DNA of 64,000 bases, taken from NCBI GenBank assembly GCA_964016885.1, contig OZ024740.1:26350001-26414000 (forward strand). Reading direction: 5' to 3'. The notes under the pieces were generated by a model. It was not told the DNA's origin, ran no database searches, and worked only from the letters and a program-made list of their open reading frames with translations. This document shows, piece by piece, positions 1 to 64,000 of the stretch. The stretch's first letter is position 1. Each line of letters begins with the position of its first letter. A program made the translations under genes and the position numbers. The DNA comes from Eledone cirrhosa. Lineage: Eukaryota.

Positions 1-140
1 CAATAATATCCAACTGTCTATCTAATTCTACATTTTATTTTCTTACTTTCTTCTTACGCTTACATCTCAGTATATTGTATATCCGGACATTTAAAATATT
101 CCTTCACCATTAGTCCTTCTCTATTTCTTGTGCATATAAC

Positions 141-1311
141 TGTAGCTGAGTGGTTTAGAAGTTCACTTCGCAATTATGTTTTTTCCTTGATTCATCTCAC
201 TGTCTGACAACTTGTGCCAGTCTACTTGTTATAGCTCCAGATAATCCTAAGCTTTGAGAGTGAGTCTACTTGTTATAGCTCCAGATAACCCTAAGCTTTG
301 AGAGTGAGTCTTCATGTTATAGCTCCAGATAATCCTAAGCTTTGAGAGTGAGTCTACTTGTTATAGCTCCAGATAACCCTAAGCTTTGAGAGTGAGTCTT
401 CATGTTATAGTTCCAGATAATCCTAAGCTTTGAGAGTGAGTCTACTTGTTATAGCTCCAGATAATCCTAAGCTTTGAGAGTGAGTCTACTTGTTATAGCT
501 CCAGATAATCCTAAGCTTTGAGAGTGAGTCTACTTGTTATAGTTCCAGATAATCCTAAGCTTTGAGAGTGAGTCTACTTGTTATAGCTCCAGATAACCCT
601 AAGCTTTGAGAGTGAGTCTACTTGTTATAACTCCAGATAACCCTAAGCTTTGAGAGTGAGTCTACTTGTTATAGCTCCAGATAATCCTAAGCTTTGAGAG
701 TGAGTCTACTTGTTATAGCTCCAGATAACCCTAAGCTTTGAGAGTGAGTCTTCATGTTATAGCTCCAGATAATCCTAAGCTTTGAGAGTGAGTCTACTTG
801 TTATAGCTCCAGATAACCCTAAGCTTTGAGAGTGAGTCTTCATGTTATAGTTCCAGATAATCCTAAGCTTTGAGAGTGAGTCTACTTGTTATAGCTCCAG
901 ATAATCCTAAGCTTTGAGAGTGAGTCTACTTGTTATAGCTCCAGATAATCCTAAGCTTTGAGAGTGAGTCTACCTGTTATAGTTCCAGATAATCCTAAGC
1001 TTTGAGAGTGAGTCTACTTGTTATAGCTCCAGATAACCCTAAGCTTTGAGAGTGAGTCTACTTGTTATAGCTCCAGATAATCCTAAGCTTTGAGAGTGAG
1101 TCTACTTGTTATAGCTCCAGATAACCCTAAGCTTTGAGAGTGAGTCTACTTGTTATAGCTCCAGATAACCCTAAGCTTTGAGAGTGAGTCTACTTGTTAT
1201 AGCTCCAGATAACCCTAAGCTTTGAGAGTGAGTCTACATGTTATAGTTCCAGATAATCCTAAGCTTTGAAAATGAAATCTAGTAAATTGAAACTATGTTG
1301 TAACTCGTCGA
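141..1311 (+). mobile_element. Degenerate tRNA-derived SINE whose body has been internally amplified into a tandem array
   Basis: A-box-like TAGCTGAGTGG at 143-153 and a weak B-box-like segment near 188-198. The body leads into the 44-bp repeat, and the sequence after the array (aagctttgaaaatgaaatctagtaaattgaaactatgttgtaactcgtcg) reads as the continuation of a SINE body. The family resemblance is recalled, not searched. Confidence 0.5.
219..1269. repeat. 44-bp tandem repeat, about 24 copies, with a 10-unit (440 bp) higher-order duplication
   Basis: Unit agtctacttgttatagctccagataatcctaagctttgagagtg. tctactt starts at 221 and again at 265. The variant 'tcttcatg' units near 309/397 recur near 749/837. 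Confidence 0.97.
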
Positions 1312-1819
1312 ATGGAGTGTACCTGTAATACAAAAGTTCTAGACATGTCACATATTCTGTCACGTTGTTTTTGCCTGAGAATATGGTTAATGGTACACGT
1401 GTCTTTGAATATTCCGTCACTTACACGTGTCGGAAATTCAAGTAATTGCTCATTGTATAAAACAATGGTTGATATATTATTTCTTAAATATCAACATTCC
1501 ATTTAAAAAATTTAGTATGACCACAAGTTTTAGAACCCACTTGGGAAAATATTGTATTAGATCATGGAGCTGCGCAATCATTGGCCGAGCTATTGCTAAA
1601 CAACAGTAACTAAAACAACAACATAAACGTCACCTTAGAATACTACAAAAATAGCAACAACACTACTACTACTACTAGTACTACAAAACCAATGACAATC
1701 GCATCGACCCTATTCAGAATGTTATTTAAAACTTTTCTCATAGAAATATATATATATATTAATTCATATCACAAAGTTCGCTAACAAATTTTAGAATGTC
1801 ATCTCCCTTTCTCTTTCTG

Positions 1820-2222
<403 letters not shown>

Positions 2223-2800
2223 TATTCAGGCTCTCCTGTTCTGTTCCCTACCCAAGGTTTCCCACCTACATATTCTGTCCAGCTTTGAACAGCACCCACT
2301 GTTTTCTCTCAGACAATCTGTCCACACATTATTTTCACCTAGACTATTATGTGAAAAGTACGTGCCTTAAATTTTAAAGAATTCTTTGCAAAATATTCTT
2401 TTCAGTTTCGAAAGTTTAGTTATTCCAGGCGAAAAATAAATGGTAGGGAGGACAGCGATAAAAAGGTCACATATTATTTTAAAATTAATTATGGAAGTGT
2501 GACCTTTGATTGGCAACTGTTTTAGACACCCCAACAGCATTATCAACAACCTCGTCGGCATCATATATGTATGTTTGTACGTAGGTACGTATATATATAT
2601 ATATTTATATATATATATGTACGTGTGTGTGTGCGTATGCGTGCGTGTGTGTGAGTGTGTGCGTGCGATACACACCTCAACGGAAACACAAACCCTCCAT
2701 CTCTAATTTACTTTGTGTTAATAATAAGAATTGTGAAACCGGTAAACTAAATAAATATTCTTTAAATACTCCAGTTGTATTTTCAATTTCTTTTCCTGAA

Positions 2801-2907
<107 letters not shown>

Positions 2908-3034
2908 TGTGTCTGTGTGTGTCTGTATGTGTCTGTGTGTGTCTGTATGTGTGTGTGTGTGTGTATATGTCTATATTACGTAATTCCAAAGGAAAAGCAA
3001 AGGAAAAAAGAATGCTCTATGTATAGAACAGAGG

Positions 3035-3188
3035 TATTTAATTAGAGAGTGAACAACACAAAATACACCTACTCCATTACCAGTTTCTGGATTATCTGAC
3101 GACCGATCCAGACATATATTATTATCGTCTATAATCGAGAAACCTTTGGTAATGGAGTAGTTATATTTTGTCTTGTTCACTCTCTAAT

Positions 3189-3194
<6 letters not shown>
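3035..3194. repeat. Imperfect fold-back (inverted repeat) ending in a (TA)n tract; possible PLE terminal remnant
   Basis: tatttaattagagagtgaacaa...ctactccattacca...gtttctggattat pairs with ataatcgagaaac...tggtaatggagtag...ttgttcactctctaattaaata. Confidence 0.8.
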
Positions 3195-3242
<48 letters not shown>

Positions 3243-3260
3243 AGTGTGTGTGTATGTATT

Positions 3261-3331
<71 letters not shown>

Positions 3332-4043
3332 GTGTGTGTGTATATATATTTATATATATGCATGGATATATGTATCTACGAATATTTTCAAATGGTATCG
3401 AGTCTTATTTCTCCTGGTGGGCATTAATAACCTTATATAGACATATGGATGTAGGTATTGATATTGAGGCGCATTCGGGAATATTTCTCATGCGATAGTC
3501 ACTGTCAGACAACTAGTGGTCCTGGTGTTGTATTATTTATTTCTCGCTTTTTAATTTCGATAATTATTATATACAAGGAATCTGAGGTCCTGAATAGGAT
3601 AAGTGGGGATCAGAGCTATGTGTTCGGATACGCCGCGGAAACCAAAATTCCAGTCACCACGTTGAGAAAATCCAAAGTGATGAAGAACCAAACACACATG
3701 TCACGCGCGAAACGAATTCAAGATGATACAATCCAGTAAATAAATGTCACTAACGATGGATTACACACACACGCACACACGGACGCTATAGTGGAAAAGG
3801 CGGACACTCTAGCCGAATCAAAACCAGCTAGAGCGACCGAGGTGTTGCAGGGCTTCAGGTGCACATCGCCGACGGACCCTCTAGCCGAAGTTACTCAGTG
3901 CTATCTGGAAAATATGTGGTTTAATTCCACATAGCGGTCAGTAGAAAATAATTTTGCCGTCTTTTAAAGTTCTTCATTCTATTTTATAAACTATCTTTAT
4001 AGCATTTCTGCGCTTAGGCACTTTTTTGATACTTATATAATTA

Positions 4044-4559
4044 AATAAATGTAATCTGAGTTTTTTGAATATTAATAATAACATTCGATTCATTTGCAAT
4101 TATGCAAGCAAGCCTCAATGTTATAGCCATGTCAGTAGAAAGAACACTTCATTCTTGCTAATGTTACTGGGTATCACCCTTCATCAGTACAGCTCACTGT
4201 TCACCTGCCAGCTGTGAGAGCTAGTGAAAATATATACTATTTTCTAAAATATACAGATCGACTTGATTTGCATATTAGCAGAGTGGCCAGTCAGTTTCCT
4301 GTGTACGAGCGATAGATGGCCGGCTTTGCCACAATCAAATAAAAAAGAAAATTATTGCTCTACATGGCTGAATACAATAAATGTAAATAAATGTAATGCG
4401 ATACCCAGAAACATTAGTGTCTGCATTTCTGTTTGCATGCCATCACAAGAGCAAGAATGTCATTCTACTGACATGGCTATAAAAATGCGGCTTGTTTGCA
4501 TAATTACAAACGAATCGAATGTTATTATTAATATTCGAAAAACTCAGATTATATTTATT
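4044..4559. mobile_element. MITE-like element with about 100-bp imperfect terminal inverted repeats
   Basis: Left arm aataaatgtaatctgagtttttt...atagccatgtcagtagaa (about 4044-4140) is the reverse complement of ttctactgacatggctat...aaaaactcagattatatttatt (about 4463-4559). The interior is non-coding and no target-site duplication was resolved. Confidence 0.7.
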
Positions 4560-5719
4560 GTATTCAGCCATGTAGAGCGAACATTTTCTTTTTTATATAA
4601 TTAAATATATATACATATATTTAGTGAGAGAGGGGGGGGGGGGTATAGTTATGTTTATTAACATACATGAAACTAAAAATAAAATAAAAGTAAATAGAGT
4701 TTAATAATTGATAGAGTAATCGAAGCCGGTTTCGAACGATGTAATATATTTAACCAAATCCATACGTAAGTTTTAAGTCGGCAAGACCATAAAGATTACA
4801 AAGGTTAATATTTATAATATAACTTTTAAAAATGCGTGAAATACTAACGGTCTCGGTGGTTGTGTGGTACAATTTCTAGATACATAATTTAGAGAATTGC
4901 TGATTCTAATTGACAAAGACTGTACATAGATCAATCCTCTCGCACCCTAAGAAGAAGAATTTTGTTTTTCTTTTTGCTTACTAGAAGATAGAATGTAGAA
5001 GAATGTAGTTTCAGCACAGTCCGCTCGCCCCGCAGTCTCTAGTTATGTCTGAATGGCTGGATCTTGCTTCGGTGTCGATGGGCTGAAGAACTACCGCCTA
5101 CCTGAATGGGCCGAAATTTTGTCGACTTTGTAATTCTGTAAAATGGTATATACTCTCACAATTAGCTTCATATAAACATTGCTTAAACACACTGCTTGAT
5201 TGCTTTGGTTTGATTGCTTTGGCGATTGTCCGCATGAGAAGAAGTATATATTTAGTAAATGGCTTCGAACTGACTAACAGGTCTAGAAGTATACTTTGAT
5301 TTACTGACTATTTTGTATATCATGGAAATTGGATAGTTTGAATCAGCTATAAAAAAATAGTTTTCTTCTATTTTTATTCAAACTTGACTTTGGTTTTCGC
5401 AAGAGTTAATTCCCTTGATTTTACCTTCTAGCCTAAAAAAAAAACAACTTTTTCTAAATATTTTCTTCTATAATTTTCTTCTATAATTTTCGACAGAGGC
5501 AGGGGAGTGCGTGGATTTTGATAAACGCCAAACAACGAGAAACAGACTGTCAGCCACTCTCCCTTCCTTTGCCGAAAATAAGTAAGTGACATAGTAACTA
5601 TTTTAAAATTGATAGCAAATGGTCTTCTAAATGTTTTTAATTAAACATACGGTATATTGTCAAATATACTATATATACATTCATGTATACATCGCTATTT
5701 CAGAGAACCAATAGTAATA

Positions 5720-5755
<36 letters not shown>

Positions 5756-6211
5756 AATATAAATTCAGCGAGATTCGCATTTCGGCGGGTAGAAATTAGC
5801 GAACCGCAACTTCCGTAATGTGTAGACAAGCGCTCCATAGATATGAAGGAGGATACCAGAGCCAAATAAGCGAACAAGCTAAACGGGTCAAACAAAATAA
5901 GATATGATTGAAATAGTTACCCGGACCCACAGGGAAGATGGAATATTCCGAATTTGGGTTTCTGCAACACCTAAATCAAAAATACTGTCTGCTTATAAAG
6001 ATTAAGCTTTTGGTATAATGATCGAACAAGGCATCGCTTTCTCAACAGGTATTTTGTTCTTCGTGGTCCAGCATCTCACAGGTTATGAAAGCACATGTAA
6101 AGTTCTAAGAGGAGAAAACCCCTATTTTGGCCAGTGAATTCAAGGTGTTTATTTATTGCAAACATTTGCAAATATAGCACAAAACGAATAAAGCTCTCTA
6201 CCGATATATAT

Positions 6212-6285
<74 letters not shown>

Positions 6286-6583
6286 AATAGAGGTATAACA
6301 CACGAGTTGTGATATATTAGTAAAAAGGAAAAGAAAATGTTGTAATTTTTCCCAGTGAAAAATAGTTTAATTAGGAATAAGTATAAATTAGGAATAAGTA
6401 TTAGTTAATATTCAGTTTTAGTTTTAAGTTTTTACCTGTTGCGCATTTTTTATGCTTTTCAAAAATAATTTTGAGATAGAGTGCTCGTTATGTTTGCTCT
6501 AATCTGATCAGTTTGGGAAATTATTCTTGTTTTATGTGAAAAAAGTGGCTTGGAAGGTATTAAAATGTGGTTGGTTGTTGAAT

Positions 6584-6770
6584 GTCACGTGAATAAGCAC
6601 TATAAATTTCGCGCCAATTCGTGTTGCAAAAATCCTTGTAATCAAAACAATGTTGATTGGTCGATAAGAGTCATGTGAAGGTTTAAATTGATTTTAACGC
6701 GAACTGGTTTCGCGCCAAATGTAGGTTTGTCGAAGAGTGTCGTTTTCCGCTTGATTGAGTTGCTGTCATG
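6584..6770. promoter_or_regulatory. Candidate promoter with E2F, CCAAT and E-box motifs
   Basis: GTCACGTGA at 6584, TTTCGCGCC at 6607, ATTGG at 6656, GTCATGTGA at 6670 and TTTCGCGCCAAA at 6708-6719, in a locally CpG-retaining patch. Motif evidence only. Confidence 0.4.
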
Positions 6771-7083
6771 TTGAGTGGTCAACCGTTCAGGTGTCTATTA
6801 AGACAAATATATGTGTGTGTGCGTGTGTGTGCGTGTGTGTGTAGCAAAGTGGTTCATTGTTGTGATAATAGAAATAGATCGGTCAGTAGCAATGTTTGTG
6901 TACGTGTGGGTGTGTGTGTGTGTGTGGGGGGGGGGTTATTTTATCATGTTGAAACATATATATATATATAAAATATATAAAAATGCAACTAGAGTCTTTT
7001 AAGAATATTCATTTATTTACTTTATCTGTTTCACAGTTCCTATGATTTTCGAAAGTACATTTGAGACGGAGGATTTGTTTTTC

Positions 7084-7172
<89 letters not shown>

Positions 7173-7213
7173 GAAAATAAAACAAAGAAGCCTTCAATAC
7201 ATCAAAAGTCTTT

Positions 7214-7259
7214 ATTAGCCAACAATGTTTCGTCCTATTAAGGACTCATCAGGGCAATC
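7214..7259 (-). ncRNA. Type I minimal hammerhead ribozyme motif (inverted pseudo-LTR copy)
   Basis: Reverse complement reads gattgcc CTGATGA gtcct taat aggac GAAAC att GTT ggctaat. Confidence 0.8.
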
Positions 7260-7773
7260 AAAACCACAAGAAGTACTATCGGCCAATACGAGCCGAAAAC
7301 TTCGAAGAATATGGAGTGTACATACACTAAAGTATTGGAAGATTATGGGTTTATGGGTAAAAATATATAATAAAAATCACTAAGGAGGTGGATAACATGT
7401 TGAACCATATTACAAATATAGTCCAAAGCAAAAAAAACCTAGAGCTAAACAAAGGTGGTTATATAGAGCGGGAATTATATATAATACAATATAATATAAT
7501 ATAATATACTTGTAACAATATTAAAATTAAAGATTAAAATTAAAAGGCACAATATACATATGTATATATGTACGCATCAATACACATATCCATCATTAAC
7601 AGCACAAATTAAACCTTATTAAGAGTTTAAATATAAATAAGCATAATAGGAATAAAAATAATATTAATACGCATATCTAATATACATGAAGTAATGAAAT
7701 GATTAAAAGTAACACATATAATATATAATAAACTATATAATTATATAATATATAAATATAATATAATAGATAA

Positions 7774-8096
7774 ATGTTATCCACCTCCTTGGTGATCTTT
7801 ATTATATATTTTTACCCATAATCTTCCAATACTTTAGTGTATGTACACTCATATTCTTCTGAGTTTTCGGCTTGTATTGGCCGATAGTACTTCTTGTGGT
7901 TTTGATTGCCCTGATGAGTCCTTAATAGGACGAAACTTTGTTGGCTAATAAAGACTTTTGATGTATTGAAGGCTTCTTTGTTTTATTTTCATAATTCTTC
8001 GGCTCTGTTTACTTACATTGAGCTATACCTTTTACTGTCATTTCTATAATACGAAGAGGGTGTTTAACTCCAACACGCTCCAGTATTTTAATTCTT
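7774..8096 (+). repeat. 5' pseudo-LTR of PLE-1
   Basis: Near-identical direct repeat of 12368-12699, with few substitutions and indels. Confidence 0.92.
7904..7949 (+). ncRNA. Type I minimal hammerhead ribozyme motif (5' pseudo-LTR)
   Basis: CTGATGA at 7911, stem II gtcct/aggac, GAAAC-ttt-GTT, stem I gcc/ggc extended by att/aat. The stem III loop differs by one base from the other two copies. Confidence 0.78.
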
Positions 8097-8166
8097 GTCA
8101 CCGCTCCCGATTGGTTGAGCTTCCTCCTATATACTGGTGTTTTGGCCTTTATATATATCTGACAGT

Positions 8167-10823
8167 ATGCTAACAAAGAGTTACCTGCCTTTATCTCTGA
8201 AGAATATTCCCACCCCCTCTAAGAATACTTACGAAAAACTATTGATTGCTAGTGTTAACTCCTTCGTAAAAAGGATTAGATGGCGTGCTTTCCACTATGA
8301 TATTAATAGGAATAGGAAGGACCCCAGGAATAGAACAGATTTTAATAACTATGGCTTCAAAACTTATAAGAGCCCACCACATAATGTTCTATTAGATAAT
8401 TTTGAAAGTGACTTACTCTCTCTTATCAAACATATTAAGTATAGGCCAAATAATAGACATAGAAATTATAATAAATTTGATAAGTTCCAGTCTAGACTTA
8501 AAAATATTGTTAAGGGTTTTAGTGCGAATAAGTCTATTCTTGTCTATGGATTACAGTGCTTACCGTGACTTTATTTATAAGGAGCTGCATAGAAATTATA
8601 AAAAGACTACGCTAGATAATTTGAACCATATCAATAGTGAGTGTCTTAAAATAGTCTCGGACCTCGGCCTTGATAAGTATACCCAGCCATATTACCCTAG
8701 AGAACCGAGATTCACTCTTAAGGATCATAAGGTAGACTTCATAAGTAACCCCTCTGTTAGACTCATCTGTCCTTGTAAGTCCGATATAGCCATAATCAGT
8801 AAAAAAATCCTTGACCTTATTATACCAGATGTTAGGGATAAAGTTAATTTTAACCTATGGGGGAACACTAAGGAAGTTATAGATTGGTTCTCTGGGATTA
8901 ATAAACTTGAATCTAATCAGTTTATCCAGTTCGATATTGATGCCTACTACACATCGATTTCACCCATCCTCCTCAATAAAGCCTTAATGTTGGCCATGAG
9001 AGTGTCCAGCCTTACACGATCACAGGTAGATATTATACTAGCAGCCCGTAGAACTATTATTAATTTTGAGGACACATTTTGGACCCGTAAAAACACGCCC
9101 AACAATTTCGACGTTACAATGGGTTCGAGTGATTCGGCCCAGGTAACTGATCTTGTTGGGTTGTTCCTCCTAAATGAACTATATGTTACCTTTCCGCAAC
9201 TTAATGGCGGACTATATCGTGATGATGCATTGTTTGTTATTAACTCTAGCACCAACAATGTCGAGCATAATAATAAGAAGCTTTAGAAGTTTTTTAAAAG
9301 CTATAACCTTTCGATCACGAAAGATAGAAACGATAGAGCGGTCAACTTTTTAGATGTGACTTTGGACTTGGTCACTAATAGTTTTAAACCCTTCCATAAG
9401 CCTAATGAAATACTTTCTTATGTTAGTCCCAATTCTAACCATCCCAAATCTATGATAAGCTCTATAATTAAGGGTGTATCTAATATGATTTCCACACTCT
9501 CTAAGGACGTAGGAACATTTAATGAACATGCGGAGTACTATAATAATGCCCTAGCTAATTCCGGTTACTCTAGTAAAATACATTATAATAATAGTAACCT
9601 TAGAAAGTCTCCGCTTACTTATAATAATAATAACATATCACATAACATGGCCATGAATGGGAGTAGGAAGCATAATAATCGTAGAAATTACATAGGTGTA
9701 TCTGAACCCATCCATAAGTTAACCCACCGGACTCGTAATAGGGAATATAATACCTCTAGGAAACAAGTCGAACCCTCTGAGCGCTCACTCATTGGTGATG
9801 ATTTTTCTAGATCTAATTCTAATAATGTTGTTTCTACTGATCCTATTATTGGCCCTAATCCTTTTGATGGGATTCCAGACGGCAGCAGATCTACTAGAGG
9901 TAGAAACAATAAGAGACTTAATGGAATTTTGGCTGATTCTAATAATGCGGTTTTAACTAATCCTTGTAATAACCCTAGTCTTAATAATGGGATATTAGAT
10001 AATGGTAGAGTCGGAAAGGATAAAAATAGAAGGAGACTAAATACTTATTTTAACCCGCCATATAATCAGGAAGTATTAACTAATATCCCTAGGTCTTTCT
10101 TTTCTATCTTAGAGAAAAATTTCCCCCCTTCTCATAAATACCATAGTATTTTTAATAAAAATGTTATTAAACTTTCATTCTCTACCACCCCTAATATTAG
10201 TTCTCATTTAGCTAGCACTAACAGTAGGAAAATTAGGGATGGATACTCCTCTCTACATACTACTAGTCTGAACAGATCTGTAAATGCCTTACCACCAGAG
10301 CAGACCTTATCTAATAGTAATCCTACGTGTAATGCATCACTACTTCAGCCAATCAATAGCACCCGGAAGTGTAACTGTAGAGTGAGTGCTAACTGCCCTT
10401 TAAACGGTAACTGCCTCTCTAAGAACATCGTCTATGCTTGAGTAGTTATAACTAATTCCTCTAATAGAACTTATATAGGCTCTACATCTAACACTTTTAA
10501 GACTAGGTTTAATTCTCATATCTCTAATTTCAAACATGTTAAGTTTAAGAATTCTACTTCTTTAGCACACTATATCTGGGATCTTAAGGGGGGCTAATAT
10601 ACAATATAGCCTTAATTGGCGTTTAGTAGCACGCTCTAATAACCTTTCTACACATACTAAATTTTGTAATCTCTGTATCCTCGAGGCACACTCTATAATT
10701 TTCTCTAGTGAATCCTTACTTAATAGAAAGTCTGAGATATTCTCTTCTTGCCCCCACGCTATTTCTAATTCTTACTTTTATTATAAACCTAAAGGTTCTA
10801 GTAGTATAAATTGTTTCCATTAG
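8167..10823 (+). pseudogene. Disrupted PLE ORF: reverse transcriptase plus C-terminal GIY-YIG endonuclease
   Basis: N-terminus SLKNIPTPS...KRIRWRAF; RT motifs QFDIDAYYTSI, TMGSSDSAQVTDLVG, GLYRDD, NFLDVTL; thumb SNHP; linker CNCRVSANCPLNGNCL; endonuclease IVY...YIGSTSNTFKTRFNSH...STSLAHYIWDLK...CNLCILE...LLNRKSEIFSSCPH. Broken by a frameshift near 8545, TAG at 9284, TGA at 10439 and a frameshift near 10590. Confidence 0.93.
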
Positions 10824-12367
10824 CTGATATATTCCATTACTTATTTTTTTAGTTTAGGTTCTTTTTGTTTACCACCATTATTATCATCATTATTATCATT
10901 GGTTTTTGACAACTTTTTATTCTAGCTCTCATATTCTTTTGGCTACTATACCATATCTATCTTCTTACACATTAAATTTTCACTATTAACACCTTATGAG
11001 TATATATCTGATTATATATTTTATATTATTTTATTTTATTTCATTTTATTTTATTTTATTTGGATTCTTCTTTGGATAACCCCACCCAACCCCTCCCTCC
11101 CCCCATGCACACATATACTTATTGTCAACCCCTTCACATATATTATGATTATATTTAATTCCCCCCTCTTTTATGCTCCTTTCTATTATATAATACAGTC
11201 TATTGATTATGATTTTATGCTCCTTTGTATCCTACATACATTTCTTTTTTTCTGTCCCTATTAGCCTACCATAATTCTGCTTAAGTCAGTTTTTTAGATA
11301 TCGTTATGTAAATGATAGTAGAATATTTCTTTCCTTTATATATATATTTATAGTGAAATATTAATGTTTAGGAATTTTGATTACTTAAACCATAGCTAAT
11401 ATTGTATTGCCTTATTAGGTATTTTAAATATTTTCAATATTAATTTATCAAATAGGGTTTTCGAGTCATTTATCTGGATTGTTTCCTAAGTTTTTACTTA
11501 ACTGCATGTGAGACCTAAGTAAATACTTTTGTTTTTGTTTTTTAATTTCCGGTTGATTTTATTTATTTATTTATTTATTAATACTACTGTGCATAGTATT
11601 TTCTGTCTGGCCCTTATTCACTCATCCACATATATGTCTGTTTACCAACCTTGTAATTATAAGTAATTATATATGATATTATGTTCATTATTTTATATTG
11701 AAGTTGTTATTGTACTATTGATCCTTATTACTTACTTACCGTTGATTTTATGTACCATTATGATATGTTAAATTTTATATATCATGTTTATATTTTTGTA
11801 CCATCATAATTTTGGGTATTGTACAATTTATATTTTTTTCTCACCTACTCTGTAACTATATGAATTGATTTGTTAACTTACACGCCATTATATATTATAT
11901 ATTATTATATTATTATTATAGTATTATTGTGACATCTATATTGTTTGTGTAAATTAACCGGAGATTATCTATTATATTATATTTATATATTATATAATTA
12001 TATAGTTTATTATATATTATATGTGTTACTTTTAATCATTTCATTACTTCATGTATATTAGATATGCGTATTATTATTATTTTTATTCCTATTATGCTTA
12101 TTTATATTTAAACTCTTAATAAGGTTTAATTTGTGCTGTTAATGATGGATATGTGTATTGATGTATATGTATATGTGCGTACGTGTGCGTACATATATAC
12201 ATATGTATATTGTGCCTTTTAATTTTAATCTTTAATTCTAATTTTAATATTGTTACAAGTATATTATATTATATTATATTGTATTATATATAATTCCGCT
12301 TTATATAACCACCTTTGTTTAGCTCTAGGTTTTTTTGCTTTGGACTATATTTGTAATATGGTTCAAC

Positions 12368-12699
12368 ATGTTATCCACCTCCTTAGTGATTTTTATTATA
12401 TATTTTTACCCATAAACCCATAATCTTCCAATACTTTAGTGTATGTACACTCCATATTCTTCGGAGTTTTCGGCTTGTATTGGCCGATAGTACTTCTTGT
12501 GGTTTTGATTGCCCTGATGAGTCCTTAATAGGACGAAACATTGTTGGCTAATAAAAACTTTTGATGTATTGAAGGCTTCTTTGTTTTATTTTCATAATTC
12601 TTCGGCTCTGTTTAATTACATTAAGCTATACCTTTTACTGTCATTTCTATAATACGAAGAGGGTGTTTAACTCCAACACGCTCCAGTATTTTAATCCTT
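12368..12699 (+). repeat. 3' pseudo-LTR of PLE-1
   Basis: Direct repeat of 7774-8096. It ends at a (TA)n tract. Confidence 0.92.
12507..12552 (+). ncRNA. Type I minimal hammerhead ribozyme motif (3' pseudo-LTR)
   Basis: gattgcc CTGATGA gtcct taat aggac GAAAC att GTT ggctaat. The catalytic core is intact and the predicted cleavage triplet is GUU. Confidence 0.82.
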
Positions 12700-12976
12700 A
12701 TATATATATATATATATATATTGAGTATATGTTGGTTGTTTACCGACACCTTAGTATGCGGATTGGAGCACTCGACGAAGTACTTCGGTTGGTTTGTTTA
12801 CTCCGGAGTAATGTAAAATAATTAAGTCAAATATGTAAAGTTTTGCTTCGTTTATTATAAATTATAGATATACTGCTATATATATATCGGTGACAGTCAT
12901 TATTGGTTGTGACGTCTTCGGGTAGTCTGAATTGCTGTGGTAGGGACGGGTACACATGTTGTTGACGGGTACATGG

Positions 12977-13240
12977 TGTTTTATAAATATTGACATATCC
13001 AGGAAGGAGATCTTAACGGTTCAAGTTTTTCCTGGAAAAAACTTGAACCGTTAAGATCTCCTTCTTGGATATGTCAATATTTACGAAACAAACTTTGTAT
13101 TTTATCTGATGAGAGCGTACCAAAGTTTTGGTACCCTTGACATATATATAATAGAATAAATATCGTCTCATACATATAGATTCCATTTATTAATATCATT
13201 GATATTATACTACAGAAAATCTGTCGAGTGCTTCGAATCA
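12977..13240 (+). mobile_element. Short PLE-like terminal remnant: 55-bp-arm hairpin followed by a degenerate hammerhead motif
   Basis: Near-perfect palindrome 12977-13090. At 13098-13158: tattttat CTGATGA gagcgtaccaaa-g-ttttggtaccctt GACA tatatata atagaata (8-bp stem I, long stem II, GAAA changed to GACA). Confidence 0.6.
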
Positions 13241-14100
13241 GTTATAAATATATATATTTGTTGAATTACCAACAAATTAAATATACCTTTTGCCTATATA
13301 TATATATATATACTCGATCCCATGCAAAAGGCGACGCTAGTATGCTTGATTGTTTCATTTATTCCTTTTTATTCTTTTCTCTAGAACTTCTGATATTTTC
13401 TATGAAAACAAAGCTTTTGCATTGGCCTCTACCGCTGGCTCCCGAAGGGTCCACTTGCCATCAGACAAGCTGACCACCTGGCCAGTCCACCACTGTATAT
13501 ATATATATATATATATATACATATGTGTGTGTGTGTGTGTTAGTGTGTGTGTCAAAATTACACATTGTAGACAGGGCTATATTCACCTTTCTTCCATATA
13601 CGGGGAGATGATGTAGATCGCCTATTTTGCAGGTGACATATAATAGGGGAACAAACTATTTTCTTTACATCACATTATGTATTTCTTATCGATTCATTCT
13701 GACATAACCTTATTTCAAACCAATTCCCTTTAACGATCCCCAATTTATAATAAATACACTGAGTGCCATTGCCTCACTATCTATTGTATTAATTACAACT
13801 ATTTTGTAGTTGGCATTAATCTAAGATTTATGCACTCACTTCAACTCGGTAGGCTGTACTTGAATGTAGGTTTAAATACCTGTTTTGTGTAATATATTTC
13901 TTTTCCTTCTGGTAGCACTCGTTATCAGCAACATTCACAGTATTCAGAACGTTGTATTGTCACTTTCACTGCAAGGAATTTTTATTCATTCATCTTTTGC
14001 CGATTCTATACCTAAGGCATGCGACATTTAATTGATTTTTATTCAAGCATTTTATACATAAATGTTGAAGTAATAACATTATCCTACTAAACCTAATCAG

Positions 14101-14500
14101 ATATGTGTGTATGTAAGATATGTCTGTATGTATGTAAGTATGTTTACATGTATGTATGTATATTTATATATGTAAGTATTGATATATGTACGAATATAAG
14201 CATGTTTCTTTGTGTGTATCTATGTATGTATGTATGTATATATGTGTATGTATATATGTGTATGTATATATGTATGTGTGTATGTATGTATCCATGTGCA
14301 TGTATATATGCATGTGTGTATGTACGGATGTGTGTATGCATTTATTTATGTATGTGTGTATATATGTGCGTGTATATAAGTATGAATGCATGTATGTATG
14401 TTTCTATATATTTATGTATGTATGTATATATGTATGTATGTAAATATGTATGTATGTAGGTGTATGTGTATGTTAGCGTGTATGTGTTTGTATGTATGTT
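14101..14500. repeat. (TATG/TG)n low-complexity tract
   Basis: Directly visible. Confidence 0.9.
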
Positions 14501-14630
14501 AGTAGATAGGTAGAGAGGTAGTTAGGTAAATGCGTTTCGAGATATATGCAACGGCTTATGTGTTCAAATGTTTATTGACTTGTATATTTCTGGTGTAAAC
14601 ATTTAGTGAGTATATACATATATTTATATA

Positions 14631-15121
14631 CTAGCCGAATTACTCGCGCCTTGCTGCGTTTCACACATTTTTTTTTTTTTCTTGTAAGAAAATGATGATT
14701 GATTTTAAATCAGTGATATAATTTGGGGAGAAAAACTCTGCATTTCAATATTACTCAATGTAAAATGTACTGCATGAAAAATTGGAAAACATTATTTTTT
14801 GTAATATATCAAATTAAAATTACATTATTAAATCTTATTCTTATTTTGTTTCTTGTAAATAATTTTTTTTCAAAATATCAATTCAAAACTTTTGTGAATA
14901 GGTATCATATCTTGTCATTTACCTATGGTTTAAATTTCATATAAAACGAAGGGAACAAATTTTAAGCGGCGGTTTGTACCACCGGGGAACACTTTGATTA
15001 AAATGAAATATGCTTATCCCAGTAACATCGGCAATGTAGTTTCAGAATATATACGATTATGGGGGTCTATCTCCCAAACCATAGGAGGAGTTTGTGAACA
15101 AACAAACAGACAGGAACTACA

Positions 15122-15135
<14 letters not shown>
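14631..15135 (-). mobile_element. Possible non-autonomous Helitron
   Basis: The minus strand ends ...cgcagcaaggcgcgagtaattcggCTAG followed by T (decayed GC-rich hairpin plus CTAG). The other end has TGTC/TGTT repeats next to a TA run, an arrangement typical of short invertebrate Helitrons. The 5' TC was not resolved. Confidence 0.5.
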
Positions 15136-15166
<31 letters not shown>

Positions 15167-15170
15167 ATAC

Positions 15171-15303
15171 TTGTTTCTACTGTTGGCACAAGGCCAGCAA
15201 TAACCCAGTGAAATACTGGTACTTTATTTTAAGGATGAAAGGCAAAGTTAACCTCGTTGGGATTTGAACCCAGAACGCTCTACCGATACTGCCAACCCAC
15301 CGC
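15171..15303 (-). mobile_element. tRNA-derived SINE (MetaSINE-like core), internally deleted
   Basis: Minus strand reads gcggtgggttggcagtatcggtagagc...gggttcaaatccc...tttgcctttcatcctt...aagtaccagt. Homologous to the copies at 17691, 32463 and 35065. Confidence 0.8.
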
Positions 15304-15387
15304 ATTTATATATATAGTAATAATAATAAATGTGAAGACTAAAATCCGAAGAGGGCTCGATAAGGATTATATATATATAAATATATA

Positions 15388-15476
15388 TAAAATAACAGAT
15401 TAAAGATTAAGCAAAGAAGATCCCTTTAAGGGTGAAAGTAGCGATCCTTTGCTTAAACTTTACTCTGTTATTTTAA
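15388..15476. repeat. Short imperfect hairpin between TA tracts
   Basis: aaaataacagattaaagattaagcaaag...gatc pairs with gatcctttgcttaaactttactctgttatttt. Confidence 0.65.
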
Positions 15477-15509
15477 TAAATATATATACATCTATCTATA
15501 TACATCTAC

Positions 15510-16490
15510 ATGATGGTTGCAAACTCCTGTACGAGCATTGCCGTCACTCGATAAAATGCTAAAAAATGTGAAGCACGAATGTGGGTCTTTAAACCAGCCA
15601 AAGACTTGCACCCTCTGACACATACATGGCAACTCTAGGCTCATCTGGGACTTTCCATTGCTTTGTTCTGACTGTCTGTTCTCATGTAGCTTTTGAGACC
15701 ACCCATGCTAGTACATCCCTTGCCACAGTCCTTACATCTTTTCAGATCATAATCTACAGGAGGTCTACTGATATGACTTTGTTTATGTCTAATCAAACCA
15801 GCTTTACTCAGGCAGACTTGACCACAGAGCTGGCAGTGGACAGTTCAGAACAGCCTCTTTTCCTTCCCTTCCTTTTCAATGTTAGCTGTTCTCTTCGACG
15901 AGTTTCAAAGTGTTCACTACCTGACATGATCAAACGTCTCCACTTCACACGCTCCTCAGCCATTTCTCCCATTCCTCAGACGAAATTCTAGCACAAACCA
16001 AGGTGCCCCTGACAGAATCCCGGTACCGCATTTTTGGTTTGTGTGGTGGTCGACTTCCTTCACACAGTTCTCCGTAGAGAAGTTGCTTTGGGATCCGATC
16101 ATCAACATCCGGACCACGTGTCCGCACTACCTCTACGGATGCCGAAAGATCATGCTCTCTATAGTCACGCACCTGTTCCGTTCGAGAACTTCGAAATCAC
16201 TGACGAACATTTTCAATCGCATTCAAAGTATCTTACGAAGAGATTGTTGGTGAAACCTCTCCAGTTCCTTGAGGTGCTTTCTGTATGTGACCCACGTTTC
16301 ACAATCATAAAGTAAAGAGGAGACGACACGTGTCAGATAGACTTTCACCTCGGTTTCGATAGTGACACCTCGTCTGGACAATAAGCGTTCATGCAGCCGT
16401 CCAAAAGCATCCCTGGCTTTCTTCATTATTAAGGATATTTCATCAAGTGTGCATGAATTGTTCGACATACTACAAGGTAAAAAAACTTCA
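15510..16490 (-). mobile_element. RTE-clade LINE 3' fragment (degenerate RT C-terminus)
   Basis: Minus-strand peptides KARDAFGRLHERL..RGV...KVY...SSLLYDCETWVTYRKHLKELERFHQQSLRKIL and DDRIPKQLLYGELCEGSRP...RYRD, plus a terminal C2H2-like CRGCKSLAGLKTHIR. Contains frameshifts and stops. Confidence 0.9.
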
Positions 16491-16545
16491 CATCATCTTT
16501 TAACCTCTGTGTGTAGTGTATTCTTTTCCAGGTGCTGGTTGATGC

Positions 16546-16615
<70 letters not shown>

Positions 16616-16617
<2 letters not shown>

Positions 16618-16672
16618 CTTCCTGATAGTTTCTCCCGAATGAAACTGAAACAGTTCTAGTCCTGTAGAAGCC
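16616..16672 (+). ncRNA. Degenerate type I hammerhead-like motif in a 145-bp insert between TA tracts
   Basis: Stem I ggcttc/gaagcc, stem II agtttc/gaaact, GAAAC, stem III acag/ctgt and a GUA triplet. The core reads CTGAT and lacks the following GA, so it is probably inactive. Confidence 0.6.
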
Positions 16673-16787
16673 ATTCTATATTATATATCTATATTCTGCT
16701 ATGTATTGAGCACCTTAATTACTGTGGTTTCCCCCGATTGAACCCGGGATAAACCCTCTCTGTATATATATATATACACACACCACA

Positions 16788-16818
<31 letters not shown>

Positions 16819-16901
16819 CTCACATATATATATATATATATACGTGTATATATATACATACATAAATACATCTACATACATCTACATATATATCAAATAA
16901 T

Positions 16902-17175
16902 GGAGGCATGTGGCCTAGTGGTAGGAATTACGATCATGTCGTGGGTTCAATTCCTGGGTTGCGTGCTGTGTTTTTGGTCAAAGCACTTCATTTCCCGTTG
17001 CTACTGTATACTCAGCTGAAAATGAGTACCAGCCACAACTGGGGGTTTAACCCTGCGATGGTCTGGCGTCCTGTCGAGAGTTGAGTTTTGTACTGTCAGT
17101 CGCTTCACGCCCTGAAAGTGGGATAAACCACCGGTCAAAAGAGCCTTCTGGCTTAAGATTTACTTTATACTTTAG
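16902..17175 (+). mobile_element. tRNA-derived SINE with V-domain-like core
   Basis: A box TGGCCTAGTGG, B box GGTTCAATTCC, core aaccctgcgatggtctggcgtcctgtc...gtcgcttcacgccctgaaagtgggataa, and a tttac/ttta-type tail. Confidence 0.75.
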
Positions 17176-17690
17176 ACATATATATATATAAGCATGCAGC
17201 TTTTCTGTACGAAGATTAAGATATTTATACTTCTATATGTAAAACCTGTATTCATTCTCTGTAAAGATGTGACATTCTACATCTAACATTCTTAACAGTT
17301 ATAAAATCATAATCCGTTTCCTCTTGCCAAGAACAGGTGATGCGTCAATGGTGTCTCCATTGTAGCGTGAACTACAAACAACATCGAATAAATCAAAACG
17401 AAACTGAATTCTTCCATTTTAATAAAACAATGACACACTGGATAATATAGTATATTAAATTTAACAAGATGGATGTTCACAGTCTTCTGGCTTTGACATC
17501 ATTGTGTCAATGATGTGGTATATGCTGACAGTTCAACACCCTTCATATCTGGTTTAGATCCATATTTCTGTTGACTTAGTTGATAATCTCTCTTAGTTTT
17601 CCTAACAACAGCGCAGTCGGGATACTTTTATACGAGTATCGCAAGACAAATCTAATTAGAATGTATACACAAGGAAAACATTATAGTTTA

Positions 17691-17855
17691 GGGCGGTGGA
17701 TTGACAGTATCGGTAGAGGGTCGGACGTCATGCTTTATGGTCTGAGTTCAAATCCCACCGAAGTTAACTTTGTCTTTCATCCTTACGGGGTCGATATAAT
17801 AAAGTACTAGTATTACACTGGGATAATTGCTGTCCTTGTGCCAAAAGTTGAAACA
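17691..17855 (+). mobile_element. tRNA-derived SINE (MetaSINE-like core)
   Basis: gagttcaaatcccaccgaagttaactttgtctttcatccttacggggtcgata...aagtactagt. Homologous to the copies at 15171 and 35065. Confidence 0.8.
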
Positions 17856-18696
17856 TTTACAATTTTAAGATTTTTGTTACTTTAAATTTCAGTGCTAATT
17901 ACAATGTACTTTATACATTTTATAGGAATTAATTATTCATGTTACACTTGTATATTTCCACGTATCAAAGCTGTAAAATGTGTGACACTTCGAGAGACGC
18001 AGTTTACGTATTTGAGATCTAACCACTGCAAATTCGCTACCTTGATATCTACGGGCCTATTGGGGGTGTGGGACCCGAGCTTCATGGGATATTACATTTG
18101 TGAAGTCTGTGTCTATCTTTATATGTTTATATATTTCTTTATGTAGTTTTCTAATTTTATGGCCAAGCTGCAGCATTCGACTTAAAAATTGATGACATGT
18201 GTGTTCCATTGTCTGTGTATGTCCAGTTAGTAGTTACATTAGTTAGAATATTGTTTTAAAGATGGACATGTATGAGCGACACATTGAATCGATAATTTCT
18301 ACAGTTTTTGTCTTGTGTATGTTTATGCCTAGAGTGATCATTTCTTTCTCTTTTTGTGTGTATATTTCTCTGTATTGTAATTGGTCTCCAATGAAAGATC
18401 ATGGTAATGCTAATCCCACTGAGAGGGACGAGCAAAATCAAGATTGGTTTATCTAAATACACTGATAAGTCTTCAAGAAATATAGTACTGTTAGTGATAG
18501 CAATGACATTGAAAATAAGTGAAAAGAATATAATTATTGTTGGTGGTTAGCTAGAGATAAGAATGTGATAATTTGGTCTGTTAACTGCGCACATTCTCAT
18601 ACGAGGCTTTAGGTGCATTGGTATGTCTGTAAGAAAACCAACGTATTTCTTTTAAATAATATTACAGGTCTATGTAAAGAACAAATGTTGTAGTTC

Positions 18697-18697
<1 letters not shown>

Positions 18698-18743
<46 letters not shown>

Positions 18744-18829
18744 ATATTAGTAGTAGTAGTAGCAGTAGTAGCATCAGCAGCAGCAGCAGTAGTAGTAGTA
18801 GTAGCAGTAGTAGTAGGAGTAGCAGTAGT

Positions 18830-18902
<73 letters not shown>

Positions 18903-18997
18903 ATAGTAGTAGTAGTAGCAGTAGTAGCAGCTGCAGCAGCAGTAGTAGTATTAGTAGCAGTAGTAGTAGTAGTAGCAGTAGTAACAGCAGCAGCAGC

Positions 18998-19063
<66 letters not shown>

Positions 19064-19078
19064 CGTAGTAGTAGTAGA
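18698..19078. repeat. (GTA)n/(GCA)n compound trinucleotide repeat
   Basis: Directly visible. It gives the poly-Thr and poly-Val ORFs. Confidence 0.95.
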
Positions 19079-19896
19079 TTTTGACACAGTTTGAAGTCAA
19101 ATGCTACAACTTCCTGGAATGTATATGATTAAAATGTCAAACGGATGAAAGTGTTATTATCTTTATCAATTCGTTATATTATATCTGAAACACAAAGAAC
19201 GACTCCAAGCAAGCGATGCAGTACCACCTGCAAGGCAAAATAACAATATAGAAAACAGTATACATCACCTGAAAGATTATGGACTGTAAAAAACAAATTT
19301 CGACATATATCATCAACAATTTTTTTGAAATGCACTGCTTACCCTAAAAGAAAAAGAAACAAAGAAAAAAAATAGAAAAAAAACAAGAAAAACAAAGCGA
19401 AGATTTTCGTGAGCTCCGACAATATAATCATATGACATTTTGTTAGAATTTTTTCTTTCAGAGGCAATATTTCTAGCTTTTACCTAAAGAATATCAGACA
19501 CGCATAATGATTTCTATTGAATCTTTAAACAATTTATGTCGATATGTTATCAAATAATTTCCTTAAATATTGACACAGTTCGTCACTACCAAAACAGTTG
19601 GTTTAATCGGTAACGTGAAATTTAATAATCTATATAAATACGTAAGAGTTATATGGTTTATATACAGAAATAAACAGTAAAAAGACGGAGAAATTATTAG
19701 AAATTTGATATAACAGTATAAAGTAGTAAGATATATATAAATATAGAGTAGTAAAATAGGTAAAATTAAATAATTGTATCATATACTCCAATATAGAATT
19801 GTAAATTATAATCATACATTACAGAACTGTACATACATATAGGGTAAAAGTCCATTCAAAAATATATAGTTATATAGTTATATAGTTATATAGTTA

Positions 19897-20318
19897 TATA
19901 AACGTTTGAAGTTAGAAGGCCAGAACAATGCCGGTATGGATATAGAATATAAATACAGATGCAAAAGATGTTGCTGACAATTAGTCTTTTACCTTAAATT
20001 TATTTGAATATTCTTATATTTCGAGATAATATCTCTTCTTCAGAGGGAAGTAAAGAGCTTAATCCAGTTTTCTAATTAGCTTGCCTAGTCATGACTTTGC
20101 AAGCTAATTAAAACACAGGATTAACCCCTTTACTTCCCTCTGAAGAAGAGATATTATCTCGAAATATAAGGATATTCAAATAAATTTAAGGTAAAAGACT
20201 AATTGTCAGCAACATCTTTTGCATCTGTATTTATATTCTATATCCATACCTACATTGTTCTGGCCTTCTAACTTCAAACGTTTATACCTCACTACGCTAT
20301 TCTTCAAGTAAACTACAA
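19897..20318. mobile_element. About 390-bp near-perfect palindrome with a hammerhead-like motif in each arm; probable truncated and inverted PLE terminus
   Basis: Arms 19897-20084 and 20099-20286. Plus-strand motif 20135-20172: ccct CTGAAGA a gagat-att-atctc GAAA tata agg, mirrored at 20011-20049 on the minus strand. Flanked by (TATAGTTA)n-type repeats. Confidence 0.75.
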
Positions 20319-20820
20319 TATAGTTATATATTTATATAGTTATATATACTTATATAGTTATATATTTTAAAATCGTGGGAGTTCAGTTTTCACAGCATCA
20401 ATAACAAATCGTGTATAAATAAGACAGTGATAACAACAATAATAGAAGGTAGTAAAGTAGGAAATGTGCATGGTAGGTATATATAACATGATGAATAATA
20501 TTAGGGCTATATTGAGATGTTCATAATAATAATAATAATAATAAGAATAATAAGATGAAAGTAAGATTTCAAGGGTGTAGGAGTAATAAGATAATGTACT
20601 TAGAATTAGGTTCATCTGTTAGAGATCGTGAGTGCTAATGAGAGATATGAATCCTTGGTCCGAAGTAGTGGGTAACAGCAAAGGTAGGATTGATTTATGG
20701 GCTGATAAGATAGTTGTAGAGATATTCCATTGGGATAGAATTAGGGAGGCTATAAGCTATTTCTAGAAGAGTAGAGTTCCCTATAGCTTACAAAACCGCA
20801 ATGTGAAAGCTGCACAGAGT

Positions 20821-21033
20821 AATACACCAAACTGCAACTGCCACCTACCGGATAAGTGCCCATTAGCGAATAGGTGCCTTGATTCGGGCCTAGTGTACAT
20901 GTGTACTATAAACTCGGGCAACTCCACTTGCCACTACATTTGAGCCACCGTGGGTGCTTTTATAAAAAGATGGTATGTGCACAGACATTCAATGAAGAAC
21001 CGTGCATTGATAAATTCTACAACGCTGCCTTAT
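20821..21033 (+). pseudogene. PLE GIY-YIG endonuclease fragment related to PLE-1
   Basis: The frame from 20821 translates NTPNCNCHLPDKCPLANRCLDSGLVYMCTINSGNSTCHYI*ATVGAFIKRWYVHRHSMKNRALINSTTL, colinear with PLE-1 CNCRVSANCPLNGNCL...YIGST...STSL. Confidence 0.85.
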
Positions 21034-21164
21034 GTATGTTCTTCATTTCACCCTCCCATGGAAAAGACTCGTTATAAACAAAGTATTGGAGATGAAAGAA
21101 ACATTTGTTAGCAATGTGAATACAGCCCTTATTGTATAGCCAACCATGTCAATCTTCTTTCTTT

Positions 21165-23210
<2,046 letters not shown>

Positions 23211-23493
23211 AGGCATTCATAAATGGATATGTTTGTACGTATACATGGAGTTTGCTCACAAAATTGACTGCAGATGAACACAATAGCTGCAGAATCACGA
23301 ACGCTGCACATAAACGGAATAGATGCAGATAAACATAAAAGGCAAAATTAGCACATAAATATAAAATCTATTTAAATACCACAATTACTGTTGAACCCTA
23401 TCACTAGATATAAAAACAGAATGCTTTCTCGTAAGCCCATATTTCAGAGGCGTACATACGTTATATAAGTCTTTGTTACGGTTTGAGTGGGTG

Positions 23494-23789
<296 letters not shown>

Positions 23790-26086
23790 GTTTCTGTGGG
23801 TATGTAGGTATATCGACATGCAGATATATGATAGTTTGAATGAAAGTGTGTATATATATAGGTAAATGTGTGATCTAGCTGTGTGTATAGGCTTGTTGGT
23901 ATATTTGCCTCGGTATAGCTATATTTATATCCATACGAATGTGTGGACTGGTGGTGGAGGCAATTATGCCATATGCATGCAGGAATGTGGAATGTGTAGG
24001 CATATATATATATACTTACATACATACTTACATACATACATACATACATATATGTCTGTGTTTGTGTGTGTGTCCGCGCGTACGTGTATGTGTGTGTGTG
24101 TGTATATTTGTATGTATGTGTGTCTCTGTCGGTGTCAGTGTGTGTTTAAATTTGTCATGTAACTGACAACACCGAAGCGGGGAATTTGGTGTGTTGGATA
24201 TAAAATGTGCTGTTGACGGTTGAAATGTTATTGCCCTGTCAGAGATTGAAAATTGAATATCCTTCCAACTGCTGGATTAAGTGGGGTTACTGTTAGGGAT
24301 TATGGATTTAGGGTCAAGGATTAGTGTTGTTGTTAAGGATTAGGGGCCTCGGTTGAGGAGTGAATGGTATCATGGTGTTATATGTCCATATACATGTCTT
24401 TGGTGTAGATTTGATTGTCCTGGCTGTATTGGCTGTCGTTACTGGCTTTACTTTTATTGTTTGTTATATGTCAAGTTGTCTTTGTTCTGGGTGATATTGT
24501 TTCTCAAGTTGATGATATTGTTTTGTCGATCAGGAATGCGTTCATCTCTTTTTCTGTGTTCTCAGTTTTTTTTATGATGTTCATATTGCTGTTTTATCGT
24601 TCACGTTGCTACTGTCGTTGTCGTTTTCATTATTTATTTCAATTCGTTGATGTCATCTTTGCTTCTTTTCTAACCTTTTCCGAGTAACTTCTCAGTGAAA
24701 TGAAATATAATCGATGCTATTCCAGACGTGATCATACCGTTTGACTTTCTTATAGTAAAACAATGTCCTTCATTTTGTATGGCTGTAATATGTAACTCTA
24801 GAACGGTTTGGTAGCTCTTGTTTTAGCTTTTGCCCTACATCATCCGGTATCGAGCTGAAATCTAATCAAACGGATTCCAGTGGAGTCCATGGGGCTCTTC
24901 TATTTTTATATTTTAAACAATGAGCTATCGTGTGAAGGTGATTTGTGGTCGCTAAACAAACTGTTAGATCCGCCCCAGTGAAAGGTACATCACTGATTCG
25001 TGAATATACATAGATTAGTATATATGTATATGTGTTTCTGTCTGCATGTATATATGTATGTGAATGCGTGTATGTGTGTGCTTGTGGTATAATAGAGAAA
25101 TACTTTGCGAGGTGTCACATTGAGTAGAATCTGATTTAGATATGATGATGGTCATATTTTTATTGGTAACTATATTTATGATAATATTCATTGTATCATG
25201 GTGAGGTTGTGGTTATTATCGATAATTCTAATAAAGAGATGGTGACTGACTGCCTGTTGTTGGTTAGCTTCATCGTTGAATATAGCATTTCATATTTAAT
25301 TACAATAGAGGATGATTTATGGCAGATACAGCTGGTAAATCTGTTGTTTGTGTTGCTGCTGATAGCCAGGATTGTAGTGGTAGATGTGCTGGTGGAGGTA
25401 ATGCTGGAATAGAAATATGCCGATGTTTTAAATGTTTTGGGAGTTGGTACCTTTCATGGTGGCATTGTGGTTGAAGAGATATCTATCTAACGCATGTTGC
25501 GTTCACCTATCGGTACCCATACCTAGCTCCATATAAGTTATACACTTTATAAATACAAAGTAAATGATAAACGTTTCTGTCAATTTGAAAGCCGTGTCTG
25601 ACTTGACATAAACTGGTAGAAATAGACCATCAACTCCAGGATCCACTCCAATACAAAATTAGCTTACATTTTGTAGTAGAGGGAAATACTCCTTTTGATC
25701 GCGCTGGCAATGTCAGAGCTACCATAACACGAGCTTATGAAAGTTGGCATGGTGCTTCGTAGATACCAAACTCATAGTGTTGGTTTCTCTAATAGTCAAT
25801 GGAGAATACGTTCTTTCAATCTTTCAATGATTCATGCCTTGTTTCTCATCTTAGATTAATACCCAAAGAAGGTTTGGGCGCCCTAAAATTAAATATTGGC
25901 ACTGTACCACCTCATCAAACCATAACATAGCGACTTAATAAGCCAGAGATCACTAATGGAGTCACAGACTTTTAAAAACGGTGGTGCCTCAGCATTGCTG
26001 ATGGAGAATATTTATAATAGGTAGCTGAAATATTAAGGTATATTTAAACATTGATAGGCTTTTAATTTCTAGCTAATCACAAAAGT

Positions 26087-26089
<3 letters not shown>

Positions 26090-26135
<46 letters not shown>

Positions 26136-26142
26136 TATATAA

Positions 26143-26191
<49 letters not shown>

Positions 26192-26221
26192 CATATATAA
26201 ATGTATAGATATAGATATTAA

Positions 26222-26267
<46 letters not shown>

Positions 26268-26280
26268 TATTAATATATTC

Positions 26281-26315
<35 letters not shown>

Positions 26316-26321
26316 TATATT

Positions 26322-26389
<68 letters not shown>

Positions 26390-26520
26390 TATATACATAT
26401 ATAGATATATAGATATAGATATATTAATATATTTATGTATATATATATATATATATATAGATATTAATATTTTTATGTATATATATATTTATATATATAT
26501 ATTTATATATATATTAATAT
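26090..26520. repeat. (TA)n microsatellite, interrupted; 5' flank of PLE-2
   Basis: Directly visible. Confidence 0.95.
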
Positions 26521-29043
26521 ATACATTGCCAAATTACCTTCTTAAAACGCTGCCTAAAGAACAACATCATTCCAACCACCATCAGGAATATACATCTACC
26601 CGAATGTTTACGATCACCATCCTTCGAAAACACCATCCGCCACATTCAACGCACGTTTATCAAGAAAATACTACGACACAACCACCACCAACTGCGACTC
26701 CATATACAAACGCTTTCCGAGCACATAGATCGTATAGCTCCAACCCTCACCCCTGACCACCAGGTCCAGGAAATACGCAAAGCTATCGATCAGTGTTACC
26801 ACACCAGAGTCAAATATGATAAACAGCGCCTTATACGGAAATACAAATGGACTGTAAACAAATACTACAATGACAACATCCGCTCCCACAGACGGACCGA
26901 CTACAACCACACCAGGGGGAACAGCTATACAACACCCTCCGCTACACCCCCCAACATCGATCTACCTACCAACGATGCTTCACACCTCGTTACCGACCTA
27001 AACGGTACCCTCACCAACGACGAACTCGAACTTCTGCGCCTCGGACCCAAGTTCATCATTACACAGCGTCTCGATGATAGACTGAAACTCGACATCGAAA
27101 CCAACTTCTGTCGGACAGCATATCAACTGAAATGGCTAACCGCCATCCAAAACAACACCGAGATCGATTACAACCCCACAACCCACCCCACACTCCCCAC
27201 GTATCACCTCGACAACCCACTCCACCCCCCACCCACCAACCACGAACTTGACACTAAACTACTCAGGTTGAAACATTCTATCTCTAACATCCTTTCCTAA
27301 CACACACACACACACAATAAACGCAACCTCACCAATGCACAATTTAATACTCTCACCAACCTAAGATCCAGGAACCCTGTGTACCTTCCCTCTGACAAGG
27401 GGAAAGAATTCTGTGTCATCTCGAGAGAGACCTACAACAACTTAGCTCTCCGACATCTTAATGACCACAGCCTCTACTAGAAAGTCACAGGGACCTCCTC
27501 GACTCTAATCGAGGAAGGCATTAACACCATATGGACTAACATCTGTGTCCAACGAAAACTGCCAAAGAAGGTAAAAAACAATATAATAACTCGAAACAGC
27601 AAACTACCCACCTTCTACCACCTGGTTAAAACACATAAACAAGGACCCGATTTGAAAATCAGGCCCATTGTCTCTAGCGTGGAGGGCCCACTCTACAAAA
27701 TATCGTGGCTGCTCTCCACACTACTGAAACCCATTCTACACACACTACCAGCCCACGTCTGCAGCTCAAAGGAGGTCTTGGAGCGACTACACCATCTGGC
27801 GCCCAACACCAGAAAGGACAACGGTTATGCCTTCAGTCTTGATGTGGTCGCCCTTTATACCTCCGTACCAGCATCCCCAGCTGTGGACTTGTTGACCGAA
27901 CGAGTCCGAGCATCTAACTTACACTGCTTCGGACTCACACACACGGAGATCCACCAACTCCTCTCCTTCGTTGTGGATAATGCACTCTTCAATTTCCTCG
28001 GCCACACGTACAAACAAATCTCTGGGCTACCTATGGGCTCTAGTCTGTCCAGCATACTTGCGATCTCGTACATGGACCACCTGGAACGCAAGGCACTCAA
28101 TACCTGCCAACCCAACGCCGTCGCCTTCTACTCCAGATACGTTGATGACATCCTGATACTTACTTCTTCCCGGGAGATGGCGAATGAAATTCACCAAATC
28201 TTCAACGATACTGACCATCACGTCGATTTCACCATCGAACACCCAGGAGAAGACGGGTCACTCGCCCTCCTCGACTTCCGTATCAACATCTCGGAAGAAG
28301 GAGACATAAACACCACCTTCTACCGCAAAGCAGCGTGCAAGGACTTATTTGTGCATTACAACTCAGCCCTCCCCAACAACGCTAAGAGAGGCTATGTCCT
28401 AAATGAACTGACACGGATCACTAACAGATGCAGCGACCCGATGGGTGGTCTCATCCATACCACGCAATTCCATAATCTACTCAGATCTAATGGTTATCCC
28501 AAGCGACTGATTAACGGAATTAGAGACCCCAGACCCAATAGACAGACACCCACTAGAAACTCAAATAAAAGCAGGTGCTTCTTTAAAATCCCCCACCTGA
28601 GTGAATATACCACGAACGCCATCCGCAGGGCCATACGGACGGAGGGACTTGACATACATCTGGCCCACACAGGACCTTTGCTGCGAAGATGCCTCTCCAA
28701 CAAACCCGACGAGTCAGATGGGACGTGTTCCCTCAGCAACTGCCCGATACGGGGGGCAGATTGCCTACGCACCTATGTCGTATATAAGATTCAATGCGAT
28801 AAATGTAACAAGTTTTACATAGGTAGCACCATCCGACCCCTACATGTTCGTATCAAGGAACATATCAACACCAACGCATCTTCCTTCCGTAAACACATCC
28901 TTAAATGCGGAAACCCACAGGGTAGACCCTTGGTCACAGTCCTAGCGACTGAACGCAGCATCGGATCCTTAAGGATAAAGGAAGCACTTGTTATTAAGAA
29001 CCTCAGACCCCACTTAACAACCGGGCTGAGAGAAATGAGCTGA
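26521..29043 (+). pseudogene. PLE-2 ORF: RT plus GIY-YIG endonuclease, one frame with two premature stops
   Basis: Same frame from 26521: [117 protein letters not shown]. Stops are TAA at 27298 and TAG at 27478. The uninterrupted part is 27652-29043. Confidence 0.93.
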
Positions 29044-29119
29044 CATGGCTAACTTAACCATAGTGACCATTCACAGCCCTTACGGCCTGCTATTTTCACA
29101 CACACGCACGTATATGCAT

Positions 29120-29400
29120 ACCCATACGCATACACACACACACATCTATATTTATACACGCACACATGTTTTTACAACCTACCACCTTTCACACCCTTTG
29201 ATTTCCAGCTTCTACAGCCCACTATCTTTCACACACACACGCACTCACACATATACACACACAGTTACACACACATGTATACCCATACGCTTACACACAC
29301 ACATCTATATTTATACACGCACACATGTTTTACAACCTACCACCTTTCACACCCTTTGATTTCCAGCTTCTACAGCCCACTATGTTTCACACACACACAC
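29120..29400 (+). repeat. Two direct copies of about 110 bp in the PLE-2 3' region
   Basis: acccatacgc...catctatatttatacacgcacacatg...cagcttctacagcccactat occurs near 29120 and again at 29281. Confidence 0.9.
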
Positions 29401-29662
29401 ACACTCACACATATACACACTTACACATATACACACACATATATATTTACACACACATATTTTACGGCTTTCACACGCTAGCGCACCCTCTTGATTTAAC
29501 CCATTTGGTCAGTAGCTTTTGCCACAGCCTATCACGCGCATGCGCATTCTTTCCCTCGTTTAAATTTTAAATAATTTTCTCCCCATAACGGCATTCCTGT
29601 CTTAACGACATCACAACTTTCTCCGCCTAGCCTGTTTCCCCCCCCCCCCCCCTTTTGGAACT

Positions 29663-29699
29663 TTCCCCCGTTGATGGGCGTGAGCCCGAAATATTGGGA
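29663..29699 (+). ncRNA. Decayed minimal hammerhead-like motif in the PLE-2 3' end
   Basis: tccc CCGTTGA t gggc-gtga-gccc GAAA tatt ggga. Two mismatches to CTGATGA, with the same geometry as the motif at 20135. Confidence 0.45.
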
Positions 29700-29852
29700 T
29701 TAAATCTCCACTACGGTAACCCTTCTACCTTTGTTTTGTTTTCATCTTTGTCTCTCTCAATTTTCACTTTCTCCTGTTTCTCCTATCTATCATTCACTTC
29801 CTACCTCGAGATTTCCCTCTGCATTGTTGTGGCTTTCTAAACTACGTATTTT

Positions 29853-30720
<868 letters not shown>

Positions 30721-31260
30721 TGTGTGTGTCTTCATGTGTGTATAAATATGTTGTCACTTGCCTAAATATATATATGCCACTCTAACCGAAGACTCTATCC
30801 ACCAACACGACCCAACACCAACACCAGCCTCAATAACATCTGTTCTCACAACAACTACCAACCCCCACCTACTATAACTACTACCACTCCTTATTATTAT
30901 ATCATAGTGAACATTCCTCTACCTTGAAACAAAGCGATATCCAATAATAACGCGCCACTATATCTCGTGTGATATTCAATAATGAATACTGTCACGATAA
31001 TAAAAGCCTTGTAGTGTTATATTATGATATCTAACTAATAATTACGTATTAATATAACAACGTGATTCTCTGCTCTTACCAACAGATAAATCTTAAACTC
31101 TAACACAACTTCGCTCCAAACCAACCTTGCCAAACTGCCAATTTGGAAATCTACCAAAAATGCAAATCACTTCATTTCTCAAGCAATCGCGCAAACACAG
31201 TCTCACGCACATGCACAAAAATAGACATATTCACACACACACACGCACACACACACACAT

Positions 31261-31292
<32 letters not shown>

Positions 31293-31294
31293 CC

Positions 31295-31341
<47 letters not shown>

Positions 31342-32462
31342 CATATATATATATACATATATATATATACACACACACACACTCATATATATACACACAC
31401 ACACACTCACACATATATATATATATTCACACACACATCGCATATATATATATTTATACATTTTGTTTCTATGGGAGATGCACATTATGTATGTGTAAAA
31501 ATATGTGCGTGTGTGATTGTGTGAAATTCCTTAAGATTATTGGTTTCTCCAGAACGAAAATTATCGGTGTCATTGCCAAAGACAGTAAACTAAATGTTAC
31601 ACTTGCAGAACAATTCCACAAGTCTGTTAGTTGGCATAAATGAAGTTTATAGTACGATATACGGGGCGAACAAAACATCAGACATAGTTGGCTAACAAAC
31701 CAGTACTTATCAAAAATTAAAGGTACTTCTGCAAGCTAAAGATTCTTCTATCTGTATATAATAACATTGTTAGCTTTGTACATTAGCAATCAACGAACAG
31801 CATGTTAGTAACAAATACATTTCTTAATAATAATTTCACTCTCAGATCTAGAACAGACGCTGTTCTATTGAATCTCAGTGTATCATCTACAACAAAGTCT
31901 GCAAAACTTACTCATCTCTTTCTCTTCTGGCATGCATACTCTGCATCTCCTATATTATTTCGCCAGTCTCTTCACTAAAACTTAAACAATTCTTCCTTAG
32001 TACTTAATCCACATGTATAATTTACCTATTAAAGATTTTCCCCTCCGAGATTTGCTTGGAAACATCTTGCAGACTGAATCCGTCACTCCTCGATTTAAAA
32101 CCATCACCTTGTCCAAAGAAGTCTTTAGTGAAGTTCAGTCTGATGCAAGCATTGGAAGTAGATCTCCGTTGTAAAGATACCTGCCTAATCCCACCCCACA
32201 GATTTCTGAGGCGCTGAAAAGTCTTATATGACAGTGCCTTTCCTCACTGAATAAATAGTAAATTAACTAGAGTTTAGATGAATATCAGCCACATCTATAT
32301 CGTTAGCCACGTGGAGCTTGCAAAGATCAAGAAAGGAAATCTGTATTACATAGATTAAACCGTATAAAATGTTTATCGACTGTATAAATGTAGCTCAAAG
32401 TTGTTCTATGAATGAACTGTACATTAGCAAAAATTCGTTTTCACAATGTTTACTAAGTTATC

Positions 32463-32625
32463 GAGGTGAGCAACTGGAAGATTCGTTAGAATATCGGATA
32501 TAATGCTTTGTGATACTCGTTTCGGCTCTCTACTCTCTGCGGCGTTCAAATCCCACCGAGGTCAATTTTACCTTTCATCTAATGGAGGTAGATAAAAAAA
32601 AAGTAGCAGTCTAGAAATGGGGTAG
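32463..32625 (+). mobile_element. Degenerate tRNA-derived SINE (MetaSINE-like core)
   Basis: gttcaaatcccaccgaggtcaattttacctttcatct...gataaa...aagtagcagt matches the other copies in this window. Confidence 0.7.
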
Positions 32626-33199
32626 ATTCTTCCACTATATCTATTTCTCACTTCCTATCTCTCATTCTCTCTATCCTTCTCTGGAAGAAATCTGCTGCAT
32701 TCAGACCTGGGAAGGATATGGGCTCTGCCAGGTTTTTAAATAAATTCCCTAGAAAGTCTGTATGTCAAAATGGAGCCACTACAACTCTCTCGGGAGATTT
32801 TGGACCATTCATGCTAGGGTATCATCCTATATTAAAGTCTCTCCGGTTGTATATCTGAATCACAAACATGTGCAACTGACCAACACTATAGAATCATTTC
32901 ATGAGGGTTTTATGGTTTTGAAATGACAATCTTAATTCACAGAATCATCAACAATAAGAATTATATTGTGCCTTTACATATCGCAAGAATACCTATTGCC
33001 TATGGGTGACGGCTGAGATTTAGAGACGAGTTGGGTGGTATTATACTTCATAATATAAAGGGACGTAACTAAATACTTTTGTTTTCCAGTGTAATGATTA
33101 TTCACGGTTATATCAGTTACTGGTCAAATATTTGAGCAATAAACGGAATTTGTATTCATAATAACCTACATCTTTTGAAAAGTAGAAATAACGGGCAAA

Positions 33200-33598
33200 A
33201 TGGAATTCCTCCGAAGGTTCTGTGGAGTAACGTTACTTGATGAAGTGCATAGCTCGGAGATCAGAGAGGCACTCCATGTAGAGACACTATCTCTCCGAAT
33301 TGAGAGATCACAGCTCCGATACTATGGGCATGTGGTTAGAATGTCTCAGGAAAGAATTGCTGGATAGATTTTACGAGCATAATCAACCCGCAGGAGAGCC
33401 AGGGGTAGACCCCGAGCAAGATGCTTGGATAATATCCCTAACCTTGGCTGGTTGCGCTTGAAGATCCAGCCGGATCAGTTGTAGACGGTTGCTTCTGACA
33501 GCACTCCCTGGAAGTAGTGTTTGAGTACTCTGCGCCCACGACCCTCTCAGGAATACGTGGTCGAAGAAGAAGAAGAAGAAGAAGAAGAAGAAGAAGAA
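33200..33598 (+). mobile_element. RTE/Expander-like LINE 3' fragment with (GAA)n tail
   Basis: Translates MEFLRRFCGVTLLDEVHSSEIREALHVETLSLRIERSQLRYYGHVVRMSQERIAG*ILRA*STRRRARGRPRARCLDNI and ends in (GAA)n at about 33563-33598. Confidence 0.88.
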
Positions 33599-34563
33599 AT
33601 ATATCTCAGAAGACATTTTATCCATCTGTGAACGGATTATGGCTAAGTATCATATTTACTGATTAAATATTACGAAACACGTGGAATTTCCTTCTTTTTT
33701 TTTGTCTTCATATCGCTGTGTGTAACGTGAATATGTCACCAGTAGGTGAAGTTGGAGATCTCTAGTAAAGCACAAGCATGCATTAGTGTCACCATGTTGC
33801 TTTTGAGCGTCTCAGCTCTTTTGATAATCCAACGCTGGCACGTTCTTCTATATAACTTCATTCTGTTTTTGTCAGCTGCTTACTAGAAACATCTTATCTC
33901 ACGTATTGGGAATGTTTGCTCTAAGGCTTTGTTCAGAGTCCAGATTTGTCACTGATAGATGAGGATGGAGACGAAGATAGTGTTTATCACTGTGGCAAAA
34001 TCACTCAGCTATCAACTACGAGAACCCAAGCATACCTATAGAAACGGAAATTGCATTTGTAATAAATTACATCATTATTAACAACAGATATAATTAATGT
34101 CACCAATGAAAACGTAATGATAGATGAACAGCGAATATATATAAATACACACACACACATATATAATTTACATATATATATTATATACATAGATATATAT
34201 TTATATATATGTATGTATATATAAATATATGTGTGTATATATATATATATATATACATATATATACATAAATATACATATACGTATATATATATATATAA
34301 TGTATATATATATATACATCGGTGTGAGAGGGAGTCTTTGGGTGTGTGTTTGTGTGTGTGTAATCATATTTCTGTTTGTGGATATATCCATATGCATTTT
34401 CTGTTTATGTGTGTGTGTGTTTGTTTGTGTTTGGGATTGTGAGCGTGTGTGTACATATATGTGTATGTCTCTGTATGCTTTTTCTGTAGATGTGTATATT
34501 TCAATAATTGCCAGAATGATGGATATTATAACTGCATAGCAAATCCACATGTATTGTTCAAAT

Positions 34564-34693
<130 letters not shown>

Positions 34694-35064
34694 TACTCAT
34701 ACACAGTTTTATTCACTCGCAAACACACCGTTATATACATACATGAGGGCCATTATCTCATACACATATTTTCTACTGCTATGCACAAATATATAGATTC
34801 ATACTTAGCTTCTACATCCAAACACCTGCGATAACACACACTTTGTTTCCTACAACAACCACACCTATACACACACCTATATACACATATATGCATACAA
34901 AAGCACATGTACACAAACGCGCATGAAAATATTACGATCTTTTTAAACACATTACAATGCTTCCACACTACCAGATAATTTTCCTAGGGCAATCAATTCC
35001 GGTTAAAAACAATCTACAGCGCATTAATTTCTCTCCCTGAAACTTACAGCAAAGAGTTACGGCC

Positions 35065-35187
35065 CTTTATGGTCTGAGTTCAAATCCTTCCGATCTTAAC
35101 TGGCCTTTCATCCTTACGGGGTCGATAAAATAAAGTACCAGTAATACACTGGGGTAATTGCTGGCCTTGTTCCAAAAGTAGAAACAA
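35065..35187 (+). mobile_element. 5'-truncated tRNA-derived SINE directly abutting the satellite
   Basis: ctttatggtctgagttcaaat...gcctttcatccttacggggtcgataaaataaagtaccagtaatacactggggtaattgctggccttg...agtagaaacaa. Close match to the copy at 17691. Confidence 0.85.
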
Positions 35188-35210
35188 TTCATTTCTCTCC
35201 CTCCTTGATG

Positions 35211-38200
35211 ATCACCAGTATGGTTGTCATAAACACAGTACTACAGGAGAACTGCTCATCTCTGTCAATCACCAGTATGGTTGTCATAAACCCAGTACTA
35301 CAGGAGAACTGGTCATCTCTGTCAATCACCAGTATGGTTGTCATAAACCCAGTACTACAGGAGAACTGGTCATCTCTGTCAATCACCAGTATGGTTGTCA
35401 TAAACCCAGTACTACAGGAGAACTGGTCATCTCTGTCAATCACCAGTATGGTTGTCATAAACCCAGTACTACAGGAGAACTGCTCATCTCTGTTAATCAC
35501 CAGTATGGTTGTCATAAAACCAGTACTACAGGAGAACTGGTCATCTCTGTCAATCACCAGTATGGTTGTCATAAAACCAGTACTACAGGAGAACTGGTCA
35601 TCTCTGTCAATCACCAGTATGGTTGTCATAAAACCAGTACTACAGGAGAACTGGTCATCTCTGTCAATCACCAGTATGGTTGTCATAAAACCAGTACTAC
35701 AGGAGAACTGGTCATCTCTGTCAATCACCAGTATGGTTGTCATAAAACCAGTACTACAGGAGAACTGGTCATCTCTGTCAATCATCAGTATGGTTGTCAT
35801 AAAACCAGTACTACAGGAGAACTGGTCATCTCTGTCAATCATCAGTATGGTTGTCATAAAACCAGTACTACAGGAGAACTGGTCATCTCTGTCAATCACC
35901 AGTATGGTTGTCATAAAACCAGTACTACAGGAGAACTGGTCATCTCTGTCAATCACCAGTATGGTTGTCATAAAACCAGTACTACAGGAGAACTGGTCAT
36001 CTCTGTCAATCACCAGTATGGTTGTTATAAAATCAGTACTACAGGAGAACTGCTCATCTCTGTCTAATCACCAGTATGGTTGTCATAAAACCAGTACTAC
36101 AGGAGAACTGCTCATCTCTGTCAATCACCAGTATGGTTGTCATAAAACCAGTACTACAGGAGAACTGCTCATCTCTGTCAATCACCAGTATGGTTGTCAT
36201 AAAACCAGTACTACAGGAGAACTGGTCATCTCTGTCAATCACCAGTATGGTTGTCATAAAACCAGTACTACAGGAGAACTGCTCATCTCTGTCAATCAAC
36301 AGTATGGTTGTCATAAAACCAGTACTACAGGAGAACTGCTCATCTCTGTCAATCACCAGTATGGTTGTCATAAACCCAGTACTACATGAGAACTGCTCAT
36401 CTCTGTCAATCACCAGTATGGTTGTCATAAAACCAGTACTACAGGAGAACTGTTCATCTCTGTCAATCACCAGTATGGTTGTCATAAACCCAGTACTACA
36501 GGAGAACTGATCATCTCTGTCAATCACCAGTATGGTTGTCATAAAACCAGTACTACAGGAGAACTGCTCATCTCTGTCAATCACCAGTATGGTTGTCATA
36601 AACCCAGTACTACAGGAGAACTGATCATCTCTGTCAATCACCAGGATGGTTGTCATAAACCCAGTACTACAGGAGGACTGCTCATCTCTGTCAATCACCA
36701 GTATGGTTGTCATAAAACCAGTACTACAGGAGAACTGCTCATCTCTGTCAATCACCAGTATGGTTGTCATAAACCCAGTACAATAGGAGAACTGCTCATC
36801 TCTGTCAATCACCAGTATGGTTGTCATAAAACCAGTACTACAGGAGAACTGATCATCTCTGTCAATCACCAGTATGGTTGTCATAAAACCAGTACTACAG
36901 GAGAACTGCTCATCTCTGTCAATCACCAGTATCGTTGTCATAAACCCTGTACTACAGGAGAACTGATCATCTCTGTCAATCACCAGTATGGTTGTCATAA
37001 ACCCAGTACTACAGGAGAACTGATCATCTCTGTCAATCACCAGTATGGTTGTCATAAAACCAGTACTACAGGAGAACTGCTCATCTCTGTCAATCACCAG
37101 TATGGTTGTCATAAAACCAGTACTACAGGAGAACTGCTCATCTCTGCCAATCACCAGTATGGTTGTCATAAAACCAGTACTACAGGAGAACTGGTCATCT
37201 CTGTCAATCACCAGTATGGTTGTCATAAACCCAGTACTACAGAGAACTGCTCATCTCTGTCAATCACCAGTATGATTGTCATAAACCCAGTACTACAGGA
37301 GAACTGGTCATCTCTGTCAATCACCAGTATGGTTGTCATAAAACCAGTACTACAGGAGAACTGCTCATCTCTGTTAATCACCAGTATGGTTGTCATAAAA
37401 CCAGTACTACAGGAGAACGGGTCATCTCCGTCAATCACCAGTATGGTTGTCATAAAACCAGTACTACAGGAGAACTGGTCATCTCTGTCAATCACCAGTA
37501 TGGTTGTCATAAAACCAGTACTACAGGAGAACTGGTCATCTCTGTCAATCACCAGTATGGTTGTCATAAAACCAGTACTACAGGAGAACTGGTCATCTCT
37601 GTCAATCACCAGTATGGTTGTCATAAAACCAGTACTACAGGAGAACTGCTCATCTCTGTCAATCACAAGTATGGTTGTCATAAAACCAGTACTACAGGAG
37701 AACTGGTCATCTCTGTCAATCACCAGTATGGTTGTCATAAACCCAGTACTACAGGAGAACTGCTCATCTCTGTCAATCACCAGTATGGTTGTCATAAACC
37801 CAGTACTACAGGAGAACTGCTCATCTCTGTCAATCACCAGTATGGTTGTCATAAAACCAGTACTACAGGAGAACTGGTCATCTCTGTCAATCACCAGTAT
37901 GGTTGTCATAAACCCAGTACTACAGGAGAACTAATCATCTCTGTCAATCACCAGTATGGTTGTCATAAAACCAGTACTACAGGAGAACTGCTCGCCTCTG
38001 TCAATCACCAGTATGGTTGTCATAAACCCAGTACTACAGGAGAACTGATCATCTCTGTCAATCACCAGTATGGTTGTCATAAACCCAGTACTACAGGAGA
38101 ACTGATCATCTCAGTCAATCACCAGTATGGTTGTCATAAAACCAGTACTACAGGAGAACTGCTCATCTCTGTCAATCACCAGTATGGTTGTCATAAAACC

Positions 38201-41200
38201 AGTACTACAGGAGAACTGGTCATCTCTGTCAATCACCAGTATGGTTGTCATAAAACCAGTACTACCGGAGAACTGCTCATCTCTGTTAATCACCAGTATG
38301 GTTGTCATAAAACCAGTACTACAGGAGAACTGGTCATCTCTGTCAATCACCAGTATGGTTGTCATAAAACCAGTACTACAGGAGAACTGGTCATCTCTGA
38401 CAATCACCAGTATGGTTGTCATAAAACCAGTACTACAGGAGAACTGGTCATCTCTGTCAATCACCAGTATGGTTGTCATAAAACCAGTACTACAGGAGAA
38501 CTGCTCATCTCTGTCAATCACCAGTATGGTTGTCATAAAACCAGTACTACAGGAGAACTGGTCATCTCTGTCAATCACCAGTATGGTTGTCATAAACCCA
38601 GTACTACAGGAGAACTGCTCATCTCTGTCAATCACCATTATGGTTGTCATAAAACCAGTACTACAGGAGAACTGCTCATCTCTGTCAATCACCAATATGG
38701 TTGTCATAAAACCAGTACTACAGGAGAACTGCTCATCTCTGTCAATCACCAGTATGGTTGTCATAAACCCAGTACTACAGGAGAACTGCTCATCTCTGTC
38801 AATCACCAGTATGGTTGTCATAAACCCAGTACTACAGGAGAACTGCTCATCTCTGTCAATCACCAGTATGGTTGTCATAAACCCAGTACTACAGGAGAAC
38901 TGGTCATCTCTGTCAATCACCAGTATGGCTGTCATAAACCCAGTACTACAGGAGAACTGGTCATCTCTGTCAATCACCAGTATGGTTGTCATAAACCCAG
39001 TACTACAGGAGAACTGGTCATCTCTGTTAATCACCAGTATGGTTGTCAGAAAACCAGTACTACAGGAGAACTGCTCATCTCTCTCAATCACCAGTATGGT
39101 TGTCATAAAACCAGTACTACAGGAGAACTGGTCATCTCTGTCAATCACCAGTATGGTTGTCATAAAACCAGTACTACAGGAGAACTAGTCATCTCTGTCA
39201 ATCACCAGTATGGTTGTCATAAAACCAGTACTACAGGAGAACTGCTCATCTCTGTCAATCACCAGTATGGTTGTCATAAAACCAGTAATACAGGAGAACT
39301 GGTCATCTCTGTCAATCATCAGTATGGTTGTCATAAAACCAGTACTACAGGAGAACTGGTCATCTCTGTCAATCATCAGTATGGTTGTCATAAAACCAGT
39401 ACTACAGGAGAACTGGTCATCTCTGTCAATCACCATGATGGTTGTCATGAACCCAGTACTACAGGAGAACTCCTCATCTCTGTCAATCACCAGTATGGTT
39501 GTCATAAAACGAGTACTACAGGAGAACTGCTCATCTCTGTCAATCACCAGTATGGTTGTCATAAAACCAGTACTACATGAGAACTGCTCATCTCTGTCAA
39601 TCACCAGTATGGTTGTCATAAACCCAGTACTACAGGAGAACTGCTCATCTCTGTCAATCACCAGTATGGTTGTCATAAAACCAGTACTACAGGAGAACTG
39701 TTCATCTCTGTCAATCACCAGTATGGTTGTCATAAACCCAGTACTACAGGAGAACTGATCATCTCTGTCAATCACCAGTATGTTTGTCATAAAACCAGTA
39801 CTACAGGAGAACTGCTCATCTCTGTCAATCACCAGTATCGTTGTCATAAACCCAGTACTACAGGAGAACTGATCATCTCTGTCAATCACCAGTATGGTTG
39901 TCATAAACCCAGTACTACAGGAGAACTGATCATCTCTGTCAATCACCAGTATGGTTGTCATAAAACCAGTACTACAGGAGAACTGCTCATCTCTGTCAAT
40001 CACCAGTATGGTTGTCATAAAACCAGTACTACAGGAGAACTGCTCATCTCTGCCAATCACCAGTATGGTTGTCATAAAACCAGTACTACAGGAGAACTGG
40101 TCATCTCTGTCAATCACCAGTATGGTTGTCATAAACCCAGTACTACAGAGAACTGCTCATCTCTGTCAATCACCAGTATGATTGTCATAAACCCAGTACT
40201 ACAGGAGAACTGGTCATCTCTGTCAATCACCAGTATGGTTGTCATAAAACCAGTACTACAGGAGAACTGCTCATCTCTGTTAATCACCAGTATGGTTGTC
40301 ATAAAACCAGTACTACAGGAGAACTGCTCATCTCTGTCAATCACCAGTATGGTTGTCATAAAACCAGTACTACAGGAGAACTGCTCATCTCTGTCAATCA
40401 CCAGTATGGTTGTCATAAAACCAGTACTACAGGAGAACTGGTCATCTCTGTCAATCACCAGTATGGTTGTCATAAAACCAGTACTACAGGAGAACTGGTC
40501 ATCTCTGTCAATCACCAGTATGGTTGTCATAAAACCAGTACTACAGGAGAACTGGTCATCACTGTCAATCACCAGTATGGTTGTCATAAAACCAGTACTA
40601 CAGGAGAACTGCTCATCTCTGTCAATCACCAGTATGGTTGTCATAAAATCAGTACTACAGGAGAACTGGTCATCTCTGTCAATCACCAGTATGGTTGTCA
40701 TGAACCCAGTACTACAGGAGAACTCCTCATCTCTGTCAATCACCAGTATGGTTGTCATAAAACCAGTACTACAGGAGAACTGGTCATCTCTGTCAATCAC
40801 CAGTATGGTTGTCATAAAACCAGTACTACAGGAGAACTGGTCATCTCTGTCAATCACCAGTATGGTTGTCATAAAACCAGTACTACAGGAGAACTGGTCA
40901 TCTCTGTCAATCACCAGTATGGTTGTTATAAAATCAGTACTACAGGAGAACTGCTCATCTCTGTCTAATCACCAGTATGGTTGTCATAAAACCAGTACTA
41001 CAGGAGAACTGCTCATCTCTGTCAATCACCAGTATGGTTGTCATAAAACCAGTACTACAGGAGAACTGCTCATCTCTGTCAATCACCAGTATGGTTGTCA
41101 TAAAACCAGTACTACAGGAGAACTGGTCATCTCTGTCAATCACCAGTATGGTTGTCATAAAACCAGTACTACAGGAGAACTGCTCATCTCTGTCAATCAA

Positions 41201-44200
41201 CAGTATGGTTGTCATAAAACCAGTACTACAGGAGAACTGCTCATCTCTGTCAATCACCAGTATGGTTGTCATAAACCCAGTACTACATGAGAACTGCTCA
41301 TCTCTGTCAATCACCAGTATGGTTGTCATAAAACCAGTACTACAGGAGAACTGTTCATCTCTGTCAATCACCAGTATGGTTGTCATAAACCCAGTACTAC
41401 AGGAGAACTGATCATCTCTGTCAATCACCAGTATGGTTGTCATAAAACCAGTACTACAGGAGAACTGCTCATCTCTGTCAATCACCAGTATGGTTGTCAT
41501 AAACCCAGTACTACAGGAGAACTGATCATCTCTGTCAATCACCAGGATGGTTGTCATAAACCCAGTACTACAGGAGGACTGCTCATCTCTGTCAATCACC
41601 AGTATGGTTGTCATAAAACCAGTACTACAGGAGAACTGCTCATCTCTGTCAATCACCAGTATGGTTGTCATAAACCCAGTACAATAGGAGAACTGCTCAT
41701 CTCTGTCAATCACCAGTATGGTTGTCATAAAACCAGTACTACAGGAGAACTGATCATCTCTGTCAATCACCAGTATGGTTGTCATAAAACCAGTACTACA
41801 GGAGAACTGCTCATCTCTGTCAATCACCAGTATCGTTGTCATAAACCCTGTACTACAGGAGAACTGATCATCTCTGTCAATCACCAGTATGGTTGTCATA
41901 AACCCAGTACTACAGGAGAACTGATCATCTCTGTCAATCACCAGTATGGTTGTCATAAAACCAGTACTACAGGAGAACTGCTCATCTCTGTCAATCACCA
42001 GTATGGTTGTCATAAAACCAGTACTACAGGAGAACTGCTCATCTCTGCCAATCACCAGTATGGTTGTCATAAAACCAGTACTACAGGAGAACTGGTCATC
42101 TCTGTCAATCACCAGTATGGTTGTCATAAACCCAGTACTACAGAGAACTGCTCATCTCTGTCAATCACCAGTATGATTGTCATAAACCCAGTACTACAGG
42201 AGAACTGGTCATCTCTGTCAATCACCAGTATGGTTGTCATAAAACCAGTACTACAGGAGAACTGCTCATCTCTGTTAATCACAAGTATGGTTGTCATAAA
42301 ACCAGTACTACAGGAGAACGGGTCATCTCCGTCAATCACCAGTATGGTTGTCATAAAACCAGTACTACAGGAGAACTGGTCATCTCTGTCAATCACCAGT
42401 ATGGTTGTCATAAAACCAGTACTACAGGAGAACTGGTCATCTCTGTCAATCACCAGTATGGTTGTCATAAAACCAGTACTACAGGAGAACTGGTCATCTC
42501 TGTCAATCACCAGTATGGTTGTCATAAAACCAGTACTACAGGAGAACTGCTCATCTCTGTCAATCACAAGTATGGTTGTCATAAAACCAGTACTACAGGA
42601 GAACTGGTCATCTCTGTCAATCACCAGTATGGTTGTCATAAACCCAGTACTACAGGAGAACTGGTCATCTCTGTCAATCACCAGTATGGTTGTCATAAAC
42701 CCAGTACTACAGGAGAACTGCTCATCTCTGTCAATCACCAGTATGGTTGTCATAAAACCAGTACTACAGGAGAACTGGTCATCTCTGTCAATCACCAGTA
42801 TGGTTGTCATAAACCCAGTACTACAGGAGAACTAATCATCTCTGTCAATCACCAGTATGGTTGTCATAAAACCAGTACTACAGGAGAACTGCTCGCCTCT
42901 GTCAATCACCAGTATGGTTGTCATAAACCCAGTACTACAGGAGAACTGATCATCTCTGTCAATCACCAGTATGGTTGTCATAAACCCAGTACTACAGGAG
43001 AACTGATCATCTCAGTCAATCACCAGTATGGTTGTCATAAAACCAGTACTACAGGAGAACTGCTCATCTCTGTCAATCACCAGTATGGTTGTCATAAAAC
43101 CAGTACTACAGGAGAACTGGTCATCTCTGTCAATCACCAGTATGGTTGTCATAAAACCAGTACTACAGGAGAACTGCTCATCTCTGTCAATCACCAGTAT
43201 GGTTGTCATAAAACCAGTACTACAGGAGAACTGGTCATCTCTGTCAATCACCAGTATGGTTGTCATAAACCCAGTACTACAGGAGAACTGCTCATCTCTG
43301 TCAATCACCATTATGGTTGTCATAAAACCAGTACTACAGGAGAACTGCTCATCTCTGTCAATCACCAATATGGTTGTCATAAAACCAGTACTACAGGAGA
43401 ACTGCTCATCTCTGTCAATCACCAGTATGGTTGTCATAAACCCAGTACTACAGGAGAACTGCTCATCTCTGTCAATCACCAGTATGGTTGTCATAAACCC
43501 AGTACTACAGGAGAACTGCTCATCTCTGTCAATCACCAGTATGGTTGTCATAAACCCAGTACTACAGGAGAACTGGTCATCTCTGTCAATCACCAGTATG
43601 GCTGTCATAAACCCAGTACTACAGGAGAACTGGTCATCTCTGTCAATCACCAGTATGGTTGTCATAAACCCAGTACTACAGGAGAACTGGTCATCTCTGT
43701 TAATCACCAGTATGGTTGTCAGAAAACCAGTACTACAGGAGAACTGCTCATCTCTCTCAATCACCAGTATGGTTGTCATAAAACCAGTACTACAGGAGAA
43801 CTGGTCATCTCTGTCAATCACCAGTATGGTTGTCATAAAACCAGTACTACAGGAGAACTAGTCATCTCTGTCAATCACCAGTATGGTTGTCATAAAACCA
43901 GTACTACAGGAGAACTGCTCATCTCTGTCAATCACCAGTATGGTTGTCATAAAACCAGTACTACAGGAGAACTGGTCATCTCTGTCAATCATCAGTATGG
44001 TTGTCATAAAACCAGTACTACAGGAGAACTGGTCATCTCTGTCAATCATCAGTATGGTTGTCATAAAACCAGTACTACAGGAGAACTGGTCATCTCTGTC
44101 AATCACCATGATGGTTGTCATGAACCCAGTACTACAGGAGAACTCCTCATCTCTGTCAATCACCAGTATGGTTGTCATAAAACGAGTACTACAGGAGAAC

Positions 44201-47200
44201 TGCTCATCTCTGTCAATCACCAGTATGGTTGTCATAAAACCAGTACTACATGAGAACTGCTCATCTCTGTCAATCACCAGTATGGTTGTCATAAACCCAG
44301 TACTACAGGAGAACTGCTCATCTCTGTCAATCACCAGTATGGTTGTCATAAAACCAGTACTACAGGAGAACTGTTCATCTCTGTCAATCACCAGTATGGT
44401 TGTCATAAACCCAGTACTACAGGAGAACTGATCATCTCTGTCAATCACCAGTATGGTTGTCATAAAACCAGTACTACAGGAGAACTGCTCATCTCTGTCA
44501 ATCACCAGTATCGTTGTCATAAACCCAGTACTACAGGAGAACTGATCATCTCTGTCAATCACCAGTATGGTTGTCATAAACCCAGTACTACAGGAGAACT
44601 GATCATCTCTGTCAATCACCAGTATGGTTGTCATAAAACCAGTACTACAGGAGAACTGGTCATCTCTGTCAATCACCAGTATGGTTGTCATAAACCCAGT
44701 ACTACAGGAGAACTGCTCATCTCTGTCAATCACCATTATGGTTGTCATAAAACCAGTACTACAGGAGAACTGCTCATCTCTGTCAATCACCAATATGGTT
44801 GTCATAAAACCAGTACTACAGGAGAACTGCTCATCTCTGTCAATCACCAGTATGGTTGTCATAAAACCAGTACTACAGGAGAACTGCTCATCTCTGTCAA
44901 TCACCAGTATGGTTGTCATAAAACCAGTACTACAGGAGAACTGGTCATCTCTGTCAATCACCAGTATGGTTGTCATAAAACCAGTACTACAGGAGAACTG
45001 GTCATCTCTGTCAATCACCAGTATGGTTGTCATAAAACCAGTACTACAGGAGAACTGGTCATCACTGTCAATCACCAGTATGGTTGTCATAAAACCAGTA
45101 CTACAGGAGAACTGCTCATCTCTGTCAATCACCAGTATGGTTGTCATAAAATCAGTACTACAGGAGAACTGGTCATCTCTGTCAATCACCAGTATGGTTG
45201 TCATGAACCCAGTACTACAGGAGAACTCCTCATCTCTGTCAATCACCAGTATGGTTGTCATAAAACCAGTACTACAGGAGAACTGGTCATCTCTGTCAAT
45301 CACCAGTATGGTTGTCATAAAACCAGTACTACAGGAGAACTGGTCATCTCTGTCAATCACCAGTATGGTTGTCATAAAACCAGTACTACAGGAGAACTGG
45401 TCATCTCTGTCAATCACCAGTATGGTTGTTATAAAATCAGTACTACAGGAGAACTGCTCATCTCTGTCTAATCACCAGTATGGTTGTCATAAAACCAGTA
45501 CTACAGGAGAACTGCTCATCTCTGTCAATCACCAGTATGGTTGTCATAAAACCAGTACTACAGGAGAACTGCTCATCTCTGTCAATCACCAGTATGGTTG
45601 TCATAAAACCAGTACTACAGGAGAACTGGTCATCTCTGTCAATCACCAGTATGGTTGTCATAAAACCAGTACTACAGGAGAACTGCTCATCTCTGTCAAT
45701 CAACAGTATGGTTGTCATAAAACCAGTACTACAGGAGAACTGCTCATCTCTGTCAATCACCAGTATGGTTGTCATAAACCCAGTACTACATGAGAACTGC
45801 TCATCTCTGTCAATCACCAGTATGGTTGTCATAAAACCAGTACTACAGGAGAACTGTTCATCTCTGTCAATCACCAGTATGGTTGTCATAAACCCAGTAC
45901 TACAGGAGAACTGATCATCTCTGTCAATCACCAGTATGGTTGTCATAAAACCAGTACTACAGGAGAACTGCTCATCTCTGTCAATCACCAGTATGGTTGT
46001 CATAAACCCAGTACTACAGGAGAACTGATCATCTCTGTCAATCACCAGGATGGTTGTCATAAACCCAGTACTACAGGAGGACTGCTCATCTCTGTCAATC
46101 ACCAGTATGGTTGTCATAAAACCAGTACTACAGGAGAACTGCTCATCTCTGTCAATCACCAGTATGGTTGTCATAAACCCAGTACAATAGGAGAACTGCT
46201 CATCTCTGTCAATCACCAGTATGGTTGTCATAAAACCAGTACTACAGGAGAACTGATCATCTCTGTCAATCACCAGTATGGTTGTCATAAAACCAGTACT
46301 ACAGGAGAACTGCTCATCTCTGTCAATCACCAGTATCGTTGTCATAAACCCTGTACTACAGGAGAACTGATCATCTCTGTCAATCACCAGTATGGTTGTC
46401 ATAAACCCAGTACTACAGGAGAACTGATCATCTCTGTCAATCACCAGTATGGTTGTCATAAAACCAGTACTACAGGAGAACTGCTCATCTCTGTCAATCA
46501 CCAGTATGGTTGTCATAAAACCAGTACTACAGGAGAACTGCTCATCTCTGCCAATCACCAGTATGGTTGTCATAAAACCAGTACTACAGGAGAACTGGTC
46601 ATCTCTGTCAATCACCAGTATGGTTGTCATAAACCCAGTACTACAGAGAACTGCTCATCTCTGTCAATCACCAGTATGATTGTCATAAACCCAGTACTAC
46701 AGGAGAACTGGTCATCTCTGTCAATCACCAGTATGGTTGTCATAAAACCAGTACTACAGGAGAACTGCTCATCTCTGTTAATCACAAGTATGGTTGTCAT
46801 AAAACCAGTACTACAGGAGAACGGGTCATCTCCGTCAATCACCAGTATGGTTGTCATAAAACCAGTACTACAGGAGAACTGGTCATCTCTGTCAATCACC
46901 AGTATGGTTGTCATAAAACCAGTACTACAGGAGAACTGGTCATCTCTGTCAATCACCAGTATGGTTGTCATAAAACCAGTACTACAGGAGAACTGGTCAT
47001 CTCTGTCAATCACCAGTATGGTTGTCATAAAACCAGTACTACAGGAGAACTGCTCATCTCTGTCAATCACAAGTATGGTTGTCATAAAACCAGTACTACA
47101 GGAGAACTGGTCATCTCTGTCAATCACCAGTATGGTTGTCATAAACCCAGTACTACAGGAGAACTGGTCATCTCTGTCAATCACCAGTATGGTTGTCATA

Positions 47201-50200
47201 AACCCAGTACTACAGGAGAACTGCTCATCTCTGTCAATCACCAGTATGGTTGTCATAAAACCAGTACTACAGGAGAACTGGTCATCTCTGTCAATCACCA
47301 GTATGGTTGTCATAAACCCAGTACTACAGGAGAACTAATCATCTCTGTCAATCACCAGTATGGTTGTCATAAAACCAGTACTACAGGAGAACTGCTCGCC
47401 TCTGTCAATCACCAGTATGGTTGTCATAAACCCAGTACTACAGGAGAACTGATCATCTCTGTCAATCACCAGTATGGTTGTCATAAACCCAGTACTACAG
47501 GAGAACTGATCATCTCAGTCAATCACCAGTATGGTTGTCATAAAACCAGTACTACAGGAGAACTGCTCATCTCTGTCAATCACCAGTATGGTTGTCATAA
47601 AACCAGTACTACAGGAGAACTGGTCATCTCTGTCAATCACCAGTATGGTTGTCATAAAACCAGTACTACAGGAGAACTGCTCATCTCTGTCAATCACCAG
47701 TATGGTTGTCATAAAACCAGTACTACAGGAGAACTGGTCATCTCTGTCAATCACCAGTATGGTTGTCATAAACCCAGTACTACAGGAGAACTGCTCATCT
47801 CTGTCAATCACCATTATGGTTGTCATAAAACCAGTACTACAGGAGAACTGCTCATCTCTGTCAATCACCAATATGGTTGTCATAAAACCAGTACTACAGG
47901 AGAACTGCTCATCTCTGTCAATCACCAGTATGGTTGTCATAAACCCAGTACTACAGGAGAACTGCTCATCTCTGTCAATCACCAGTATGGTTGTCATAAA
48001 CCCAGTACTACAGGAGAACTGCTCATCTCTGTCAATCACCAGTATGGTTGTCATAAACCCAGTACTACAGGAGAACTGGTCATCTCTGTCAATCACCAGT
48101 ATGGCTGTCATAAACCCAGTACTACAGGAGAACTGGTCATCTCTGTCAATCACCAGTATGGTTGTCATAAACCCAGTACTACAGGAGAACTGGTCATCTC
48201 TGTTAATCACCAGTATGGTTGTCAGAAAACCAGTACTACAGGAGAACTGCTCATCTCTCTCAATCACCAGTATGGTTGTCATAAAACCAGTACTACAGGA
48301 GAACTGGTCATCTCTGTCAATCACCAGTATGGTTGTCATAAAACCAGTACTACAGGAGAACTAGTCATCTCTGTCAATCACCAGTATGGTTGTCATAAAA
48401 CCAGTACTACAGGAGAACTGCTCATCTCTGTCAATCACCAGTATGGTTGTCATAAAACCAGTACTACAGGAGAACTGGTCATCTCTGTCAATCATCAGTA
48501 TGGTTGTCATAAAACCAGTACTACAGGAGAACTGGTCATCTCTGTCAATCATCAGTATGGTTGTCATAAAACCAGTACTACAGGAGAACTGGTCATCTCT
48601 GTCAATCACCATGATGGTTGTCATGAACCCAGTACTACAGGAGAACTCCTCATCTCTGTCAATCACCAGTATGGTTGTCATAAAACGAGTACTACAGGAG
48701 AACTGCTCATCTCTGTCAATCACCAGTATGGTTGTCATAAAACCAGTACTACATGAGAACTGCTCATCTCTGTCAATCACCAGTATGGTTGTCATAAACC
48801 CAGTACTACAGGAGAACTGCTCATCTCTGTCAATCACCAGTATGGTTGTCATAAAACCAGTACTACAGGAGAACTGTTCATCTCTGTCAATCACCAGTAT
48901 GGTTGTCATAAACCCAGTACTACAGGAGAACTGATCATCTCTGTCAATCACCAGTATGGTTGTCATAAAACCAGTACTACAGGAGAACTGCTCATCTCTG
49001 TCAATCACCAGTATCGTTGTCATAAACCCAGTACTACAGGAGAACTGATCATCTCTGTCAATCACCAGTATGGTTGTCATAAACCCAGTACTACAGGAGA
49101 ACTGATCATCTCTGTCAATCACCAGTATGGTTGTCATAAAACCAGTACTACAGGAGAACTGGTCATCTCTGTCAATCACCAGTATGGTTGTCATAAACCC
49201 AGTACTACAGGAGAACTGCTCATCTCTGTCAATCACCATTATGGTTGTCATAAAACCAGTACTACAGGAGAACTGCTCATCTCTGTCAATCACCAATATG
49301 GTTGTCATAAAACCAGTACTACAGGAGAACTGCTCATCTCTGTCAATCACCAGTATGGTTGTCATAAACCCAGTACTACAGGAGAACTGCTCATCTCTGT
49401 CAATCACCAGTATGGTTGTCATAAACCCAGTACTACAGGAGAACTGCTCATCTCTGTCAATCACCAGTATGGTTGTCATAAACCCAGTACTACAGGAGAA
49501 CTGGTCATCTCTGTCAATCACCAGTATGGCTGTCATAAACCCAGTACTACAGGAGAACTGGTCATCTCTGTCAATCACCAGTATGGTTGTCATAAACCCA
49601 GTACTACAGGAGAACTGGTCATCTCTGTTAATCACCAGTATGGTTGTCAGAAAACCAGTACTACAGGAGAACTGCTCATCTCTCTCAATCACCAGTATGG
49701 TTGTCATAAAACCAGTACTACAGGAGAACTGGTCATCTCTGTCAATCACCAGTATGGTTGTCATAAAACCAGTACTACAGGAGAACTAGTCATCTCTGTC
49801 AATCACCAGTATGGTTGTCATAAAACCAGTACTACAGGAGAACTGCTCATCTCTGTCAATCACCAGTATGGTTGTCATAAAACCAGTACTACAGGAGAAC
49901 TGGTCATCTCTGTCAATCATCAGTATGGTTGTCATAAAACCAGTACTACAGGAGAACTGGTCATCTCTGTCAATCATCAGTATGGTTGTCATAAAACCAG
50001 TACTACAGGAGAACTGGTCATCTCTGTCAATCACCATGATGGTTGTCATGAACCCAGTACTACAGGAGAACTCCTCATCTCTGTCAATCACCAGTATGGT
50101 TGTCATAAAACGAGTACTACAGGAGAACTGCTCATCTCTGTCAATCACCAGTATGGTTGTCATAAAACCAGTACTACATGAGAACTGCTCATCTCTGTCA

Positions 50201-53200
50201 ATCACCAGTATGGTTGTCATAAACCCAGTACTACAGGAGAACTGCTCATCTCTGTCAATCACCAGTATGGTTGTCATAAAACCAGTACTACAGGAGAACT
50301 GTTCATCTCTGTCAATCACCAGTATGGTTGTCATAAACCCAGTACTACAGGAGAACTGATCATCTCTGTCAATCACCAGTATGGTTGTCATAAAACCAGT
50401 ACTACAGGAGAACTGCTCATCTCTGTCAATCACCAGTATCGTTGTCATAAACCCAGTACTACAGGAGAACTGATCATCTCTGTCAATCACCAGTATGGTT
50501 GTCATAAACCCAGTACTACAGGAGAACTGATCATCTCTGTCAATCACCAGTATGGTTGTCATAAAACCAGTACTACAGGAGAACTGCTCATCTCTGTCAA
50601 TCACCAGTATGGTTGTCATAAAACCAGTACTACAGGAGAACTGCTCATCTCTGCCAATCACCAGTATGGTTGTCATAAAACCAGTACTACAGGAGAACTG
50701 GTCATCTCTGTCAATCACCAGTATGGTTGTCATAAACCCAGTACTACAGAGAACTGCTCATCTCTGTCAATCACCAGTATGATTGTCATAAACCCAGTAC
50801 TACAGGAGAACTGGTCATCTCTGTCAATCACCAGTATGGTTGTCATAAAACCAGTACTACAGGAGAACTGCTCATCTCTGTTAATCACCAGTATGGTTGT
50901 CATAAAACCAGTACTACAGGAGAACTGGTCATCTCTGTCAATCACCAGTATGGTTGTCATAAAACCAGTACTACAGGAGAACTGGTCATCTCTGTCAATC
51001 ACCAGTATGGTTGTCATAAAACCAGTACTACAGGAGAACTGGTCATCTCTGTCAATCACCAGTATGGTTGTCATAAAACCAGTACTACAGGAGAACTGGT
51101 CATCTCTGTCAATCACCAGTATGGTTGTCATAAAACCAGTACTACAGGAGAACTGGTCATCACTGTCAATCACCAGTATGGTTGTCATAAAACCAGTACT
51201 ACAGGAGAACTGCTCATCTCTGTCAATCACCAGTATGGTTGTCATAAAATCAGTACTACAGGAGAACTGGTCATCTCTGTCAATCACCAGTATGGTTGTC
51301 ATGAACCCAGTACTACAGGAGAACTCCTCATCTCTGTCAATCACCAGTATGGTTGTCATAAAACCAGTACTACAGGAGAACTGCTCATCTCTGTCAATCA
51401 CCAGTATGGTTGTCATAAAACCAGTACTACAGGAGAACTGCTCATCTCTGTCAATCACCAGTATGGTTGTCATAAACCCAGTACTACAGGAGAACTGCTC
51501 ATCTCTGTCAATCACCAGTATGGTTGTCATAAAACCAGTACTACAGGAGAACTGTTCATCTCTGTCAATCACCAGTATGGTTGTCATAAACCCAGTACTA
51601 CAGGAGAACTGATCATCTCTGTCAATCACCAGTATGGTTGTCATAAAACCAGTACTACAGGAGAACTGCTCATCTCTGTCAATCACCAGTATGGTTGTCA
51701 TAAACCCAGTACTACAGGAGAACTGATCATCTCTGTCAATCACCAGGATGGTTGTCAGAAACCCAGTACTACAGGAGAACTGCTCATCTCTGTCAATCAC
51801 CAGTATGGTTGTCATAAAACCAGTACTACAGGAGAACTGCTCATCTCTGTCAATCACCAGTATGGTTGTCATAAACCCAGTACAATAGGAGAACTGCTCA
51901 TCTCTGTCAATCACCAGTATGGTTGTCATAAAACCAGTACTACAGGAGAACTGATCATCTCTGTCAATCACCAGTATGGTTGTCATAAAACCAGTACTAC
52001 AGGAGAACTGCTCATCTCTGTCAATCACCAGTATCGTTGTCATAAACCCAGTACTACAGGAGAACTGATCATCTCTGTCAATCACCAGTATGGTTGTCAT
52101 AAACCCAGTACTACAGGAGAACTGATCATCTCTGTCAATCACCAGTATGGTTGTCATAAAACCAGTACTACAGGAGAACTGCTCATCTCTGTCAATCACC
52201 AGTATGGTTGTCATAAAACCAGTACTACAGGAGAACTGCTCATCTCTGCCAATCACCAGTATGGTTGTCATAAAACCAGTACTACAGGAGAACTGGTCAT
52301 CTCTGTCAATCACCAGTATGGTTGTCATAAACCCAGTACTACAGAGAACTGCTCATCTCTGTCAATCACCAGTATGATTGTCATAAACCCAGTACTACAG
52401 GAGAACTGGTCATCTCTGTCAATCACCAGTATGGTTGTCATAAAACCAGTACTACAGGAGAACTGCTCATCTCTGTTAATCACCAGTATGGTTGTCATAA
52501 AACCAGTACTACAGGAGAACTGGTCATCTCTGTCAATCACCAGTATGGTTGTCATAAAACCAGTACTACAGGAGAACTGGTCATCTCTGTCAATCACCAG
52601 TATGGTTGTCATAAAACCAGTACTACAGGAGAACTGGTCATCTCTGTCAATCACCAGTATGGTTGTCATAAAACCAGTACTACAGGAGAACTGGTCATCT
52701 CTGTCAATCACCAGTATGGTTGTCATAAAACCAGTACTACAGGAGAACTGCTCATCTCTGTCAATCACAAGTATGGTTGTCATAAAACCAGTACTACAGG
52801 AGAACTGGTCATCTCTGTCAATCACCAGTATGGTTGTCATAAACCCAGTACTACAGGAGAACTGCTCATCTCTGTCAATCACCAGTATGGTTGTCATAAA
52901 CCCAGTACTACAGGAGAACTGGTCATCTCTGTCAATCACCAGTATGGTTGTCATGAACCCAGTACTACAGGAGAACTCCTCATCTCTGTCAATCACCAGT
53001 ATGGTTGTCATAAAACCAGTACTACAGGAGAACTGCTCATCTCTGTCAATCACCAGTATGGTTGTCATAAAACCAGTACTACAGGAGAACTGCTCATCTC
53101 TGTCAATCACCAGTATGGTTGTCATAAACCCAGTACTACAGGAGAACTGCTCATCTCTGTCAATCACCAGTATGGTTGTCATAAAACCAGTACTACAGGA

Positions 53201-56200
53201 GAACTGTTCATCTCTGTCAATCACCAGTATGGTTGTCATAAACCCAGTACTACAGGAGAACTGATCATCTCTGTCAATCACCAGTATGGTTGTCATAAAA
53301 CCAGTACTACAGGAGAACTGCTCATCTCTGTCAATCACCAGTATCGTTGTCATAAACCCAGTACTACAGGAGAACTGATCATCTCTGTCAATCACCAGTA
53401 TGGTTGTCATAAACCCAGTACTACAGGAGAACTGATCATCTCTGTCAATCACCAGTATGGTTGTCATAAAACCAGTACTACAGGAGAACTGCTCATCTCA
53501 GTCAATCACCAGTATGGTTGTCATAAAACCAGTACTACAGGAGAACTGCTCATCTCTGCCAATCACCAGTATGGTTGTCATAAAACCAGTACTACAGGAG
53601 AACTGGTCATCTCTGTCAATCACCAGTATGGTTGTCATAAACCCAGTACTACAGAGAACTGCTCATCTCTGTCAATCACCAGTATGGTTGTCATAAAACC
53701 AGTACTACAGGAGAACTGGTCATCTCTGTCAATCACCAGTATGGTTGTCATAAAACCAGTACTACAGGAGAACTGGTCATCTCTGTCAATCACCAGTATG
53801 GTTGTCATAAACCCAGTACTACAGGAGAACTGCTCATCTCTGTCAATCACCATTATGGTTGTCATAAAACCAGTACTACAGGAGAACTGCTCATCTCTGT
53901 CAATCACCAATATGGTTGTCATAAAACCAGTACTACAGGAGAACTGCTCATCTCTGTCAATCACCAGTATGGTTGTCATAAACCCAGTACTACAGGAGAA
54001 CTGCTCATCTCTGTCAATCACCAGTATGGTTGTCATAAACCCAGTACTACAGGAGAACTGCTCATCTCTGTCAATCACCAGTATGGTTGACATAAACCCA
54101 GTACTACAGGAGAACTGGTCATCTCCGTCAATCACCAGTATGGTTGTCATAAACCCAGTACTACAGGAGAGCTGGTCATCTCTGTCAATCACCAGTATGG
54201 TTGTCATAAACCCAGTACTACAGGAGAACTGGTCATCTCTGTTAATCACCAGTATGGTTGTCATAAACCCAGTACTACAGGAGAACTGCTCATCTCTGTC
54301 AATCACCAGTATGGTTGTCATAAAACCAGTACTACAGGAGAACTGGTCATCTCTGTCAATCACCAGTATGGTTGTCATAAAACCAGTACTACAGGAGAAC
54401 TAGTCATCTCTGTCAATCACCAGTATGGCTGTCATAAAACCAGTACTACAGGAGAACTGCTCATCTCTGTCAATCACCAGTATGGTTGTCATAAAACCAG
54501 TACTACAGGAGAACTGGTCATCTATGTCAATCACCAGTATGGTTGTCATAAAACCAGTACTACAGGAGAACTGCTCATCTCTGTCAATCACCAGTATGGT
54601 TGTCATAAAATCAGTACTACAGGAGAACTGGTCATCTCTGTCAATCACCAGTATGGTTGTCATGAACCCAGTACTACAGGAGAACTCCTCATCTCTGTCA
54701 ATCACCAGTATGGTTGTCATAAAACCAGTACTACAGGAGAACTGCTCATCTCTGTCAATCACCAGTATGGTTGTCATAAACCCAGTACTACAGGAGAACT
54801 GCTCATCTCTGTCATTCACCAGTATGGTTGTCATAAACCCAGTACTACAGGAGAACTGCTCATCTCTGTCAATCACCAGTATGGTTGTCATAAAACCAGT
54901 ACTACAGGAGAACTGGTCATCTCTGTCAATCACCAGTATGGTTGTCATAAACCCAGTACTACAGGAGAACTGATCATCTCTGTCAATCACCAGTATGGTT
55001 GTCATAAAACCAGTACTACAGGAGAACTGCTCATCTCTGTCTATCACCAGTATGGTTGTCATAAACCCAGTACAATAGGAGAACTGCTCATCTCTGTCAA
55101 TCACCAGTATGGTTGTCATAAAACCAGTACTACAGGAGAACTGATCATCTCTGTCAATCACCAGTATGGTTGTCATAAAATCAGTACTACAGGAGAACTG
55201 GTCATCTCTGTCAATCACCAGTATGGTTGTCATGAACCCAGTACTACAGGAGAACTCCTCATCTCTGTCAATCACCAGTATGGTTGTCATAAAACCAGTA
55301 CTACAGGAGAACTGCTCATCTCTGTCAATCACCAGTATGGTTGTCATAAAACCAGTACTACAGGAGAACTGCTCATCTCTGTCAATCACCAGTATGGTTG
55401 TCATAAACCCAGTACTACAGGAGAACTGCTCATCTCTGTCAATCACCAGTATGGTTGTCATAAAACCAGTACTACAGGAGAACTGTTCATCTCTGTCAAT
55501 CACCAGTATGGTTGTCATAAACCCAGTACTACAGGAGAACTGATCATCTCTGTCAATCACCAGTATGGTTGTCATAAAACCAGTACTACAGGAGAACTGC
55601 TCATCTCTGTCAATCACCAGTATGGTTGTCATAAACCCAGTACTACAGGAGAACTGATCATCTCTGTCAATCACCAGGATGGTTGTCATAAACCCAGTAC
55701 TACAGGAGAACTGCTCATCTCTGTCAATCACCAGTATGGTTGTCATAAAACCAGTACTACAGGAGAACTGCTCATCTCTGTCAATCACCAGTATGGTTGT
55801 CATAAACCCAGTACAATAGGAGAACTGCTCATCTCTGTCAATCACCAGTATGGTTGTCATAAAACCAGTACTACAGGAGAACTGATCATCTCTGTCAATC
55901 ACCAGTATGGTTGTCATAAAACCAGTACTACAGGAGAACTGCTCATCTCTGTCAATCACCAGTATGGTTGTCATAAACCCAGTACTACATGAGAACTGCT
56001 CATCTCTGTCAATCACCAGTATGGTTGTCATAAAACCAGTACTACAGGAGAACTGTTCATCTCTGTCAATCACCAGTATGGTTGTCATAAACCCAGTACT
56101 ACAGGAGAACTGATCATCTCTGTCAATCACCAGTATGGTTGTCATAAAACCAGTACTACAGGAGAACTGCTCATCTCTGTCAATCACCAGTATGGTTGTC

Positions 56201-59200
56201 ATAAACCCAGTACTACAGGAGAACTGATCATCTCTGTCAATCACCAGGATGGTTGTCATAAACCCAGTACTACAGGAGGACTGCTCATCTCTGTCAATCA
56301 CCAGTATGGTTGTCATAAAACCAGTACTACAGGAGAACTGCTCATCTCTGTCAATCACCAGTATGGTTGTCATAAACCCAGTACAATAGGAGAACTGCTC
56401 ATCTCTGTCAATCACCAGTATGGTTGTCATAAAACCAGTACTACAGGAGAACTGATCATCTCTGTCAATCACCAGTATGGTTGTCATAAAACCAGTACTA
56501 CAGGAGAACTGGTCATCTCTGTCAATCACCAGTATGGTTGTCATAAACCCAGTACTACAGGAGAACTGCTCATCTCTGTCAATCACCATTATGGTTGTCA
56601 TAAAACCAGTACTACAGGAGAACTGCTCATCTCTGTCAATCACCAATATGGTTGTCATAAAACCAGTACTACAGGAGAACTGCTCATCTCTGTCAATCAC
56701 CAGTATGGTTGTCATAAACCCAGTACTACAGGAGAACTGCTCATCTCTGTCAATCACCAGTATGGTTGTCATAAACCCAGTACTACAGGAGAACTGCTCA
56801 TCTCTGTCAATCACCAGTATGGTTGACATAAACCCAGTACTACAGGAGAACTGGTCATCTCCGTCAATCACCAGTATGGTTGTCATAAACCCAGTACTAC
56901 AGGAGAGCTGGTCATCTCTGTCAATCACCAGTATGGTTGTCATAAACCCAGTACTACAGGAGAACTGGTCATCTCTGTTAATCACCAGTATGGTTGTCAG
57001 AAAACCAGTACTACAGGAGAACTGCTCATCTCTGTCAATCACCAGTATGGTTGTCATAAAACCAGTACTACAGGAGAACTGGTCATCTCTGTCAATCACC
57101 AGTATGGTTGTCATAAAACCAGTACTACAGGAGAACTAGTCATCTCTGTCAATCACCAGTATGGCTGTCATAAAACCAGTACTACAGGAGAACTGCTCAT
57201 CTCTGTCAATCACCAGTATGGTTGTCATAAAACCAGTACTACAGGAGAACTGGTCATCTATGTCAATCACCAGTATGGTTGTCATAAAACCAGTACTACA
57301 GGAGAACTGCTCATCTCTGTCAATCACCAGTATGGTTGTCATAAAATCAGTACTACAGGAGAACTGGTCATCTCTGTCAATCACCAGTATGGTTGTCATG
57401 AACCCAGTACTACAGGAGAACTCCTCATCTCTGTCAATCACCAGTATGGTTGTCATAAAACCAGTACTACAGGAGAACTGCTCATCTCTGTCAATCACCA
57501 GTATGGTTGTCATAAACCCAGTACTACAGGAGAACTGCTCATCTCTGTCAATCACCAGTATGGTTGTCATAAACCCAGTACTACAGGAGAACTGCTCATC
57601 TCTGTCAATCACCAGTATGGTTGTCATAAAACCAGTACTACAGGAGAACTGGTCATCTCTGTCAATCACCAGTATGGTTGTCATAAACCCAGTACTACAG
57701 GAGAACTGATCATCTCTGTCAATCACCAGTATGGTTGTCATAAAACCAGTACTACAGGAGAACTGCTCATCTCTGTCAATCACCAGTATGGTTGTCATAA
57801 ACCCAGTACAATAGGAGAACTGCTCATCTCTGTCAATCACCAGTATGGTTGTCATAAAACCAGTACTACAGGAGAACTGATCATCTCTGTCAATCACCAG
57901 TATGGTTGTCATAAAATCAGTACTACAGGAGAACTGGTCATCTCTGTCAATCACCAGTATGGTTGTCATGAACCCAGTACTACAGGAGAACTCCTCATCT
58001 CTGTCAATCACCAGTATGGTTGTCATAAAACCAGTACTACAGGAGAACTGCTCATCTCTGTCAATCACCAGTATGGTTGTCATAAAACCAGTACTACAGG
58101 AGAACTGCTCATCTCTGTCAATCACCAGTATGGTTGTCATAAACCCAGTACTACAGGAGAACTGCTCATCTCTGTCAATCACCAGTATGGTTGTCATAAA
58201 ACCAGTACTACAGGAGAACTGTTCATCTCTGTCAATCACCAGTATGGTTGTCATAAACCCAGTACTACAGGAGAACTGATCATCTCTGTCAATCACCAGT
58301 ATGGTTGTCATAAAACCAGTACTACAGGAGAACTGCTCATCTCTGTCAATCACCAGTATGGTTGTCATAAACCCAGTACTACAGGAGAACTGATCATCTC
58401 TGTCAATCACCAGGATGGTTGTCATAAACCCAGTACTACAGGAGAACTGCTCATCTCTGTCAATCACCAGTATGGTTGTCATAAAACCAGTACTACAGGA
58501 GAACTGCTCATCTCTGTCAATCACCAGTATGGTTGTCATAAACCCAGTACAATAGGAGAACTGCTCATCTCTGTCAATCACCAGTATGGTTGTCATAAAA
58601 CCAGTACTACAGGAGAACTGATCATCTCTGTCAATCACCAGTATGGTTGTCATAAAACCAGTACTACAGGAGAACTGCTCATCTCTGTCAATCACCAGTA
58701 TGGTTGTCATAAACCCAGTACTACATGAGAACTGCTCATCTCTGTCAATCACCAGTATGGTTGTCATAAAACCAGTACTACAGGAGAACTGTTCATCTCT
58801 GTCAATCACCAGTATGGTTGTCATAAACCCAGTACTACAGGAGAACTGATCATCTCTGTCAATCACCAGTATGGTTGTCATAAAACCAGTACTACAGGAG
58901 AACTGCTCATCTCTGTCAATCACCAGTATGGTTGTCATAAACCCAGTACTACAGGAGAACTGATCATCTCTGTCAATCACCAGGATGGTTGTCATAAACC
59001 CAGTACTACAGGAGGACTGCTCATCTCTGTCAATCACCAGTATGGTTGTCATAAAACCAGTACTACAGGAGAACTGCTCATCTCTGTCAATCACCAGTAT
59101 GGTTGTCATAAACCCAGTACAATAGGAGAACTGCTCATCTCTGTCAATCACCAGTATGGTTGTCATAAAACCAGTACTACAGGAGAACTGATCATCTCTG

Positions 59201-62200
59201 TCAATCACCAGTATGGTTGTCATAAAACCAGTACTACAGGAGAACTGCTCATCTCTGTCAATCACCAGTATCGTTGTCATAAACCCAGTACTACAGGAGA
59301 ACTGTTCATCTCTGTCAATCACCAGTATGGTTGTCATAAACCCAGTACTACAGGAGAACTGATCATCTCTGTCAATCACCAGTATGGTTGTCATAAAACC
59401 AGTACTACAGGAGAACTGCTCATCTCTGTCAATCACCAGTATGGTTGTCATAAAACCAGTACTACAGGAGAACTGCTCATCTCTGCCAATCACCAGTATG
59501 GTTGTCATAAAACCAGTACTACAGGAGAACTGGTCATCTCTGTCAATCACCAGTATGGTTGTCATAAACCCAGTACTACAGAGAACTGCTCATCTCTGTC
59601 AATCACCAGTATGATTGTCATAAACCCAGTACTACAGGAGAACTGGTCATCTCTGTCAATCACCAGTATGGTTGTCATAAAACCAGTACTACAGGAGAAC
59701 TGCTCATCTCTGTTAATCACCAGTATGGTTGTCATAAAACCAGTACTACAGGAGAACGGGTCATCTCCGTCAATCACCAGTATGGTTGTCATAAAACCAG
59801 TACTACAGGAGAACTGGTCATCTCTGTCAATCACCAGTATGGTTGTCATAAAACCAGTACTACAGGAGAACTGGTCATCTCTGTCAATCACCAGTATGGT
59901 TGTCATAAAACCAGTACTACAGGAGAACTGGTCATCTCTGTCAATCACCAGTATGGTTGTCATAAAACCAGTACTACAGGAGAACTCCTCATCTCTGTCA
60001 ATCACAAGTATGGTTGTCATAAAACCAGTACTACAGGAGAACTGGTCATCTCTGTCAATCACCAGTATGGTTGTCATAAACCCAGTACTACAGGAGAACT
60101 GCTCATCTCTGTCAATCACCAGTATGGTTGTCATAAACCCAGTACTACAGGAGAACTGCTCATCTCTGTCAATCACCATTATGGTTGTCATAAAACCAGT
60201 ACTACAGGAGAACTGCTCATCTCTGTCAATCACCAATATGGTTGTCATAAAACCAGTACTACAGGAGAACTGCTCATCTCTGTCAATCACCAGTATGGTT
60301 GTCATAAACCCAGTACTACAGGAGAACTGCTCATCTCTGTCAATCACCAGTATGGTTGTCATAAACCCAGTACTACAGGAGAACTGCTCATCTCTGTCAA
60401 TCACCAGTATGGTTGTCATAAACCCAGTACTACAGGAGAACTGGTCATCTCTGTCAATCACCAGTATGGCTGTCATAAACCCAGTACTACAGGAGAACTG
60501 GTCATCTCTGTCAATCACCAGTATGGTTGTCATAAACCCAGTACTACAGGAGAACTGGTCATCTCTGTTAATCACCAGTATGGTTGTCAGAAAACCAGTA
60601 CTACAGGAGAACTGCTCATCTCTCTCAATCACCAGTATGGTTGTCATAAAACCAGTACTACAGGAGAACTGGTCATCTCTGTCAATCACCAGTATGGTTG
60701 TCATAAAACCAGTACTACAGGAGAACTAGTCATCTCTGTCAATCACCAGTATGGTTGTCATAAAACCAGTACTACAGGAGAACTGCTCATCTCTGTCAAT
60801 CACCAGTATGGTTGTCATAAAACCAGTAATACAGGAGAACTGGTCATCTCTGTCAATCATCAGTATGGTTGTCATAAAACCAGTACTACAGGAGAACTGG
60901 TCATCTCTGTCAATCATCAGTATGGTTGTCATAAAACCAGTACTACAGGAGAACTGGTCATCTCTGTCAATCACCAGTATGGTTGTCATGAACCCAGTAC
61001 TACAGGAGAACTCCTCATCTCTGTCAATCACCAGTATGGTTGTCATAAAACGAGTACTACAGGAGAACTGCTCATATCTGTCAATCACCAGTATGGTTGT
61101 CATAAAACCAGTACTACATGAGAACTGCTCATCTCTGTCAATCACCAGTATGGTTGTCATAAACCCAGTACTACAGGAGAACTGCTCATCTCTGTCAATC
61201 ACCAGTATGGTTGTCATAAAACCAGTACTACAGGAGAACTGTTCATCTCTGTCAATCACCAGTATGGTCGTCATAAACCCAGTACTACAGGAGAACTGAT
61301 CATCTCTGTCAATCACCAGTATGGTTGTCATAAAACCAGTACTACAGGAGAACTGCTCATCTCTGTCAATCACCAGTATCGTTGTCATAAACCCAGTACT
61401 ACAGGAGAACTGATCATCTCTGTCAATCACCAGTATGGTTGTCATAAACCCAGTACTACAGGAGAACTGATCATCTCTGTCAATCACCAGTATGGTTGTC
61501 ATAAAACCAGTACTACAGGAGAACTGCTCATCTCTGTCAATCACCAGTATGGTTGTCATAAAACCAGTACTACAGGAGAACTGCTCATCTCTGCCAATCA
61601 CCAGTATGGTTGTCATAAAACCAGTACTACAGGAGAACTGGTCATCTCTGTCAATCACCAGTATGGTTGTCATAAACCCAGTACTACAGAGAACTGCTCA
61701 TCTCTGTCAATCACCAGTATGATTGTCATAAACCCAGTACTACAGGAGAACTGGTCATCTCTGTCAATCACCAGTATGGTTGTCATAAAACCAGTACTAC
61801 AGGAGAACTGCTCATCTCTGTTAATCACCAGTATGGTTGTCATAAAACCAGTACTACAGGAGAACTGGTCATCTCTGTCAATCACCAGTATGGTTGTCAT
61901 AAAACCAGTACTACAGGAGAACTGGTCATCTCTGTCAATCACCAGTATGGTTGTCATAAAACCAGTACTACAGGAGAACTGGTCATCTCTGTCAATCACC
62001 AGTATGGTTGTCATAAAACCAGTACTACAGGAGAACTGGTCATCTCTGTCAATCACCAGTATGGTTGTCATAAAACCAGTACTACAGGAGAACTGGTCAT
62101 CACTGTCAATCACCAGTATGGTTGTCATAAAACCAGTACTACAGGAGAACTGCTCATCTCTGTCAATCACCAGTATGGTTGTCATAAAATCAGTACTACA

Positions 62201-64000
62201 GGAGAACTGGTCATCTCTGTCAATCACCAGTATGGTTGTCATGAACCCAGTACTACAGGAGAACTCCTCATCTCTGTCAATCACCAGTATGGTTGTCATA
62301 AAACCAGTACTACAGGAGAACTGCTCATCTCTGTCAATCACCAGTATGGTTGTCATAAAACCAGTACTACAGGAGAACTGCTCATCTCTGTCAATCACCA
62401 GTATGGTTGTCATAAACCCAGTACTACAGGAGAACTGCTCATCTCTGTCAATCACCAGTATGGTTGTCATAAAACCAGTACTACAGGAGAACTGTTCATC
62501 TCTGTCAATCACCAGTATGGTTGTCATAAACCCAGTACTACAGGAGAACTGATCATCTCTGTCAATCACCAGTATGGTTGTCATAAAACCAGTACTACAG
62601 GAGAACTGCTCATCTCTGTCAATCACCAGTATGGTTGTCATAAACCCAGTACTACAGGAGAACTGATCATCTCTGTCAATCACCAGGATGGTTGTCAGAA
62701 ACCCAGTACTACAGGAGAACTGCTCATCTCTGTCAATCACCAGTATGGTTGTCATAAAACCAGTACTACAGGAGAACTGCTCATCTCTGTCAATCACCAG
62801 TATGGTTGTCATAAACCCAGTACAATAGGAGAACTGCTCATCTCTGTCAATCACCAGTATGGTTGTCATAAAACCAGTACTACAGGAGAACTGATCATCT
62901 CTGTCAATCACCAGTATGGTTGTCATAAAACCAGTACTACAGGAGAACTGCTCATCTCTGTCAATCACCAGTATCGTTGTCATAAACCCAGTACTACAGG
63001 AGAACTGATCATCTCTGTCAATCACCAGTATGGTTGTCATAAACCCAGTACTACAGGAGAACTGATCATCTCTGTCAATCACCAGTATGGTTGTCATAAA
63101 ACCAGTACTACAGGAGAACTGCTCATCTCTGTCAATCACCAGTATGGTTGTCATAAAACCAGTACTACAGGAGAACTGCTCATCTCTGCCAATCACCAGT
63201 ATGGTTGTCATAAAACCAGTACTACAGGAGAACTGGTCATCTCTGTCAATCACCAGTATGGTTGTCATAAACCCAGTACTACAGAGAACTGCTCATCTCT
63301 GTCAATCACCAGTATGATTGTCATAAACCCAGTACTACAGGAGAACTGGTCATCTCTGTCAATCACCAGTATGGTTGTCATAAAACCAGTACTACAGGAG
63401 AACTGCTCATCTCTGTTAATCACCAGTATGGTTGTCATAAAACCAGTACTACAGGAGAACTGGTCATCTCTGTCAATCACCAGTATGGTTGTCATAAAAC
63501 CAGTACTACAGGAGAACTGGTCATCTCTGTCAATCACCAGTATGGTTGTCATAAAACCAGTACTACAGGAGAACTGGTCATCTCTGTCAATCACCAGTAT
63601 GGTTGTCATAAAACCAGTACTACAGGAGAACTGGTCATCTCTGTCAATCACCAGTATGGTTGTCATAAAACCAGTACTACAGGAGAACTACTCATCTCTG
63701 TCAATCACAAGTATGGTTGTCATAAAACCAGTACTACAGGAGAACTGGTCATCTCTGTCAATCACCAGTATGGTTGTCATAAACCCAGTACTACAGGAGA
63801 ACTGCTCATCTCTGTCAATCACCAGTATGGTTGTCATAAACCCAGTACTACAGGAGAACTGGTCATCTCTGTCAATCACCAGTATGGTTGTCATGAACCC
63901 AGTACTACAGGAGAACTCCTCATTTCTGTCAATCACCAGTATGGTTGTCATAAAACCAGTACTACAGGAGAACTGCTCATCTCTGTCAATCACCAGTATG
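35211..64000. repeat. 57-bp satellite array, about 505 units, running off the window end
   Basis: Consensus atcaccagtatggttgtcataaa(a/c)ccagtactacaggagaactg(c/g/a/t)tcatctctgtca. No foreign insertions were seen. Rare variants recur in duplicated multi-kb blocks. Confidence 0.99.

What the first reader, a model, noticed from the sequence alone, without database searches (positions are those of the whole stretch)
7171..12699. Near-complete Penelope-like element carrying three copies of a hammerhead ribozyme in direct and inverted pseudo-LTRs
Seen: inverted 3'-end copy (7171-7773), pseudo-LTR (7774-8096), RT/GIY-YIG region, about 1.5 kb of AT-rich 3' sequence and a second pseudo-LTR (12368-12699), all inside a (TA)n tract. 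Each repeat holds CTGATGA-gtcct/aggac-GAAAC-(a/t)tt-GTT. Established: PLE pseudo-LTRs often carry minimal type I hammerheads, and tandem or inverted termini are typical of PLEs. Inference: the two sense ribozymes could cut out a unit-length RNA of about 4.6 kb (7942 to 12545). The near-palindromic ACAUUGU stem III suggests cleavage as a dimer. The GUU triplet is uncommon.
Basis: partly seen in the sequence, partly recalled or inferred. Interest (0 to 1): 0.8.

Follow-up and report, generated by a model that had tools for sequence, protein, structure and literature searches.

The report
Dead Hydra-type Penelope retrotransposon with hammerheads
This is a broken copy of a high-copy jumping gene of a known group (Hydra-clade Penelope-like elements) carrying three hammerhead ribozyme motifs that are predicted, not shown, to cut RNA; across the genome, copies with two outward-facing ends pair one long end with one short end, which likely means each insertion is started twice, once on each DNA strand.

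Summary
In detail: inverted 3' copy (7168/71-7773), 5' pseudo-LTR (7774-8096), RT/GIY-YIG body, 1.5-kb 3' UTR, 3' pseudo-LTR (12368-12699), three type I hammerhead motifs, all in (TA)n. It is a dead copy (four lesions) of a young family with at least 1,552 hammerhead copies, and it meets the Hydra-clade motifs (RWR, DKT, CxCX5C, CxxC/CxH, TA target). Palindromic stem III and GUU are normal there (GUU in 10 of 25 published families). A linear ribozyme-cut 7943-12545 RNA is not the template: insertions end 53 or 154 nt past the cut, and only 3 places genome-wide start at the cut (control position: 2). An uncut or circular RNA remains possible. The most useful result: free ends fall at 12596-98 (short) or 12699 (long), and two-ended insertions pair long with short in 22 of 25 (3 atypical, none alike), 16 of 16 in an independent set, and 14 of 14 scorable in a second Hydra family. 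This sharpens the published 'tail at one end' remark into a rule and favours coupled priming of both target strands. No RNA or cleavage data.

The parts
7089..7170 (.). left half of the (TA)n target
   Evidence: nearly all free ends of the family abut (TA)n
7168..7773 (-). inverted arm C = reverse complement of 11965-12598; its outer end is the SHORT end (exact base blurred by TA overlap, 7168-7171)
7208..7264 (-). hammerhead motif in the inverted arm (ACAUUGU stem III)
7774..8096 (+). 5' pseudo-LTR A: 3' end of a truncated upstream tandem unit, joined precisely 12699|8097 as in the other tandem copies
7899..7955 (+). hammerhead motif A; predicted cut after U7942; private A>T at 7937 weakens the stem III palindrome
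8097..12699 (+). one unit of the element, 4603 nt
8167..10823 (+). broken RT-EN ORF: 29-nt deletion near 8542, TAG 9284-9286, TGA 10439-10441, +1 base near 10588; an open 910-codon frame exists in copy L002
9570..10030 (+). Asn-rich, predicted-disordered insertion (P0001 about 499-645, 20% Asn); a second, shorter one at about P0001 716-755
10370..10823 (+). CxCX5C linker and GIY-YIG endonuclease with CxxC and CxH
10824..12367 (+). AT-rich 3' UTR (about 24% GC), fast-changing between subfamilies
12368..12699 (+). 3' pseudo-LTR B; ends at the LONG end
12502..12558 (+). hammerhead motif B: bulged helix I, 5-bp helix II, palindromic stem III, GUU, predicted cut after U12545
12599..12699 (+). 101-nt tail between the short and the long end
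12700..12721 (.). right half of the (TA)n target

Best explanation
This is a dead copy of a Hydra-clade Penelope-like retrotransposon whose long right arm and inverted left arm were likely made in one event, by priming reverse transcription from both cut strands of a (TA)n target at two fixed RNA sites 101 nt apart. Shown: clade motifs, the lesions, the TA target, two discrete ends, and long-with-short pairing. Inferred: (1) the RT-EN protein, probably as an asymmetric dimer on the RNA, nicks both strands of (TA)n; (2) one 3'-OH primes at 12699 and here ran 4.9 kb through the body and on into a second pseudo-LTR, while the other primed at 12598 and ran 0.6 kb; (3) the two cDNAs were joined head to head at 7773|7774; (4) the template ran through the hammerhead site, so it was uncut tandem RNA or a ligated circle, not a linear cut product; (5) the hammerhead plus tail is a selected cis element, likely a weak dimer- or protein-assisted ribozyme.
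For: Clade: P0001 from copy L002 has RWR 54, DKT 145, YRDD 376, CxCX5C 761, YIGST 795, CxxC 859, CxH 887, matching Craig 2021 section 11. Best structural matches are telomerase RTs (E 8.6e-10). Ends: 100 of 107 3' ends of segments lie at 12596-98 or 12699, with 4 more at 12695-98 (11 of the 12699 ends are tandem junctions). Pairing: 22 of 25 two-ended loci are long+short, 3 atypical, none alike; 16 of 16 in pairs picked only by opposed exact hammerhead 25-mers, p=3e-5 under independent 50:50; second family (44% identical over the RT part) 14 of 14 scorable, read. In 11 of 38 long+short loci the arm reaching farther 5' has the short end, so it could not have supplied the tail by folding back. 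Arms within a locus share rare variants, so one donor. Cut site: 1,552 exact matches spanning it versus 3 TA-adjacent starts at it and 2 places at a control position; 0 of 38 shorter arms end within 5 nt of it; 9 of 11 tandem 5' pieces run through it. Selection: lineage-shared variant sites 3 of 198 in hammerhead+tail versus 8 of 82 just upstream, Fisher p=0.003, with equal singleton rates. In vitro precedent: a Poseidon element cleaves and extends both strands, has two RT start sites bounding the tail, and needs protein for hammerhead cleavage (PMC11167929).
Against: No RNA, cleavage or protein data for this family. About half the copies show no inverted arm or stub, so the second priming often leaves no trace or does not happen. 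Three two-ended loci have an off-site end (L010, L014, L024). Seven of the 22 pairs came from loci selected for a long end. A loose motif recount gave 2 long+long calls among 20; both lacked any inverted element piece at the junction. Hammerheads score below Rfam gathering, the predicted minimum-energy fold is not the active one, and no compensatory change was found. The Poseidon precedent is another clade. Trimming of one end after priming both at the long site would give the same pattern.
Confidence: 0.62

Rival explanations
1. Both arms start at the long site (or derive from one cDNA), and the endonuclease trims exactly one arm to the short site while resolving the intermediate.
For: Gives the same strict pairing. 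Craig 2021 suggests the tail comes from EN-mediated resolution. The D. virilis EN needs the tail for recognition (as cited in PMC11167929).
Against: Two RT start sites bounding the tail were measured in vitro for a Poseidon element. Among body-selected loci with one captured end, 14 are short and 6 long, so short ends also occur without a visible partner.
Confidence: 0.2
2. Fold-back or self-priming (on cDNA or on an antisense RNA) makes the inverted arm, as proposed by Arkhipova 2013.
For: 2 of 38 pairs have near-equal inner ends (L127, L128), and 14 of 38 shorter arms stop at 12455-12490 near a small palindrome (paper).
Against: 36 of 38 pairs have unequal inner ends; in 11 the longer arm lacks the tail that the shorter arm carries. 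It does not predict strict long/short pairing.
Confidence: 0.1
3. One reading: the two sense hammerheads cut as a dimer, the 4.6-kb unit is ligated into a circle, and more-than-unit copying of the circle makes the pseudo-LTRs (compatible with the best explanation as to priming).
For: Precise 12699|8097 junctions. 5' versus 3' pseudo-LTR divergence equals inverted versus 3' divergence: 21/1645 vs 52/4618, p=0.36, and 37/5032 vs 17/2433, p=0.50, in the second family. Upstream pieces up to 3 kb. Proposed for PLEs by Cervera and de la Pena 2014.
Against: In this very copy B and C share an 8-nt duplication seen in no other fetched locus while A lacks it (79 non-duplicated forms), and A-B differs at 8/326 versus B-C 5/628, p=0.04 uncorrected, which hints at two different template pseudo-LTRs. 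In Poseidon, ribozyme mutants did not change insertion and uncut RNA was the main template.
Confidence: 0.35
4. The hammerhead-like sequence is kept only as part of the RT-binding signal, or as a passenger, and does not cleave.
For: Conservation extends equally over the 140 nt downstream of the ribozyme; active fold probability 4e-5; Craig 2021 raises parasitism.
Against: Full core retained here and in a second family with a different helix II, where the freely variable core position 7 takes G, T or A; canonical motifs across the clade.
Confidence: 0.2

Closest known systems
Hydra clade of Penelope-like elements (Craig et al. 2021, PMC8557442)
   Same: RW[K/R], DKT, CxCX5C, CxxC and CxH around E and N, C-terminal GIY-YIG, (TA)n target, type I hammerhead with palindromic stem III, tandem and inverted ends.
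   Different: Unit 4.6 kb versus 1.1-3.0 kb listed; ORF about 894 aa versus about 700 in most relatives because of two low-complexity inserts; 1.5-kb 3' UTR; tail 101 nt versus 30-40 bp described. Its hammerhead matches none of the 25 listed Hydra families, including Hydra-1_oBim.
Poseidon element PAc of Anolis (Frangieh et al. 2024, PMC11167929)
   Same: Two fixed end points bounding a tail, AT-rich target, hammerhead upstream of the end points.
   Different: Other clade; there the hammerhead and start sites overlap the ORF start, here they lie 70 or more nt upstream of it in a tandem; the main text does not relate the two sites to inverted arms.
Adineta vaga Pen1-Pen4 (Arkhipova et al. 2013, PMC3846280)
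   Same: Direct plus inverted pseudo-LTRs, tail optionally on one of them, Asn-rich ORF inserts, long spacer before the 3' pseudo-LTR.
   Different: Penelope/Poseidon group, low copy, 31-bp tail; explained there by self-priming.
Minimal PLE hammerheads (Cervera and de la Pena 2014, PMC4209133)
   Same: Type I, unstable palindromic helix III, predicted dimer.
   Different: This one keeps a 2-bp stem III with a 3-nt loop and an extended, bulged helix I.

Membership tests
Penelope-like element (EN+) | Single ORF with telomerase-like RT | tested here: met
   Copy L002 has one 910-codon frame; model pLDDT 72.6, top PDB matches telomerase RTs. Pfam found no RT family and the sequence search of PDB found nothing.
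Penelope-like element (EN+) | C-terminal GIY-YIG endonuclease | tested here: met
   PF01541 24.6 bits, cut-off 22.6, on the window piece; not reported on whole P0001.
Penelope-like element (EN+) | Pseudo-LTRs, tandem/inverted ends, optional tail | tested here: met
Hydra clade | RWK-type motif and DKT in place of DKG | tested here: met
   RWR 54 (R for K), DKT 145; DK[TS] in 120 of 120 homologues
Hydra clade | CxCX5C linker, not CX2-5CxxC | tested here: met
   CNCRVSANC 761; no CX2-5CxxC match
Hydra clade | CxxC and CxH around the conserved E and N; CCHH absent | tested here: met
   CNLC 859, CPH 887; absence of CCHH judged by eye, not against a reference alignment
Hydra clade | (TA)n insertion and canonical hammerhead | tested here: met
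Hydra clade | Generally short (<3 kb; descriptive, not diagnostic) | tested here: not met
   4603-nt unit
Hydra clade | Placement in an RT tree with named reference elements | not tested
   No named reference proteins were available as tool-held sequences
Neptune / Nematis | CX2-5CxxC linker and DKG | tested here: not met
Naiad / Chlamys | N-terminal EN, no canonical hammerhead, selenocysteine in some | tested here: not met
   EN is C-terminal; the in-frame TGA is private to this copy (sense codon in the others)
Type I hammerhead ribozyme | Core CUGANGA/GAAA, helices I-III, NUH | tested here: met
   Rfam 29-30 bits, below gathering 34
Type I hammerhead ribozyme | Covariation in the stems | tested here: inconclusive
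   Family too uniform; no double change at two helix II pairs genome-wide
Type I hammerhead ribozyme | Self-cleavage | not testable with these tools
   needs in vitro assay

The most novel reading that the evidence does not exclude
Penelope-like elements insert by obligately asymmetric double priming: one RNP cuts both target strands and always starts one cDNA at the long site and the other at the short site. The inverted pseudo-LTR is then the second primer's product, not a fold-back, and the tail length (101 nt here, about 90 nt in a second family) measures the spacing of two RT active sites on the RNA.
Probability: 0.5. Interest if true: 0.6.

Novelty: new member of a known kind. Interest (0 to 1): 0.33.

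Why it matters
The element, its hammerheads, the palindromic stem III and GUU are all expected for the Hydra clade, so the finding as written is ordinary. What adds value is the population evidence. How PLEs make inverted pseudo-LTRs and one-sided tails, and whether the ribozyme product is the template, are stated as open in the papers read. These families give a count-based rule (long always with short), argue against fold-back and against a linear cut template, and supply young families with open frames for an in vitro test.

Tried and rejected
Selenocysteine at the in-frame TGA: rejected, it is private to this copy. Neptune assignment, my first guess from recall: rejected on motifs. 5' ends at the ribozyme cut: no excess. 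Covariation in helix II: no double changes at the two pairs tested. Circle versus linear template by pseudo-LTR divergence: not discriminating. Motif-based end recount was noisy (checked), and an ungapped end walk failed on indels (redone). Short inverted stubs on one-armed copies: the stub scan found none beyond known arms; one about 8-nt short-end stub at L015 was seen by eye. Sequencing runs: no RNA holder listed; no reads were laid, so expression is untested. Earlier scan notes: none. Rfam miRNA-type hits are chance matches to palindromes, below gathering. Host not determined: a 3.0-Gb TA-rich animal genome; 'cephalopod-like' was my recalled guess used only to choose paper searches.
Full report
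Observation. The layout is as described. The inverted arm 7168/71-7773 copies 11965-12598, the 5' pseudo-LTR 7774-8096 copies 12368-12699, and the insertion sits between (TA)n tracts. Three hammerhead motifs are present; Rfam RF00163 scores them 29.1-29.7 bits, under the gathering score of 34. The repeat unit is 8097-12699 (4603 nt).

Identity. The window's genome is 3.0 Gb. First-look searches gave 2,748 candidates for the pseudo-LTR and 3,387 for the body, of which only 40 each were scored; an exact 25-mer across the ribozyme cut site occurs 1,552 times. I fetched 39 body-selected loci (L001-L039), 36 pseudo-LTR-selected loci (L040-L075) and later 16 opposed pairs (L116-L131). The window ORF has a 29-nt deletion, two private stops and a one-base insertion; 1 of the 39 body-selected loci (L002) has a full open frame. 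That protein has RWR, DKT, YRDD, CxCX5C, YIGST, CxxC and CxH, the features Craig et al. 2021 give for the Hydra clade (section 11). Its model (pLDDT 72.6) matches telomerase RTs best. Its 120 listed homologues are mostly about 700 aa and unnamed; the extra length is two predicted-disordered inserts. Clade membership rests on motifs; no tree with named references was built.

Ribozyme. Predicted helix I is 12502-12513 with 12546-12558 (one mismatch, one bulge), helix II is 5 bp, and stem III is 2 bp with pair probability 0.002 as a monomer; the palindrome pairs as a dimer at -2.3 kcal/mol, the 5' variant at +1.2. In Craig's File S2 palindromic stem III is the rule, and I count GUU in 10, GUA in 11 and GUC in 4 of 25 Hydra families. 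Among 103 hammerhead segments from 74 loci, 52 are identical, and the window's 5' variant is unique. Variant sites shared by at least 4 loci number 3 of 198 in ribozyme plus tail against 8 of 82 just upstream (p=0.003), while singletons are equally frequent; the one site inside the ribozyme (12507) is the helix I mismatch. Older subfamilies, down to about 75% identity over flanking element sequence, keep core and helix II but change the distal helix I strand (these loci were selected on the 3' 25-mer). No compensatory change was found. So selection on this RNA segment is supported, catalysis is not shown.

Template. Insertions end 53 or 154 nt downstream of the predicted cut, so a linear 7943-12545 RNA lacks both end points at its 3' end. 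If cut linear RNA were copied, pieces starting at 12546 should pile up: there are 3 TA-adjacent starts there and 2 places at a control position, 0 of 38 shorter arms end within 5 nt of it, and 9 of 11 tandem 5' pieces run through it (5 of 7 if the four pseudo-LTR-selected loci are left out). Uncut tandem RNA and a ligated circle both remain. Across loci the 5' pseudo-LTR is no further from the 3' one than the inverted arm is (p=0.36 and 0.50), which suits a circle or young donors. In the window copy, arms B and C share a unique 8-nt duplication that A lacks, and A is more diverged (p=0.04, uncorrected), which hints at an uncut tandem template; slippage loss or gene conversion could also explain it.

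End rule. Ends are discrete: short (12596-98, blurred by TA overlap) and long (12699), 101 nt apart. Of 25 loci with two outward-facing free ends among the first 76, 22 are long+short, 3 have one off-site end and none has two alike (7 of the 22 were selected for a long end). Sixteen further opposed pairs, taken from the first 100 listed matches without regard to end type, are all long+short (short ends aligned at 12591-98; p=3e-5). A second Hydra-like family in the same genome (39 loci examined, plus L095 of a third family left out) has ends about 90 nt apart; 17 loci have an inverted piece, 14 could be scored and all 14 are reciprocal (my reading; L086 and L097 have interrupted 3' ends, L094 was mis-oriented). 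A motif recount gave 11 of 11 there, and 18 of 20 in the first family with 2 long+long calls that one search showed to be false hits. In 11 of 38 pairs the arm reaching farther 5' lacks the tail that the shorter arm carries, which fold-back on one cDNA cannot give. About half the copies have no inverted arm.

Mechanism. Shown: anatomy, clade motifs, target, two end points, pairing, read-through of the cut site. From the literature: a Poseidon protein cleaves and extends both strands, starts at two sites bounding the tail, is predicted to be a dimer, and uses uncut RNA (PMC11167929). Inferred: one RNP primes both strands, one at each site, and the cDNAs are joined head to head. Trimming of one end by the endonuclease is the main rival and cannot be excluded from sequence.

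Prior art. [quoted passage not shown] I found no statement of strict pairing or of a two-primer origin of the inverted arm in searches, but the library lacks most subscription papers, and Evgen'ev and Arkhipova 2005, Pyatkov 2002/2004 and the Frangieh supplement were not seen; they may bear on this. What I read: PMC4209133 parts 1-2 of 4; PMC11167929 parts 1-2 of 4 and passages; PMC8557442 passages, section 11, a supplement search and supplement part 2 of 59; PMC3846280 passages and discussion; bioRxiv 10.64898/2026.07.22.740005 part 1 of 5; PMC13282606 and PMC7229834 passages.

Verdict. A new member of a known kind. The long/short pairing rule is the part worth following up. Interest 0.33.

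Noticed in passing
L076-L094, L096-L115 (e.g. L085:2450-4684): A second Hydra-like family with many open 738-761-codon frames, its own hammerhead (long helix II, AUAUAU palindrome, core position 7 variable), about 90-nt tail and the same long/short pairing; the protein search had 86,098 first-look candidates.
   Followed up: partly
L095:2536-4881: A third related family (782-codon frame); no hammerhead was found by the patterns tried.
   Followed up: no
L083: Two full open-frame copies of the second family head to head, with long and short outer ends.
   Followed up: partly
window 12455-12490: 14 of 38 shorter arms stop in this 36-nt stretch, next to a small palindrome just upstream of the hammerhead; a possible RT stop or joining hotspot.
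   Followed up: partly
L005, L006, L007: Three copies begin at 8097-8100, the unit junction, with no pseudo-LTR piece (L005 after a T run); L006's inverted arm stops at 12600, beside the short site. Possible real RNA 5' end or RT pause.
   Followed up: no
window 12976-13092: Near-perfect palindrome of about 115 nt downstream of the element, probably a small foldback element; gives the spurious miRNA hits.
   Followed up: no
window 35211-64000: 57-bp satellite array, at least 505 copies, 96% matches; also a 44-bp array at 219-1269.
   Followed up: no
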